Positions 1 to 64,000 of a stretch of DNA of 64,000 nt are shown one piece after another; the stretch's first letter is position 1; every line of letters starts with the position of its first letter. Under the pieces are notes generated by a model that made no database searches, was not told the DNA's origin, and worked only from the letters and a program-made list of their open reading frames with translations. Source of the DNA: a virus; the IMG/VR virus record IMGVR_UViG_3300044844_000428; one strand, written 5' to 3'. Both the position numbers and the translations under genes were made by a program.

Positions 1-219
1 AATGACCCAAGTACCTTGAACCACTCCAGTAGGTGACCAACCAATGCCATTCATTGAAGCACTAGTAATTGGTCCCATAGGATGAGCCCATGGTAAATCT
101 TTCGTTGGCAATTCAACCTTATCATGTGTATGTAATCCAACAATCCTTACTTGGCATCTACCAAGCATAAGTGGATCCATTCTGTTCTCAACGCAGCCCG
201 TATAGAATACTTGACTCAT
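1..219 (-). CDS. 5: Baseplate hub/tail spike gp5, N-terminal part (runs off window)
   Basis: Not in ORF track; my translation MSQVFYTGCVENRMDPLMLGRCQVRIVGLHTHDKVELPTKDLPWAHPM matches the gp5 OB-fold start (VE.R.DPL.LGR..VR..G.H ... LPW). Confidence 0.9.
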   Translation of the reverse strand, partial: MSQVFYTGCVENRMDPLMLGRCQVRIVGLHTHDKVELPTKDLPWAHPMGPITSASMNGIGWSPTGVVQGTWVI

Positions 220-227
220 TAACTACC

Positions 228-1496
228 TCATATTTTCAAATTAGTTGAATCTTTAATAAGTTCCATAACACATTGGTGAGATTCTCTATCAATAACATGT
301 CTTATGGATGCTATAATATAATCACCAGAAAAGGTATTATCGGTAACATCTTTGTCTTCTTTATCGATTGGCATATTCCGATTAGTATAAACATTGACCT
401 TTTGGCCAATGGTATAATCTGTACGACCAAGTACTGTTATTTGAACTCGGCAACTTTCTGCTAATGATAACAATGAACGTCTTTTCTGGAATATATTGGA
501 ATTAGTAACGTCGTTGTTTCCTGCCAATACACCATTGGCTTTATGAATAGTAGCAATGGCGGCTGCAGGTGAATGTATAATATTAGAATTGAGTAATGGA
601 TACTTGTTCAGTCTTTTATCTTTATCGTAATCTGTAAGATAATCAAATCCAGCATAGGTATAAGTCTTTGTTGTAATATCATGAGTAATTAAGGTAGAAG
701 CAAAAGTACCACTTCTCATTCTATCAACGTAATCATAAGCTACAGGAACCGTAATGTCTATTACCTGACTGAAATCTCTTTCAATGTTTCTTATGTTACC
801 GTTATCACCTTGGTTAAAGTCTCTTGAATAGTCGTTAACGATAAAGTCACGGACCTTAGGTAAGGTATAAAGATAATCAAGAGATGCAAAGTTCAATCCA
901 TTTCTATTCTCAAAGAACAAGAATGTTGGTGAACCTGTCATACTTATAGCATGGTCAGCCAAATAATTCAGGTTCTTTACTGGCGACCAATAATTTGAAA
1001 CGTAGGAAATATTATTACTAGTTGGTTCGACATGGAATCTATCAGGATCTTTAGCACTGCAATCGGTAAGAATTTTGGTAGCAACATTTGCAATATTATC
1101 ATTGAACGACTTGCTCAATTTGAGATTCAAATCCATCATCGCTTCATTAGATATGAAGTGGAGAATATAACCAACAGAACGGTTGCTCATCATTTCTCTG
1201 TCAGACAATTTGAATATCTTGCAAGTAATGTCTATGAAAGTATTCTTGTCTTTGAATCCTGGCGTTGCTAGTCTTAGGAGTAAAGTTTCATCACCGACCA
1301 ATGGCAAGTAATTTACTAAATCCATAGCATCTTTGATAACAAGATTTCCTGTTATGAATGGCGAGAATATATCCTCAAAGATATTAATAGCAAGCACTTG
1401 GTTTCTGATATCCAAAGAACGTCTTGAAGATGCTATTATTTCTACCCGTTGGATATCAACTTCGCCTGCAGCTTTTAGTTCATTAGTTATGGCCAT
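228..1496 (-). CDS. Baseplate hub/tail protein (gp27/GPD-like)
   Basis: IFEDIFSPFITGNLVIKD, FLFFENRNG, SGDYIIASIRH motifs; position between gp53 and gp5. Confidence 0.7.
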   Translation of the reverse strand: MAITNELKAAGEVDIQRVEIIASSRRSLDIRNQVLAINIFEDIFSPFITGNLVIKDAMDLVNYLPLVGDETLLLRLATPGFKDKNTFIDITCKIFKLSDREMMSNRSVGYILHFISNEAMMDLNLKLSKSFNDNIANVATKILTDCSAKDPDRFHVEPTSNNISYVSNYWSPVKNLNYLADHAISMTGSPTFLFFENRNGLNFASLDYLYTLPKVRDFIVNDYSRDFNQGDNGNIRNIERDFSQVIDITVPVAYDYVDRMRSGTFASTLITHDITTKTYTYAGFDYLTDYDKDKRLNKYPLLNSNIIHSPAAAIATIHKANGVLAGNNDVTNSNIFQKRRSLLSLAESCRVQITVLGRTDYTIGQKVNVYTNRNMPIDKEDKDVTDNTFSGDYIIASIRHVIDRESHQCVMELIKDSTNLKI

Positions 1497-1999
1497 TAGA
1501 CTAAATTACCTAATTCATTAGCAACTTGTTCAATCAATAGTGGAGAGATTAATTTTATATTTCTTTTACTTTCGTTGACAGTATATTCATAATCTGAATT
1601 TGTAATAGGAACAGAATTTGGTGCATCTTCATCAACAATATAAGACGTTCCATGTATTACTGCTTCATAATGATGAATATCGTTCACGTTATCTTCACCA
1701 TATTTATCCGCAATCACCTTTTCCATTGTTCTCATCGGCAATGGAAAATCATTAAGATAGTCGTACATATCATTAGACAACATTACTGCCCAATGATAGT
1801 CTGCTCTACCATATACCAATTCAGCAATAGATTCTGGAGTTTCGCCATCTGTAATAGTGTATTGGTCAAATAAGGTAATATTAGATAAGATTTGTTTTCT
1901 TATTCTGACATTCTTAGTAATGTCAGTCATTACTCTAGTTTCAGTCTTACCGTTTATTTCAAAGTTGTAGTATATTTTATCGAAATCTTGAAAGTACAT
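1496..1999 (-). CDS. 53: Baseplate wedge subunit gp53
   Basis: MYF.. start, DGETPESIAELVYG..YHW LysM-like motif, IHHYE, NE.KR.IKLI. Confidence 0.85.
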   Translation of the reverse strand: MYFQDFDKIYYNFEINGKTETRVMTDITKNVRIRKQILSNITLFDQYTITDGETPESIAELVYGRADYHWAVMLSNDMYDYLNDFPLPMRTMEKVIADKYGEDNVNDIHHYEAVIHGTSYIVDEDAPNSVPITNSDYEYTVNESKRNIKLISPLLIEQVANELGNLV

Positions 2000-3102
2000 T
2001 AGAATTTTCCTTCCTGAATTTTCTGTTTGTCTAGTTTTGCTAATTCTTTGAATGATAGAGTTAGTTCAATCTGAGTAGGCATTCCATTGTCGAATGTAGA
2101 AAATATACTATTAGGAGTGTAGTTTACTACCATATTAATTAACACACATGAGGTATGTTTATGCAGATTAGGATTTTCTTGCCCACCTGAATAGTAAACG
2201 ATATCAAATTCAGATGGATATATGTAAAGGAATCCAGTTTGATCTTTAAATTCTGGATGCATATGGAATTTGAACTGTTCAATAATTCTCAGAACATTCT
2301 CAGCTTCTTTTTCCGAACGTGGAGCAAATCTATAGTTAAAACTGAATGTTCTAGTCTCTACAGATTGAAATACCATTTCTGTTGTTGGATTAGGAGCCAA
2401 TTTGGATAATTTTGAAAGTGCTCCAGCAGCATCACCACTCATTTTGAATCCTACGGCAGTAGCAATTGCTTTACTAGTATCACCAACAGGTAAAGTACCA
2501 TTAAACATATCACCAACTGCATTAGCTGCTTGCATTGTAAGTGGCACTTCAGATTCATTGTACTGAACGCCATAAGTAGCAGATAGACTAGATGGCATAT
2601 AAAGAGAAATAGCAGTCTTTAATCGTTTTACTGGTTTAGAAAATCCACCAGATTCGTAAGCAATTACGCCAGCCGCACCGCCTTTCAATATAGCACCTCC
2701 TAATGGAGCAGCAAGTTTTTTAGCAGCAGAACCTAAAATACCCTTTCCCGAATTTACTAATCCAGTATCTCCAGCATTACCAGCACCCGCACTTTTGACT
2801 GCATCATAAACTCCTCCTATTGCACCAACAAGACCACCTTGGAATGCTCCAACCATTGCTTGAGATGCAATAGCAGCAGTAGTACTAATATTTCCAGCGT
2901 TATTATTAATTCCAGTAATCACATCATTCACGAATGATGTATCGCCATTTAATAATTTAGATTGTTCTTGTACATTGATAAAAAACACAGCAAAGTTACC
3001 ACCATAGACTTCGCTAGTAGTCACATCATCTGGATAACTAAATGAATCTGTAGAATAGGTATTCTTAAAATTCTGTTTAGTGTATTGGGTTCTTTGTGCC
3101 AT
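1999..3102 (-). CDS. 48: Baseplate tail-tube cap gp48
   Basis: ISLYMP, NP..EMVFQSVETRTFSFNYRFAPRSEKEA, YPSEFDI motifs; synteny with gp53. Confidence 0.85.
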   Translation of the reverse strand: MAQRTQYTKQNFKNTYSTDSFSYPDDVTTSEVYGGNFAVFFINVQEQSKLLNGDTSFVNDVITGINNNAGNISTTAAIASQAMVGAFQGGLVGAIGGVYDAVKSAGAGNAGDTGLVNSGKGILGSAAKKLAAPLGGAILKGGAAGVIAYESGGFSKPVKRLKTAISLYMPSSLSATYGVQYNESEVPLTMQAANAVGDMFNGTLPVGDTSKAIATAVGFKMSGDAAGALSKLSKLAPNPTTEMVFQSVETRTFSFNYRFAPRSEKEAENVLRIIEQFKFHMHPEFKDQTGFLYIYPSEFDIVYYSGGQENPNLHKHTSCVLINMVVNYTPNSIFSTFDNGMPTQIELTLSFKELAKLDKQKIQEGKF

Positions 3103-3133
3103 CTTTATTCTCTTATTTAAGATATATAATTTT

Positions 3134-3141
3134 TATTTATA
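3134..3141 (-). promoter_or_regulatory. T4-type late promoter TATAAATA (drives 48-53-hub-5)
   Basis: tatttata on + strand, about 30 bp upstream of the gp48 start. Confidence 0.75.
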
Positions 3142-3147
3142 TAGATT

Positions 3148-3585
3148 ATGAGCAAATATCATAAAGGAAAATGGTCACCTAAATTTCCAGAAAAGTATGA
3201 AGGTAACGTAAGTCAAATCACGTATCGGAGTAGCTGGGAATTGAAGTTCATGAATTGGGCAGATAACAATTCTAATGTTATCAAATGGTCATCGGAAGAA
3301 ACTGTTGTTCCTTATAGGTCGCCCATTGATATGAAACCGCATAGATATTTCTTAGATTTCAAAATAAAAGTAAAAAATAGTAAAGGTGAAATCAAGACTT
3401 ATTTGGTTGAAATCAAACCTGATGCTCAATGTAAACCACCTAAAGCACCATCAAAACAGACTAGAAGATATTTGACTGAATGTGCTACTTTTATGGTTAA
3501 CCAAGCTAAATGGGAAGCGGCAAATAAGTGGGCTATAGATAGAGGATGGGAATTCATAGTATTGACTGAAAAACATCTTTTTTGA
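3148..3585 (+). CDS. 4: Head completion nuclease gp4
   Basis: P..PEKY.G, YRSSWE..FM.W.D, WSSE, HRYF.DF, EIKP, NQAKW.AA, LTE. Confidence 0.9.
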   Translation: MSKYHKGKWSPKFPEKYEGNVSQITYRSSWELKFMNWADNNSNVIKWSSEETVVPYRSPIDMKPHRYFLDFKIKVKNSKGEIKTYLVEIKPDAQCKPPKAPSKQTRRYLTECATFMVNQAKWEAANKWAIDRGWEFIVLTEKHLF

Positions 3586-3593
3586 TATAAATA
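3586..3593 (+). promoter_or_regulatory. T4-type late promoter TATAAATA
   Basis: Exact consensus 30 bp upstream of gp2. Confidence 0.8.
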
Positions 3594-3623
3594 ATACGAA
3601 CGTGAATAATTAAGGAATTCTAT

Positions 3624-4376
3624 ATGGTACAAAAAGAAACCTCTGACAGCCCATCAATTAAAGAAATAAAAGCTCTTAGAAGTTTATACAAGTTATCGTC
3701 TAAACAAGCATCTGAATATGCCGGAATTTCAGAAGCATCGTGGAATAAGATGGAAACTGGTTCCATAAAAATGCCTGGTAATGTTTGGGATAAGATTAAT
3801 GTTAAAGTAAGAACTCTTCCAAAGAAACTTATACAACAAAGAGTATTGGATGCTTCTAATTATGAATTGAAAGATATTATAAAAAATTCAAAAGCTTGGT
3901 TTACGTCTGAAGCAAAAAGATTAGCATCTTCTAGAGAAGGTCATCTTAGAAGTTCTACTCAAAATAATCCTGTCCCTGGCGAATTGTATATGTACTATTA
4001 CGATGCTAAACATAAAGCAACTTTGCCATATTGGGATAAGTTTCCATTAGTATTTCCATTCAGAATGATGCCAGATGGATTTATTGGAATCAATTTACAT
4101 TATCTTCATTATAAACAGAGAATATTATTATTGGATGCATTACAAGAAGTTGCATCTAGTCCTAGAAAAACAACAAGCGCTAAGTTGACTATTTCATATG
4201 ATATACTTCGAACTGTAGCAAAGGGCAAGAAATTTGAGAAATGTATTCATCGTTATCTATTTGACCATTTCAAAACCCCAATTAAAAAGATCCATTCTGA
4301 TAATTGGTTAACAGCTGCACTATTACCAAATGAGATGTTTGTTGGTGAATCTAAAGAATACATTTGGAAACAATAA
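3624..4376 (+). CDS. 2: DNA end protector gp2 with N-terminal XRE-like HTH
   Basis: GELYMYYYDAKHKATLPYWDKFPLV, FIGINLHYL, CIHRYL; N-terminal ~60 aa resembles an HTH. Confidence 0.85.
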   Translation: MVQKETSDSPSIKEIKALRSLYKLSSKQASEYAGISEASWNKMETGSIKMPGNVWDKINVKVRTLPKKLIQQRVLDASNYELKDIIKNSKAWFTSEAKRLASSREGHLRSSTQNNPVPGELYMYYYDAKHKATLPYWDKFPLVFPFRMMPDGFIGINLHYLHYKQRILLLDALQEVASSPRKTTSAKLTISYDILRTVAKGKKFEKCIHRYLFDHFKTPIKKIHSDNWLTAALLPNEMFVGESKEYIWKQ

Positions 4377-4385
4377 GGAAATAAC

Positions 4386-5117
4386 ATGTCAGAAACAGGT
4401 TCTCTTCAAAGTTTTATCTCAGAGGTAAAGAATGGTGGGCTGATGAAAAGCTCCCATTTTGCAGTATCTATTACTGTGCCTACAGATGCAAATAACAGAA
4501 CTACTATACCTGGAGCTTTTGCATCATCTCAAGCACTGAAAAAATATATTATGTTCTGTGATTCTACTAACTTACCTGGTACTTCACTTGGTACAGTAGA
4601 TGTATCAGCTTATGGTGAAACTAGAGAATCACCGACACAAAGAATATACGACCCAGTAAATCTAACATTCTACGTTGATATTGACATGAATATCAAGAAA
4701 TTCTTTGATGCTTGGATCAACTCTATTATCAATCCAATAACAAGAAATCATGCTTACTATAAGAATTATACTACGTTAGTTGATATTATCGTATATGATT
4801 CCGAACACCATGAGAAATATAAAGTAACTCTGCATGAAGCGTTTCCAAAATCAGTATCAGACATCCAATTGTCTTATGCTGGAGATGGAGTAATGAAATT
4901 ATCAGTTTCAATGCAATATAGATATTATACAGTTTTCAATTACGAGACTAATGATGTAATTGAATCAGCGGATAATACTAAGATTAGTAATTTCTTGAAA
5001 CAAAAGATAGGTGATAAGACCTCATCAAATCTTTTAGGTGGATTTTATAATTCTTTAAGTTTCCAACAGTCCGATTATATTGTTAATCCAGCTACATTTC
5101 AGTCACAATTCCAATAA
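4386..5117 (+). CDS. Tail tube initiator, gp54/gp19-family
   Basis: FCDSTNLPG, LTFYVD..M.IKKFFDAW, L.EAFPKSV..IQLSY. Confidence 0.75.
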   Translation: MSETGSLQSFISEVKNGGLMKSSHFAVSITVPTDANNRTTIPGAFASSQALKKYIMFCDSTNLPGTSLGTVDVSAYGETRESPTQRIYDPVNLTFYVDIDMNIKKFFDAWINSIINPITRNHAYYKNYTTLVDIIVYDSEHHEKYKVTLHEAFPKSVSDIQLSYAGDGVMKLSVSMQYRYYTVFNYETNDVIESADNTKISNFLKQKIGDKTSSNLLGGFYNSLSFQQSDYIVNPATFQSQFQ

Positions 5118-5123
5118 AACATT

Positions 5124-5534
5124 ATGAACATTGATAAAAAATTAAATGATGTCTTCGATTTGACTCCGATGGATGGTGACTTGATTACTAGACAAGGAGT
5201 AGTAGTTCCTCCAAAGGACAATGCCGTCGATTATGATTGTGAACAAACCCGAGGTAATTTATATGGACTACTTCAAAGTGGACAGGATGCCCTTGATGCT
5301 GCTCTTGAGATTGCTAAACAATCCGAGCACCCAAGAGCATTTGAAGTTGTTGGTAATCTTATCAAACAACTTGCTGACATAAACCATCAGTTACTTGACG
5401 TTCATACAAAGAAACAAAGATTAGTAACAAAAGAACCAGAACAAAAAGCAACCAATGTGACTAACAATTCTATATTTGTTGGTTCAACTGCAGAACTCTC
5501 GAAACTTATAGACAAAATGAATAAAGGCGACTAA
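5124..5534 (+). CDS. 16: Terminase small subunit gp16-like
   Basis: TRGNLY.L...GQ.AL, SEHPRAFEVVG.LIK, NNSIFVGSTAEL. Confidence 0.8.
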   Translation: MNIDKKLNDVFDLTPMDGDLITRQGVVVPPKDNAVDYDCEQTRGNLYGLLQSGQDALDAALEIAKQSEHPRAFEVVGNLIKQLADINHQLLDVHTKKQRLVTKEPEQKATNVTNNSIFVGSTAELSKLIDKMNKGD

Positions 5535-5536
5535 TT

Positions 5537-6250
5537 ATGGCATTACCTAAACAAGTAACTACAGTTTATAATACAACTATACCATCAACTGACCAAAAGA
5601 TAAAGTTCAAACCTTTTCTTATCAAGGAACACAAAGCACTTCTTATGGCGCAGCAAAGTGAAGATCAAAAAGTAATGGTTGATACTTTAAAGGAAGTTGC
5701 TAGAAGTTGTATTATGGATAAAGTCGATATCGATTCTTTAGCAATATTTGACTTGCAATATCTGTTACTTCAGATTCGTGCTAAGTCAGTAGGAGAAATG
5801 GTTGATCTTATTTTCTCATGTGATACATGTATTGATGATAAAGCAAAGGTAAAAATTAACTTTGATTTGACCAAGATGGAAGTTACTAAAAATCCTGAAC
5901 ATAATAAAAAGATTAAACTGTACGATGAGACTGGAATGGTTTTAAAGTATCCTAATCTTGATAACATTACTGCATTTGACCAATTGGACCCAGATGACAT
6001 TGGTGGCATTTTCAATCTTATTATAGATTCTATTGATTACATCTATCAAGGTAATGAAACATATTATGCCAAAGAACAAACAAGAGAAGATTTAACTGAA
6101 TTCCTTGATAATTTAACATCGGACCAATTTGCCAGTATTGTAAAGTTTTATGAAACAATGCCAAGATTAAGACAAGACGTAAAATACAGATGCCCAGTTT
6201 GTATGAAGGAACACAACAAGTACATTGAAGGTATAGAAACTTTTTTTTAG
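5537..6250 (+). CDS. 26: Baseplate hub assembly protein gp26
   Basis: MALPK, IKFKPFLIKE.K.LL.A, LQIRAKSVGE, CPVC, C-terminal EG..TFF. Confidence 0.85.
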   Translation: MALPKQVTTVYNTTIPSTDQKIKFKPFLIKEHKALLMAQQSEDQKVMVDTLKEVARSCIMDKVDIDSLAIFDLQYLLLQIRAKSVGEMVDLIFSCDTCIDDKAKVKINFDLTKMEVTKNPEHNKKIKLYDETGMVLKYPNLDNITAFDQLDPDDIGGIFNLIIDSIDYIYQGNETYYAKEQTREDLTEFLDNLTSDQFASIVKFYETMPRLRQDVKYRCPVCMKEHNKYIEGIETFF

Positions 6251-6288
6251 TTGCCCTTTCGCATGATTCGTTGGCAAATTTCTATAAA

Positions 6289-6426
6289 ATGAACTTTGCC
6301 TTAATGCAGTATCACAAATATTCTTTAGAGGATATTGAGAATATGATACCATTCGAGAGGGAAATTTATATTGCTATGTTGGTTGAATACTTGGAAGAAC
6401 AGAAAGAACAGAAAGCAAATCATTAA
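6289..6426 (+). CDS. 51: Baseplate hub assembly catalyst gp51 (possibly expressed via -1 frameshift from gp26)
   Basis: Below ORF cutoff; translation MNFALMQYHKYSLEDIENMIPFEREIYIAMLVEYLEEQKEQKANH; frame open back through the 6241 T-run. Confidence 0.85.
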   Translation: MNFALMQYHKYSLEDIENMIPFEREIYIAMLVEYLEEQKEQKANH

Positions 6427-6439
6427 CCATGGATGAATC

Positions 6440-8626
6440 ATGCGTAAAGTAATAGACGAACTTATAGAACACAAGAAACTATTTGAAGAATTGGTAGAAA
6501 TAGAAACCAAAAGTAATTTAGAATTACAAGGTCTTGCTCAAGACATGAACGATATGTCTAGCAAACTGGATAAGTTTACCAAGTTGACAGTATCGTCTAA
6601 TAAGAGTGCTGAACTTGAAAGAAAGGATGATGTTGCTAAACAAGAGGAACGCTCCAAATCAACTGAAACTAAATCGATATACGAACTAAGAAAGGTCAGG
6701 GAGGCCATTCTCGATAGTGCTCGAGTTGAAGTTGCTGATAAGGCTCAACAGGATCCAGCATTCCATACCTTTGCTACTCGTATGGATGCAGTTAAAGAAA
6801 TGTTTGGTGATATTAAAGATTCTTTCCGTAATAGAGATACTGGTAAAATTGGAGTTGGTAGTACTCTTAAAGGAATGGCTAGAGGTATATCAACATCTTT
6901 TTCAGCCAATGCTAGAAATCGTGAAGAATTCATTAAGACTCAGAAAGGTCTTGGTAGTACCCGTTCCGAAAAAGTGCTTAAACAACAATACAAAGATCAA
7001 CAAGCATTACTATATAGGAATAATAAGAATGAAAGACGTATGAATGAAGCTAGAGGAAATCTTTCAAAAGAAGAATTCCTTAAAGGTGGAAGTCAAAAGG
7101 CACAGGAATACTTAAAAGAAAAAGTTGAAGTTGGCAAAGGATTATCTCAAGTCGATGAACGATACAAGATAAAGAATCCTGAAAAGACTGATAGAGAAAA
7201 GGATGCAGATTTCTTTGGTGTTGGTAAAGGTTCAATGAAGAAACCACCTGTACTACCTGCAGAACCGGTATTGGATAATCAGACACCATTAGTACAACCT
7301 GCTATTCCAGAACCTCCTAAAATGGATTCTGAAATTACTAAAGAATTTTCTTCAATTGTGGATTCGTTGCGTGATGTTATAACTAAGTTATCCGATTCAA
7401 TCGAACCAATGACTCATAGCGACGTTTCAATGGAAGACAAACTTGAAACCCAAAGAACGACTAATACATACCAAGATAGTCAACTAGAATTGATGAACAA
7501 GCAGAATAAGATTCTTGACGATACTTTCAAAGTTCAACAATTGATTCTAGAAGAACTCAAAAAGCGTACTGAAGAGATTGCAAAGAAAGCTGATGAAAAT
7601 AAGAGTCCATTGGATACTCTTAAAGATGCTGCTGAAGATAAACTTAAAGATGTATTAGATAATAAACGCGATAAAAAAGATAGACCAAAACCAACTAGAA
7701 ATAATAGTAGAAAGCGTCGTGCTGGTAAAGGTGTATTTGGATTAGGAGCTGCGGCTGCTGGAGTCGGTGCCGCAGAGGCAATGGATGTTATTGATATTAT
7801 TCCAAACACTCCAGAAATAAAACCAGATACTACTGGAGATATTAAACCAGGTGATTCAAGACCTAAACCAACTACACCAGAAACTCCAAAGAAAGTTGGA
7901 TTTTTTGAACGCGTTAAAAACACATTCAATAAGGTTCCGGGTGTAACCGCTGCAGGTGATGTAGGTTCTAAAATATCAGAATCAATTGCTAAACGATTAC
8001 CAAAAGCCGCGTTAAAAGCAACAGCAAAATCTATTCCTGGCATTGGATTATTATTAGGTGCAGGAGGAGCATTAGCAGCATTATCAGAAGGTGATGTTAT
8101 TGGAGCCGGATTAGAAGCTGCTAGTGGAATGGGTTCAGCACTTACTGCTATTCCAGCAACTGCAGCATTGACTGCTAAAGAAGTTTATGAAGATGTGTAC
8201 GGTATTAAACCGGAAGACGATCCAGAAGCTGGCAATAGATTAACAGAAATTAAAGATAAAGTTGTATTAGAACTTCAAAAATTAGTAGGAATGAATGTTA
8301 AACCAGAAACAGGTCAACCTGATGCCGGAAAGTTATTAGAAGGTATTGATAATAAGGCTAATATTTCACCTGAAGGCGCATCCCAAGAGGTTAAACCAGA
8401 AGAAATAAAACCAGAAGCAAATCAACCAAATGTTGCTAATGTAGTTTATGATAAATCCGCTGATGTTGCTCAAAGCGCTGGTGGTTCATCTACGGTGGTA
8501 AACAACATATCAGCTCCAACTAATAATAATGTTTCTACTCAAACAAAATCAGCACCTACTAAGTTTGATCCAAGAAACAATGATTCGACTGTCAGCAAAT
8601 TATTTGCTAGTAGACAATTCTATTAG
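6440..8626 (+). CDS. Tape-measure/gp29-like baseplate hub protein
   Basis: Long helical protein, Gly/Ala-rich KSIPGIGLLLGAG segment, C-terminal VVNNISAPTNNNV; follows gp26/gp51. Confidence 0.65.
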   Translation: MRKVIDELIEHKKLFEELVEIETKSNLELQGLAQDMNDMSSKLDKFTKLTVSSNKSAELERKDDVAKQEERSKSTETKSIYELRKVREAILDSARVEVADKAQQDPAFHTFATRMDAVKEMFGDIKDSFRNRDTGKIGVGSTLKGMARGISTSFSANARNREEFIKTQKGLGSTRSEKVLKQQYKDQQALLYRNNKNERRMNEARGNLSKEEFLKGGSQKAQEYLKEKVEVGKGLSQVDERYKIKNPEKTDREKDADFFGVGKGSMKKPPVLPAEPVLDNQTPLVQPAIPEPPKMDSEITKEFSSIVDSLRDVITKLSDSIEPMTHSDVSMEDKLETQRTTNTYQDSQLELMNKQNKILDDTFKVQQLILEELKKRTEEIAKKADENKSPLDTLKDAAEDKLKDVLDNKRDKKDRPKPTRNNSRKRRAGKGVFGLGAAAAGVGAAEAMDVIDIIPNTPEIKPDTTGDIKPGDSRPKPTTPETPKKVGFFERVKNTFNKVPGVTAAGDVGSKISESIAKRLPKAALKATAKSIPGIGLLLGAGGALAALSEGDVIGAGLEAASGMGSALTAIPATAALTAKEVYEDVYGIKPEDDPEAGNRLTEIKDKVVLELQKLVGMNVKPETGQPDAGKLLEGIDNKANISPEGASQEVKPEEIKPEANQPNVANVVYDKSADVAQSAGGSSTVVNNISAPTNNNVSTQTKSAPTKFDPRNNDSTVSKLFASRQFY

Positions 8627-8631
8627 ACACT

Positions 8632-8660
8632 AAAAGGGGGCCGTTAAGCCCCTTTCTTTT
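8632..8660. terminator. Bidirectional intrinsic terminator
   Basis: aaaagggggc-cgttaa-gcccctttctttt between convergent genes. Confidence 0.8.
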
Positions 8661-8671
8661 ATACCTAGGAA

Positions 8672-9583
8672 TTAATCCTCGTCGGCAATACTTTGGAAAT
8701 ATGACATGATGTCGTCATCATCTGCCGTTGCAGCAGGAACAGGTTTTGATTCAAATACTGGAGCTGGTTCAGATTTGAATGTAGGAGCTTCAACAGTTTT
8801 ATTTGCCAATTGAGAAGCACTAATAGCAGATTCTCCTTCAGTGTTTAGTACTGAATTCAATTTGCGCGATAATTCTTCATAAGATTTGAAGTATTTTCTG
8901 TCAAGTAATTCACTTAATTTGTATTGGCTATTAACTACTGATAAGATTTTGTCTTCATCACCACCAAATAATTCAGATGGAGATTCGAATTCAGACTTAT
9001 CATAAGAAGGCCAGCCATCAACTTGACGCATACGTAATCTAAAGTTTGCACCTTCCCATAAATCAAACACATTTACAGGTGTTTCGTCTTCGAATGTTGG
9101 TCTAGCTTTATCCATTAACATGTCAAAGATTTTTTTACCGTATTTGTAAAGAAATACTTTGCCTTCGTTTTCAGGATGTTTGGGATCACTAATGACTAGA
9201 ATGTTTGAAGTATATTGCAATCTACGTTTTCTTACTTGTGCAATCTTTTTGTCGGCATCATTACCAGAATTCCACAATTTAGAATTTAATTCACCTACTG
9301 GATCATTTTCATTAAAAGTAGAAAGAGAATTTTCAATATACCATTTTCCAGTAGGGCCTTGAAAGCCATGATTGAAGATTCTTACCCATGGAAGTTCATC
9401 ACCTTCAAGAGTTGGAAGGAATCTGATAATTGCTGAAGCATTTCCTGCTTTGTCTTTTTCAAGTTTCCAATACCGAGTATCATCAGCAAAACCAGTTGAT
9501 GGTGGATTAACAATTTTTTCAAATTCTGAAGTAATTTTTGCAAAGTTGTTGTTACGTGTTTTTCTTAAAGCAGCGATATCCAT
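8672..9583 (-). CDS. 32: Single-stranded DNA-binding protein gp32
   Basis: DKAGN.SAIIRFLP, HGFQGPTGKWYIENSL, NEGKVFLYKYGKKIFD, acidic tail. Confidence 0.95.
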   Translation of the reverse strand: MDIAALRKTRNNNFAKITSEFEKIVNPPSTGFADDTRYWKLEKDKAGNASAIIRFLPTLEGDELPWVRIFNHGFQGPTGKWYIENSLSTFNENDPVGELNSKLWNSGNDADKKIAQVRKRRLQYTSNILVISDPKHPENEGKVFLYKYGKKIFDMLMDKARPTFEDETPVNVFDLWEGANFRLRMRQVDGWPSYDKSEFESPSELFGGDEDKILSVVNSQYKLSELLDRKYFKSYEELSRKLNSVLNTEGESAISASQLANKTVEAPTFKSEPAPVFESKPVPAATADDDDIMSYFQSIADED

Positions 9584-9649
9584 TTTATTTCCTATATTAG
9601 TATTTGCGAAGTATGTTTATTAATAGTCTTAGTGACTACCAACTTATAT

Positions 9650-9680
9650 ATTATACACTAAATTTGTCGATTTGTACACA
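9650..9680 (-). promoter_or_regulatory. Early/sigma70-like promoter for gp32
   Basis: GTGTAC-N18-TATAAT on minus strand. Confidence 0.7.
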
Positions 9681-10268
9681 TTAAAAATCATTATAAATCT
9701 CCTTTAATTTATCAATATCAAATTTTACGAATTTCTTTAATTTTTTAATAACCAAGAATTCTTTTTTCCAGACTACAGAATGGATAGGTTCCCATTCTGT
9801 AATATAATCATTCATTTCATTCAAAATGTGCATAGTTTCTACTGATATCTTTCCTCCAATAAACAGTTTAAATAATTCTGGAACATCTCCATTAGTTTCA
9901 AATAGATCAGATTTTACTAATCCTTTCTTTTCCAAATGCAGACTAATGACATCAATATCTTCTTTGAATAAATGACTGATGCTTTGTTTTCTTTTATTCC
10001 ATATTGAAATATTTCTTTCAGCCATTGCAATATTATGAATTGGATTATCATTTCTATATGCGTAATTTGCAACTAGAAATTGTATTGCTTCTTTTTCAGA
10101 TTCAAACTTTCTTGCTACTGCATTATAGACGTTATAATCTCTTTTTTCTAAAAATTTTTCAAACGTTAATCCTCTAACACTTCCCTTATATTCAAACACA
10201 TTATATTTTTCATTAGTAAAATGAAGTTTTGTCGCTTTATCAAATTTGAATAAAGAATACCCATTCAT
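9681..10268 (-). CDS. 59: Helicase loader gp59
   Basis: KLHFT...YNVFEY.G, FLVAN, ISVET; canonical 33-59-32 order. Confidence 0.8.
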   Translation of the reverse strand: MNGYSLFKFDKATKLHFTNEKYNVFEYKGSVRGLTFEKFLEKRDYNVYNAVARKFESEKEAIQFLVANYAYRNDNPIHNIAMAERNISIWNKRKQSISHLFKEDIDVISLHLEKKGLVKSDLFETNGDVPELFKLFIGGKISVETMHILNEMNDYITEWEPIHSVVWKKEFLVIKKLKKFVKFDIDKLKEIYNDF

Positions 10269-10276
10269 TATAAACC

Positions 10277-10498
10277 CTATAGAATAGACATAGTAGAAGA
10301 TTTTGGTAGTTTTCCTTCATGTTGAAGTTCCATTTCAATTTTATCCTTTAATGATTTACTAATATGAGGAACAACATCATCAGGGTCAATAAAGTTTTCA
10401 TTACAATATTCAAGTATCGCATCAAGTTTTGTTAAACGTTTTTCAGTTGAAAGTTTCTCAATAAAAAGACTAAACTCGTTAGATGTGGCAGTATTCAT
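10277..10498 (-). CDS. 33: Late-transcription coactivator gp33
   Basis: FSLFIE, LDAILEYCNEN.ID, ISKSLKDKIE.E. Confidence 0.85.
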   Translation of the reverse strand: MNTATSNEFSLFIEKLSTEKRLTKLDAILEYCNENFIDPDDVVPHISKSLKDKIEMELQHEGKLPKSSTMSIL

Positions 10499-10749
10499 AA
10501 TATCTCCAAATAATATTTTGCTAGTCTAAATTGCTCAACAGTTTTCTCATATCTGTCAAACATTTCATTATATGGTTTTCTTATAGGATCATCATAACCT
10601 GCCTTAGTCATAACACTATTAGAATATTTTTGATTATAAGAATTGAACCATTCGTTAATATAATTCAATTCCAATTGCAATTCAGATAAAGCTTTTTGCA
10701 ATTGGAATTTTTCTTTTAACCCATATAAAACAGAAAGATTGGTTTTCAT
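10495..10749 (-). CDS. Hypothetical protein
   Basis: ORF overlapping the gp33 start, own promoter at 10777-10805. Confidence 0.6.
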   Translation of the reverse strand: MKTNLSVLYGLKEKFQLQKALSELQLELNYINEWFNSYNQKYSNSVMTKAGYDDPIRKPYNEMFDRYEKTVEQFRLAKYYLEIL

Positions 10750-10806
10750 AATAGACCCCTAAGTGATTAAGAATCTATTATAACATTCATTCTAGATTTG
10801 TAAACA

Positions 10807-11379
10807 TTAATTTAGTTCTTTAACTTCATCTGCTAAACCATATTCTAAAGCTTCATAAGGACTTAACCAGACATCATGAGGAGGCAACAAGATTTTATTG
10901 ATTTGCTCTTCTTCTAAATTTGAGAACTTCTTATAATGATTCATAAGCATAGTACTAGTCAAATCAAATGCCTTTGTTGCTGCTAATAATTCATGTTGTT
11001 TCCCTACTGAACCCCATGAATATTGGTGAGAAAGAATTGCAGTATTAGGAGTAAGAATTCTATGACCTTTCATTCCTGACATAAAAATCATTAAACCAGC
11101 AGAAGCAATTTGTCCAATACCAATAGTTCTTACTGGAATATGAGATCCTCTAATTACATCAATTAATGCAAAGCCAGCATTTAGATCACCACCTGATGAA
11201 CAAATCATTAAATTAAGCATTTCAGCTGGTTCTTCAGAAAAATTAGAATCGATAATCCATTCAATACATGGTCTAATTGTATCGTTTTCTATATCGTCCA
11301 TCAAGAGAAAAAATGCTTGGTGATCTCTATTGCCATTTAATGATTGATTGATTTGAGAAAACATTTTGTTTGTAGACAT
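10807..11379 (-). CDS. clpP: ClpP-like protease subunit
   Basis: ICSSGG, catalytic Ser in IASAG, His in ILSHQ, Asp in DVWLSPYEALEYGLAD. Confidence 0.85.
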   Translation of the reverse strand: MSTNKMFSQINQSLNGNRDHQAFFLLMDDIENDTIRPCIEWIIDSNFSEEPAEMLNLMICSSGGDLNAGFALIDVIRGSHIPVRTIGIGQIASAGLMIFMSGMKGHRILTPNTAILSHQYSWGSVGKQHELLAATKAFDLTSTMLMNHYKKFSNLEEEQINKILLPPHDVWLSPYEALEYGLADEVKELN

Positions 11380-11448
11380 TAAAAATTCCTTTATTAATTT
11401 AAGACATTCTATATAACATTAACTAGTATTGATAAAACCAGTTAACAA

Positions 11449-11480
11449 ATTATACATCATTTCCGGTCAAAAGTAAACAT
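11449..11480 (-). promoter_or_regulatory. Early promoter for clpP
   Basis: GTTTAC-N18-TATAAT. Confidence 0.7.
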
Positions 11481-11717
11481 TAATAAAGCAATTAATTTCA
11501 TAAATTAATATTTTTAGTAATAATTACGCAAAGTATTGATTGGTAATAACATAATTCCGGCTGGGTCAACCAGACAAGCTTTTTTAAAAATAAGACATAT
11601 ATTCTATCATCTTCAAGAAAATCATGAAAAACTAGTCCCTAAGTTATTGATTCTATTATTATAAAAATAGCGAAAAACACACGGTTCTGTTAGTTTAGCA
11701 TATTCCAGAATCAGATG

Positions 11718-11743
11718 AAAAAAAAGTCTTCCGAAGAAGACTT
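11718..11743 (-). terminator. Intrinsic terminator with UUCG tetraloop
   Basis: Minus strand AAGTCTTC-TTCG-GAAGACTT-TTTTTT. Confidence 0.9.
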
Positions 11744-11758
11744 AGTAGATTAGATAGG

Positions 11759-12232
11759 TTAGGTTTTTATAGCTTTGTAGAACCAATGGCCACCTATTTG
11801 AATACTACCTTTTGGATGACGTTTATTTTTGAATGAGTCAAATGAATCAAAGTTACCTATTGGATTTGGAACCTTGCCTTCTAGAACATTTTCTGCTACT
11901 GATAGAAATAAGGATTGTTCCTTTTTAGGAATTCTTTTTTGTGTATATTGTTGATGAACAATAGAGCATGGCCTTTTATGAAGTATCTTGGTTGACCTAT
12001 TGACTATAGTGTAACCTACTGCATGTTGACCAATTTTATGTTCTCCTCTGGCTTCAGAGTAAATGGTTTCTGCAGTGCATTGGATATCACTACTAGTAAA
12101 ATATTTTAGCTTATTAGATAAATGCTTTTTAGGCACAGATTGATTCGTTTGCTTTATCGGTTCCACCATTTCGTTTCCTGTTAATTCGGTGGAGGCCGAT
12201 AGTAATAACATCAATATAATGATTATTCGCAT
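11759..12232 (-). CDS. SleB-like cell wall hydrolase (Hydrolase_2)
   Basis: Signal-like N-terminus, C.AETIYSEARGE...GQ.AV...IVNR, IGGHWFY. Confidence 0.8.
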   Translation of the reverse strand: MRIIIILMLLLSASTELTGNEMVEPIKQTNQSVPKKHLSNKLKYFTSSDIQCTAETIYSEARGEHKIGQHAVGYTIVNRSTKILHKRPCSIVHQQYTQKRIPKKEQSLFLSVAENVLEGKVPNPIGNFDSFDSFKNKRHPKGSIQIGGHWFYKAIKT

Positions 12233-12362
12233 ATTGAAGTTCTCCTATTTTCAGTGATACCATACCCAAAACAGATACAGTATTTCCCTATTATCGGTCG
12301 ACTTGTTTTGCCTGTTGATAGTGTGTGGGAGTTTTTACTACGTTTAACTTATAAGCCTCTCC

Positions 12363-13019
12363 TTAAAATCCTTTACGGTGACGGAAATACCGACGTTCTT
12401 TATCTGCAATCGGTATCCAATCAACTGTCTTTTGAACAAAAACTCTGGGATCCTCATCATCAATAGCCATTAAGACTATTAACTGTTTTGGCTGCATTCC
12501 TGTCATTTCTGTGTAAGCAACTGCATACATAGCGCATTGGATAAAATATCCAGGAATGTCCGAGAGTTCTTTAACTCTTCTTGAAGTTTTAAAATCTATT
12601 ACTGATAGAACTCCGTCATATTCTGCTATGCAATCTACTGTTCCTGCAACTTCCAATTTATGAGAAAACAGAGTAGATTCTAGACAGTGTATATTATTTA
12701 TTGGTTTCAATACAGGCTTAAACCTATGCCATAATTCGCTGTCAAACATATCAGGTTGGACGTCCTTGTTGTTAATATAATCTTCACATAGACTATGTAT
12801 TCTGGTTCCTCTTCTAGCTGCTCTTTGAGAAATCTTATTTGCCTCTTCTTCACCTACTGCTTTACGCCATTCAAAAATTTCTTTCTTGCTGCGTAATCCA
12901 GTTACTGTAGTTACTGATGGATACTTATTGCCAGTAGGAGTTTCATATAATCTTGCTCCATCAACATTAATTCTTTTGAGTTTAGGAAGCTCTACTGGGA
13001 TATGAATTTTTCTATTCAT
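12363..13019 (-). CDS. PD-(D/E)xK exonuclease
   Basis: YPSVTTV, RGTRIH, AGTVDCI, IDFKTS, Q.A.Y. Confidence 0.85.
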   Translation of the reverse strand: MNRKIHIPVELPKLKRINVDGARLYETPTGNKYPSVTTVTGLRSKKEIFEWRKAVGEEEANKISQRAARRGTRIHSLCEDYINNKDVQPDMFDSELWHRFKPVLKPINNIHCLESTLFSHKLEVAGTVDCIAEYDGVLSVIDFKTSRRVKELSDIPGYFIQCAMYAVAYTEMTGMQPKQLIVLMAIDDEDPRVFVQKTVDWIPIADKERRYFRHRKGF

Positions 13020-13731
13020 TAGTATCTCTTAATAAAAGTACTTGACCTATTAATGACCCGTACATAATAGGACCACCCCACATAATAGATATAGAATATG
13101 CATCACCAGGGTGCTTGGTGTCAGAAACCCAATATGATCCTATTGAATGAGTAAGCAGGAATAGCTCATCTTTAGTAGGCAATCTCCACACAGAACTCAA
13201 TTGTTCTAACGCTTTAATAGCATCTGCCTTATTGGCAGGATTAGAAGTGATTGCTAATCTTTCAAGTTCCATAATTCACCCGTATAGGCGTTTAACATAA
13301 ATTTCAAATTCACACCCGTCATATTCTTCAATTAATTTTTCCATAGCAGTTTCTGCTAATTCTCTGGTTCGATATAGACCATTACTGCATGTTTCTTCAG
13401 GGCAGGATACTGAGTATCCAATAATTTCATATACATTTTCATCTGGAACTGCTTTTAAGATCTCAATACACTCATCAATTCTAACAAAAATAGTCAATGG
13501 AAATTCGTATTCACAGACATAATCAAGATGTTCTCGTACTTCTTCAAGTTTTTCTAATAATATTTTATCTTTCATCAGGAACTCCTACTAAATGACAATG
13601 CTGGGTTCTTGGTAAATCTTTCTCGCATTCATTGATTAGTGTATTAATTTTATTTGCATTATAAAATGCACCGAAGATAATGATTACAATCAAAATTGCA
13701 ACTACTATCAAACTCCAATTGTACTCACTTT

Positions 13732-14169
13732 TCATTTGCCATCTCCGATGTGGCGGTATTTGCAGCAAGCATGAAATTGTAGATGACTTTTTGATGCAAC
13801 CCATTGTTCACCATCAGCACCAAATATTTCAAACTCAACCCAAGGGTCATCACGTCTTTGTGCAACTTCTGCATATTTCATAATCATTTCTGCGTGTGGG
13901 TGTGGTGTTACAGGTTTTGGTGGTCTGTCATATTTTGCTAAATGATATCCATGTGTGTTAAATCCATTCTTGATAACCCATGTTACAGATACTGATGCTC
14001 CGATTGCGGTGTCTGGTGCTCTACTCCAATCCACATTAACTTGAAGTCCGGTTTGCTTTTCGTTCCATCTGTAAAGTGTTTCTAAATACGAAGTTTCTTC
14101 GTTATCATTCCACCACTCAGCGTGGGTTTTTCTAATCTGTTCAAGTTGTTCTTCAGTCAATAAACTCAT
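13732..14169 (-). CDS. Hypothetical protein with C-terminal PHPHAE module
   Basis: Coherent ORF in a tightly packed operon. Confidence 0.6.
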   Translation of the reverse strand: MSLLTEEQLEQIRKTHAEWWNDNEETSYLETLYRWNEKQTGLQVNVDWSRAPDTAIGASVSVTWVIKNGFNTHGYHLAKYDRPPKPVTPHPHAEMIMKYAEVAQRRDDPWVEFEIFGADGEQWVASKSHLQFHACCKYRHIGDGK

Positions 14170-14328
14170 ACTACACCTTGGATTTATAGTTGCTATATCG
14201 ATTAGTCCACGAATGAACAGTTCCGTTATAATATTTACTTCCAGTTATAATTACATCTGATGGTTCGGCAGTTACACCATGATATCGCCCAACAAGGTAT
14301 GATATAATTACTAATATGCTTGTTAATA

Positions 14329-14544
14329 TCATAACTTCACCTCCTCAAAAAACTTTAAAAAATCTTCAGTGGTTCTTACATAAATGGCTGAACTACTTGT
14401 ATTGCTATACATTACACCTTCTTCCCATCCACGAACAGTTTTCATTAAAACATTTCCGATTGTAGTATATTCGTTGCCAGTGCGTAGATGTTTATAGTTA
14501 CGCATTGGATTAACAGGTTCGTCAAGAACACTTTTTGATTTCAT
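14329..14544 (-). CDS. DUF1653-like small protein
   Basis: YKHLRTGNEY, VMY....AIYVR...DF..FF; probable start MKSKS. Confidence 0.55.
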   Translation of the reverse strand: MKSKSVLDEPVNPMRNYKHLRTGNEYTTIGNVLMKTVRGWEEGVMYSNTSSSAIYVRTTEDFLKFFEEVKL

Positions 14545-15083
14545 AATTCCACCTCCCCAGAATTCAACATATCGCAAGCGCGTTGGGCGTGTTCGCGTGT
14601 TGTGAAATAAACACTAACGTCTTGATGATTCCGATTAAGACTAACCACCCATTTTTTATCATAAATATGAAGAAATAATTTCCATTTCTCAAATTCTTCT
14701 AAATTCCAATCCGGCACATCATCTCCACACAATTCATCACGCAACGCCAACAACCGATTAAACCTACGCATCTCAACCGCTGCACGCTCTGCTTGTTCTT
14801 GAGTTGGTCGTCTTGTACCAAACAACGTCGCCTGTTCACAATTTATTGATACTGTTGCAGGAACGATGTCATTATTACTAGTAATCCACCAATCCCCACC
14901 AACAGGCGACCACTTAACCGGTTTGCGGCGATATTCAAATGATTTCGACCAACTTGGATTAATCCCTAAAGTTTCCCAATCACCATAATCATGTTTACCT
15001 TCCCACAACTCCCAAGGGTTCTCATTAGTCAATGCGTCTTGTGCATATTCTAACATCAATTCAGCATGTTCGTGCCCACTCAT
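14541..15083 (-). CDS. Hypothetical protein with N-terminal H.HAE module
   Basis: ORF; appears GC-richer than flanks by eye. Confidence 0.6.
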   Translation of the reverse strand: MSGHEHAELMLEYAQDALTNENPWELWEGKHDYGDWETLGINPSWSKSFEYRRKPVKWSPVGGDWWITSNNDIVPATVSINCEQATLFGTRRPTQEQAERAAVEMRRFNRLLALRDELCGDDVPDWNLEEFEKWKLFLHIYDKKWVVSLNRNHQDVSVYFTTREHAQRACDMLNSGEVEL

Positions 15084-15084
15084 A

Positions 15085-15294
15085 TTATTCTCCAGTGAAA
15101 TTGTTCAGTTTTTCTTTACGGATAAAATCAAGTTCATGTTCAGTAATATGGTATTCATATTTACCACCTCTCCATGATACTTCTGCCTTACCAGCTTTAG
15201 TGGCTTCCTTGAAGGATGAAAATATACCAACAACATAACTATGAGATTCTCTATCACCCCATCTTAATGCTTCTACTACAAATAAATTGCTCAT
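15085..15294 (-). CDS. Hypothetical protein (paralog of 38125-38376)
   Basis: Shared GDRE.HSYVVG.F and GKY motifs. Confidence 0.65.
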   Translation of the reverse strand: MSNLFVVEALRWGDRESHSYVVGIFSSFKEATKAGKAEVSWRGGKYEYHITEHELDFIRKEKLNNFTGE

Positions 15295-15716
15295 TTCACT
15301 TCTCCTAATACAAATAATGATTGTGGTTCGTACATATTGGATTCTGACATCTCGTTACCTTCAGCATCACGACCATAAGCAACCTGATAAGCACCCATTG
15401 AATCGTCATACTTGTCATCTATTTTATCAATGAATACCATAGGACCGATAGTATGCGAACCAATAGTACCAATAGATTGGTCATCGATTACAAATTGGGT
15501 TTTGGTAACATATTCGAGTTTGAATCCTGCATCAGTAAAGCGTTTAGCATCCGCTTTTTTACGGTATACTTTATTGATACGTACGGAATTAACTATTGGA
15601 TAAACTTCAGCTAATGATAACTCCTCATGAGTTGCAATTGCTAAAAATTTTTTAGACGGGATAAAGAAAAATTCTTCTTTAGATTGGAATTTAGCCATGA
15701 TGTAGTACCTCTTCAA
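15291..15716 (-). CDS. Hypothetical early protein
   Basis: Directly downstream of hairpin promoter and GAGG SD; true start probably 15701 or 15698. Confidence 0.55.
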   Translation of the reverse strand: MKRYYIMAKFQSKEEFFFIPSKKFLAIATHEELSLAEVYPIVNSVRINKVYRKKADAKRFTDAGFKLEYVTKTQFVIDDQSIGTIGSHTIGPMVFIDKIDDKYDDSMGAYQVAYGRDAEGNEMSESNMYEPQSLFVLGEVK

Positions 15717-15728
15717 AGTTGTTAAAAA

Positions 15729-15771
15729 TTTAATATGGTTCTATTATATCAAGAACCATATTAAAGTACAC
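15729..15771 (-). promoter_or_regulatory. Early promoter with 14-bp stem-loop (PeSL-like)
   Basis: tttaatatggttct-attatatca-agaaccatattaaa followed by gtacac. Confidence 0.8.
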
Positions 15772-15777
15772 TATTAT

Positions 15778-16149
15778 TTAATCTTTTTCATACCTTTTTA
15801 TTAAAGATCTAATTTTATTTCCTTCAGAATCTGTCTCCACTTTGTTATGATTCACTGTAAAGATTTTTCCTCTTTTGTTGGCCATAAAATGTAAATGCTC
15901 TTTTGATTTACCTGTGCTTGCAAGTCTAACATGATGGTGACCCTCGTCATCTACTTTATGTTGGAATGCAGTTTTATTTCCGGCGGGTATTGTTGAATGA
16001 TAATCAGAATACGCTTCATGATTTGTTATTGATTTCCATAATGCCTTAGCATGAACCTTTTCCAAATGATCTTTCATATCCTTATCAGACAAATTCTTAG
16101 TCCATTCCGTTTCTAAGGATTCATTAATATGGTCTTTAAACGATTTCAT
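15778..16149 (-). CDS. Putative internal head protein (capsid-targeting N-terminus)
   Basis: MKSFKDHINE resembles T4 CTS MKTYQEFIAE. Confidence 0.55.
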   Translation of the reverse strand: MKSFKDHINESLETEWTKNLSDKDMKDHLEKVHAKALWKSITNHEAYSDYHSTIPAGNKTAFQHKVDDEGHHHVRLASTGKSKEHLHFMANKRGKIFTVNHNKVETDSEGNKIRSLIKRYEKD

Positions 16150-16226
16150 TCAATCTCTCCCTTATTAGTATAGTTCTATTATATCACGGATTTTAAAAAT
16201 GTACAACTATTTATTCTCCGGATACT

Positions 16227-16251
16227 AAAATGCCCCAATTAAGAGGCAATT
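16227..16251 (-). terminator. Intrinsic terminator
   Basis: Minus strand TGCCTC-TTAATT-GGGGCA-TTTT. Confidence 0.6.
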
Positions 16252-16293
16252 ATATTTTAGTATAAATAGTTAAAATTAAATTCAAGATCAGAT

Positions 16294-16572
16294 ATGATAG
16301 CAATGCTATATGAAAGAAATCATTCTCCTAACAATCCTTGGAAACTTAAAGAAAATATAGAAAAAACTTCAATTAGAAATCGTATGATTGAATCTTATAA
16401 AGAAGGAACTCATCCAATGCAGAAGCAAGAAAATAAGGATTCTGCTTCTGCGAGAATGAAAATAACTATGGCAAATTTACCAATATTAAAGTGTCCTTCA
16501 TGTGGACTAGAAGGAAAAGGCAGTAATATGAAAAGATGGCATTTTGAAAATTGTAAACATAAAATAGATTAA
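16294..16572 (+). CDS. Homing endonuclease C-terminal remnant (Zn module)
   Basis: CPSCG..G.G.NMKRWHF.NCK tail; TATAAATA at 16261-16268; no catalytic domain seen. Confidence 0.55.
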   Translation: MIAMLYERNHSPNNPWKLKENIEKTSIRNRMIESYKEGTHPMQKQENKDSASARMKITMANLPILKCPSCGLEGKGSNMKRWHFENCKHKID

Positions 16573-17348
16573 CTATATTTTATAGAATTATTTTTTTCCA
16601 TGGCTTCCTCGGCCATTATCCAAGATTTTACTAATCCAGATCTTACAATATCGTTTGGAGTAAAATGTATTCTAGTAAATTCTGTCATAGTATCTGCCAC
16701 TTGTATAAACTGAGGAAGCCCAGATACATCAGTAGATTTTTTTATTAGGTCATTTTGTTTTGTATCGCCTACAAAAATAATCTTTGACTGATGACCTACT
16801 CTAGTAATTACTGTTGACAGTTCATGATATGTCATAGATTGACATTCGTCAACAATAACTACTGAATTGTCCAGGGACATACCACGAATTGCAGTGGTTG
16901 TCATGAATTCAATGTATCCCTGTTCTTTTAATCTTTGATATGCGTCTTTTTTATTAAATAATGTTGATGCGATTTGAATGTATGGGTCTTCATAAATTGA
17001 CGTTTTTTCTTCAAGTGTGCCTTTTAAAAATCCAACATCTCTTGTCTGAACCGCAGACCTAACAATAAGTACTTGGTTGAAACTGTTACCTCGGCACATC
17101 ACTTCTTCTAGAGCCTTATATAAAGCTATAAAACTCTTTCCTGTTCCTGCACTACCAGATAACATCATAAAATAGTCACCTAACTTATAAGCATCAAAGA
17201 ATGCTCGTTGATTATCAGTTAATGGTGAGAATGTTTTTAGATCTTCAATCCGCATTTTGATTCTATTGGAAACAGGGGCGACATTCTGTTTAATAGTTTC
17301 TTGTACGTCATCAAAATGCTTTTCAATAATTCTGGGTCTGCGAGCCAT
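16569..17348 (-). CDS. phoH: PhoH-like ATPase
   Basis: GSAGTGKS, GFL.G...EK, RGMSL, DECQ, TRVG, GDTKQ.D, DIVRSGLVK. Confidence 0.92.
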   Translation of the reverse strand: MARRPRIIEKHFDDVQETIKQNVAPVSNRIKMRIEDLKTFSPLTDNQRAFFDAYKLGDYFMMLSGSAGTGKSFIALYKALEEVMCRGNSFNQVLIVRSAVQTRDVGFLKGTLEEKTSIYEDPYIQIASTLFNKKDAYQRLKEQGYIEFMTTTAIRGMSLDNSVVIVDECQSMTYHELSTVITRVGHQSKIIFVGDTKQNDLIKKSTDVSGLPQFIQVADTMTEFTRIHFTPNDIVRSGLVKSWIMAEEAMEKNNSIKYS

Positions 17349-17364
17349 AAAATTCCTTTTCTAG

Positions 17365-17610
17365 TTAAATGTCAGTAGTCTGATTGAGTATACTACCGGA
17401 TGTTCTTGAATGTATCTTTTGTAATACTTCCTTAAATGCACCTCCCTTTGTTAGTCCACCAGACATCCTAACAGAATTACATAATGCCGGAGTTGACAAT
17501 TGGATTTCTAAATGAGGATTGGATTTCTTAAAGTCATCCAACTCAGACATTTTAATTATCCGTTCCGTAACTTCACCAGTTTCTTTATTTTTGAAATCGT
17601 ACGTTGGCAT
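17365..17610 (-). CDS. FmdB-like regulatory protein
   Basis: MPTYDFKNKETGE start (true ATG 17610), upstream of phoH as in many T4-like phages. Confidence 0.7.
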   Translation of the reverse strand: MPTYDFKNKETGEVTERIIKMSELDDFKKSNPHLEIQLSTPALCNSVRMSGGLTKGGAFKEVLQKIHSRTSGSILNQTTDI

Positions 17611-18032
17611 TAAACAATCTCCATCAGTGATGTCTTCCAATCTCCAGTATATTCCAATTCGTAAAATACTGCATGTCCATCTCCACCATCCCAGTCGCTA
17701 ATCGCAACAACAGGAACCATAGAACCGTCATAAGCGTAAACCGATCCGTCTTTATCTGTGGCAATCCATGCTTTATTAGGATTCACGTATAATTGGATTC
17801 CAAAGTAATCTATTTTCTTTAAATTCATTGAAAATTTAAAGTCGTTATATTCAACAAGATTCATATCAGAACTAAAAGCAATTCCTTTGCTATCCCATTT
17901 TAATAGTTTATCAGTGCCATCTAGTTCTCTTACTACTCCATGGATATAATCTTTTTGATTATTAATACTATAAAGAATGACAGATAATCCAGATTGAGTT
18001 TTGTAGTTTTTGTTTAAATCGATTCTGCTCAT
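17610..18032 (-). CDS. Hypothetical protein
   Basis: WIATDKDG.VYAY...P and DWKTSL motifs of phage accessory proteins. Confidence 0.6.
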   Translation of the reverse strand: MSRIDLNKNYKTQSGLSVILYSINNQKDYIHGVVRELDGTDKLLKWDSKGIAFSSDMNLVEYNDFKFSMNLKKIDYFGIQLYVNPNKAWIATDKDGSVYAYDGSMVPVVAISDWDGGDGHAVFYELEYTGDWKTSLMEIV

Positions 18033-18219
18033 AATAAAAATTCCTTAATTAGGTATTGTTCTTTTTTGGGATCGTAATACTCACCCCTTTCAATACTGTA
18101 ATAGTAAACTATACCGTTCCTCCTGAAAGGACCTACATGATTAGGAAGCTCTCCAAAACCATCTAACATAGCATATTGTTTATTATCATCACATTTAATA
18201 GGGGTGAATCTGTACATAA

Positions 18220-18375
18220 CTAGTCCTCTTTAGTATCGTGAACTACAGGTTCGTTTTCTTTTGGAGGTTCTTTTACTTTGTTCCAATCAATTGCATCCCA
18301 ATTGTCCCTGTATTTCTTCATATCAACACGGTCGGCAGAACCTTTACCGCCTTCCCATTGTCCTATTGCCATCAT
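18220..18375 (-). CDS. Small hypothetical protein
   Basis: Below cutoff; MMAIGQWEGGKGSADR...YRDNWDAIDW, AGGAGG SD. Confidence 0.6.
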   Translation of the reverse strand: MMAIGQWEGGKGSADRVDMKKYRDNWDAIDWNKVKEPPKENEPVVHDTKED

Positions 18376-19698
18376 ACCTCCTTTTCTTTATAATATCTAT
18401 ACAACTTTACAAAGTGTGCAAATTGTATTGGATGATGAATATGGTCTGGTAATTTTCCAAACATTAACAGCATTTCTTCGTATATATTCTTAACTTCGAT
18501 TGTATTCAATAGCAAAATCCTATAACTGGTAAAAATTCAACATGTTTATCTATTTCGCTTATGCTAGAATCATGACTGGTTTTTGTCTTAATTACGTTAA
18601 CAATTTTAAAGTCATAAATTCTTCCGAAAGATAATCCTTCAGATGACCAGTTAAGATCGCTTGCTTTAACTGGTAAATGAACATGACTAATGATTCCTTC
18701 ATCAGATATTGTACGATATGATACTAGTGAATCATCAGAGATTGGTTGAACTGAACCGTTGTGTTTAATAAATTGAGTAGTCATTGTATTTCCTTGTTGG
18801 TAAATTAAATTTCGAGTTTAAGTTTTGCTAGTTTTTCTTCAAGTTCTTGAATTTCTTTATTTCTTTTATCTCTCATTGAGTCACTATTATGAAATCTGAC
18901 ATAATTATCATATAGATTTCTACATCTAGTATTGTATTCATCAATTGGTTCCAAATCATAGTAGCCAATGTCATTAGCAATTTCTCCAGTAACAATATTG
19001 TATGAATCATCATCCGACCACAATCTTATTACTAGATCCTTATCTTCATGCTTATTTTTGAATTCTAGTAACTCATCTATCAATCCATTAACCTTAACTT
19101 CTTCAAGATTTCCTAGTATAGATCCAACAGTAAAGAATTTGTGTGTTCTGGTTTGTTTGTGTATTTTCATGTACTGATCATAAGTTGCTAACATTTGAAT
19201 GCTCCATATAACTAATCATAAATCTAATATTGGCTGGGGTAAATTCTCCACTGAGATAAGCGTCTTTAAGATTTGACCAATCAGTGCTTAAACCGATTTT
19301 GGTATCTAACATTCCTGCTATCGTGTAACTGAAAGACTGGTCGTCATTATAATAAGAATATACTGCGTGAATTAATTCTAAGTCACTTATAGTATTTTTC
19401 ATTTTATACATCCTCCAAAATTGATAAAATATCCAAACCATCACCGTGTTTGAAAATGGCTCTTGCTTTTGCATCTTCTTCATCAAACGCTACAATGTAG
19501 TCGAATCCGTGGACAATGTCTTTTTTGAAGAAGTAATCGAATTTTTCATATTCCACTTCAAAAGATTTCATATTAGCTGGAAGGGATTTGTCTAGTCTGT
19601 TTAAATTTATTGATTTCATTTTGAAATTCCTCATCAAGTTAACATGAGTCTATTATATCATTATTGCCATAAAAGTACACAAAAGAATGCGATTATTT

Positions 19699-19706
19699 TA
19701 TAAATA
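19699..19706 (+). promoter_or_regulatory. Late promoter TATAAATA for membrane-protein cassette
   Basis: Exact consensus, then AGGAG SD and ATG at 19732. Confidence 0.8.
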
Positions 19707-19731
19707 ATAATGAATTTAACAGGAGACACGC

Positions 19732-20022
19732 ATGGAAAGCAATATCACTGGTTGGTTCGATTTGATAAGCAAAGTTGGATTCCCTATAGTATCTGCTATT
19801 GCAGCAGGATACTTCATTTTCTTAACTCTTAAATTTATACTTGATGGTACATTAAGTTCAATAAAAAGTCTTTCAAGTATTATCATCCGATTAGACCATA
19901 GAATCGATATAATGTCTAATGACTTAATAAGAATTGATGTATTGGTATCTACTGCACTGGGATTAAAACCTGATACTAGTAGAATAGCACGTTCTGAACA
20001 ATCAGACCATAGAGGAGATTAG
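19732..20022 (+). CDS. Membrane protein (GFPI motif)
   Basis: One TM helix after VGFPI, coiled-coil C-terminus. Confidence 0.7.
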   Translation: MESNITGWFDLISKVGFPIVSAIAAGYFIFLTLKFILDGTLSSIKSLSSIIIRLDHRIDIMSNDLIRIDVLVSTALGLKPDTSRIARSEQSDHRGD

Positions 20023-20328
20023 ATGGATCTTAATACTGTAGCAAAGATAATCAATGCGTATGGATTTCCAATTATTGAAACAATGGGCATTGCATATATT
20101 CTTTATTATGTGTGGGTATGGACAACCACAAAAGTAAAACCAGTAATCTCAGAAGTCAACACCGTTCTTATAGCACTGATTGATAGAATAAGATTGCTGG
20201 ATAATGATATGCTAAGATTAACGCAAAAAGTAAACGTGGTTCTTCATCTTAAAGGTGTCGAACCATTCATGTATAAGGAAAAAGAAGATGAGCGAAACGA
20301 CTCGGAGAAGTTAAATGGGAAAAGGTAA
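20023..20328 (+). CDS. Membrane protein, paralog of 19732-20022
   Basis: YGFPI plus TM helix, DRIR.LDND..R. Confidence 0.7.
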   Translation: MDLNTVAKIINAYGFPIIETMGIAYILYYVWVWTTTKVKPVISEVNTVLIALIDRIRLLDNDMLRLTQKVNVVLHLKGVEPFMYKEKEDERNDSEKLNGKR

Positions 20329-20587
20329 AATATTACAAGGTGGTTGGAGAACTGCTTTGGCATGGAGTTACGTAATAATCTGTATGTTCGATTTCTGTGT
20401 TGGTCCAGTCATCTATAATTTCCTACAGTACTACAATCCAGGTCAACATGTAGAAATGTGGCAAGCAATAACTCTGCAGGGTGGTGGATTATATCATCTT
20501 GCCATGGGCGCAATCCTAGGAATTTCTGCCCACGGACGCACCCAGGAAAAATTAGCATCAACTAAAGAAAGTACCGCTGAACTCTAA
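20315..20587 (+). CDS. Holin-like protein (3TM holin family)
   Basis: WR.A.AW.Y..IC.FDF, GAILG...GRT.EK. Confidence 0.65.
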   Translation: MGKGKILQGGWRTALAWSYVIICMFDFCVGPVIYNFLQYYNPGQHVEMWQAITLQGGGLYHLAMGAILGISAHGRTQEKLASTKESTAEL

Positions 20588-21070
20588 AATGTCGTCTAGC
20601 AGTATAGGATAATAATCAGTTTGTTCGACTGAAACATTCAGGTACCGGGCATCATCAATAATTTTACTATGAAGATGTCCGTGTACATTCATTTTAAATC
20701 TGTGTTCTAACTGAGATGGATGTACTGGTATATGACTTAACAATACATTTTCCACAGTATGATAAGAACGAATATCTTTAAAATATTCCATGTACTCATC
20801 CACTCTAAAGAAATCGTGGTTGCCTTTGATGAGAATCAAGTTCGAGCAATGTATCTGATCTAACATCTTCAATCCAGATCTATTCAGTGCAACATCACCA
20901 AGTATGAAGCATTCATCACCAAATTTTACTTTCTCGTTGAATCGTCTAACAAGCTCTTGGTTCATCTCATCGATATCATCCCAAGGTCTCATTTTGGTAC
21001 CATCTTCATTCAAGAACTTTAGAACATTCTTATGATTGAAGTGTTGATCTGAAGTTATCCAAGTTGCCAT
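20558..21070 (-). CDS. Calcineurin-like metallophosphoesterase
   Basis: SDQH, LGD, GNHD, SH.P, HGHLH, NVSVE. Confidence 0.88.
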   Translation of the reverse strand: MATWITSDQHFNHKNVLKFLNEDGTKMRPWDDIDEMNQELVRRFNEKVKFGDECFILGDVALNRSGLKMLDQIHCSNLILIKGNHDFFRVDEYMEYFKDIRSYHTVENVLLSHIPVHPSQLEHRFKMNVHGHLHSKIIDDARYLNVSVEQTDYYPILLDDILEFSGTFFS

Positions 21071-22538
21071 ATCATTCCGGTTTATGGTTTTGATAATAAG
21101 AAGTTTCTAAAGTATTTCCAACGATTCGTTTACAGTCATCATTACCACAGAAATCTTTAGCCCATACTCGTTTCACATCTTCTCTATGCACTTGTATATT
21201 TCTAAACTCTGGGTCCCATCCAACACTGAATCCAAATATAATACCCATTAGCCAATAATACCAACAGTCAAGAAACCTATCCACTACCAAGACTCCACAC
21301 CAGTAACAGGCAAAGTAACAGTTGCATCTAGGTCAACCAGTTTATAATTGAATTGGATATCCAAATTGGTACCAATACCGTTAGTTTGATATAGCAAGGA
21401 AAAGTTATTCACGTCACTAAAACGGTCAAGTAACTTCACAATCTTTTCAAGTTCACTTCTGTGTAATCTAATTTCAGTCATCTTATTCTCCATTAGCAAA
21501 TTGATTATGGATAGACCATAGTATTGGTTCAGTTAAGTAGTTATCGCTATTTTTGTATCTTTTATCACTACGAAAAGTAAAGGTCTCAGTATATCCAACT
21601 CTAATCACAAGTTTATAGTATTCGATTCCACCGTCGGCAGTTTCTTTGGTCATCATCATTGATGTTATTTTATCTATTGCTAATACAATATCACCACCAT
21701 TGCAGTATATTCTAATTCTGTTATTCATCTTGGTTTTCCTAAATTCCAGATCATATACAGTGGTAAAATGATTGCTGCTACAATCGATATTCTAAAAGCT
21801 ACTAGAGGTGCTACCAATAGTGTAAGAAAGAATAGTAACAGGATAACCACAAGCCAATTAGCAATATTCATAAGTTATCCATTATAATGTTCAAAGATTA
21901 CCCAAGCACCATTCAATGATATTATACCAATAATGATTAAGAGTCCTCTAAGAATGGTTCCTGGAAATCTCTTTTCAAGGGTCAACAAGATACTTGCTAG
22001 GAAATATCCAATGGTGTAAATTATAACAATAGTTATCATTACTACAGACATATAATCTAGGAATGATAAATCTTCTGGTCTCATTGATGTCATGTTATTT
22101 CCTTACCTTACATTTAGATAAAGCACTGTAAATGCTATTGATGATATGGCAATAGCAAAACTGGCTAATATAGGTGAGAATATTAACCACCACGACCAAT
22201 CGATGTAATGTGTTAATTTAAGTCCAACAAACAGTACTGTTAAGGCTGCAAATATATTCATTTGGATTCCTTTATATCTTGAGGAACACAATAGGATTGG
22301 ATTGAAAACCCTGGCATTTTAGATTTCAAATCAGGAACAATCAAGTGTGCAGCATACTCACAAGATTCCTTAGTAGCAAAGACTTGTGGTTCTATTGATT
22401 GACCAATTCCAGCAGAAGTATTCCATAAAAAGAAGTATAATAGGTAACTATGCACAAGATTCTCCAAAAGTTTTGACCCAGCATGGGATAAGGTAGAAGG
22501 CGACAGCGATTATTACTACAGGAAAAAATTCTAACATA

Positions 22539-23063
22539 TTATCTCCGTGATGAAAGTTTAGCCATATTCATACTTGAACTAGGTCTAATTGTGGTTGGTG
22601 GTCTTGTTGAAAAACTAGAAGCTCCTGATAATTTATTCATATCCATAGATGATGGTTTAGGTTGTACAGGAGTAACTACAGGTTGAACTGGTGCCGCATT
22701 AGACTGTACAGGAGCAGGATTGTTAATGATTACCGTCTTACGTTCAATAATATGAGTATCATTATTGCTGTGGTTAGTGTTACCACTCAAACCATTAGTC
22801 AAAGCATGACCAATCAAAGCACCTGTAGCCATATTCATTAGTGTATTGTCGTGCTGAGGAGCAGATTGAACAACAACTGGAGCGGCTGGTTGTTGGATTA
22901 CTTGAGGCTGAACTTGTGCCTGAGGAATCTGTTGGAACATCTGTTGCTGTTCACGGAGTTGTTGCTGTTGCTGATTAATAATCTTCTGTTGGCGTTCTTG
23001 TTCAGATTCACCACAGGCAGTCAATAATAACGATATAGTTAATGCTAAGTATTTCAAGTTCAT
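22539..23063 (-). CDS. Lipoprotein, Q/P-rich
   Basis: Signal peptide with LTAC lipobox, low-complexity body. Confidence 0.7.
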   Translation of the reverse strand: MNLKYLALTISLLLTACGESEQERQQKIINQQQQQLREQQQMFQQIPQAQVQPQVIQQPAAPVVVQSAPQHDNTLMNMATGALIGHALTNGLSGNTNHSNNDTHIIERKTVIINNPAPVQSNAAPVQPVVTPVQPKPSSMDMNKLSGASSFSTRPPTTIRPSSSMNMAKLSSRR

Positions 23064-23078
23064 TGTATCAAGTCTCCA

Positions 23079-23498
23079 TTAAAAATCATAAAAATCAAAA
23101 AGTTCTTCATTTGTATCTATACGTTCTGACACTCCACGTTTAAAAGTCATTGCAGTTTCACCTAGTAAGAAGTTATGTCCAGCATCCAAAGAAAATCTGT
23201 ATATTTGGTTAGCTTCACCGCCATAAGTTACTGATACTTTTACTCCATCATCCGTTTGACCAATGTAAGTAAAACCGTATTTGTAATAACTACTGAATGT
23301 CATTCTAACATCAGCATATTTTTCTATAAATTCGTCATGCGTGATTTCCATTTTATCTCCATTACTATTTTGTTTTTTAAGTTTGTATATTTGACATTCC
23401 AGTTGTTTAACATAAACATATATTGAATGCGGCACTTTAAAATGCTCTGATAATTTAGTTTCTATATTCGTACAACATATAAAATATGAGGATGCCAT
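23079..23498 (-). CDS. Hypothetical protein (possible two-ORF fusion)
   Basis: Internal GGAG SD plus ATG at 23351. Confidence 0.5.
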   Translation of the reverse strand: MASSYFICCTNIETKLSEHFKVPHSIYVYVKQLECQIYKLKKQNSNGDKMEITHDEFIEKYADVRMTFSSYYKYGFTYIGQTDDGVKVSVTYGGEANQIYRFSLDAGHNFLLGETAMTFKRGVSERIDTNEELFDFYDF

Positions 23499-24148
23499 CA
23501 GTTTACTCCAAAGTGTTCTTTATCGTACCTAATAATCTCGTTAAATTCTTCAATTGTAATCTTACCATTCAACAATGTTTCTATTGCATCTAATCTTTGT
23601 AGTGTATCAAATGTTCTTTTTAAATCTATAAGTGAACCAGGACTTGGTCGTTCACCTAAAGCAAGAATCGTTACATGCAAAGTAACATAGGCAGAATGGA
23701 AGAAATTAGAAATAAACATGATATCCCTTTCTCTATCAGTACAACCTAACTGCTCGAAAAGTTTTACATATTGAATATCCTTATCAGCAAATGGGATATT
23801 CCATTCATCAGGATTCATCTGTCCGTAATAAGAATTAGAGTATTCCATCATTTCAGATGCTTTGGTTGGTTTTTCTATTTCTTCAACCAGTTTGAATAGA
23901 GCATTGTGTTTCATTTCAAAATTCCTCATCAAGGTTTAATATTTTAATAAAATTCTATTTCACGCGATATAGGAACAATTTGTATAATCTTGCCATCTGG
24001 ATATTCTTCCAGAACTATTTCGGTAAATTTTTCTAATCTTTTTGAATTTGCTACCCCAATGTTACTTACTAAAATAAGTTTTGTATCATATGGAGTTTCA
24101 ACCGTAACAATATATTTTTGCATCATTTAATTCCTCATCAGTTTGTTT

Positions 24149-24187
24149 AATTGGTACTATTATAACACATTAGTACCAATTGTACAC
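24149..24187 (-). promoter_or_regulatory. Early promoter with 11-bp stem-loop
   Basis: aattggtacta-ttataacacat-tagtaccaatt then gtacac. Confidence 0.75.
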
Positions 24188-24194
24188 ATTTATT

Positions 24195-24704
24195 TTAGCC
24201 CTTCTTATATTCTGTCAGTACCAAAGTGATATAATTGATTGTTTCTGGATAATTTGGAATCTTTCTGTGGTGTCTAATCACAGCATTCTCACCTGCATTA
24301 TATCCTGCTAATGCTAGTTTCTTATTGCCATCAAAGGTATCCAATAGGAATCTAAGAAACCGTACACCGCCATAAATGTTCTCTTTGACATTTGTACGAT
24401 CTGATACACCAAACCTTTCTGCAGTAGCAGGCATCAGTTGCATCAATCCTACCGCACCTTTCTTACTAACAGCTTTGGTTCGATAAGTGCTTTCAGTTTT
24501 GATTACAGCACGAACCAGCTTTTCGTCAACCTGATACTTCAATGAAGCATTATGGATATAACGGTCAATATCTTTAGGAGTAACCTTCGGTTTGGTAGTA
24601 ACCATTTGGTATGAATGATTAACGAACTTGGCAGACCCTGTACTTGTATAGATTTGAGTACTAGGAGCCATCATCGATGATACTATCAGAATGGTCTTAA
24701 TCAT
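24195..24704 (-). CDS. Lytic transglycosylase (SLT)
   Basis: AVIKTES, GAVGLMQLMP.TA, NIYGG..FL, ALAGYNAGE. Confidence 0.92.
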   Translation of the reverse strand: MIKTILIVSSMMAPSTQIYTSTGSAKFVNHSYQMVTTKPKVTPKDIDRYIHNASLKYQVDEKLVRAVIKTESTYRTKAVSKKGAVGLMQLMPATAERFGVSDRTNVKENIYGGVRFLRFLLDTFDGNKKLALAGYNAGENAVIRHHRKIPNYPETINYITLVLTEYKKG

Positions 24705-24911
24705 TTCTTTGCCTTCTTAGGTTTGCCTTTAGGGCATTGCTCGGTAAGTTTAACATACTTCATGGGAGAGCATTTCTTATGAGTCTTGAAGAACTTCTTT
24801 TGACTAGCAATACTATCAAGGTATTGCTTTGTGTAGCATTGTTCCATAAGATTAACGATGCTGATGCAATTAGCCTTTACGGGTAATGACACCAACATCA
24901 TGATTAGGATT

Positions 24912-25358
24912 TTAGTTTTCACTGATTGTCTCGTAAATGTGATAACAATACACGACCTCGATTTCTGGTTCATCATAAATGTATTCAGTAGTAGGCGTTT
25001 GTGTACCGATATAATCGCCCCATTTGTGCCATCTCCAACCTTCATATCTTGGTTGACCAGATTTAGTGATTTTATGCAATAGCACTACGAATTCACGGTC
25101 AGGCAATAACAGTTCTGGGATGACTTCAAGTAAATTTTCAATTCCATCACATACGCCATAATACCATGCAAAACTATTTGTTAAAAATTCAGGATCTCTA
25201 ATATATGATTTAGAATGCTCGAGTGCATGTAACCGAGACGAATAATTGCTTATATATGATTTAGAACGCTCTAGTGCATGTAACTGAAACGAATAATCGC
25301 TTAGATAAACGCCTTCTTGTAATTGATGTTCTTGTATAATCGGGTTACTCTTTAACAT
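24912..25358 (-). CDS. Conserved phage hypothetical protein with internal 17-aa duplication
   Basis: YGVCD, GWRWHKWG.YIG...P..EY.YDE; probable start MLKSN. Confidence 0.65.
   Translation of the reverse strand: MLKSNPIIQEHQLQEGVYLSDYSFQLHALERSKSYISNYSSRLHALEHSKSYIRDPEFLTNSFAWYYGVCDGIENLLEVIPELLLPDREFVVLLHKITKSGQPRYEGWRWHKWGDYIGTQTPTTEYIYDEPEIEVVYCYHIYETISEN
25201..25302. repeat. Imperfect 51-bp tandem duplication
   Basis: Units 25201-25251 and 25252-25302 both begin atatatgatttagaa. Confidence 0.9.
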
Positions 25359-25479
25359 TTTATAATTCCTCTTCAAATTTTGTTATAAGCATTCATTATT
25401 AGAAAAACCACAAGTATTACACCAATGGTGTGTACTATTGTTGATAGTAATTCAAACAAGTTTGGTCCAATCTCAGCCA

Positions 25480-26262
25480 TTATACATTCTCCCAACTGAT
25501 AGTAATTACAGCATTAGTAGTATCAAAACGTATTCCAGAACTTGCATATGCCGCCATATCTGTTGACCTACTAGCAGCGCCATTTGCTTCATAACCATAT
25601 TCCTTCAGTGTAGTTACTAGAATTCCAGCAATCTTATTGAACGTCTGGTTAGATAAGCCATCGATTTCGTTAAAAGAAATCGTGTATTTTCCATTCTTAA
25701 TAGCATTATTAATCAATACTTGAATTTCTTGAAGAGCTTTGGTGATTTCCGTTTGTTTGATCTTGTTAAGGTCAGTTTCTACTTCTTTAGTTTTGGCATA
25801 AGCCACTGCTGCATGTATCATAATTTCCTCTTTTTCTATTGCAATATTATCAAGTTCTTCTAGGAATTCAGATATACATCCATCAGATCCAATAAGGTAC
25901 CATTTGCATTCTTTTTCAACAAATAAGTAATTATATTCTTCACGTTGGTATCTGTATCTGTAAAAATCAAAGTTGTCCCAGATTTTAACTTTAGTATGTT
26001 TTTCGCCGCGGTCACGTCCATAATAAACACAGGTATCCTTTTCTGGAAAAGCAAAAGTATGTTCAGTGCCTTTGGTCGGTTCACAACGAATACCCAAGGA
26101 CGACAGGTCACCAAATGATACTAATTGTTTTACTTTTGCCGGTGTATTATGGCATTCTTTTAGGATTCGACCATTATGTTCAACATAACCATCCCAATGG
26201 CAATAGATTTGATGAATGGTACCGTCAAGATTTTGGATTGCGATAGTTGAATTTGTGCTCAT
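25480..26262 (-). CDS. Conserved phage protein (IYCHWDGY family), possible fusion
   Basis: MSTNSTI, IYCHWDGY, GDLSSL, YGRDRGE; internal SD plus ATG at 25821. Confidence 0.7.
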   Translation of the reverse strand: MSTNSTIAIQNLDGTIHQIYCHWDGYVEHNGRILKECHNTPAKVKQLVSFGDLSSLGIRCEPTKGTEHTFAFPEKDTCVYYGRDRGEKHTKVKIWDNFDFYRYRYQREEYNYLFVEKECKWYLIGSDGCISEFLEELDNIAIEKEEIMIHAAVAYAKTKEVETDLNKIKQTEITKALQEIQVLINNAIKNGKYTISFNEIDGLSNQTFNKIAGILVTTLKEYGYEANGAASRSTDMAAYASSGIRFDTTNAVITISWENV

Positions 26263-26858
26263 TATAACACCTCACATTTCATAGAATAGCCTAATAAACC
26301 ATCTTCCAGTTCTTTTTGGATTTCAGGAGTATGTTTTTCAATATAAAACTCACATTCCGCATAAGTATCGAATGTCATCGTGGTAACTTCAGGAGTCCCA
26401 TGAGAAATCTGATCAACATTAAAGTACATCATCATAGTTAAAATTGCACCAGTCATTTCTATTCTCCTAAATTAATTTTTGTAATGCATTAAGTACACGT
26501 TTTGAACCACCAGATTTATTCATTACAAACAATCCATTTCTGATTGCCGATAATGCACCTATACCGCTACCATCCGTACCCCATGTACTTCCTGGATAAG
26601 TACATGGTAATAAACTGAGAATTGAATGGTATTCAGAATCTGCCTTTACAAATTCGTCAGTATTATCGGGTTCAATATGCTTTGAAATGACTAGAATCGT
26701 TCTGTGAATGCTTATAGTCCAACCAAGTTTATCTGCTTGGACTATGATTTGCGCCGCAATTTCTTTACTCATAATTTAATTCCTCTTCAAAAATTCAATA
26801 ATTGTTAATCTGAGTCTATTATATCAAACATACCATAAAAGTACACAAAAGAATGCAA

Positions 26859-27404
26859 TTATTTTTGATTAATAAATTCAGGAACATCACGAAGTTTCCA
26901 GCTGTGTAACCTGGTTTTGGATCCATTATAGTATTGTTGATATGATAAAACGGAGTTGCCTGGGACCTTAAATTCGTCAGGCATTGCAGGCGTTGGTTCG
27001 GTAAAAGGTTTTGTTGAAATATTAAAGGGAGCATATTGCAATTTATCAACTAAACCAGTTGCCTCACATTTATGAATTTTACCATACCGATACGTATATT
27101 CTTTGCATAATTCTACAAGTAAAGAATGTAGCCATTGATAATTCTCAAATCCATGCCGAGCCCAAATTGCTGATGGATGGTTTATATGAGTTGCTGAGTA
27201 TAAAATACTATCGTATGAACTGTTAAGTTTCCAGACTTTTTTCTTACGGCCCGATTCAGAAAATCCTGCAGTTTCTATACCATCTAAAACTCGATGAGCA
27301 GTAGATAGCAATTGGGAATATTCGAGAATCATTTTGACGACATGTCGGTCAACATGTTGTTTAGCGCATTCGGTTTGATTTTTTGATAGATAGAAAATGT
27401 TCAT
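26859..27404 (-). CDS. Pyrimidine-dimer glycosylase/DenV-family-like protein
   Basis: MNIFYL, HVVKMILE..QLLSTAH, THINHP..IW, EYTYRYGK.H. Confidence 0.7.
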   Translation of the reverse strand: MNIFYLSKNQTECAKQHVDRHVVKMILEYSQLLSTAHRVLDGIETAGFSESGRKKKVWKLNSSYDSILYSATHINHPSAIWARHGFENYQWLHSLLVELCKEYTYRYGKIHKCEATGLVDKLQYAPFNISTKPFTEPTPAMPDEFKVPGNSVLSYQQYYNGSKTRLHSWKLRDVPEFINQK

Positions 27405-27461
27405 GATAGACTCCTTAATTATAAAAGTCTATTATATCACAATTTTAATATAAGTACACAC

Positions 27462-27770
27462 ATGAAACCAATATCAGTATTATATTCACAATTGAAATCG
27501 TCAGCAAAATCTAGAGGAATAGAGTTTACTATAACAAAGACTGATCTGTGTGATTTGTCTTTTCCATTGACATGTCCTGTTTTAGGAATAAGACTAAAAT
27601 GGAATAAGGGATGTGCAGGAGATGATAGTTATTCGATTGACAGAATAAACAACGCGATTGGATATGTACCAGGAAATCTAGTGGTCATATCCAATCGCGC
27701 GAATAGTCTTAAGAGAGATGCAACTCTAAGAGAATTGCAATTACTAGCAGAATTTTATACTAACCTTTAA
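27462..27770 (+). CDS. Small HNH-like endonuclease
   Basis: CPVLG, SIDRI....GY..GN..VIS..AN.LK; opposite orientation to neighbours. Confidence 0.7.
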   Translation: MKPISVLYSQLKSSAKSRGIEFTITKTDLCDLSFPLTCPVLGIRLKWNKGCAGDDSYSIDRINNAIGYVPGNLVVISNRANSLKRDATLRELQLLAEFYTNL

Positions 27771-28035
27771 ATACATTTGGATGAAATTCTTTAGCATCTT
27801 CTTCATCGCCATCATAATGGTTAATAAGGGCTTTTCTAACATTGGCTTTAGGACCATGATATGAAACAGTGTCACCTTTAAATTTTGTTCTAACTCCATG
27901 GGTTTTGTCCATATGAGCAGCATGCGCCTTTTTCTCTCCGCGTGTTTCTAAATAATGATCAGCAGGACCAGAAGAAACTTCTCCGGGTGAAAGAGCTTCA
28001 TTTAGTTGTTCTTTAAATTCTTTAAAATTTAACAT
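27760..28035 (-). CDS. Putative internal head protein
   Basis: MLNFKEFKEQLNE CTS-like start. Confidence 0.5.
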   Translation of the reverse strand: MLNFKEFKEQLNEALSPGEVSSGPADHYLETRGEKKAHAAHMDKTHGVRTKFKGDTVSYHGPKANVRKALINHYDGDEEDAKEFHPNVFKG

Positions 28036-28274
28036 TTTTGGTTTCCTTATTTGTAGTTTACGGTTAATATTGCTGAAGAATCATCATATTTATATCCTTT
28101 AGCTTTTTTGAAGAAATATGATTCTCTGATTATTGTAGCAATTGGGTCATTTCCTTCAACATCAACAATGATAGAAAGAGTTTGATTAGTTTCCAAGTTT
28201 GTCAGTTTGATAGTCATTGAACCTTCTTTAGAAACTTTGAATAATTTAGTAGCCATGATAAAATCCTCGGTAAG

Positions 28275-28324
28275 TTAATATGGTTCTATTATATCAAGAA
28301 CCATATTAAAGTACACTATTATTT
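28275..28324 (-). repeat. 50-bp exact copy of hairpin promoter at 15730-15779
   Basis: ttaatatggttctattatatcaagaaccatattaaagtacactattattt present at both loci. Confidence 0.9.
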
Positions 28325-29224
28325 TGTTTTTATTTCCCACTTTATCAACGTTTGATTTAATTGCTCAAGTTCTTTAGTTATACTGCGAATCTCAGATTCG
28401 AGATTTACTTCAGTTGAGTGATATGCTTTTGACCAATTAGGATCTTCTTTTCCTATGGTAATAATATCGCGACTTCCTGTTTTTCGTACATTAAGAGTTA
28501 TAACTTTCGGCAGGTCTTTCAAACGAGATTCTAAATTAGACTTTTCTTGTTCAGTGACTTTAATTCTGGCTTTCAATCCATCGCGAGATACTTCTAAATT
28601 TTTATAATTTACACCAGCGCATGATTGTGTTTGATATCCGACTCCAGGTCTTGTAAACCCATGGTGAGACATTAGACCACTTTTATCAATAGCAATATCA
28701 CGTAAACACCAACCACAAGTTCCTCTTACTTGATTAGGATTAATAGGCTTAATGTTTAATGAAGGAGCTTTGCCTTTAACAATATTAGTTGCCAAATGAT
28801 CCATTATATCTTTAAGTGAAGCATACTCAGAGGCAATTCTAATAGCATATCCTATCAATTGAGATGTATTTGCAAATTTAGAATATTTCTTGATAATGCC
28901 ATCCATATTTCTAAAATTTTTGGCTTTATAATAAATGTCTTCCTCTTCTTTAGCATGAGGAGCAGCATCTCTAACATCGCGAGGTTGGTTAAGATAAGCA
29001 TATTGGTAATGTTTTTCCCAAGTAGCCTCGCATGAATTATTGAAAACAGATTTGATATTATCTAAATCTGTTTTACGTATGCTTCCTTGTTCCATAGCGT
29101 CTTTAAGGGTAATTAATGCCGCATCAAATTTATCCTTATTCTTTGGAGTAAGTGAATCTAATGTGAGAGCAAAATTAGACGGTATTTGCGGAGATTCTGT
29201 TAGATATTCGTAAAATGTTTTCAT
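28319..29224 (-). CDS. Putative internal head protein with Zn-finger-like C-terminal part
   Basis: MKTFYEYLTE CTS-like start; GTCGWC...HHGF....C.G. Confidence 0.6.
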   Translation of the reverse strand: MKTFYEYLTESPQIPSNFALTLDSLTPKNKDKFDAALITLKDAMEQGSIRKTDLDNIKSVFNNSCEATWEKHYQYAYLNQPRDVRDAAPHAKEEEDIYYKAKNFRNMDGIIKKYSKFANTSQLIGYAIRIASEYASLKDIMDHLATNIVKGKAPSLNIKPINPNQVRGTCGWCLRDIAIDKSGLMSHHGFTRPGVGYQTQSCAGVNYKNLEVSRDGLKARIKVTEQEKSNLESRLKDLPKVITLNVRKTGSRDIITIGKEDPNWSKAYHSTEVNLESEIRSITKELEQLNQTLIKWEIKTK

Positions 29225-29290
29225 TTGATTACTTTAGTAAGTTGTGGTATAGATTCTATTATATCAAGAACCGTATTAAAGTACAACATT

Positions 29291-29494
29291 TTATCCTAAT
29301 TTTGCATTTCTATTTGCTAATTCTGTTTCGATATCTTGCTTCATTTGAAACTGTACTGTACCAGGAATAGCATTAGCAAGAAATGCCAAATGCGTAGTAA
29401 GTACATTAATATCTACTTTTGACATATCATCACCAATCTTGGCAACATCAGCAGATCCATCTTCCATTAATGAGTATTCTTTAAATGACAACAT
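29291..29494 (-). CDS. Putative internal head protein
   Basis: MLSFKEYSLME CTS-like start. Confidence 0.5.
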   Translation of the reverse strand: MLSFKEYSLMEDGSADVAKIGDDMSKVDINVLTTHLAFLANAIPGTVQFQMKQDIETELANRNAKLG

Positions 29495-29521
29495 AGTTAT
29501 TCCTTCAAATAGAATTATTTA

Positions 29522-30130
29522 TTAAGAAAGAACTTTCAATGCTTTGTGCCATAATTCTTGGCGTTCAGGAAGTCCTGTAGTTCCACCATTAATCTTCTTA
29601 GTCAATGTTACAAAATCACCTTTATCTGCAATGTCATTCAAGTTATGAGTAGTCCAGAAATAACAAGCAGATTCAATAGCGCCATTTCTTGTTTCGCAAT
29701 ATGCTACTGCTTCTTCTATTGCCATATCGATGCTTGACGCAAATTTTGTGTAGTTTTCTTTTCCTGTCAATTGAATTGCACCACGCCCGCAGTATAAGAA
29801 TCCTTCTCCAGAATCTTCTGGCCCATTGCCCATTCTATCTGCATAGACTTTATTAGCAATCTTTTCTGGGTTACGATGGTATTTTTGTGCTTCTGCTAGA
29901 GTAGGGAATCGTTTAGGCCATACTTTGCAAAGCCCTTCAGCGCTATAGTTTAAATTTTCTTTAAGGGTATTAAAGCTACCTGATTCATGTCCCGTTTGAG
30001 CTAGGAATGCACAGAGTCTGTCCTTTGTAGTGATTCCGTATTTTGGTAGAATAACATTAAGTGCTTTTGTTGTATCATTAGGATTTTTACATGCGGGAAA
30101 GATTTGTTTGAATTTGTCAACAGTAATCAT
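29522..30130 (-). CDS. GH19-family endolysin
   Basis: FLAQTGHESG, ENLNYSA, GRGAIQLTGK.NY, TK.INGG..G; probable start MITVD. Confidence 0.9.
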   Translation of the reverse strand: MITVDKFKQIFPACKNPNDTTKALNVILPKYGITTKDRLCAFLAQTGHESGSFNTLKENLNYSAEGLCKVWPKRFPTLAEAQKYHRNPEKIANKVYADRMGNGPEDSGEGFLYCGRGAIQLTGKENYTKFASSIDMAIEEAVAYCETRNGAIESACYFWTTHNLNDIADKGDFVTLTKKINGGTTGLPERQELWHKALKVLS

Positions 30131-30131
30131 T

Positions 30132-30692
30132 TTAACTCCATAGATTTCGGAAATATTTTCCAAATAGACGTAAACCATTGTCTACTCGGTCTTGCATAAA
30201 TTTATATGATTCTGGGTCATTAAACTGTACCAGAACCATGTGTTCCCAGTCATCATTTACAATATGCTCAAAAGACCATATCATCTCATCAATGACATAA
30301 TCCCATCGTTTGAAATAGAACTCATCAGTATCATAAAGTTCTTTGACTCTAGGAGCATTCATAGATTTGATACTATCAGGCACATCAGAATCATCAACAT
30401 TAGGTGCACCATGAAGATTTTCTTTGAATTTCTTTAGCATCTTAAGAATGATAGGGGCCAAAGTGTGATCCATGCTCCAAGTATCCCAGTGATCAATATG
30501 GATTATTTCAGCGGGTTTTCTGAATGGATTATGCTCATATACCCAATTGAGTAAATCATTGACCCAGGAATATGCTAGCTTTTCTCCTATCTCATCGCAC
30601 TTATCTTCTGATACTCCAAAGTGCATTAATAGGTCTGCTAATTGATAAGGACCGAACCACAAATTTTTTGGTTTGCCGAGATATACTTTCAT
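30132..30692 (-). CDS. Conserved phage hypothetical protein
   Basis: DTWSMDHTLA.II, RWDYV.DEMIWSF, GL.LFGKYF.NLW. Confidence 0.7.
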   Translation of the reverse strand: MKVYLGKPKNLWFGPYQLADLLMHFGVSEDKCDEIGEKLAYSWVNDLLNWVYEHNPFRKPAEIIHIDHWDTWSMDHTLAPIILKMLKKFKENLHGAPNVDDSDVPDSIKSMNAPRVKELYDTDEFYFKRWDYVIDEMIWSFEHIVNDDWEHMVLVQFNDPESYKFMQDRVDNGLRLFGKYFRNLWS

Positions 30693-30810
30693 AGTGTCTT
30701 CTTTTTGGGTCCAAAATGTAGTACAACAATAGAACCATTGGGCATTACGCGAAAAATAGATTCATAGTTAGGATTTTGTTCGTGGATTGCTGGAGTAGTC
30801 TTTTCTTTAT

Positions 30811-31602
30811 TCATAGTTCTATAGTCTTAGGTTTATAGTTAATAGCAGTTTTTTCATATCCAATATAACCTCTTGGATTGCAGACAAGTCTGGTATCTCC
30901 AAGATAATGGTCAAATGGATCATGTGTATGTCCGGAAATCCATGCTTTGATTTGAGGATGTCCTAGTATAAAATAGTCTAAATTTGAATGGTATGCCAGG
31001 TTTCTTATATTGTTATCATTAACTGAACATGAATTTCCTTGGGAAAATCTTTCGCTAAGATTTTTAAAACTAGGAGAATGATGTGTGACCATGATGACTT
31101 TATGGAATGCTGGCACCATCTTGTTAAAGTATTCCATAGTATTGTAATGCAATTCTACCGATTTACCTGCAGTAAACAATTTACCATCATAGTCAATGCA
31201 TCTATAGTCATTCATCAACCTAGCAATGGTTTTCATTGCATAAGAATCATGATTAAAGTTTGTCCAAAGCGTGCCCCCAATAAAAGTAGTATCACCGATA
31301 GCAATACTACTATTGTCCAGGAGATGAATGTTCTTAAGTATATGGAACTTTTCTTTAAAAATTGTGGTCGCATTTAGAATATCACCATGATAGTGTTCGT
31401 GATTGCCCATAACATAGACAACATCATCATAATTATGTGATGCCATCTCGAAGAACTCTTTTATACTAGTATAAGACTCTTTTCCTAATTGCTCAAGTAC
31501 ACAAATATCACCGGCAAGAACGAGAACATCAGCACCATTCTCGTTCGCTGGTTCATAGAAACCAAATTCAAGATGGACATCACTCATGACGTCTATTTTC
31601 AC
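30811..31602 (-). CDS. Metallophosphoesterase
   Basis: SDVHLE, LAGDI, GNHEHY, GGTLWT, THHSP, GHTH, CNPRGY. Confidence 0.9.
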   Translation of the reverse strand: MKIDVMSDVHLEFGFYEPANENGADVLVLAGDICVLEQLGKESYTSIKEFFEMASHNYDDVVYVMGNHEHYHGDILNATTIFKEKFHILKNIHLLDNSSIAIGDTTFIGGTLWTNFNHDSYAMKTIARLMNDYRCIDYDGKLFTAGKSVELHYNTMEYFNKMVPAFHKVIMVTHHSPSFKNLSERFSQGNSCSVNDNNIRNLAYHSNLDYFILGHPQIKAWISGHTHDPFDHYLGDTRLVCNPRGYIGYEKTAINYKPKTIEL

Positions 31603-31840
31603 TATAATTCCTCTATTGTAGTAATGACTCGAAGATTACCAGCACGGATAACTTCACAGTCATCAAAGTCAATCCATCGACCTGCAGTGTGTTCGACTAA
31701 TTTATAACCTGAATTATCATCATCTTTAAGTACCCAAAATTCTTCATCAATTTTACCGGCATACCAATAAGTTCTCATGTTGGCTTTAAGGATTTTAACT
31801 CTAATGGCTGTCAATACTGTTTCACACATAATCTAATTCC

Positions 31841-32074
31841 TTATTCAATAATTGCGGCTATTTCATCTTCATGGATAACATATAACTCACCTGATACCCA
31901 TTTGGCTTTCTTCCAGTTAAGGATAAGAATATTGCCTAATTCTACTAAGGTAACATCGGCACCAAGATTCATTGCCTTTGCTCTAATATTATCATCAGAC
32001 TCTACACCTTGAATCAATCCAGTGTATTCTGGTTTCTGTTTTAACACTAATACGTTCTTACCAAGTACCTGCAT
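31841..32074 (-). CDS. GroES-like co-chaperonin
   Basis: MQVLGKNVLV start, C-terminal VIHEDEIAAII. Confidence 0.6.
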   Translation of the reverse strand: MQVLGKNVLVLKQKPEYTGLIQGVESDDNIRAKAMNLGADVTLVELGNILILNWKKAKWVSGELYVIHEDEIAAIIE

Positions 32075-32344
32075 TTTTATTTCCTTATTTATTGTAGTCA
32101 TTAAATGAACCAGTTAACAAGTTCATTCGGAATTCTTCGATCATCCAAAGAGCAGTTTTTGAATCAACTCCATTAGATACCGTCAATAGTAATCCATCTT
32201 TGGTATATGCTAACGTGAGAGCCAAATCTATTTCATCTCTAAGGTCAGCCATTTGTTCATAGTATTCGTCATCTAGTTGCTTTTGGAATTCAGCATCAGA
32301 TGGTTTTTCTTTGTCTTTTTTGCTTACCAATTGTATTAAATCGC

Positions 32345-32503
32345 TCATTTCAGTTCCTTAGCATTTTGTAGTTTACAATGACCAACACATTTTGATGCAG
32401 TTTTACCAAAAGCACAACACCAATCATTATACTTTATTAATCTTGAATCTTTAGGATGTCCTGCAATGTGATGGAATTTACATCCTTTGCAGTGACTAGT
32501 CAT
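32345..32503 (-). CDS. Small Cys-rich protein
   Basis: Below cutoff; MTSHCKGCKFHH...WCC...C.GHC. Confidence 0.5.
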   Translation of the reverse strand: MTSHCKGCKFHHIAGHPKDSRLIKYNDWCCAFGKTASKCVGHCKLQNAKELK

Positions 32504-32597
32504 GAGAACACCCTTTTAAGTTTGAAAACGATTTCAGTAAGGAATACCATAACTATAGTATATAGTATAGTCTTTTCTAATAATCTGATTATAAAGG

Positions 32598-32783
32598 TCA
32601 TAGCATTGATTCCGCTTTACGTTTTAGTTTAGCATCCCATCTTACCAAGTATTCTTCAAGTTTATCGGCATCCCAAACTCCATCTTTTGAAGGTGGGATA
32701 TAACCAGAATATTCCGCCATCTCAACCTGGACTTTTGAACAACCAAGTCTCTCCATTATCTCTTTTATTGATACGGTTTTCAT
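32598..32783 (-). CDS. Small HTH/excisionase-like protein
   Basis: SIKEIMERLGCSK...GYIPP...W. Confidence 0.45.
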   Translation of the reverse strand: MKTVSIKEIMERLGCSKVQVEMAEYSGYIPPSKDGVWDADKLEEYLVRWDAKLKRKAESML

Positions 32784-34725
32784 TGTACTCCTTGAACAGA
32801 TTAATTATGATTTCAGATGCCTGAATAGCATCCTCTTTATCTAAATACAGCAATCCATTTTTAAACATCCAATTATCAAATGCATCTTCAGACCAAGTAT
32901 AACCAGTATATCCATTAGGTCCCATATTTGGAAAGTAATATGGAGTTCCATGATAAGGTTTTTCAGTTTCAGGAAATCCAAATGGTCTAGTAAGTTCTTT
33001 TACTAAATTATCATCCCAATTGCGCCAACACATACCTTGCTCATTATAGTTATCGTAAGTTCTTTCTGTACAAGTAAGAGTGGTTCCTATAAAGTTATAA
33101 CCAGAACTAATGGTATAATCTGTTGCTACAATAGCAACCTTAGTACCACTGTCAGTTACGTAAGTTTTTCCAATTTCAATTTTCATAGTTTAGTATAGTT
33201 GTGTTTGCTGATTGAATTATGACAATGGACACCATTAATCCAAGTAGGATCTTTGTATAGTCCATCATTATGTTGTTTGTTTTGAACATCAATCAAATGA
33301 GCAACAGCATTTGCTTCTTTGATTTGAGTAAGCACTTGATTGAATTGCATATTATCCACCATTGTTTCTAAGTCTTGTCTGTACTTGATATTACTATTGA
33401 TAATGTAATTAATTACCGTTGGATTTATTTTCATTCTTGAGTTCCTTTCCTAAGTCATGTTCAACCAAACATTTATCTATTTCCATTCTAAATATTTCAT
33501 ACTTCAGTCGTTTTACTTCATCTTCAAGTCGGAACAATTGGTCGTATTTGACTTGTAAATTGCAGTACAATCTTGATTGTTCTTCTCTAAGTTTGTTAAT
33601 TATATCAGACATCGCATTTGGCTCTTAACATCATATTGACAAAGTACTTTCTAACTCGAGTATAATCAACCATCATCTCGATTATTAGAATGATAAAGAA
33701 TGCTGCAACAACAAAGAATCCAGAAGTTGCAATGTAGAAAAAGAATGGCAGTATAGAAACTGCTAATAGTACATCAATAAAATAGATAAAATTCTTTCCG
33801 TTCATTATTTTCTCTCCAATGAATCAACCATTCCCCAAGCTCCAATCATAATACCAACAAAAGAAATTGTAAGTTCTGTTGGCATATCAACTATTCCTTC
33901 TAGATTGACAGCAGAAAAAATAATAAACAAAGCAAGTATAAATCTTATTTGGCCTTTCACGTTATTCTCCGAGTTTGTTTTAATATCTATCATAATAATT
34001 CTCCAAATTCAAAATCGCCATAATCGTCAAGTGCTTCTAATAATCCATCAAAATCTTCTTCAGGACCAAATAAATCCGCAAGTTCAAGTACTATTCCAAG
34101 TTCAATGCCATAATCTTCTGACAAATGATTTAAATAATTATTTCTATTGGTATAACCATTTTCTTTATAAATGCTCATTTTAATTCTCCGCTGATGACAT
34201 GTATGAAATAATGTTTTTAACTTCATCAACAGGAATTCCTATTTCATACGTTATTTCTTTTATTGACATTCCGCCGAAGTACATATTAAGAACTAATTGT
34301 TCATAATCATGATTTTTCATTCTTACCATTTGTTCAGTTACTTCAGGTTGACTAAAAAATTTATCAAATTCCGCTTGAGGATCATACATTTTACCAGTTA
34401 CTTTATCTTGAACGACCATGGTAATCTCCTAAATTGTTTTATAATGGACAGGTCTTTCATATCTACCAGTAGTATTGCTACGATAGATTGATATTGACAA
34501 AAAGTTAATGATTATAGAAACACTTTCACCATAGTTGATGTTTAGATTTGTTGGCCAAAATTGTGTTAAACCTTCAGCTTCAAGTGCTTCATTAAGAGTT
34601 TCAAAATATGTAGGTTCTGTTTTCATGATATAAATCCTCTATTAGTTGGTATGAGTCTATTATATCATGGTTTCAGTAATAGTACACAAAAGAATGCAAA
34701 ATAATCAAATTATTTTCGGGGCAAT

Positions 34726-34751
34726 AAAAAGCCAGTACAGAGACTGGCTTT
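34726..34751 (-). terminator. Intrinsic terminator after RNA ligase
   Basis: aaaaagccagt-acagag-actggcttt. Confidence 0.8.
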
Positions 34752-34767
34752 ATCGTTACACCAAAAG

Positions 34768-35814
34768 TTACTTTTCGTTCAATAAGAACTTCTGAGAGAT
34801 TGCTTTGAATGAGAATTGACCATCAGTTCGTTTGAATACCAGACCTTCTCTAACTTTAGCATTAATCGATTCACCTTCAGCCATCTTCAATATGTCTTCA
34901 ATATTTCCATGCGGTAAAGGACCGACGTAATAAGTAGGAGCTTTGTCTCCTGTATAACCTAATTCTCGCAATTCATCAATACGGATCATTCTATCGGCAA
35001 AATCAAGATAGCATTGGTTATCAATGTCAAAAATATCGAAAATGAACAACTTATGATAATCAAATCCTTCTTTATTACCTTGAATACCAGGTCCCATTAA
35101 TTCACCTTGGACCGCAATATTCTCATTAAGTGCAATCAATGCTTTCAGTAATCCAGTCGACTTAGCAATCTCAACGAATGAATTGCCTTCTTGCTCAAGT
35201 TTCAAATCTAAATTTCTTGAACAGACACCTACCAAACCAGCATTATGATAAACTGTGCATGACGAGCCATCTAACTTCAAAGACACTTCAAAATGCCTTT
35301 GGTGGAAAAATTCATGGTCAATTTCTTCTACCAAATTCTGGCATCTTTCTTGGTCAGTCTTGCGGATAAATGCAGGAAAATTACCTTTCATCTGACCACG
35401 AAGATTTGCAGGAATAGGAGCTTCCCATTTCTGAACATTCAAAAAATCAGATACATCTATAGTTTCTGCTGAGTCTGGCAAATGACTATTATATTCAGTA
35501 GAGTCCAAAAGATTCATTGGTAATAGTAATCCTTGAGACACTTGACCTTTCAACTTGATAGTTCTTAATCGTTCACCTTTAACACCATTATACTCTTTAG
35601 GTTCTTTACCTTTAGATAAGAATGGAGCAATATCATGAGGAATCCAAGAATCGATTTCAGCATAGAGTACTAAATCACCTACATTATATTTTCCCACTTG
35701 GTCAACTACCCACCAACCTTTAACTCTGTATGCACAAATCAAATCAGCACCAGTAATGGATTTGATTTCAACTACTGGATTGATAGTAACCATTTTTCTA
35801 AATTCTACAGGCAT
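34768..35814 (-). CDS. RNA ligase, DRB0094/Rnl2 family
   Basis: N-terminal OB-like domain, KTDQER.QN, KLDGSS, QGELMGPGIQGN, FDI, REGLVFK, FKAIS; probable start MPVEF. Confidence 0.88.
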   Translation of the reverse strand: MPVEFRKMVTINPVVEIKSITGADLICAYRVKGWWVVDQVGKYNVGDLVLYAEIDSWIPHDIAPFLSKGKEPKEYNGVKGERLRTIKLKGQVSQGLLLPMNLLDSTEYNSHLPDSAETIDVSDFLNVQKWEAPIPANLRGQMKGNFPAFIRKTDQERCQNLVEEIDHEFFHQRHFEVSLKLDGSSCTVYHNAGLVGVCSRNLDLKLEQEGNSFVEIAKSTGLLKALIALNENIAVQGELMGPGIQGNKEGFDYHKLFIFDIFDIDNQCYLDFADRMIRIDELRELGYTGDKAPTYYVGPLPHGNIEDILKMAEGESINAKVREGLVFKRTDGQFSFKAISQKFLLNEK

Positions 35815-36287
35815 ATAAGTTCTCCTCAAATATCAACTAAAATTTTAACTTCGTCCCAACCAATCCATTCCCAATCCGGTTTAACAATGATTTTGTATCT
35901 TGTAGAAGTACCTTGTTCTATACATTTCTGGTTTAGATTATCCACAAGTACCAAAGCATTGCAAAGTGACTTTGCAGATTCAACACCTTTCTTTGTGTTG
36001 GTATTAACAATAAGATATTCATCTAATTTTTCAAATTGCGCCATAATAACCTCATAAAGTATTGACAATATCATTATATCATATAATACAGTCTTGTAAA
36101 CATTAATGCAGAGTTTGTCCATTTCTCATAACAGCACAGACACCGGCAAGGTATTGTTTTAATGTCTCATTAGCAATCATATCTGCAAAAGTTTCTAATG
36201 GGATTTTCAAGTCCTCATCCGATGTGATAACACCATCATTACTAACTTTAAATCCAGCTCTTTCAGCATATTCATATAACCAATACA

Positions 36288-36464
36288 TTATCTACTCCAA
36301 TTATCATTCCAACGATGACTATGTTGGTACTCGTGCCAATGGTTATTATGATTGGGATACAATACAACAGTGCCTGGATAATAACTATATCCGCGATAAG
36401 AAGTGGGATATACTGCACATCCAGTAAGTAAGCAGCAAACAAACGTAAAGTATAAATTCTTCAT
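36288..36464 (-). CDS. Small lipoprotein
   Basis: Below cutoff; MKNLYFTFVCCLLTGC lipobox, Y/H-rich tail. Confidence 0.55.
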   Translation of the reverse strand: MKNLYFTFVCCLLTGCAVYPTSYRGYSYYPGTVVLYPNHNNHWHEYQHSHRWNDNWSR

Positions 36465-36477
36465 GTTTCATAAATCC

Positions 36478-36951
36478 TCAGCGTGAATAGTAGTTTACAG
36501 TAAAGTCATCAAATTCTCTAATATTGTACTTTTCAAATTCTGACGGAACATAAAAAGTAATATCACCTTTGACTTCTAACTTCATTCTTGATACAATAGC
36601 AATCCTACAATAAGCTATAAGAGCAAGATATATCTCACCTCCACCACAAATCATAAAACTTACTGTTGGATTACATTGAGCATAAGTCAAGAAATTATCA
36701 ATTGTCATGGTAGTAAATCCTGCTAATTTATAATTAGGATCTCTACTTAATACAATACAGTCACGCCCAGGTAATTTGCCAGTAGTTTCAGCAGTAATCC
36801 TACCCATAACTATAGTAGAACCCATTGTCGTATTTTTGAAGTGTTTAAGTTCTTCTCTGCAATGCCAAAGCATACCAGGAGTGTATGAGTCTCCAATAAC
36901 ACCGAATTTTGCTACTGCGGCAATTAAATATAAATTATCAAATGGCTTCAC
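36478..36951 (-). CDS. frd: Dihydrofolate reductase
   Basis: GVIG, W...EELKHFK.TT, MGR.T, LPGR, GGGEIY. Confidence 0.9.
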   Translation of the reverse strand: MKPFDNLYLIAAVAKFGVIGDSYTPGMLWHCREELKHFKNTTMGSTIVMGRITAETTGKLPGRDCIVLSRDPNYKLAGFTTMTIDNFLTYAQCNPTVSFMICGGGEIYLALIAYCRIAIVSRMKLEVKGDITFYVPSEFEKYNIREFDDFTVNYYSR

Positions 36952-37937
36952 ACTGCAACCTCAGCTTTAATAGATCCAAGTGACCTGTAATCTTTAATTG
37001 TATAACTATATTCATTAATCTCATCAATAGAATTATAATGGTCATTGAATACCAACGTAGGTAATGCATATTCTGCAAGATTCCGCGATAGTAGTTCTTT
37101 TGTTTGGTTGATATGATTCTTATATAGATGAACATCACCAAATGAGATAATCAAATTCTCTGGTAACATATTTGTCAAATTGCCGAGTATTTCAGTGAAC
37201 AACGCATAACTAGCAATATTGTAGGGAACGCCTAAAAATATATCAGCACTTCTTTGGTATAAATGACAAGATAATCCATACTTAGGAACACCAACATTGT
37301 TCATTAGATTCTCATAGTCCCTATCATAACCAAGTCCAAAATGAGTACCAAAATATTTCTGGACATACAGAACTGCACGCTCGTTGAAAGACAATTGTCT
37401 GACACCAAACTGTACAAAAGCATGACAAGGCGCCAAAGCCATCTTACCTGATTCTACATTTTCCTGAGGCGTCAATTCTTCGCTTGGCAAATCAGCAACA
37501 TTCCATGCTGATATGATATGACGACGACTAAATGGTCTTTCTTTAAGACCACGGATAAGATTTTCAATTTGATCAATACCATCCATAGATTCTGTTGGCA
37601 TATTTGGAATAGGAACCGCACCCCAGTTACGCCACTGTTTACCGTAGATTGGACCTAAGTCACCCGATGGGGTTGACCATTCTTCCCAAATGGTTGGTTT
37701 ATCATTGCCATTCAATTTTCTTAAATCTTCATTATTTGTATACCCATTCAAGAACCACAATAGTTCGTTTGAGATTGTCTTGAATGAAGTAAACTTGCCA
37801 GTGAGCAATGGAAATCCAGATTGAAGATTGAATTTAAGTTGCTCACCGAAAAGTGAAAGAGTGCCAACTCCTGTCCTATCATTAGTTGGATTACCAGTTT
37901 CCATGATTTTCTGAAGAAGATCGTAATATTGTTTCAT
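36948..37937 (-). CDS. td: Thymidylate synthase
   Basis: DRTGVGT, LGPIYG.QWR, ALAPCH, YQRSADIFLGVPYNIASY (Asn = dUMP specificity). Confidence 0.95.
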   Translation of the reverse strand: MKQYYDLLQKIMETGNPTNDRTGVGTLSLFGEQLKFNLQSGFPLLTGKFTSFKTISNELLWFLNGYTNNEDLRKLNGNDKPTIWEEWSTPSGDLGPIYGKQWRNWGAVPIPNMPTESMDGIDQIENLIRGLKERPFSRRHIISAWNVADLPSEELTPQENVESGKMALAPCHAFVQFGVRQLSFNERAVLYVQKYFGTHFGLGYDRDYENLMNNVGVPKYGLSCHLYQRSADIFLGVPYNIASYALFTEILGNLTNMLPENLIISFGDVHLYKNHINQTKELLSRNLAEYALPTLVFNDHYNSIDEINEYSYTIKDYRSLGSIKAEVAV

Positions 37938-38124
37938 AGATGCTTTACCTGTGCAAAATCTAAAAGTATTTTTACTTTTTCTACTGGAATAATCAAATCA
38001 CCATAATCGTCAGTAGTTCCTGATGCTATTGCTTTAACAATTAGTTCCAAGTCTATGTATCTCACCCAATAACCATCATCTGATTCTTCCATCAAATGGA
38101 TACCAGCATTAAGTTTAAATCTTC

Positions 38125-38376
38125 TCATACTCCCTCGCCATATAGTTTTTTAATTTCATCGTACCGTGATAATGGCCATACAGTTTCGAACTCGTCATTA
38201 TCTGTTTTGTTAAGACAAAATTTAAGCACCTCAGCATAATATTTACCTGCGCGTTCTTCTGGCACTTGTTCAGCAACTTCAATTGCCAATTCTGCATTAG
38301 TAAAAACTCCAACCACGTAAGAATGTCTTTCACGGTCACCGAATCTATAAGCTGTTACGACATATACATTAGCCAT
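38125..38376 (-). CDS. Hypothetical protein (paralog of 15085-15294)
   Basis: GDRERHSYVVGVF. Confidence 0.65.
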   Translation of the reverse strand: MANVYVVTAYRFGDRERHSYVVGVFTNAELAIEVAEQVPEERAGKYYAEVLKFCLNKTDNDEFETVWPLSRYDEIKKLYGEGV

Positions 38377-39129
38377 TAGTATTCTCCAAGTTTAAGTTCA
38401 TTAGAAATATTATCAAACCAACAAGTATCACTACCATGAGGATCTAACTTCTCTGGTATGAACAAATGTTCCCATCTTCTAGATTCATTGGACGTAACTT
38501 TAACTTGTGCATCCTGAGGAAGAGTTTGTAGATACGTCATGAATTCAGCTACAGTAGTCATTATTTTACTCCAAAATGGTTTCTAATTCTTTTTGCGCAT
38601 TCATCCACAACAAATCCATCCACTGGACCATAGTGTTCAGTTCCTGTTACAGACGAGCATTGACTGATACATTCTTGTATAATCAATTCAGCAAACTTTT
38701 CAACGTCCCGAGTCAAGTTAGAAGTATTCCATCCATCATCATCAAGTAGTTTAACTTGGTAAGCAAGTTCTTTAATTTTATCTTTCATAATTTGGTTCCA
38801 ATGGCTCTTTCAGCTTCAAGTTGGTTCAATTTAAAATTTTCGAGTATTTCAGCAAGAGTCTGTTCTAATACATTCATTTTATTCTCCTAGCAATCATTAG
38901 AACATTTACGGATTTCTTCGAGTGTATAGACTCCGCCATTGACGATAACCATCAAGCCAATTTTAGTATTAAATACCTTGAAATATGAATGCTTAGTTGA
39001 TTGATAGATGATTCCACTGGTAAGTACGGCGCCAATGAGTAATCCATATATTGCAAATAGGATATTGGTTTTGAAAGCAGGATTTGCTTTGGTGATTTTT
39101 GATAGCATGATTAAGTTCCTCGTCAAGTT

Positions 39130-39168
39130 AAGATGGTACTATTATATCATATAGTACCATCTTGTACA
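39130..39168 (-). promoter_or_regulatory. Early promoter with 13-bp stem-loop
   Basis: aagatggtactat-tatatcat-atagtaccatctt then gtaca. Confidence 0.75.
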
Positions 39169-39229
39169 TTATTATTTTAGTATAAATACAATAATGGAAC
39201 TGCATAGGGATATGCATGGACAAGGATGT

Positions 39230-39676
39230 TCAAACTAAATCTACGAATAACCCAACTTCTTCAAACATAGCTTTTGATTTAAGCCAAGAGTCATACCAAT
39301 TAGGTTTAGACATTAGACATTCTTTACTTACGTAAATCTCACTAATTCCAACTTGAATAATTCCCTTGGCGCATTCAAGACATACTGGAAGTCCATACAC
39401 ATATATTGCTGCTCCATCTAATGATGTTCCTGTATATGAAGCATTATAGATTAGATTCTTTTCAGCATGTACAATATAGTCATACTTAATTTCACGATTT
39501 TCTAATCTCTCAATAGTATCAGATATTCCTCTTGGAAAACCATTGAACCCAGTAGCTAAGATTTGTTTTTTGCTTCCTACTGCAACTGCACCGACTTTAG
39601 TACTGGGGTCTTTGGACCATAAGGACACAGCTTTCGCCATGTCCATGAATCTATTATTCCATTTGTTTTCCATCAT
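39230..39676 (-). CDS. cd: dCMP deaminase
   Basis: SKDPSTKVGA, GFNGFPRG, HAE, PVCLEC. Confidence 0.92.
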   Translation of the reverse strand: MMENKWNNRFMDMAKAVSLWSKDPSTKVGAVAVGSKKQILATGFNGFPRGISDTIERLENREIKYDYIVHAEKNLIYNASYTGTSLDGAAIYVYGLPVCLECAKGIIQVGISEIYVSKECLMSKPNWYDSWLKSKAMFEEVGLFVDLV

Positions 39677-40026
39677 TATCTGCGTTCGTAAATATACACA
39701 TCAGATCTTTCAGAGTGCTGAATTTTGATGTTATAGAACCATGTTGGTTGGTTATAATAGTAAGGAGCTGCGGGATTATCATGGCCTAGTCTACCACGAA
39801 GAACTACTCTTTGTTTGACTTTACGAAGATGGTTTGTTTCATTAATATATTGGCGTAACTGTTCAACAAATACTCGGTCAACTGGGTTGGTCATTTTGAC
39901 AGTGGTAACATAATTTTTAGAAGATCTTGGTTTGCTGCTCATAATATAAAATTCCTGTGTTAATTTATGATTACCATTATTAGTAACCTGAAGCTATTAT
40001 ATCACACCGATTATAAAAGTACACTA

Positions 40027-40695
40027 TTATTTTATCAAATGGAAATGTTTTTCATAAACATGAAGCGATGTTGCATTCCAGATAATATCACCGATTTCGC
40101 ATTGTACTCCACTCTCATTAAGACATTCATGCAATTCAGTATGGACGTGCTGTTGCCAATATAAGTCATTTTTATATCCAAAAATTGCATCATTTGACCT
40201 CATTTGTACGAATGCGTGAAGTTTATTATTTCTAATAAGATATTGAACTGTATTGGTGCAAATAAAATCAGACATTCCCATGGTTTCAAATTCGGCCCAA
40301 ATAGAAGGCCGGGTATAAATCATTATTGCTCTTCTAGAGAATCTATTTCTTACTAATTCTTGAAGTACGTTCTGGAATTGATAATGGTTTTCTCTTGAAT
40401 AAACACACCAACCATAATTAGAATTTATCATTCCATTTGCATCGGCAACCTGTTTCCACACTGCTGGAGTTTCACCTGGAATGTCATTAACGTTAAGAGA
40501 CATAGATTTGTACCATTCTATTTCTCTTTTAGCATAGTCTTCATTAAGAGTTCCAAAGATAGCAGGTTCACTAGCAATAAATGATGTTCCGACAATTTCA
40601 ACCATTTTGCAACCGGTCTTGTCTATTACAAATTCGTCATTTTCCAATAGTGACTTAAATTCATTTCTAATATCTTTTACGGAGTATTGTTCCAT
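40027..40695 (-). CDS. 42: dCMP hydroxymethylase-like enzyme (T4 gp42 family)
   Basis: NSNYG, DFICT, MRSNDAIFGYKNDLYWQ (T4 gp42: MRSNDVVFGFRNDYAWQ), SLHVYEKHF. Confidence 0.85.
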   Translation of the reverse strand: MEQYSVKDIRNEFKSLLENDEFVIDKTGCKMVEIVGTSFIASEPAIFGTLNEDYAKREIEWYKSMSLNVNDIPGETPAVWKQVADANGMINSNYGWCVYSRENHYQFQNVLQELVRNRFSRRAIMIYTRPSIWAEFETMGMSDFICTNTVQYLIRNNKLHAFVQMRSNDAIFGYKNDLYWQQHVHTELHECLNESGVQCEIGDIIWNATSLHVYEKHFHLIK

Positions 40696-41108
40696 TATTT
40701 GTTCACTCCAATAATATTGCCAACGGGTTGTGTTCTGAATTTAGTAGGAATTAAGGCACGATTTTGTTGACCCGTCTTATTGAAAATATCTCTATCAGGT
40801 TGTTGACCATCGATTTCACCTCTCATGTATGAAACTAAGAATGATAAGTAATTGATTCCATCGATAGCAGAATCCTCTATAGATTCAAAATTGACAGATC
40901 CACCCGCTTCCATTGTTTCAATAACAGAAAACATTCGTAAGACTTTAGCATTAATAGTATCTAAAATACTATTGATTCCGTGAGGATAGTAATCTGCCTG
41001 CCTTACTCTTGATGCAGAATTCTGGTAATCATTACCTTTCTTAATTTGAAGAGCAATTGCTTCTTCTAATACTTCAACAGATTTACGTTTTGCTTCAGTC
41101 ATATTCAC
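40695..41108 (-). CDS. Nucleotide-modification-associated all-alpha protein (Nmad1/DUF1599-like)
   Basis: KKGNDY, K..R, ESIEDS.ID.INY pattern; translationally coupled to gp42-like gene. Confidence 0.6.
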   Translation of the reverse strand: MNMTEAKRKSVEVLEEAIALQIKKGNDYQNSASRVRQADYYPHGINSILDTINAKVLRMFSVIETMEAGGSVNFESIEDSAIDGINYLSFLVSYMRGEIDGQQPDRDIFNKTGQQNRALIPTKFRTQPVGNIIGVNK

Positions 41109-41647
41109 TCCAGGGTTTTAATAATAATATTGTCATTATTGAATCGATGGTCATAATACCATCCTTCATTAAATTTTGATTGCTTGAAATTATCTGAGAA
41201 TTTCTTTGCATTAATAATCATGTAAAAATCTATTAAGTAAGAATCAACATTAGTTGCCATTGTAGCAGTTACCAAATAGTCTAGTGTTTGACAGTGCTTA
41301 AGAAATGTATTAATATTAGACTTTTGATATGTAAAATAGGAATTGTTAAAAGCATGTTTTTTTACTTCAAATTTCAAATCGTCCTTAATAACATCATATT
41401 TGTAAGACTCAGGATTAGTCTTATCGAATTTTAAAGGATTGCGTTGTCCATCAATAACATTAGCAAGAGCATACTCGATAGCAGTATACGCGCAGTGTTC
41501 ATACACTTGTTCAAATGATCTTTCCTTTCTCATGAAAGGTTTTTCAAAAATACTAGAAGCCATCAAATGGACATCATTATGAATAGTATCTTTGTTAATC
41601 TCAACTGTTCCAGCATCTTTTAGCATTAATGCTATTTTTCTAATCAT
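41105..41647 (-). CDS. Hypothetical protein, possible PD-(D/E)xK nuclease
   Basis: E...(Y)DVI....FEVK pattern. Confidence 0.4.
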   Translation of the reverse strand: MIRKIALMLKDAGTVEINKDTIHNDVHLMASSIFEKPFMRKERSFEQVYEHCAYTAIEYALANVIDGQRNPLKFDKTNPESYKYDVIKDDLKFEVKKHAFNNSYFTYQKSNINTFLKHCQTLDYLVTATMATNVDSYLIDFYMIINAKKFSDNFKQSKFNEGWYYDHRFNNDNIIIKTLE

Positions 41648-41696
41648 ATAATTCTCATAAATTAATATTATAACTTAATTTCTATATTTGTACACA

Positions 41697-42689
41697 TTAG
41701 TTAATATTCCTATAAGCATATTCTATTGCTCTAGATGACTCGGTATGAAGAGGACGCTTAGAATAACAGTTAGAAGTATTTCTATCTAATTGTCGGATTA
41801 ATTCTTCCAATTGCACAGCATTCAATGGATACTTTCTTCTTATAGCATTACAAGCAATACTTGTCATGATTTTATACATCATCGCATATCTTCCAGAACC
41901 ATCGGTATGTGCTATAGAACTATACTCGTCAATCATTTTTTTATTTACGAACGGACAATCCTCATAAGAAGACCATGAATAATTCTTATGCGAGATTTCC
42001 TCAAGCATATCTGCTCTTTGAGCTAGTATCATTTTTTGAATATCTGACGGCATCTGTTCTAATATACTCAGAGGTCCTCGCGGTTGCTCATACTGATGAT
42101 TGAACATTAATCTATCAGGGTCTATAATCTCACCAATATTAGTAAAGATAAAATTATAAGCATTAGGATAAATCGCAGGCACGTAATACATTCTGGAAAG
42201 ATCCTTTGTTTGACCATCACCAAGATCGTCAAACTCTCTATTCAAGGCAAACCAAAAATGTTTTATCTTTTCCTTTTTAACAGAACCAGTTAATGGAAAT
42301 ACTAGTCTAAATTTAGGATGTTCTACCGTTGACCCTGATGTAGAATAGCATACAAAATAGGTCTTTCCATATTTCTCACTTAACTCTTCTTTAAGGTTTC
42401 CTTTAAAGACATGGTTATCAATATCAAGTGCAGCCCAACCAGACCATTCTACAACAGCATCATTAGAACGAGTTGTTCCTTCTCTATAAGAAGCTGGTGT
42501 GATTAAGGGAGAAGCCTTAACACCTTTAGGCGCTCTGAATTCTCCCTTCTTCAGTTTATAACCTGGAAGTTTTGACATGCCATATAGCATTTTCTCAAAA
42601 GACTCCCAGGTGTTATGGCTTACTTGACGGTGAGTTTTGTTGTCGTATATCGATGCAAAGGCCGTCAGAGAATACATATCAATCCGCAA
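41697..42689 (-). CDS. AEP/prim-pol-like primase
   Basis: ALDID, YSTS, PKFRLVFPL, D...KD.SRMYYVP. Confidence 0.7.
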   Translation of the reverse strand: MRIDMYSLTAFASIYDNKTHRQVSHNTWESFEKMLYGMSKLPGYKLKKGEFRAPKGVKASPLITPASYREGTTRSNDAVVEWSGWAALDIDNHVFKGNLKEELSEKYGKTYFVCYSTSGSTVEHPKFRLVFPLTGSVKKEKIKHFWFALNREFDDLGDGQTKDLSRMYYVPAIYPNAYNFIFTNIGEIIDPDRLMFNHQYEQPRGPLSILEQMPSDIQKMILAQRADMLEEISHKNYSWSSYEDCPFVNKKMIDEYSSIAHTDGSGRYAMMYKIMTSIACNAIRRKYPLNAVQLEELIRQLDRNTSNCYSKRPLHTESSRAIEYAYRNIN

Positions 42690-43086
42690 ACACTATATCT
42701 AATAAACCAACATTATCTACATGTGATGGAGCAACCCAACCTTCTGGTTTAATTAGATCAGGTAATCCAAAAGGATTGGGTCTACCTTCCTTAATTCCTA
42801 CTTCTTTAACAATATTAGCATCATACACTCTTTGCCAGGCTTTAACAGAGTCAACCTGGTACACATCTAATGTACCTACTGCGAATACTATTAGATCTAT
42901 TAAGGCATCTACCGCATCATCAGCAGTTTCAGCGTGTTTAAGTTCATCTAATTCTTCCTGCAAACAGCCAATTCTAAAATCCAGAAATGCTGTTAATCTT
43001 TCTTTATCAAACTTATTAACTGCGGTGTTAACACCAAACTTAACGTGCATGTCAGAAATATCTTTTACAAAATTTGTACTCATATT
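42679..43086 (-). CDS. MazG-like (PRA-PH type) dNTP pyrophosphohydrolase
   Basis: LQEELDE, DALIDL, V..AN..K, DLIKPEGW..P. Confidence 0.8.
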   Translation of the reverse strand, partial: NMSTNFVKDISDMHVKFGVNTAVNKFDKERLTAFLDFRIGCLQEELDELKHAETADDAVDALIDLIVFAVGTLDVYQVDSVKAWQRVYDANIVKEVGIKEGRPNPFGLPDLIKPEGWVAPSHVDNVGLLDIVFAD

Positions 43087-43133
43087 AAACTCCAAAAAAT
43101 TAATTATAATTCAAAATGCCATATTTGTAAACA

Positions 43134-43289
43134 TTATTTCTTTTTGCTTCCATCACCTCTAGCGCCACAAATTGTACATGCCTTTGCAATACCCTTATCT
43201 TGAGTCCATACTCGTTGACCTTTCCCATAAGTTTCAGTTTGGTATTTTGCAGCAGGTGTATTATCTGGGCAGTTGCAAGATTTGATCAT
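43134..43289 (-). CDS. Small Zn-binding protein
   Basis: Below cutoff; MIKSCNC...YG.G.RV...CTICG; AGGAG SD. Confidence 0.6.
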   Translation of the reverse strand: MIKSCNCPDNTPAAKYQTETYGKGQRVWTQDKGIAKACTICGARGDGSKKK

Positions 43290-43343
43290 TTTAAACTCCT
43301 AATAAGAATTGTGATAATTTGATTAATAAGACATGAATGCTAT

Positions 43344-43901
43344 CTAAGCGTTTTCTACTGTCTTTTGTTTCTGTACTCGTTTTTTTCCAGAGACTGGTGG
43401 GTTCGATTCTGACTTTGGGATTGGTGCTGGTTTGACCTCCTTATTCTTTACAGAATTTCTATATTCGGTTTCATCAATACCATGCGGCCAAATGAAGAAT
43501 CCTGCATCGACTACTTTGTCTAGTGTAATGTTAGGATAGAGATCTGGTATAGTCTGGTCCTTAATAGCTAATACTAATTTTGATTCTAATGGATGTAATT
43601 CTTCTAAGAGTTGAATGAACAGCTGTTCGCGTCTTAGTTTATTCAAATCTGCTTTCATGAATCTTTCAAACTTTTTAATCTCCATCCAGAGATTTGCCCT
43701 TGCCATACCGACAGGAGCAGCATCTTCTCTGTAAGGTGGAGTTCCTTCAGGCAAAAGCCACTTACCTTTTGGAATAAACCCATAACCAAATAGCATTTTA
43801 AGGCCTTCATTACTGCAATTCTGCTTTAATAATGCAAGAGTATCACCATCATTAAATCGTTGTAACATTTCTGGTACGCTTTCACGTTTATTCAATTCCA
43901 T
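43344..43901 (-). CDS. Conserved T4-like hypothetical protein
   Basis: LPEG.PPY, RREQLFIQLLE.LHP.E; adjacent to rnh. Confidence 0.7.
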   Translation of the reverse strand: MELNKRESVPEMLQRFNDGDTLALLKQNCSNEGLKMLFGYGFIPKGKWLLPEGTPPYREDAAPVGMARANLWMEIKKFERFMKADLNKLRREQLFIQLLEELHPLESKLVLAIKDQTIPDLYPNITLDKVVDAGFFIWPHGIDETEYRNSVKNKEVKPAPIPKSESNPPVSGKKRVQKQKTVENA

Positions 43902-43916
43902 AATTTTCCTTTGTTG

Positions 43917-44810
43917 TTAGAAACTATCAATATCGTTTAGTAGTAGTCTCATTCTGTTTTTGACTAAGTAGTTAAATATTTCACTCTTATTACCTTTAGC
44001 AGGTTCATTAAAGGCCTTCAGTATAGACTCTTCAATATCTATTGGAATTTTATCAAATGAGATTAACAATTCATTTCGATGCCAATTTCTGATTTCGTCT
44101 TCTGTTTTGCAAGCTCCAATTCCGTGTTTTATGAATTCTTCCAATCTAGGTTTAGTCATTGACTTTTGTCTAATCTTGTCAATAAAACTATTATCAACAC
44201 TTAGTATATTGGGAATTCCGTCGCTAGCATCTCCCTTTGCAATATGTTCATTAATAAAGTCCAGTACCTTTGGAGGTTTCTCGACATACTTCTTAAACAT
44301 TGGACTATATTGTTTAATATTGGAATACTTATGCAATTGCTTAAAGTCCTTATCAGAACTTATAATAAGAGTTCTTTTAGGAATAGGTTCAATGCCTTCA
44401 GACATTAAATCATTAGTCTGAGTCCATTTTGATAGACAAGCAATAATGTCATCAGCTTCTGCTCTTTCAATCCTAATGACTTTATAAGGAAAATACTTTT
44501 GTAAGTCTTCTCTCGTTTCAGACAAAATCTCAAATACAAATTTCCAATCTAGTTTAGAATCGTCTCTAGCTTTTTTTCTTGCTGCTTTATAAGGAGCAAA
44601 TTCAGATTTTCTCCAATAATTAAATCCGTCGCAGGCTAATACTACATCATTACCAAATTCAGATTCAAATTTTTTCTTATTGGAAAGGATACTAGTAAGA
44701 ATTGCGTGTCTAATAATATCCTTATTCTTTTCTACATCATCTGAAGTGAGATCCTTTTCAAACATAAAGATAGATGCCAATGCCACTTGTGAATAGTCGA
44801 TAATAATCAA
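43917..44810 (-). CDS. rnh: RNase H / 5'-3' exonuclease
   Basis: IIIDYSQ, WRK..F..YK..R, EADDII, SSDKDF.QL, GD.SDGIPN. Confidence 0.93.
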   Translation of the reverse strand: MIIIDYSQVALASIFMFEKDLTSDDVEKNKDIIRHAILTSILSNKKKFESEFGNDVVLACDGFNYWRKSEFAPYKAARKKARDDSKLDWKFVFEILSETREDLQKYFPYKVIRIERAEADDIIACLSKWTQTNDLMSEGIEPIPKRTLIISSDKDFKQLHKYSNIKQYSPMFKKYVEKPPKVLDFINEHIAKGDASDGIPNILSVDNSFIDKIRQKSMTKPRLEEFIKHGIGACKTEDEIRNWHRNELLISFDKIPIDIEESILKAFNEPAKGNKSEIFNYLVKNRMRLLLNDIDSF

Positions 44811-44822
44811 TATGTTCTCCAG

Positions 44823-45959
44823 TTATGAAAAGATTTTTAAAATAATAATATTAGCATTTGTTCTGCCATTTGGCTTCTGAGGACGAGTTGTTAATTCAGA
44901 AAATTTAATAGCAAAGTCCTTTTTATTTCCGATGAATTCCTTAATCACTTCAGGCTTTCTGATACTCTTGACCAATGAAGTTTCTACGTCAAATCCACTA
45001 ATGGATGTTCCATGTACCGATAGCTTTTGGTCCTTTACTGCTTTATAATTAAACAGTTTACGATTAACGGTATCATATAGCCACACTTCCTGGCATTCTA
45101 CTAACTTAATAGGATTTTCAGATTTGATATTAAGTTCTTCAAATTTTGGAAGATATTTAAGATTCTTTACTAATTCTCCAGGTGATTTCTGTTTAATCAC
45201 TTTTGGCTTTCTGATGCTAACAACATGTTGAGAACACGATGATATTAAATCCTTTAGCATTTTTAAGAAATGTTTCAATTGTGCCGTCTTGACATGCGAA
45301 TATGCTTCATTTAATTGATCACAGGATCCTTCTAGTGCTTCTTCAATCTCCATTATTAGTGGCTTATATAAAGGAGGAACCTGTTTAGCAGCTGATCCAC
45401 TAATAGTCTTTACCGAATTTTTGAATTCGAATGTTCTAGGATATCCAGATTTTATAAACTCATCTATCTCACCATCAATTTCACAAGCAAACTGAATTGC
45501 TTCTAATTTATTCTTATCAATAGTAACTATCGGTTTAGACTTAGGAGCAATGCCATTCTCTTTTATTTCTTTAGGAGTAGTAGCAATTTTTTCTAATTGA
45601 GAAATTCTATCGCTAATGAATTTTAATTCTTTGTCATCGAGATATTGTCCATTGTCTCTTAAGCGAATTAACACTCCTAGTTGTCTAAATAGAGAGTCGT
45701 CTAGGTTTGACAATAACAACCTTTGTTTCTTATCTTCAATTGATGCTAGAGTCCATTTCTTTTTGTCTATGTTTGATGCATAAACATTAAACCAATTTAA
45801 AGCATGCATCAAATCTAGTCTGTAATTCAGAAATGATATTTGTGGTTCTCCGACGCCTTTGAACTTTGCGTCTACTCTGTCTATAAGAGATCTACGTTTT
45901 AAGGCTTGTTTTTCAGCCTTTGACGATGAGGTTGGTTTTAGTGATATGGTCTTTCCCAT
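44823..45959 (-). CDS. Conserved T4-like hypothetical protein
   Basis: ALNWFN, QL.EAYS, C-terminal PNGR.N...IIL; probable start MGKTI. Confidence 0.65.
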   Translation of the reverse strand: MGKTISLKPTSSSKAEKQALKRRSLIDRVDAKFKGVGEPQISFLNYRLDLMHALNWFNVYASNIDKKKWTLASIEDKKQRLLLSNLDDSLFRQLGVLIRLRDNGQYLDDKELKFISDRISQLEKIATTPKEIKENGIAPKSKPIVTIDKNKLEAIQFACEIDGEIDEFIKSGYPRTFEFKNSVKTISGSAAKQVPPLYKPLIMEIEEALEGSCDQLNEAYSHVKTAQLKHFLKMLKDLISSCSQHVVSIRKPKVIKQKSPGELVKNLKYLPKFEELNIKSENPIKLVECQEVWLYDTVNRKLFNYKAVKDQKLSVHGTSISGFDVETSLVKSIRKPEVIKEFIGNKKDFAIKFSELTTRPQKPNGRTNANIIILKIFS

Positions 45960-46019
45960 GGTTGATCTCGGTAAGTTTAATAAAGGTCTATTATAACACA
46001 TCCTTGTGTTATGTACACA

Positions 46020-46271
46020 CTATTTTACAATAGATTCGTATAATAGTGCAAGCTCTTCTTGTTCGTTCTCAACTTCAGTATAATTCTGCTTATGGAATAT
46101 TTGCGCCATTTTACGAAGAATTTTCTTGTCAATTTCAAAGTCTTCAGAAAGTGCTTGAATAGTTTCGTTAATAAGATCGCGTTCCGCTGAAATCCGAGTA
46201 TATGAATTGGAAATTTCAGATAACATAGTACGGATTTTTTCTTGGTCTTTTGGATTTGAAATGGTTGTCAT
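46020..46271 (-). CDS. dsDNA-binding protein (T4 DsbA-like)
   Basis: RI.AERDLI, F.IDKKILRKMA..FHKQN, LYE. Confidence 0.65.
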   Translation of the reverse strand: MTTISNPKDQEKIRTMLSEISNSYTRISAERDLINETIQALSEDFEIDKKILRKMAQIFHKQNYTEVENEQEELALLYESIVK

Positions 46272-46763
46272 AATATATTCCTATTAGTCAGATGAGCAAG
46301 ATGAAGATGAGTCAGAACATGAAGATGAATCAGAACTATAAGCACAATCATAAGAAGTTGCAAATGATGAACTGCTAATAATATTATTAGTGATGTATGG
46401 ATTGGGTATCACGGTTGAAACTATATTAGCATTAGTAACTACGTTAGAATAGTCAAAGGAACCTGAAGTAACTTTAGCAGTAGTAGCAGGATACTTAAGA
46501 TGTTGTGTAATATCTTCTTGTAGTAGATGAATATTATTACTAAATCTAATGCTTCTCTCTTCAAGTAGAACAATTCTATCCTCTAGATTTTTATTCTCGC
46601 GTTTTAGATTGTCGTACTTAACATGCAGATTAGCAAGGTTGTTTGCTAATTCTTGTATCTTTTTTTCGTTAGTAAACCAGACCATATTATAATCCTTTCA
46701 GTGTGTAGATAGTTAACCAGATTCCAGTAGCAATAGTAGCACCAGTTACCAAGTATAATAAAA

Positions 46764-47015
46764 TCATTGTGGTTCTCCATTGATAAAATTTACATTAGCA
46801 AAATTGAATGAGCGCCATCCGTCATTCTCAATGTCGTATACTGCAATAGCATCAGTTGTCGATTCTTTACGTTCTTTCTGTTCAGTAGATTCACGAATCG
46901 GCAATTTGTCAGGATCCAATGTTCCTACCAATATTCTGTCAGTTCCATCCTTTTTCGTAAAGTTAATAGTAACTTCTGATATTTTTAATTGGTTAATCAA
47001 ATCTTCTTTAGTCAT
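46764..47015 (-). CDS. WYL-like/DUF2693 SH3-fold protein
   Basis: FTKKDGT.R...GTL, VYD....WRSF. Confidence 0.7.
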   Translation of the reverse strand: MTKEDLINQLKISEVTINFTKKDGTDRILVGTLDPDKLPIRESTEQKERKESTTDAIAVYDIENDGWRSFNFANVNFINGEPQ

Positions 47016-47678
47016 TTTCATTCTCCATTTCACGTTTCAATAATTTAGTTAGAGACTTTTGGTCTCTCTTATAATCAGTTTTCAATCTAACAACTTTATG
47101 TCGATATTTTGGGTCCGACAATTCTGCCTTTACCCAGTTATGTTTATAATCGACTATTTCTTCCACCGCGTCCATCTATTACATCTCCCATGAAAGTACA
47201 TCTTTTTGTTTCTTCCTACTAATAGTTTATATAATCTATTAACATTTATCTTTCGTTTGGGAATCCTATCAACCCTATTACCAAGCATTTTTAACAGTAT
47301 GTCAAATTTCTTCATTCATAACCTTAATATAATAATCAGCCAATTGTAAAATTAATTCCTTTACAGATTCTTCAGTTACTGTAATGTAAGGATCAAATTC
47401 CAACCCGTATAATCTATCTCCATTGTCGTAATTACCTATTGCATATTTAGAACTAACTTCTGACTTACCTATTTTTCTAACAATGGTATCCAATCCATGT
47501 GATCTTTTAACGACTTCATGCTTTCCAAATGATTCACCTTCAGAAAATTCACCATAATGTTTCTGTAACATCATTAGAAAGATTGGAATATGTTTAAGCT
47601 TAACAGCAATGCTATCGTCTTCATCAATAATATTGATTCGTTTCTTTGATGGGTGAGTTTCAATAATCATAATAGATC

Positions 47679-48962
47679 CTATTTAATGTGGTTTATTGTA
47701 TCAGCAGTATCACGGTCAAAGCGAATTTCCAAATATCGTGGCAAGAATAATGACCAAGTATCAGAACCTTTTGATTTGATTTTGGCGTTGTATTTCACAT
47801 CAATGATTTTACCAATGAAATCCGTACGGATTCTATCTTCATCAGTCAATCCTGAACCAACGTTTACCATTAATTCACCATCTTCAGATTCACAAATCAA
47901 AGAACCAATCTGACCTTCATATTTACCATTACCATGTTGAATACCTACTACGTGTAAGGATGCGGTTTCTTCACCTTTAAATTTAATCTGAGTTTGAGAT
48001 CGTTTTGGTTCCCAGATGTTGTCAGTATTTTTAAGGATGATACCTTCATATCCTTTGGAATAATAATTTTCATAGACAATTTTAGCTTCATCTAAAGATC
48101 TGACCTCTATACTTGGAACTATATTGATTTTGCCGCGAAGATTCAGACTGATAAGACGATTATATCTGTGTACATAAATCATTGAATCTTTACCAGCAAT
48201 CCAATTATCATACGAGATAATATCCCATACTGTCATAGTAACTAACTTAGCTTCTTCTTCGCTTATAGTACCTTTATTCGCTTTATTAAGAATGCCATTA
48301 CCAGTTTGTCTATCGACTACCTTGCTATCTTTAGTAACCAACAGTTCACCATCAAAAACAACATCTAATCCACGAGCAGCATCAATGAATTCTTGTTCAA
48401 GATTACCAAGCAAATCAAAGGTTTTTCCATTGCGTGAATAGAAAGTTACTGTATTGTCTTTAACAACTGCATTACATCGCAATCCATCCATTTTTAATTG
48501 AGCCATAGCAGGGTATTTTATCTTTGCTAAAACTTTATCACTCAATGGAGAGCAAAGCATAACATCAAAGGTAGGAATTAAATCTTTCCATATTTTATTA
48601 ACAGTAGGAATACCAATTCCGCAACCTAAATCTTTCTTAATGATGCATTCAATAACGAATGCATCTCTTGCAGAAACTGATGAAAGTATATTTGACAAAA
48701 ATTCAATAGCTTTATTTCCAGTAACTTTTCTATCAGCTAAGTCATTTAGTTGTTCAAGAGCTTCTTTTAAGTCTAAATTTCCTGACGTAGAATACGCTGG
48801 AATTTTCCTTTGATAATAATTGATGTGAGGAGCAAATGTTCTAGTAAGTACGGATCTCAAAAGGTCATTATTGACGTTTGCTTCTAAAATGGTTTCTTTT
48901 CCTAGTCGGGAATTGGTAGATCTTAACTGCTCAATAATAGAATAAATCATAATATTTTCCAA
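47679..48962 (-). CDS. 30: ATP-dependent DNA ligase gp30
   Basis: KMDGLR, FDGEL, EGIILK, KRS, VGSG, LFLP. Confidence 0.93.
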   Translation of the reverse strand: MENIMIYSIIEQLRSTNSRLGKETILEANVNNDLLRSVLTRTFAPHINYYQRKIPAYSTSGNLDLKEALEQLNDLADRKVTGNKAIEFLSNILSSVSARDAFVIECIIKKDLGCGIGIPTVNKIWKDLIPTFDVMLCSPLSDKVLAKIKYPAMAQLKMDGLRCNAVVKDNTVTFYSRNGKTFDLLGNLEQEFIDAARGLDVVFDGELLVTKDSKVVDRQTGNGILNKANKGTISEEEAKLVTMTVWDIISYDNWIAGKDSMIYVHRYNRLISLNLRGKINIVPSIEVRSLDEAKIVYENYYSKGYEGIILKNTDNIWEPKRSQTQIKFKGEETASLHVVGIQHGNGKYEGQIGSLICESEDGELMVNVGSGLTDEDRIRTDFIGKIIDVKYNAKIKSKGSDTWSLFLPRYLEIRFDRDTADTINHIK

Positions 48963-49938
48963 GTTGTTTAAAATTACATTATATCACAAATTTTGTTATT
49001 GTACACATTTTAAATCTTCAGGAATCTCTGGTGTTGTTTTGTATTCCCACCATTCCGAACCATCGTATTCACCTCGTTCCATCCATGAACCGTCATCAAA
49101 CCATACTGTGCCATGTAAATGCTGGCCGCCATGTCCATTGTTATAGTCAAAATCCAATTCTTCTAAAAATGACAAGAATTCATCCAATTCAAATCCTATT
49201 GGCAGAGAAGAATAGGAATGAGATTCCTTATAATGACTTTCGTATGTTACCAATGCGCACTTTACAGATACCGAATACCTTTTTGCAATATTGTCAAGTT
49301 CTTTTACAAGTTCTTTCTTTGCATTTATCATTTAAGCCACCAATCTATAGTCATCAATGTATTCGTCATCACGATTCACTTCCAAATCATCTAAGTATGT
49401 TCCATCGAATTCTGTTCCGAATACCATTTCTTTGAAATTTTCCATAATGAATTTAGTACAGAAGTCAGAGAATGATAAGTCATGATTTGAATATGTGTAA
49501 TAGTGTTCAACACATCTTCTAATACGCGATGCTTCATTGTCAAGATCATCAAGATTTTTATATTCCACCTTATTTGATCTTGAAAAGGCAATAGTCTTGT
49601 ATGCTTTTTCAAGTTCATACGGAGTGGTTTGACGCGTAGTCGGCATCGCAGATACAAATTTCTTTTCACCTTTTCTCATAGTATTCCACGCCTCGTGTTG
49701 GTGGTTTATGCTTCAATGCCGATACTGGCAAATTCAGCAATAACATCTTCTGAATATTTTTCAGAAGATAAGGTACCAATAATACTATTCTCTATATAAG
49801 AATCCAGCAAGTCCTGATTATCATAATCTTGGAAATCAAGACCATTCTCTATCATCGTTAGCCTGGCATTGTGTTCAGCGGCCATTACTATTAAAATGGC
49901 CTCGTTGTCTTTTAATGCTTTATAGTTTTTCATAATTA

Positions 49939-50289
49939 AATTCCTCATTGGTTATTTGGTATGAGTCTATTATATCAAGATTTCAATAATAGTACACTAT
50001 TATTTTATTTAATTTCACATCTTTGTGATAAGATATCCATCTGTGCTTTGGTAAGATTCATACTTTTCAGAAGATTGCTGAATGAAGATTCATAATAACC
50101 AGTAACATAAGCATAGTTCACCGTTTTATCAATATTCCAACTAGCGTTTTGAGATGATTCTTTTGCATTTTCAAACAAAGTATCTAGAAGGGTTTGGATC
50201 CGTTGTTCTTTATTCATGTGTAATTCCTCATTGGTTATTTGGTATGAGTCTATTATATCAAGATTTCAATAATAGTGTACTATTATTTT
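49939..50289. repeat. 68-bp direct repeat (49939-50006 / 50222-50289) flanking a 70-aa gene
   Basis: 66/68 identical; contains promoter, leader and SD. Confidence 0.9.
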
Positions 50290-50300
50290 CACCGGACAAT

Positions 50301-50323
50301 AAAAAGCCGGCAATTATACCGGC
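50301..50323 (-). terminator. Intrinsic terminator
   Basis: Minus strand GCCGG-N8-CCGGC-TTTTT. Confidence 0.7.
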
Positions 50324-50347
50324 AAATTTTTCAGCATTTATATTCTT

Positions 50348-50848
50348 CTATTTGTAAACTAAATACTGCACATCATTCATTATAATTCGGTGTGAAAAAG
50401 TAAGCCCTAGTTTATTTGCTAATTTTATTGAAGCAAAGTTAAGTTCATCTACATGATATATGATAGGACCATAGTGTTCCATGAACAGTTTACAAGCCTC
50501 ATAAGCAATACCTTTATTTCTGTATTCTTTAAGAATGATAATGGAACCAATCTTATAATACTCAAAATCCTCAACCTCAAAGTTGAATTTTTCTTCTTCT
50601 GTGAATGTGTTTCTTGGAAATGATAATCCTACTGGAATGTCATTGTATTTGATCACCATCATTGGCATTTGAGTTTCATCCAACAATCGTTCTAGTAATC
50701 TTTTCCTGAGTCTAAATTCCAGAACTCTGTCTGGTATATATTGTATTCTATCAAACCAGTCTCTACCAGTAAATTCAGATTCAAAAAATTCTCTATAGAT
50801 TGGTAGAAACTTCGGATCATAATCATAAGTAAATTCTATGGAAACCAT
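50348..50848 (-). CDS. GNAT acetyltransferase
   Basis: EYRNKGIA acetyl-CoA loop, N.ASIKLA.KLGL. Confidence 0.8.
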   Translation of the reverse strand: MVSIEFTYDYDPKFLPIYREFFESEFTGRDWFDRIQYIPDRVLEFRLRKRLLERLLDETQMPMMVIKYNDIPVGLSFPRNTFTEEEKFNFEVEDFEYYKIGSIIILKEYRNKGIAYEACKLFMEHYGPIIYHVDELNFASIKLANKLGLTFSHRIIMNDVQYLVYK

Positions 50849-51012
50849 AGGCTACTCCTTGATCTGCTTGCGTTCCTTGTCTTTCCGAATAGTTTCTTCA
50901 CTAAAGAAATCTGGGTGGTAATTTCCATCCTCATCCAGAATCTTTGCCTTATATAGCAATTCGAGTCTCTGCTCCTTTGTTAAAGGGTTTTGTTCCTTTA
51001 ATAGATTATTTA

Positions 51013-51444
51013 TCATTTGAACAAATTCTTTACATGGTTACGATGAATTTTTCCTCCGACAAAAGCATTATACCATTTTGTTGGCTGTAGTAGAACTTCA
51101 TTAACTATTTGCTCTTTCATTTCAAGATAAGAGCATTCACCCTTGGTTTGGCAGTAATGAAGAATCTCACGAGTAAAATTTTCTTCACCTAATGTCTTAA
51201 CATCGTGTTGTAATTCAATTGATGATGACCAGTATTTCATCCAGTCAGATTCAACTTTGGTTTTTACTTTTTTCTTTTTCTTTTCACCAGATTTCAATAC
51301 TACAGTCTTAATAGACGTTTTGGAAAACTTTGCTAGTTTCTTTCCGATATATTGTCTACCATCAATCTTGTTAGATATTAAGTAGACAAAGCCTTCGCAC
51401 TCTGGCAATTCGGTTACTAATTTTCCATTATGAGTCCAACTCAT
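51013..51444 (-). CDS. GIY-YIG-like nuclease domain protein
   Basis: GFVYLISN...RQYIGKK, ESDW..Y.SS, F.REIL, YN. Confidence 0.7.
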   Translation of the reverse strand: MSWTHNGKLVTELPECEGFVYLISNKIDGRQYIGKKLAKFSKTSIKTVVLKSGEKKKKKVKTKVESDWMKYWSSSIELQHDVKTLGEENFTREILHYCQTKGECSYLEMKEQIVNEVLLQPTKWYNAFVGGKIHRNHVKNLFK

Positions 51445-51590
51445 TCGTCATCCGTGTCGTCTTCATCTCTAAAGATTGGACTAGCACAGACTGGACAATA
51501 GACAACATCATTTTTTTCAACGCCATCTGTTCGTATTGTTATAATTCCTTGTGTCTCACATGAGTCACAGTCAAAGATTTGCTTTACCAT
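51441..51590 (-). CDS. Small Zn-ribbon protein
   Basis: Below cutoff; CDSC...YCPVC, acidic tail. Confidence 0.6.
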   Translation of the reverse strand: MVKQIFDCDSCETQGIITIRTDGVEKNDVVYCPVCASPIFRDEDDTDDE

Positions 51591-51604
51591 TTTTCACATC
51601 CCTG

Positions 51605-52027
51605 TTAGTTTATAGAACACCAAGATTCTTTTTTCTCTCCAAAATATGCTCTTGCATATCCGTTCTTTATTAATTCCTCTGACAGTGATTTGCCATCAAG
51701 AATAACATCTCCCAATACTCGTCCACCATATTTATCCCATTCTTTAATAGAAATTTGTTGGACTTTAGCTTCTGATACTAAGTGCTTAGTGAATTCCGAC
51801 GCAGATTTACCTTTTGCCGCTTCATCAGCACATTTAGCACGGAATCCTTTTTCTGGTGTATCAACTCCAAACACTCGAATTGATAAGACAGGTTTCAATG
51901 GCTTTGGTAAGAATTCAGCTTTGAATTCGACAGTATCACCATCAATAACCCTAGTAATAGGATAGTTGTAAACCTCGGCCGAAACCGAGGTGCTGATTAA
52001 TGTTAATAGTAATAATAATTTCTTCAT
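51605..52027 (-). CDS. Thermonuclease (SNase-like) with signal peptide
   Basis: RVIDGDT, IRVFGVDTPE, DKYGGRVL. Confidence 0.88.
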   Translation of the reverse strand: MKKLLLLLTLISTSVSAEVYNYPITRVIDGDTVEFKAEFLPKPLKPVLSIRVFGVDTPEKGFRAKCADEAAKGKSASEFTKHLVSEAKVQQISIKEWDKYGGRVLGDVILDGKSLSEELIKNGYARAYFGEKKESWCSIN

Positions 52028-52028
52028 A

Positions 52029-54755
52029 TTATCCGTGACAGGCTACACATTCGCCTTTATTAGTTTGAACTCCGCTTTCAGATCTAATATAATAAAGACT
52101 CTTAATATACGGATCCTTGAAAGCCATTTTATGTACTTCACTAATATACTGTTCAGTCTCATCTGAGCTAAAAAATAAATTAATGCTTTGAGCTTGATCT
52201 ATATATCTTTGACGACTTGATGCTAATCTAATAATATGCATTTGGTCAATTTCAAATGCAGTCTTAAATACTAGTTTCTCATGGTCATCTAACCATTCAA
52301 CATGTTGTACCGATCCTTTCTTGTTGATAATATCCTTTACGGTATCATCAGAATAGACACCACGTTCTTTCATTAACTTTAATAGAGTTGGATTAACTCG
52401 GTCAATCTTTCCTGCTGCCGTGTTTTGAACATATGCATTTTTATAAATTGGCTCTATGCCTTGGCTAACAGAACCACAGATTAAAGCGGAACTGAGATTT
52501 GGCGCAACCGCAATTCTATGAGTGTTTCTAACTCCATAACCTTTGCACCATTCAGGTTCGCCAAATTGTGATGCCATCCATTGAGAAGCTTTTAATGATT
52601 CTTCATTGATGTGTTTAAAGATTTCAGTATTCTTTAATTGGGCTTCAAACGATTCAAAAGCAATATTATTATCTTGAAGATACGTATGGAATCCTAATAA
52701 ACCTAATCCAAGTGCTCTGCTTTTCTCTGCAAATCTAACAACCTTTTCCATTCCACGAGTGTTTTTTCCAATCTCTATTAGATCTTGGTTAACACAGTCA
52801 AGGAAAACTGTGGCATCAAATACTGCTGTTGTATTTTTCCATTCATCAAAAAGTGATGCATTCATTGATGATAATACACAACTAAAGGTATGTTCGTCAT
52901 CTGAGAATAATTGTATTTCCGAACAATTGTGAACCAAAATTCCGGAACACTCAAGATAATTTTGATCCTGAGTTGATGTAATAATATTAAAGTTATGATT
53001 ATCTTCTACAGTTAAATCATATACAGATTCAATACCAACATATTCTATTTTTGTTACACATAATGATGTAACAGAAAATTGCAATTTATGGTTTGGTTCT
53101 ACATAATCCTTCTTAATGTATTCTTCCGGTTCAATATTATTTGTTACCATCCATCTTAAGTTTACAATAGAACCACCGAATCTATTTTTGGAAAAACTAC
53201 TAGGCATTCTTGAATCCAATTTCCCAAGATTCCCAAAGGTTATAGCGGCACCGATATCATATAAAGATTTTGCATATTCATATATCTCAATATTGGTTAA
53301 TCCCAAATATCTCGAATTACCAGATAACGTCATTGATATACTTTTATTAGCCAAATATGCTTCTTCATCTCTTATTTTAAATGCTGCATTATTTTTACCT
53401 GAAACTTCAATTGAGGTTTTCAGTCGATGTTCAGATGCTTCTAATAATTGCAAATTCTCAATAGAATCATCCGCATTATTTTCTATATGATCGATATGAA
53501 AGCCATCCGGAACATCACCATAATTATAACGCCATATCAAAGAATGTTGTTTAGCATGTCCATTTGACATACTATTGATATGGCGATACTTTCTAGTATT
53601 ACCCAAAGAAGTATAGAACGGTTGAAGTGGTTTTCCTATTGATAATGATGCTTCAATATAAGTACCGTCTTTAAGAGCAATAGCATGATCTGGTGTACAT
53701 TTGAACGAAGATCCATCTGATAGAGTTACTTTTATAAGTTTTTTCTCGCCAGTCTTGAAAGCAATAGCAGGTTTTATTTCATTTACCCATATTTTCTTAT
53801 TGCTATTCCATCTTGAAGAATATACAGGAAATCTACCAACTCCATTTGATTCTATTGCTAATTGTTCTATAGATACGGCATTTCTGCCATCGGCAACAGC
53901 AACAAGAGTGTCACCGGAAAAACACAAGTTGCTTGCTTTTACTGTAAGACCCAAGTCTTTATACATTGCAGGATTTTGTTCGTTAACTTTATCAATGAAT
54001 TCAAAATAACCTTTTCCTGTAATCATTTTTAATTTCAATGCCTTTTGATATCTTTCAATAGCATCTTTATCTCCATCATCTAGTCTTTTAATAAAATCAT
54101 TACTAATATTCCAACCAATATTTGCATCATCTGGTTGTTTATTAATATAATTGACTAATTCATGGAAATCTGGATGATCAATTTCTATATAACCTGCCCA
54201 AGCTCCGCGTCTTTGACTTCCTTGGCTAATGTCTCTTGACATTTGAACAAAGTCTTTGAATACTGGAAGAACTCCAGACGAACTTCCTTTTATTCCAGAT
54301 ATTTTAGATCCTCTTGGTCTGATGTCACCTAAATAACCAGAAGTTCCAAATCCATTTTTTGATAATACCGCAGCTTCCTTTTGTGATTCATAAAATGAAT
54401 AGACAGAATCACTAATGAATCCGCCTGAGCATGATACAGGACATCCAATACCAGTTCCCATATTAGATAACACAGGCGTTGATGCTGCTAACCAACCATT
54501 CCATAATAAGTCAAAGAACTTTAATTCCCATGTTGCTGGATCATTAGTATATGTTGCCGCGTGTTTTGCTATTCTAGAATATACAGACTTCAAATCAGTA
54601 TATTTGTTTGAAAGATAATTTTCTTTTAGCATTTGCCATGCGGCAGTAGTGCACCAATGGGGAAGAGAACCATTCTCTTGTAGTAGTTTACGTTCTTCAC
54701 CTAATTCTTCATAGATTGATAATTCTCTTACCATTGAAATTTTCCTTCTGACCAA
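52029..54755 (-). CDS. nrdA: Ribonucleotide reductase class Ia alpha subunit, intein-interrupted
   Basis: STPVLSN, PVSC, RRGA, SNL/CSE, APN, C-terminal CVAC; no ATP cone. Confidence 0.93.
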   Translation of the reverse strand: MVRRKISMVRELSIYEELGEERKLLQENGSLPHWCTTAAWQMLKENYLSNKYTDLKSVYSRIAKHAATYTNDPATWELKFFDLLWNGWLAASTPVLSNMGTGIGCPVSCSGGFISDSVYSFYESQKEAAVLSKNGFGTSGYLGDIRPRGSKISGIKGSSSGVLPVFKDFVQMSRDISQGSQRRGAWAGYIEIDHPDFHELVNYINKQPDDANIGWNISNDFIKRLDDGDKDAIERYQKALKLKMITGKGYFEFIDKVNEQNPAMYKDLGLTVKASNLCFSGDTLVAVADGRNAVSIEQLAIESNGVGRFPVYSSRWNSNKKIWVNEIKPAIAFKTGEKKLIKVTLSDGSSFKCTPDHAIALKDGTYIEASLSIGKPLQPFYTSLGNTRKYRHINSMSNGHAKQHSLIWRYNYGDVPDGFHIDHIENNADDSIENLQLLEASEHRLKTSIEVSGKNNAAFKIRDEEAYLANKSISMTLSGNSRYLGLTNIEIYEYAKSLYDIGAAITFGNLGKLDSRMPSSFSKNRFGGSIVNLRWMVTNNIEPEEYIKKDYVEPNHKLQFSVTSLCVTKIEYVGIESVYDLTVEDNHNFNIITSTQDQNYLECSGILVHNCSEIQLFSDDEHTFSCVLSSMNASLFDEWKNTTAVFDATVFLDCVNQDLIEIGKNTRGMEKVVRFAEKSRALGLGLLGFHTYLQDNNIAFESFEAQLKNTEIFKHINEESLKASQWMASQFGEPEWCKGYGVRNTHRIAVAPNLSSALICGSVSQGIEPIYKNAYVQNTAAGKIDRVNPTLLKLMKERGVYSDDTVKDIINKKGSVQHVEWLDDHEKLVFKTAFEIDQMHIIRLASSRQRYIDQAQSINLFFSSDETEQYISEVHKMAFKDPYIKSLYYIRSESGVQTNKGECVACHG
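52926..53924 (-). mobile_element. 333-aa intein with HNH endonuclease
   Basis: Starts CFSGDTLV (res 278), block B CTPDH, ends VYDLTVEDNHNF...ILVHN before Cys; HIDH...D..ENLQLL...H. Confidence 0.92.
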
Positions 54756-55720
54756 TTGCGACTATAATCATTACCTTGACTTGAAAAGAAGTCATGTAAA
54801 GTTGAGCTTTCAATATCTTTATAGAACCAAGTTTTAATTGGGTTATAAGATGGTTTAAATATTCCATTATATGAAAGATTTTCTAGACAAATATCTAATC
54901 TAGATTCAACAAAGTTTTTTAGTTGGGTGTTTGTTATTCCTTTAATATGACCCTTCTCAAAAATTTTATCAATAATAATTGATTCGTGCTCTAGAATAAC
55001 TCTTGCAGTTTCTATCAATTCTTCTTTGAGGCTAACTAATTCGATAGAGGTCAATTGTTCATCGGCGAAAGCTTCTGACTTTAATGTTCTGAATAACCAT
55101 GCGCCTGCTTGTGAATGTAAGGTTTCATCAATTGCTGAAAAATTTATTCCAGCATTTATATTGATGAGTTTATTTTTTCCTGCCGAGTTGAAATGTTTAA
55201 GAAATGCAAATGAACTATAAAGAATAGCTCCTTCAATCATTGAAAACACTCCAACCGATTTTAGGACATTGTACACAGAATCTTTTTTAGTAGTTCTTTT
55301 TGCAATCCAATTCATTCTATTGGCTAGTACTTCATCTTCTTTGTAAGAGTTATAAAAGTCAACATTATCTAATCCAAGAACCTCGTTGATTTTATTATAG
55401 AATGGAGCATGTACTCCTAATTCCATAAACGAGAAGGTAGAGGCCATTCTTTGAATATCTGGTCTAGGAAAGACTTTACTGACATAATTTTGCCAGTAAT
55501 CGTTACCAACATTTAATTCATATAGAGTGAATAATTTTAGTGTTGATATTACGCCATGATACTCTGCTTCTGTGCAATTCGTCTTCAGATCATGAAGATC
55601 CTTTTCTACTTCAATTTCATCTGGAAACCAAATTATTGATGCCTGTTGTTCTGAAAATTCTATAGCAGTTGGATAATCAGTAATATATTCACTCTTTGGG
55701 CTTAAGATTCTAATAGCCAT
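54728..55720 (-). CDS. nrdB: Ribonucleotide reductase beta subunit
   Basis: W..DEI, ELGVH..FY, EG..LYSSF, DETLH, HDFF. Confidence 0.93.
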   Translation of the reverse strand: MAIRILSPKSEYITDYPTAIEFSEQQASIIWFPDEIEVEKDLHDLKTNCTEAEYHGVISTLKLFTLYELNVGNDYWQNYVSKVFPRPDIQRMASTFSFMELGVHAPFYNKINEVLGLDNVDFYNSYKEDEVLANRMNWIAKRTTKKDSVYNVLKSVGVFSMIEGAILYSSFAFLKHFNSAGKNKLININAGINFSAIDETLHSQAGAWLFRTLKSEAFADEQLTSIELVSLKEELIETARVILEHESIIIDKIFEKGHIKGITNTQLKNFVESRLDICLENLSYNGIFKPSYNPIKTWFYKDIESSTLHDFFSSQGNDYSRNWSEGKFQW

Positions 55721-55821
55721 GTATTCCCCTGTGTGTCATGTGATTCCTTACAATATGTAAATTATGTATGTTATTACTATGGAAGCAATTAATGGAATTA
55801 ATAGTTGATGCAACAAAAGTT

Positions 55822-56136
55822 TCATTTTACTCCGAACATTGATAAATCTGGTGAGATTGAGGATCCTTCTTTATAATTTTCCATTTCATATTTTGTATGC
55901 AAATTAGAATCCAAATCTTTAATGAATTCAGAAATAGATTTAGAAATTCCGCAGTTAAAACACTTATAAAGAAATTTGTGGTGTTTCATGTATATATTTC
56001 CGCGAGTCTTCTTTGGATTCTTTACAGAATCACCACAATAATTGCAAGAGAATCTCCAAGCAGAATCATTAACTTGTTTAAAATTTCTAAGTCTCGATGA
56101 CCCCAATAGGATATATTTTTTATCGGTTTTTATCAT
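55822..56136 (-). CDS. Stand-alone primase zinc-binding domain (gp61 N-terminus only)
   Basis: CNYCGDS.KN.KK.RG, YKCFNCG; stops at 104 aa with no TOPRIM domain. Confidence 0.75.
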   Translation of the reverse strand: MIKTDKKYILLGSSRLRNFKQVNDSAWRFSCNYCGDSVKNPKKTRGNIYMKHHKFLYKCFNCGISKSISEFIKDLDSNLHTKYEMENYKEGSSISPDLSMFGVK

Positions 56137-56885
56137 AATGAATTTTCCAATTTTGTCAATTCTTCAATACTATTAAACGACTTTGTTGGGTACTCAGTAA
56201 TATAACAATTTGCTGGGTAATTAATATTTCTTAAATAATGAAGAATATGTAAGAAATTTAATTCTTTTGATTGAGTAATGTATTGTCCATTTTTCCATAA
56301 CACTTCATGCATTTTTTGAAGACTATCATATATTACAGCGTTATTGATATAGAATATAGACTGATCGTGGAATCCTTCCATATGAGTTTCTCCAAGTTTA
56401 GAGAAGTCTGCTGATAATGCGTTCATATTAGAATCAGTCAATATAGTAACGTAAGGATTCTTTTCAGTGCATACCGGAATTACTGCGCTTGAAAAGTTAT
56501 TACCAGTAGAACTTCCAACATCTTTCAATTCTTTGAATATCATTGGGCTATCAATATAAACATCGCCCCATACCAATATAGAATTGTTATATTGATGGAC
56601 ATTCTTATACATGGAAAGAATTGCATGTCCATCTCCTAGTCCCGAATTTATAGGAATTAGATTTATTTTAATATCAAATTCATTATTATCCAAAAATTCT
56701 TTAAAACTTTTTACTGCAGAATCTTTAATTACTAAATCTATAGAGTCAAATACTTCGGACTCTATAGCATTAGTAATAATTCTTTTTAAATTAGGAACTC
56801 CATTTACTGGATATAATACTTTTGGAACATTAATGTTTCCCATTCTTTTGCCGTTTCCAGCAGCTATAATAATTAAATTAATCAT
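56133..56885 (-). CDS. Nucleotidyltransferase (sugar-phosphate NTP transferase family)
   Basis: IIIAAGNGKRMG...PKVL.PVNG.P, WGD. Confidence 0.85.
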   Translation of the reverse strand: MINLIIIAAGNGKRMGNINVPKVLYPVNGVPNLKRIITNAIESEVFDSIDLVIKDSAVKSFKEFLDNNEFDIKINLIPINSGLGDGHAILSMYKNVHQYNNSILVWGDVYIDSPMIFKELKDVGSSTGNNFSSAVIPVCTEKNPYVTILTDSNMNALSADFSKLGETHMEGFHDQSIFYINNAVIYDSLQKMHEVLWKNGQYITQSKELNFLHILHYLRNINYPANCYITEYPTKSFNSIEELTKLENSL

Positions 56886-58590
56886 CTTTTCCCAATAGAA
56901 TTGCTAAGTACATGTTAGTATCTTTGACATCTTTAACTGGTATAAAATTGCAATGTCCACATTGTGATATTTGGTGGTCATTGCCAGATTCACCTTCATC
57001 ACCAATATAAGTAAAATCATTAACGAATAGAGTTTCTGTTGCTAAAATTTTATCCAAGTTTGGTTTTGTAATGTCAATCGTTGTTCTTCCAGACATTCTA
57101 ATTAATAGATCGTATTTGCTTAGTTTAGATTCTAATAATAATTTAATGCTATGTCTGTATTCAGGAGATATTGGTTTGATAGAAATCATTACCTTTCCAC
57201 GTATTTGGATTTTAGTAATATCAATTCCACAGTCTACAATATCTGCCGTAATATATTCTATATCATTTTTAGAGAAAAGTAAATCATTATCTAGGCATTT
57301 TTCGAATTGCGGAATTCCTTCTTTATTAAATTTGTATAGATTAACACCACCATCTGCTAATGCTTTAATATTAGAAAAATTTCCATGCAAAGCATTGATA
57401 GTATTTCCAGTAGATATCCAAACATTATTAGTCTTATTATAAAGTTCTTGAACTCTTTTGACATTGGATTTAGATACTTTAGAGTGCTGCGAGCCTCTAG
57501 CAACAATAGTATCATCATAATCGAAAACGTATTGGTCACTAATCTTTGGGTAATTATAATAGTGGTCAAAAATAGTTTTTACCAATGCCTTTCCGTCGTG
57601 TTTACCCTGATTAAGTAAGAAAGCTGAGATTTTTTGATACGAATCCGGGATTAATAAAGGGTCACCATCTAAAGCAGAAATGATAGTAGTATCTTTTGGT
57701 AAATAATCCATAAGAATATTAATCAATTCGTCACCAGATACACCTTTCATATCAGCATCTTGACTAGCATTAAGAATTAAATATTTCTTTGCTTTCGATT
57801 CTGATATAGTTTCAGAGAATCCAATAGATTTATATGTTGGAATAAGAGATGACCACTGCGTCCCAGATGAAAAAATTATAATGTCTGCTGATAATATTAC
57901 AGATTTCGAAAGTTCTGATAATTCTGGAATTACTGGCTTATTATGGTTATCAACAAAGAAACAATCTACGATTTTATCATCGGGATTATTCCATGATACT
58001 ATATCAGCTTCGTCATGTATAATATAACCAGATTGTGTTTTAGCCATAAGATACATCGGAGAATCAGTATTAGAAATTACACTATTCTCTGGAATGTCTA
58101 ATATTCCTTCAAATACTTTTCCTGCAGAATCCAATGAATAGTTATGTTTCTTTGCTATTCCAGAATAAATGATATTAGAAATTGAAAAGTCAATATAATC
58201 TATCTGTGGCGATAACTGGCTATCAAAGAATTGATTCACTCCAGAAGCTAATACACCTCTATAAAACATATCAATGTCTAGTTTATGGATTCTGTCTAAA
58301 AGCACCGATTGGACTTCATCGGCAGAAATAGTTATTCTGTCATTTAGGAATTCATACAATTTTTCTGATATACTATTTTCCAGTTTTGCTCTTAGCATTT
58401 GATTCTTTCTTAAATCGGACGGACCCATAATTTTTCCATCCATAACTTTTCTGCATTCTCCAGTAGAAAGACCGTTATCCGCTAAGTTTGTAATGACTGT
58501 ATAGTCTAATACATCTTTACCAAAAGTTTCATATAGACCTTTCTGCAATTGAACTGAACCAGTTCCACCTGAAAATATTACGATTTTCAT
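56878..58590 (-). CDS. CofD/YvcK-like transferase fused to HAD (PMM-like) domain
   Basis: N-term SGGTGS, DNGLSTG..R, PSDLRKN, ADIII...G...SSLIP; C-term FDYDDT, STG, K, GDEGESGNDH. Confidence 0.75.
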   Translation of the reverse strand: MKIVIFSGGTGSVQLQKGLYETFGKDVLDYTVITNLADNGLSTGECRKVMDGKIMGPSDLRKNQMLRAKLENSISEKLYEFLNDRITISADEVQSVLLDRIHKLDIDMFYRGVLASGVNQFFDSQLSPQIDYIDFSISNIIYSGIAKKHNYSLDSAGKVFEGILDIPENSVISNTDSPMYLMAKTQSGYIIHDEADIVSWNNPDDKIVDCFFVDNHNKPVIPELSELSKSVILSADIIIFSSGTQWSSLIPTYKSIGFSETISESKAKKYLILNASQDADMKGVSGDELINILMDYLPKDTTIISALDGDPLLIPDSYQKISAFLLNQGKHDGKALVKTIFDHYYNYPKISDQYVFDYDDTIVARGSQHSKVSKSNVKRVQELYNKTNNVWISTGNTINALHGNFSNIKALADGGVNLYKFNKEGIPQFEKCLDNDLLFSKNDIEYITADIVDCGIDITKIQIRGKVMISIKPISPEYRHSIKLLLESKLSKYDLLIRMSGRTTIDITKPNLDKILATETLFVNDFTYIGDEGESGNDHQISQCGHCNFIPVKDVKDTNMYLAILLGKDD

Positions 58591-59399
58591 AATATACCCT
58601 TATTTTTTTCTGCAATAAAAATATAACATTCTGCAATCTTTGGATTTAGAAATGCTATCGTACTTGCCGCGAATCCTTGCGAAATACCTTTTAATTGGTT
58701 ATATAGAGCCATATTGTTAGAACTCAAATGCTTTTTAAAATATCTGGCTTTACCTAACCACCCATTGACTCTTCTGATACTTAATCCATTAGTGGTTATC
58801 ATATCATGCATTTCGTCCAAAGTAAACTCTTGAATGTGATTCTCTGGCCATACAAATTCTTGACCTTCGTCCTTTTTTGGATTAGGAGATGATATGACAA
58901 TAAATCCTCTATCTGATACCAATTCAGATGCTTCTTTTATAAGTTTCAATGCAGTTTCTTTTGGAATATGTTCTAGAATTTCCTGCAACAGAATTACGTC
59001 ATATTTGTCATGATGCTTAATGTCATGAAATGAAGTAGTATTTAGATCACATTGAATGACTTTGTATTTGTTGACAGATTCTCTTCCAGTTGGGGTATTT
59101 GCTTCATCTACAACAGATTGTTCATATTCTAAACCTAAGTAATCCACTCTGGGACGCAATAAACTTTCAAAACTTTTAGACCAAAATTGATAGAATGTTT
59201 TATTGCCACACCCAACATCTAATATAGTAACATAATCTTCAGTATTTTTTCTTTTGATTTTGGTAATTTCTGTGCATGTTGAAGTATATCTGCTAATGAA
59301 TGCAATATGCCATGCACTGGAAAATTTTATTTTACCAAGGAATCCATTTTTAAAAAATACTGCTGAACTGTCATCAAATACGTCTTTTTCTTGTTCCAT
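58587..59399 (-). CDS. Class I SAM-dependent methyltransferase (small-molecule type)
   Basis: ILDVGCG, EILEHI, ISSPN, H..EF; no DPPY/NPPY/PC DNA-MTase motif. Confidence 0.85.
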   Translation of the reverse strand: MEQEKDVFDDSSAVFFKNGFLGKIKFSSAWHIAFISRYTSTCTEITKIKRKNTEDYVTILDVGCGNKTFYQFWSKSFESLLRPRVDYLGLEYEQSVVDEANTPTGRESVNKYKVIQCDLNTTSFHDIKHHDKYDVILLQEILEHIPKETALKLIKEASELVSDRGFIVISSPNPKKDEGQEFVWPENHIQEFTLDEMHDMITTNGLSIRRVNGWLGKARYFKKHLSSNNMALYNQLKGISQGFAASTIAFLNPKIAECYIFIAEKNKGIL

Positions 59400-59400
59400 A

Positions 59401-60507
59401 TTATACCTCCAAAAGTTTTACAAAGTTTAAACAATATTCTGATTTATTAAAATCTACACATGAATGTTGAAGTTCTATTAGTGATTCGTAATCAGAATCT
59501 GACAATGATTTGAATCTATCTGTGAATTGATTTCTGTCATTGATATATAGCAAATTGGAAAGTTCAGTATTGTTTCCAAAAATTCTTTTATTCTTATCAA
59601 ATTCGTTATCAATGAATAACAAAGTTCCCGCCATAATAGATTCATATACTCTTTGAGAGATCATTTCAAAATCTGGGTATTGATTATCACCAATAGCAAT
59701 ATGCGTTTTAGAAGAAGACATTTTCTGAATCATATTATTATAATCAACTGGAGGAAGAAACTTTGGCGGACGTAATCCAGTTACTCTTTTCTCATTAAAG
59801 TCCGTAATTTTAATTTTACCGAATACTTCTACCGAAATATCTTCTGGGAGTCCAAAATAGAATTCTATTAATTTCTTTTCTCTTCTACCAGATCTAAAGG
59901 TTCCTCCATAAGACAAATCAACAGTCTTTCCTAGAATAGAAGTTTCTCTTGGTTTCATCATTGGGAATTTTTGGAAATCATATTGCACAATAGATTCTAC
60001 AGGATATCCATTTTTCTCAAATAGTGCTTTATTTTTTTCTAAATTGTATGATTGCGAAATCACATTAATAGGCTTTGTAATATTAATATCTTCCTTATTC
60101 CAATTTGAAGCCCAGAGTTTCTTCTCAATAGAAGGCCAGATTTGTTTTAGAGATAAATTCGGGTCACAGTACAAGTAAATGATTTTTCCATTAAAGTTGT
60201 TTATTGCTTTATAATTAAGAATCTGTGGTCTGTCTTCTTGGCCACCAAAGAAATTAACAGCACCATTAATGACTACTAATGCATCGTATACATTACTGGT
60301 AATATTCTCATAATGGTCTTCAATATTAAACACGTTGACTGATCTGTTTTGTTGATCTGAAGACAATACCTTAGTATAACAGTCAACTTCACATCCACCT
60401 TCAACCATCATTTCTATTAAAGAAGCAGCTTCACCTGATCCTCCGCTTGATCCGACCTTTTGGCCAAAAACAATTCTTGCACCTAATTTCAATACTGCTA
60501 ATTTCAT
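59401..60507 (-). CDS. bgt: DNA beta-glucosyltransferase homolog
   Basis: NFFGG, YLYCD, YGGTFRSGRREKKL.EF, IGD, RVYES, ID.EFD...RI closely follow T4 BGT. Confidence 0.88.
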   Translation of the reverse strand: MKLAVLKLGARIVFGQKVGSSGGSGEAASLIEMMVEGGCEVDCYTKVLSSDQQNRSVNVFNIEDHYENITSNVYDALVVINGAVNFFGGQEDRPQILNYKAINNFNGKIIYLYCDPNLSLKQIWPSIEKKLWASNWNKEDINITKPINVISQSYNLEKNKALFEKNGYPVESIVQYDFQKFPMMKPRETSILGKTVDLSYGGTFRSGRREKKLIEFYFGLPEDISVEVFGKIKITDFNEKRVTGLRPPKFLPPVDYNNMIQKMSSSKTHIAIGDNQYPDFEMISQRVYESIMAGTLLFIDNEFDKNKRIFGNNTELSNLLYINDRNQFTDRFKSLSDSDYESLIELQHSCVDFNKSEYCLNFVKLLEV

Positions 60508-60538
60508 AGATCACCCTTTGTAGTAGAATAAAGATTAT

Positions 60539-60568
60539 ATTATATCATATTTTTGATATTTGTACACA
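60539..60568 (-). promoter_or_regulatory. Early promoter heading the modification operon
   Basis: GTGTAC-N17-TATAAT. Confidence 0.75.
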
Positions 60569-60640
60569 CTATTTAGCAAATTTTACTCGTGACACAGCAT
60601 CACCTATAAAGTGATAACTGTTGAATTATTTTAGGGAATA

Positions 60641-60672
60641 ATGTTTACTTTTGACTGGGTTTGATGTATAAT
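60641..60672 (+). promoter_or_regulatory. Divergent early-type promoter with no downstream sense gene
   Basis: GTTTAC-N18-TATAAT; near copy of the clpP promoter. Confidence 0.6.
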
Positions 60673-60702
60673 AAATTAACTGGTCTTATCAATACTAATT
60701 TA

Positions 60703-61140
60703 TTATTTGAATAGTTTCAATATATCTGAATGGTCAATAAGGTATCCAATTACTAAACTTCCACCAATAACTATCCATTTCCATGTTTCTAATGCAGAAA
60801 GTCTATCAGAAATATCTTCTCTATATTCATCTGATTTTTCTTCATGTTCTTTAAGTTTAGATTCAATACGAGATTCCATATCATCTAACTTGTCAACAAT
60901 CTCTTTAGTAGTTTCTTCCATTTTCTTGTATAGATCCTTGACATCAGTTGTAGTTTCTTTATTATTATTCTCAAGATTGTTTAGTCTGTTGTCGTGTACT
61001 ATTAATAATCTTGATACTTCTGACGATGCTTTAGCAATTTCTGCAACTGTATTGTCTATCTTATAAACGACATTTTGGAGAACTGCCACCTCAGTTACCA
61101 GTCTATTGAGGTCATTACAGGGTGAATTGTGGTCACTCAT
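60703..61140 (-). CDS. Coiled-coil membrane protein (holin/XhlA-like)
   Basis: Heptad-rich body, LE.WKW plus C-terminal TM helix; follows spanins. Confidence 0.5.
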   Translation of the reverse strand: MSDHNSPCNDLNRLVTEVAVLQNVVYKIDNTVAEIAKASSEVSRLLIVHDNRLNNLENNNKETTTDVKDLYKKMEETTKEIVDKLDDMESRIESKLKEHEEKSDEYREDISDRLSALETWKWIVIGGSLVIGYLIDHSDILKLFK

Positions 61141-61714
61141 TGTTCAAATCCTTTTGTTTTCTAATCCAATCTTGGAGTGATTTAAGTTGTTCTACTACTT
61201 GATAGTATGTACCGTAGTTTCCACTGACGGATTCAACAAGGGCAGAGAGTTTAATATCGGAGGGTCCTTCATGAGAAGTTCTGGAGGATTCGGGAACTTT
61301 GTTTTCTGCGGCAGCGTTGAGCAACTCGATAGCACCAGTATTGATACTACACTTAGCATCAGATTCTTTAGTAATATATTCAGGAACTTTCTTAATGATA
61401 ACATGAGTTTTGCCTTCCACTATTTTGACTTTTTCTATATATTCAGTAACAACTTTTGTCGTTACTTCAGCAGTTTTGGTTTCTAGTTGTGCAATCTGGA
61501 TTTGCATTTCCTTGATTTTTACTTGCCAGTTTGCTTCGTTTACCGAAACTCCTATCGCAAATGAATTCAGGCATAGTAACATGCCTAACCCAGAATACAG
61601 AGCCATCTTGTAATGAGCAGGAATTGGTATCAATACACCTAGAACAAGTCCTAAGAATGAGATGCCACTAAGAAGGTAGGTTAACCACTCAGGAATTAGA
61701 TTCAGTAGGAACAT
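61133..61714 (-). CDS. i-spanin (Rz-like)
   Basis: N-terminal TM helices, coiled coil, embedded lipoprotein gene. Confidence 0.75.
   Translation of the reverse strand: MFLLNLIPEWLTYLLSGISFLGLVLGVLIPIPAHYKMALYSGLGMLLCLNSFAIGVSVNEANWQVKIKEMQIQIAQLETKTAEVTTKVVTEYIEKVKIVEGKTHVIIKKVPEYITKESDAKCSINTGAIELLNAAAENKVPESSRTSHEGPSDIKLSALVESVSGNYGTYYQVVEQLKSLQDWIRKQKDLNNE
61195..61359 (-). CDS. o-spanin (Rz1-like), embedded
   Basis: MLSVVSILVLSSC lipobox, Pro-rich FPNPPELLMKDPP. Confidence 0.75.
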   Translation of the reverse strand: MLSVVSILVLSSCSTLPQKTKFPNPPELLMKDPPILNSLPLLNPSVETTVHTIK

Positions 61715-62195
61715 TAGCTTTTCTCTTAATGATTTTTTTAGTTCCTAATTTATATTCTGGATTAGCAACACCTGAAGTATTATTAGCAGGAAGTACTCCA
61801 CCTTCTTCATCGAGGAATTTCTTAACGAGGATTTCTTCCTCGACCAATATGATATTCTTTTGGTCGATGGTTTCAAGTAATGTAGTAAATCTTGATTCTA
61901 AATTTGAATTGTCATTATGTTGGTATGATTCTTTGATTAGGAAATAAGCAGCAATAAGATTCTTGGTGTATTTGTCTCCACCAGGTAACTTATTGAGTAA
62001 TCTTTTAAGATTGAATACTAGACGTTGAAGATACGTGTAAGCATCCTTTTCTTCTGGAGTAGTAAGTTGGTTTTGTTTTTTGAGGATTTTACCCTTAGCA
62101 TCTATAATACCCAACTTGAATGCATCTGATTCTTCAAATGGAGTGACTAACATTGAAAGTATTCTATAGGCTAGTAGATTGTCAATAATTCTCAT
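61689..62195 (-). CDS. Conserved T4-like hypothetical protein
   Basis: PFE..DAFKLGIID..G, RLVFNLKRLL. Confidence 0.7.
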   Translation of the reverse strand: MRIIDNLLAYRILSMLVTPFEESDAFKLGIIDAKGKILKKQNQLTTPEEKDAYTYLQRLVFNLKRLLNKLPGGDKYTKNLIAAYFLIKESYQHNDNSNLESRFTTLLETIDQKNIILVEEEILVKKFLDEEGGVLPANNTSGVANPEYKLGTKKIIKRKANVPTESNS

Positions 62196-62542
62196 TATAG
62201 TTTCCGAAGTACAGATATTATAGTTGGATCCAGATGACCTAAATCTTGTTCTGGTATTCTGTTAAGATACAATAAGAATGGCAATAACATATCACCATAA
62301 CTATCATCTATTTTAAAAAGTAACATTTTGGTAGCATTATCACCAAATACATTGTACAGAACAATTATATGATTCAGAATCAATCGTTCTCTCAGTGTAT
62401 CTTGTTCAACGTACCGCTTGAATAATTTATTTATATAATCGAATCTACATAGGTCCGATTCGAATTCTCTAATGGAAAAGCACTGAGGGTTTTCATAGCA
62501 ATTCATTGCAAATTGTATAAAATTCTCAGTGCTTAATTTCAT
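62195..62542 (-). CDS. Conserved T4-like hypothetical protein
   Basis: Y.NPQC....EF..DL.RF.YI, ERLILNHII.LYNVF. Confidence 0.7.
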   Translation of the reverse strand: MKLSTENFIQFAMNCYENPQCFSIREFESDLCRFDYINKLFKRYVEQDTLRERLILNHIIVLYNVFGDNATKMLLFKIDDSYGDMLLPFLLYLNRIPEQDLGHLDPTIISVLRKL

Positions 62543-62543
62543 C

Positions 62544-63128
62544 TTATGCTACAGTAAGTTTGACTGCGGGTGATGTTTCACTTACAGCATTAGTAGCCGA
62601 AACAATAACACGATATTTGAATCCGTTTAGACCAGTTGTTGCACTGATTGCTAATGTAGCAGTAGTAGCACCAGTATAAACACCAGTATTAGTTATATCA
62701 ACATATACATTGCCATTAGTAGTAGTTGATCTTTGCCATTGATAAGACAATGCACCGCCGCCAGAACTGATTGCAGCAACAACTGCAAATGTAGTAGCAG
62801 CGGGAGCTGTTACAGAACGTGCAACTGGTTTAGTTGTTAAAGTAATATCATAAGTTCCCGCAGTGTCGATACCAGCATCATTAGCACGGTCGCCAGCGGC
62901 AACTGCAGTAACAGACATTGGAATTAAGCATTCTGCTTTGTGACGGATTGCTCCAGCCGCATTTTTATACTGTTCATATAACCACCAGCCTGGACCAGTA
63001 ATGCCTTTTGCTTTTGTATCTGCATCAGCGGCTTCAGTATTATCAATGAAGATTGCTTTTGCACGTTGTTCTTCGTTTAAATATTTTGGGACACTGGCAT
63101 CAGCATCCGTTTTTCCCCATAAACTCAT
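62544..63128 (-). CDS. Virion decoration protein with C-terminal Ig-like domain
   Basis: MSLWG, PGWW, LSYQWQ, GATT.TL, NG.KYRV.V. Confidence 0.7.
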   Translation of the reverse strand: MSLWGKTDADASVPKYLNEEQRAKAIFIDNTEAADADTKAKGITGPGWWLYEQYKNAAGAIRHKAECLIPMSVTAVAAGDRANDAGIDTAGTYDITLTTKPVARSVTAPAATTFAVVAAISSGGGALSYQWQRSTTTNGNVYVDITNTGVYTGATTATLAISATTGLNGFKYRVIVSATNAVSETSPAVKLTVA

Positions 63129-63161
63129 TGTTATCTCCTTATTAGTTTGTAAATATATTTA

Positions 63162-64000
63162 TTAGTAAATTTCTCGCCATTGGATACCACACCAAACATC
63201 TGCTGCCGCTCCTATAGATTGAGCACATACTACATAGATTTCACTATCTGTACAATCAAAATTTTGTGTTATAAAATTTCTTTTTGCTGCAGTCGGATTA
63301 CTTTCAGATCCAGTACCAGTACCTTTAGCACTACCACCAGGGCTTGAAGTACCAACAAATCCATTATCTACAACATCACCACCAGATATTGCTGTTCCTA
63401 ATATAGTATATTCAACTGCACTTTCTGACGAAACGCTTGTCCAAGTAGGACTACTTAAAGTTATTGATGATAGACCTGAAAGTTTTATTAGTTTCCAATA
63501 TACTGGATTCTGTTCAGCATAAACATTAACATTTCCCATTCTTAACATCACACGATTAGGATAACCTTTAAATGTTGATTTTAATCTTATTGCTACGATT
63601 GGATAATTTGCGCCTAACGGAACATTCTGAGATGCAGTGCCTGAATCGATTGCCCAATCTATACCTGATTCTGCATATCCACCTTCGGAAACAACAGTTG
63701 AACAAATTTGGTCAAAAGAACCACCAGTAGTTGTACCTGTATTTTTTATTTCACATCTAACTGGTAAATTTGGATTACTCATATAGACTACAGGTAAGTA
63801 ATTACTGTTGTAAAATTCATGTGCAACAATCATATTACCGTTATGAACAAAACCGCATCTTACTCTACCAACACCTAGCCACTGAAAATCAATGAAAAAG
63901 ATTTGTGTCTTAGTAATATCGAGAGTCCACGATCCAGATACTCCGCTGTTAGTACCATCTGTAGAAGTGCCAACAATTGTCGTATTACAAGTATCAACAT
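63162..64000 (-). CDS. Probable virion structural protein (5' end outside window)
   Basis: Frame is open to the window edge (IDFQWLGVGRVRCGF upstream of the annotated Met), C-terminal W.E. Confidence 0.65.
   Translation of the reverse strand, partial: VDTCNTTIVGTSTDGTNSGVSGSWTLDITKTQIFFIDFQWLGVGRVRCGFVHNGNMIVAHEFYNSNYLPVVYMSNPNLPVRCEIKNTGTTTGGSFDQICSTVVSEGGYAESGIDWAIDSGTASQNVPLGANYPIVAIRLKSTFKGYPNRVMLRMGNVNVYAEQNPVYWKLIKLSGLSSITLSSPTWTSVSSESAVEYTILGTAISGGDVVDNGFVGTSSPGGSAKGTGTGSESNPTAAKRNFITQNFDCTDSEIYVVCAQSIGAAADVWCGIQWREIY

Follow-up and report, generated by a model that had tools for sequence, protein, structure and literature searches.

The T4 β-glucosyltransferase (BGT) draws on host UDP-glucose and has no private donor pathway; the remark in an earlier note on this DNA that none is needed is true for T4. 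To our knowledge, the only activity established for its family (PF09198/GT63) is that of a 5hmC-DNA transferase. Leloir transferases, such as those of families GT2 and GT8, use NDP-sugars. Mutase and pyrophosphorylase pairs of the manB/manC type belong to bacterial O-antigen and capsule loci, and CofC and CofD form a pair in F420 synthesis. Some phages, namely RB69, DLP3, and RL38J1, have been described as glycosylating their DNA by means of a private NDP-sugar route (PMC13326640). GlmR/YvcK converts GlcNAc-1-P and UTP to UDP-GlcNAc (PMC10128056) and is described, in the available text of PMC7525490, as a UDP-GlcNAc-binding protein.

The stretch of viral DNA analyzed here (the window, 64,000 nt) comes from a marine-type, T4-like phage, whose gp32 is ~50% identical to those of cyanomyophages and Pelagibacter phage HTVC008M. 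It carries a conserved set of genes whose products most likely provide the phage with an activated sugar of its own and couple this to 5hmC. We assign a probability of about 60% to the reading that this cassette hypermodifies 5hmC-DNA and supplies its own donor. The constituent domains are identifiable, their catalytic motifs are intact, and the synteny with GT and gp42-type genes is conserved.

Features of the cassette and of the associated nucleotide genes in the window
Feature	Position	Strand	Remarks
GT (T4 β-glucosyltransferase homolog, GT63/PF09198)	59401-60507	minus	368 aa
Methyltransferase (MT), class I SAM-dependent, small-molecule type	58587-59399	minus	270 aa
YvcK-like/PMM-family HAD fusion	56878-58590	minus	570 aa
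Fusion N-terminal domain, YvcK/GlmR (UPF0052)-like, CofD superfamily	57556-58590	minus	residues 1-345
Fusion C-terminal domain, HAD-IIB, phosphomannomutase/α-phosphoglucomutase family	56881-57555	minus	residues 346-570
NTase, GlmU-like sugar-1-phosphate (or polyol-phosphate) nucleotidyltransferase	56133-56885	minus	250 aa
Zinc-ribbon ORF, primase N-terminal type	55822-56136	minus	104 aa; phrog_451 2e-20, phrog_47 DNA primase 2e-15
gp42-type dCMP hydroxymethylase	40027-40695	minus	54% identity to T4 gp42
Canonical ThyA	36948-37937		near gp42-type gene
dCMP deaminase	39230-39676		near gp42-type gene
Sigma-70-like promoter candidate	60539-60566	minus	TGTACA, 16 nt, TG-TATAAT; extended -10

The four abutting or overlapping genes reported in the earlier note are confirmed in their ORFs and junctions, all on the minus strand. 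A 1-nt gap separates GT from MT, whereas MT and the fusion overlap by 4 nt and the fusion and the NTase by 8 nt. The candidate promoter, a consensus match only, is located in a 195-bp gap 5' of GT, ~30 nt before the GT start, and is followed on its 3' side by the Shine-Dalgarno-like AAGGGTGA. Compared with shuffled sequence, the AT-rich DNA here holds no excess of promoter-like sites (39 versus 34 ± 6), so the single early promoter asserted in the earlier note is only plausible.

A fifth ORF, the zinc ribbon, was missing from the earlier list. It overlaps the NTase stop codon by 4 nt, indicative of translational coupling, and is found in the identical contigs L013 and L014. Many ORFs downstream of the NTase in other loci are guanylate-kinase-like. 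The zinc-ribbon ORF is probably outside the conserved part of the cassette.

The GT was correctly recognized as a BGT homolog. It matches PF09198 (T4 BGT) at 2.3e-29 and phrog_7922 at 5.8e-61, and aligns with T4 b-gt over the full length with 28.5% identity. The retention of the T4 catalytic and nucleotide-sugar residues also holds: E26, D115, R205/R209, and R286/E289 are equivalent to Glu22, Asp100, Arg191/195, and Arg269/Glu272, respectively, and are invariant in 14 aligned sequences. BGT homologs occur in 121 phage records; just two of these contain the fusion, and they are exactly the two best phage-database matches of the GT. The GTs linked to the module of GT, fusion, and NTase share 33-58% identity with each other and 28-37% with the BGTs of phages lacking the module. 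Judged by these identities, they are a distinct group within the BGT family.

The gp42-type enzyme contains the motif RSNDAIFGYKND, in which Asp is kept at the equivalents of both residues 169 and 177 of E. coli ThyA. By this signature, it is cytosine-specific and lacks the D169N substitution of the 5-hydroxycytosine synthase (PMC13326640). Its gene lies 16 kb from the cassette and is functionally linked to it, supplying the 5hmC acceptor. A TS homolog is present within 10 kb of the module in 24 IMG/VR loci, and all 24 show the gp42-type Asp/Asp signature except that of L046, where the pattern search matched an unrelated stretch. Co-occurrence with gp42 and BGT in other genomes, on which the earlier note had staked its proposal, is thereby observed and ties the cassette to 5hmC.

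The NTase matches NTP_transf_3 (4e-7) and IspD (3e-6) in Pfam. A profile search of the PDB returns the uridyltransferase domain of GlmU (4e-17), then IspD/TarI and G1P thymidylyltransferase, and lists no CofC structure. The invariant motifs AAG..R...PK and WGD constitute a sugar-1-P NTase signature, in agreement with the nucleotidyltransferase originally called. The HAD domain of the fusion shows a weak match to Hydrolase_3 and is placed by profile in the phosphomannomutase (PMM) family, with a full-length match to PMM 7myv (1e-20). Its 17 best profile matches are all PMM or α-phosphoglucomutase (α-PGM), and plain phosphatases rank lower, all at E>3e-3, which upholds the proposed HAD/PMM-like step. 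The DxDxT motif (D357, D359, and T361) and the GDE...GND motif (D531, N537, and D538) are invariant. In addition, the cap loop NRGN..ISIKP aligns with the mutase-type PMM loop RNG..N.SPIGR.

The N-terminal domain of the fusion matches PF01933 (CofD) at 1.7e-21. In profile searches of the PDB, it matches UPF0052 structures at 5e-23 to 7e-13 but true CofD only at 0.56, and its Foldseek TM scores are 0.76-0.78 for YvcK and 0.64-0.69 for CofD/FbiA. The earlier label of CofD is thus right for the superfamily, but this is a YvcK/UPF0052-like domain and not a CofD proper, and CofD-like phosphotransfer becomes just one of several possible roles. The domain has the motifs GGTG, DNG-STG..R, GP-D-RKN, and G..W/Y.S.IP in common with YvcK, and contains ~50 invariant residues between M1 and D280 in 24 sequences. 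A structure model of the fusion (pLDDT 90.9, pTM 0.86) recovers both folds. The conserved YvcK/GlmR-like domain is probably a catalytic part of donor synthesis. It could perform a second nucleotidyl- or phosphotransfer step, make the hexose-1,6-bisphosphate needed by PMM-type mutases, or bind an NDP-sugar. A PMM and an NTase would be enough for NDP-hexose; therefore, the donor scheme leaves the universally kept YvcK-like domain unexplained, and its retention may signal a different chemistry. A literature search found no paper tying a YvcK/CofD-like domain to DNA modification.

Of the 37 phage loci from IMG/VR, about 33 (about 24 distinct) carry the GT, fusion, and NTase genes in this order. 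The three genes are contiguous in the Ralstonia jumbo phage RsoM2USA and clustered within about 9 kb in LR756500, a 462-kb uncultured phage. The fusion and NTase lack a nearby GT in two of the 37 phage loci (L032 and L038). The gene arrangement is non-random, since its order repeats in dozens of independent phage contigs. Sequence divergence is correlated among the three genes (rho 0.80-0.89), which may just reflect shared phage phylogeny. No paper on the cassette was found in the literature search, and the RsoM2USA paper does not address DNA modification.

The fusion is next to the NTase in all but one of the 37 phage loci and in each of the 36 bacterial MAG loci. In L084, a CofD-like domain is itself fused to an NTase. 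The bacterial loci are chromosomal or polysaccharide loci, including those of gut Clostridia; GT2 genes are nearby in 32 and GT8 genes in six, and none of the 36 contains a BGT-like or TS-like gene. A phage-encoded NDP-donor route, as the earlier note proposed, is the best reading because the HAD domain is of the PMM family and the NTase of the sugar-1-P type, and it is strengthened by the same pair adjoining GT2/GT8 genes in bacteria. The fusion and NTase are best read as a donor-supply unit feeding an adjacent Leloir transferase, here the DNA 5hmC glycosyltransferase.

In the proposed pathway, presumably in this order, the gp42-type enzyme would provide 5hmC in DNA, the PMM-family HAD domain would convert hexose-6-phosphate to hexose-1-phosphate, the NTase would combine hexose-1-phosphate with NTP into NDP-hexose, and the BGT homolog would attach the sugar to 5hmC at its hydroxymethyl group, with DNA as the likely acceptor. 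The identity of the sugar is beyond the reach of homologies: glucose is among the candidates, and the non-glucose or phospho-substituted sugar of the earlier note finds no support in them.

The cassette might do no more than secure UDP-glucose where the host pool is small or depleted, giving plain β-glucosyl-5hmC as in T4, perhaps with methylated glucose where MT is present. The unchanged catalytic and UDP-contact residues of the GT fit this outcome, as do the α-PGM 4bnd among the HAD-type PMM relatives, the streamlined genomes of the marine bacteria infected by the phage's gp32 relatives, and the reliance of T4 on the host pool. We consider it unlikely, as the same pair occurs in the polysaccharide loci of gut Clostridia, which are expected to make UDP-glucose by ordinary routes, the conserved YvcK-like domain would be superfluous for UDP-glucose, and the module-linked GTs form a group of their own. 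Another scheme follows the logic of CofC and CofD. The NTase would make an NDP adduct of a phospho-compound (sugar-1-P, or a small phospho-alcohol or phospho-acid), the CofD-superfamily domain would move the phospho-group to a hydroxyl of glucosyl-5hmC or 5hmC with release of NMP, yielding a phosphodiester-linked decoration, and the BGT homolog would use host UDP-glucose. The F420 pair is mirrored by a CofD-superfamily fold that everywhere has a MobA-like NTP transferase as its partner, the two being fused in L084; the many invariant polar residues of the N-terminal domain suggest catalysis; and the scheme would account for the third activity always being kept. It is nonetheless quite improbable. 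The N-terminal domain is far nearer to YvcK/GlmR than to CofD (5e-23 versus 0.56; TM 0.78 versus 0.66), the NTase profile gives GlmU, IspD, and G1P thymidylyltransferase but no CofC, a mutase-family HAD domain suits donor synthesis but has no evident function in the CofC/CofD scheme, and the constant partners are Leloir GTs, which use NDP-sugars. That the BGT-like enzyme glycosylates a protein, lipid, or host envelope precursor instead of DNA is very improbable. The same donor pair does serve bacterial surface-glycan loci, but the GT belongs to the 5hmC-DNA transferase family with its catalytic residues intact, and genes for gp42-type enzymes, dCMP deaminase, and nucleotide kinases accompany the cassette in many phages.

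The MT matches Methyltransf_31/23/12/25/11 in Pfam, with no named DNA-MTase family among the matches at E≤0.01. Its AF2 model (pLDDT 86.8) retrieves only generic class I MTases in Foldseek. The MT family is small (16 proteins). In L033, L015, L021, and L088, a homolog sits within or next to the module, with L089 as an exception. Most module-bearing lineages, including RsoM2USA and LR756500, have no counterpart, and elsewhere the slot is occupied by an HNH homing endonuclease (L020 and L031) or unrelated ORFs. The methylation step of the earlier note is therefore retained as a class I SAM MTase coupled here, but not as a core step; MT is an accessory that a minority of lineages carry. Its probable role is O-methylation of the sugar, whether at the donor stage or once on DNA. 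The contents of the slot and the off-module homolog in L089 mean that position alone is no proof of participation. It is possible, though doubtful, that MT stands outside the DNA pathway, as an MTase acting on RNA (for example, a Hen1-like enzyme for the ribose 2'-O, or one for tRNA) or on another small molecule, or as a passenger in an insertion-prone slot. Bacterial Hen1 MTase domains are its best PDB sequence matches (3e-6), its PHROG label reads 'tRNA methyltransferase', and the L089 homolog adjoins a CCA-adding enzyme in a 12-kb stretch of that locus that contains neither a GT nor a fusion gene. However, the Hen1 match covers the generic Rossmann core only and Hen1 is not in the Foldseek top 50. 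MT lies inside the module or within 2 kb in five of six gene maps (the window, L033, L015, L088, and L021), two more MT/fusion homolog pairs (P0122/P0061 and P0125/P0021) have equally long longest contigs, MT is translationally coupled on both sides here, and lineages diverge in MT (38-62%) to a similar degree as in the module genes.

Donor synthesis coupled to DNA glycosylation remains the preferred reading, and its components can be compared with known systems. Eukaryote-type PMM (PF03332) and Lactococcus α-PGM (4bnd) match the HAD domain over the full length and share HAD motifs I and IV and the cap phosphate-binding loop; unlike them, the HAD domain here is the C-terminal domain of a two-domain protein. 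GlmR/YvcK (UPF0052) of Firmicutes and Actinobacteria, a handler of UDP-sugars according to PMC10128056 and the available text of PMC7525490, is the nearest match of the N-terminal domain in sequence and fold. The two share GGTG, D(D/N)GGS(T/S)G..R, P.GD.R(N), and G.GS.(Y/W).S..P motifs but are only about 18-21% identical. The N-terminal domain differs in its PMM-domain fusion, its NTase partner, and its location outside a yvcJ-glmR-whiA operon, and GlmR Asn198 is replaced by Thr (approximate mapping).

The CofC/CofD system (FbiD/FbiA, coenzyme F420) resembles the cassette in a MobA-like NTP transferase adjoining a CofD-superfamily protein and in the Pfam CofD match, and differs in the poor profile score of true CofD structures, the missing CofC match, and the glycosyltransferase partners found here. 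In manB/manC-type pairs, mutase and NTase genes likewise stand beside the GTs using their product, as in the bacterial relatives, but the mutase is non-homologous (α-D-phosphohexomutase versus HAD type) and the YvcK-like domain is extra here.

The T4 5hmC pathway (gp42 and BGT) shares with this phage a gp42 homolog with the Asp/Asp specificity signature, and a transferase from one family in which the catalytic base (Glu22 equivalent) and the UDP-phosphate arginines are unchanged. Unlike that of T4, the GT here is in locked synteny with the mutase-YvcK fusion and the NTase, and it falls in the separate module-linked group at only 28.5% identity. The arabinosyl-5-hydroxycytosine clusters of RB69/DLP3/HY126 and the galactosyl cluster of RL38J1 similarly combine a TS homolog, a nucleotide kinase, DNA glycosyltransferases, and a private NDP-sugar route with a HAD enzyme and an NTase (PMC13326640). 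Their own components are the D169N 5-hydroxycytosine synthase, GT4-like transferases, arabinose-5-P isomerase, a kinase::NTase fusion, and a GmhB-like HAD phosphatase (PMC13326640), whereas the cassette here has a gp42-type hydroxymethylase with Asp169 kept, a BGT-family GT, a PMM-family HAD, and a YvcK-like domain. Since the RB69, DLP3, and RL38J1 routes are already described (PMC13326640), the private-donor concept is not new; the novelty of this cassette lies in the enzymes of its donor route.

The window holds a T4-like myovirus genome with a G+C content of about 33%. Its genes encode gp32, a T4 baseplate protein, a gp19-like tail tube, RNase H, PhoH, and NrdA/NrdB with an intein, and the gp32 shares about 50% identity with those of marine cyanomyophages and Pelagibacter phage HTVC008M. 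Four minus-strand ORFs at 56133–60507 sequentially encode a homolog of T4 β-glucosyltransferase (GT; BGT in T4), a methyltransferase (MT), a two-domain fusion protein, and a nucleotidyltransferase (NTase). Only 1 nt separates GT from MT, and the next genes overlap by 4 nt (MT–fusion) and 8 nt (fusion–NTase), confirming the four packed genes described in the earlier note. The single early promoter proposed there fares less well. The 195-bp gap 5′ of the GT gene does contain a sigma-70-like site with an extended −10, but such sites are not enriched in the AT-rich DNA here, so a cassette promoter is plausible rather than firm.

Features of the cassette, its neighbors, and related loci
Feature	Coordinates	Strand	Basis or remark
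T4 β-glucosyltransferase homolog (GT)	59401–60507	minus	PF09198 2.3e-29; phrog_7922 5.8e-61
Class I SAM methyltransferase, small-molecule type (MT)	58587–59399	minus	Pfam families
Two-domain fusion	56878–58590	minus	N-terminal 345 residues CofD/YvcK-like; C-terminal 225 residues HAD-IIB, PMM family
GlmU-like nucleotidyltransferase (NTase)	56133–56885	minus	AAG..R...PK and WGD signatures
104-aa zinc-ribbon ORF	55822–56136	minus	Fifth ORF; 4-nt overlap with NTase gene
gp42-type dCMP hydroxymethylase	40027–40695		54% identity to T4 gp42
Guanylate-kinase-family genes (fetched loci L019, L002)	L019:12630–13277 and equivalents; L002:6040–6729		

Several features surround the cassette. A near-consensus sigma-70-like site (TTGACA, 16 nt, TATGAT; 11/12) lies at 56132–56159 on the minus strand, where the NTase gene ends and the zinc-ribbon ORF starts, and could be a promoter for nrdB downstream. 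An ORF at 60703–61140 and the zinc-ribbon ORF flank the cassette and match consecutive parts of phrog_451 (positions 23–113, 132–221). The cassette may lie between, or have interrupted, two portions of what is an undivided gene in other phages. NrdA carries an HNH-type intein (52926–53934, inside nrdA at 52029–54755). The nearest virus record found, G001, is 98% identical on both flanks and matches 52029–52925 and 53935–55686 in pieces about 10 bases apart; it therefore has no copy of the ~1-kb intein, which is polymorphic between the two genomes. The G001 record stops inside nrdB, short of the cassette, and a megablast search with the cassette found no match among 50,697 phage records.

The GT scores 102.7 bits on PF09198 (cut-off 27), which places it in the T4 BGT family (CAZy GT63), and is 28.5% identical to T4 b-gt. 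In T4 BGT, the catalytic residues are Asp100, the base, and Glu22, and Arg191, Arg195, Arg269, and Glu272 are ligands of the UDP phosphate and ribose. The aligned GT residues D115, E26, R205, R209, R286, and E289 are invariant in 14 sequences, namely the window GT, T4 BGT, and 12 module-linked homologs, so the residue equivalences read from the sequence in the earlier note are correct.

The family reaction is transfer of glucose from UDP-glucose to 5hmC in duplex DNA. For such action by the GT, the context is a gp42-type gene in the window and a thymidylate-synthase-family (TS) homolog in 24 related loci. The gp42-type protein has the catalytic Cys (CTNT) and the motif RSNDAIFGYKND that place it in the family. 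This motif retains Asp at the equivalents of both E. coli ThyA 169 and 177, the latter being Asn in ThyA. Asp at the Asn177 position marks a cytosine-specific enzyme, and a retained Asp169 one that is not a 5-hydroxycytosine synthase (PMC13326640); both descriptions therefore apply to the window enzyme. A canonical ThyA and a dCMP deaminase are encoded near it.

Among the 50,697 phage records, the fusion and NTase have homologs only in the Ralstonia jumbo phage RsoM2USA and the 462-kb uncultured phage LR756500, which also provide the two best GT matches (48% and 41%). RsoM2USA is the sole cultured phage found to carry all three genes. There, gp2 (GT), gp1 (fusion), and gp486 (NTase) form an uninterrupted run spanning the ends of the record, and a divergent TS homolog lies 4.6 kb off. 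In the paper on RsoM2USA, ORF2 is annotated ‘beta glucosyl transferase’ and ORF10 thymidylate synthase, with no DNA-modification analysis. GT, fusion, NTase, and TS homolog all fall within 9 kb in LR756500. At least 120 full-length fusion homologs occur in metagenomes, on contigs of up to 368 kb, many of them jumbo-phage-sized.

An alignment-based scan of IMG/VR yielded 37 loci, of which some 24 are distinct. About 33 of the 37 have the order GT–fusion–NTase, the NTase adjoins the fusion in 36 (L044 is the exception), and a TS homolog lies within 10 kb of the module in 24. The extracted TS-homolog motifs are of the Asp/Asp type apart from a single pattern mis-hit, in L046. The three proteins GT, fusion, and NTase are correlated in their pairwise identities (rho 0.80–0.89; 0 of 1000 permutations as high), which fits long co-inheritance, and shared phage phylogeny would yield the same. 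Failure of the genes to co-occur with gp42/BGT elsewhere had been put forward as a refutation; they do co-occur in RsoM2USA, LR756500, and the IMG/VR loci, so that refutation fails and the cassette is real. A guanylate-kinase-like gene often lies 3′ of the NTase gene in phage loci, directly so in L019, and ORFs of about 202–228 aa occupy the same position in some ten related loci; in LR756500 a guanylate-kinase-family gene precedes the fusion instead. This gene could encode an hm-dCMP kinase or a supplier of GDP/GTP.

The N-terminal domain of the fusion matches Pfam CofD, but profile comparison with structures ranks UPF0052 members (5e-23 to 7e-13) far ahead of CofD (3c3d, 0.56). Its model (pLDDT 90.9) likewise superimposes better on YvcK (Foldseek TM 0.76–0.78) than on CofD/FbiA (0.64–0.69). 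CofD proper, the 2-phospho-L-lactate transferase of F420 synthesis, is therefore not the closest relative. The interpretation in the earlier note is partly supported: the cassette and its tie to gp42/BGT hold, a private donor route is the best reading, and the domain is reassigned from CofD to YvcK. The YvcK/GlmR motifs GGTG, DxGGSxG..R, PxGDxR, and GxGSxxxSxxP are present and invariant in 24 homologs, as are about 50 residues of the domain overall, and together with the fold they make it YvcK-like. An approximate mapping onto D40, D41, and N198 of Listeria GlmR shows D38 kept, Asn at the D41 equivalent, as also in the S. epidermidis YvcK structure 2ppv, and apparently Thr252 at that of N198. 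A sequence-feature search of the ESM Atlas returned solely unnamed, mostly viral ‘CofD domain’ clusters. The biochemical role of the YvcK/GlmR family is still debated. GlmR makes UDP-GlcNAc from GlcNAc-1-P and UTP (PMC10128056) and is described as binding UDP-sugars (PMC7525490).

The C-terminal HAD domain matches Plasmodium PMM (7myv) at 1e-20 over 219 of 229 positions, with the PMM cap loop aligned. Its best 17 matches are all PMM or α-phosphoglucomutase, and plain phosphatases appear only beyond 3e-3, a ranking that supports a mutase rather than a phosphatase. D357, D359, and T361 of motif I (DxDxT) and D531, N537, and D538 of motif IV (GDxxxxGND) are invariant, which together with the cap loop and the full-length match places the domain in PF03332.

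The NTase carries the N-terminal G-x-G-x-R...K signature and the metal-binding Asp of sugar-1-phosphate nucleotidyltransferases; all 22 sequences compared share A9, G10, R14, K22, and W106-G107-D108. The GlmU uridyltransferase domain is closest by profile (4e-17), followed by IspD/TarI and glucose-1-P thymidylyltransferases. An assignment as CofC was rejected, with no PF01983 match at E ≤ 0.01 and no CofC structure among the best 60 of 96 matches (E ≤ 1). Complex prediction for the fusion and NTase scored 0.00 against a mark of 0.32, which is evidence neither way.

The MT belongs to a family of 16 proteins, all metagenomic, and is absent from RsoM2USA, LR756500, and most IMG/VR loci; the window is an MT-bearing variant of the cassette in a marine-type T4-like phage. 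MT homologs fill the slot between GT and fusion in L033 and L015, lie directly 5′ of the fusion in L088, and are 2 kb from the GT in L021. In L089, a T4-like contig (114–6042), a homolog of 59% identity lies downstream of, and adjoins, a CCA-adding-enzyme-like gene; no GT or fusion gene occurs within the fetched 12 kb, and genes for a Cas12f1/TnpB-like protein and a NUMOD3 endonuclease lie close by. The GT–fusion slot is elsewhere filled by an HNH homing endonuclease (phrog_559, ~1e-42; L020:8931–9734, L031:885–1664) or by two unrelated ORF families that match nothing in Pfam and nothing significantly in PHROG (L017/L029 and L019/L037).

The best PDB sequence matches of the MT are bacterial Hen1 methyltransferase domains (3e-6). 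An ExxEH stretch aligns, but the similarity is confined to the Rossmann core and was judged too weak for assignment as Hen1. The AF2 model (pLDDT 86.8) gave only generic class I methyltransferases in the Foldseek top 50, with no clue to substrate. A DNA base methyltransferase, defined by a DNA MTase family match or by (D/N/S)PP(Y/F) or PC motifs, was likewise rejected, as the Pfam matches are solely to generic small-molecule class I families and the structural matches are equally generic; one DNA methylase, BseCI, was weakly matched by sequence (E 0.01). Sugar O-methylation is the likeliest role, at roughly even odds.

The best-supported scheme is a donor pathway that ends on DNA. The PMM domain would convert hexose-6-P to hexose-1-P, the NTase would activate hexose-1-P to NDP-hexose, and the BGT homolog would transfer the sugar to 5hmC-DNA. 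Glucose, mannose, or an amino sugar would each fit the GlmU-, YvcK-, and α-PGM/PMM-like affinities. The YvcK-like domain, always retained and highly conserved, is the unexplained element of the scheme. It might perform a second nucleotidyl- or phosphotransfer step, supply the hexose-1,6-bisphosphate required by PMM-type mutases, or sense NDP-sugars.

Alternatively, the YvcK/CofD-like domain would itself modify DNA, adding a sugar-1-phosphate or another phospho-group from the NDP-sugar supplied by its partner enzymes to glycosyl-5hmC and giving a phosphodiester base, methyl-capped in phages with the MT. CofD transfers a phospho-group from a GDP-activated donor. The version in which NTase and CofD domain form a CofC/CofD pair making the phosphodiester was the initial idea, downgraded to a rival after profile and fold searches grouped the domain with YvcK, matched the NTase to GlmU, and assigned the HAD domain to the PMM family. 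Phosphotransfer onto the DNA adduct is considered unlikely; if true, it would create a phosphodiester-containing DNA base of a kind not yet described and provide the first clear transferase chemistry for the YvcK family.

Bacterial relatives bear on this choice. In 36 bacterial MAG loci, mostly from gut Clostridia, fusion relatives of 28–37% identity are found, each adjoined by an NTase homolog. No BGT-like or TS-like gene occurs in these 36 loci, which have chromosomal or polysaccharide-locus contexts and recurrently contain GT2 (32 of 36) or GT8 (6 of 36) glycosyltransferases. The fusion–NTase pair is a self-contained unit accompanying whichever Leloir glycosyltransferase is present. Such behavior is expected of a nucleotide-sugar supply unit and counts against direct action of the CofD-like domain on DNA. 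Two gut Clostridia loci are of polysaccharide type: in L067 (3760–13807) the pair occurs with an initiating sugar transferase, a GT8, a radical-SAM activase, and a glycyl-radical enzyme, and in L070 (6597–10428) it directly follows a 459-aa GT2 and adjoins PGK and TIM. A distant member in a Desulfobacteraceae MAG (L084:6305–8560) is a 751-aa protein that joins the CofD-like domain directly to the nucleotidyltransferase and lacks the HAD domain; its neighboring genes are uninformative. Presence of the pair in bacterial polysaccharide loci suggests an unrecognized activated-sugar route in gut Clostridia.

Phage DNA with glycosylated 5hmC is shielded against restriction enzymes and against some CRISPR nucleases, but type IV systems target the modification. 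A mutase–NTase–GT cassette, common yet unannotated, would free phages from reliance on the host sugar-nucleotide pool, and a widespread unit with its own donor supply implies adducts that may differ from those of T4. It also presents a YvcK/GlmR-like domain in a simple three-enzyme setting with a readable output, the DNA adduct, which could make the role of the domain directly testable.

Literature searches on CofD- or YvcK-type proteins in the modification of phage DNA found no description of the cassette. Glycosylation of phage DNA through a private donor route is established in RB69, DLP3, HY126 (arabinose), and RL38J1 (galactofuranose) (PMC13326640), and the private-donor concept is therefore already known. 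Compared with these four systems, however, every enzyme of the cassette differs except for the general HAD and NTase folds, and the cassette described here is associated with a hydroxymethylase of true gp42 type and a transferase of the BGT family.
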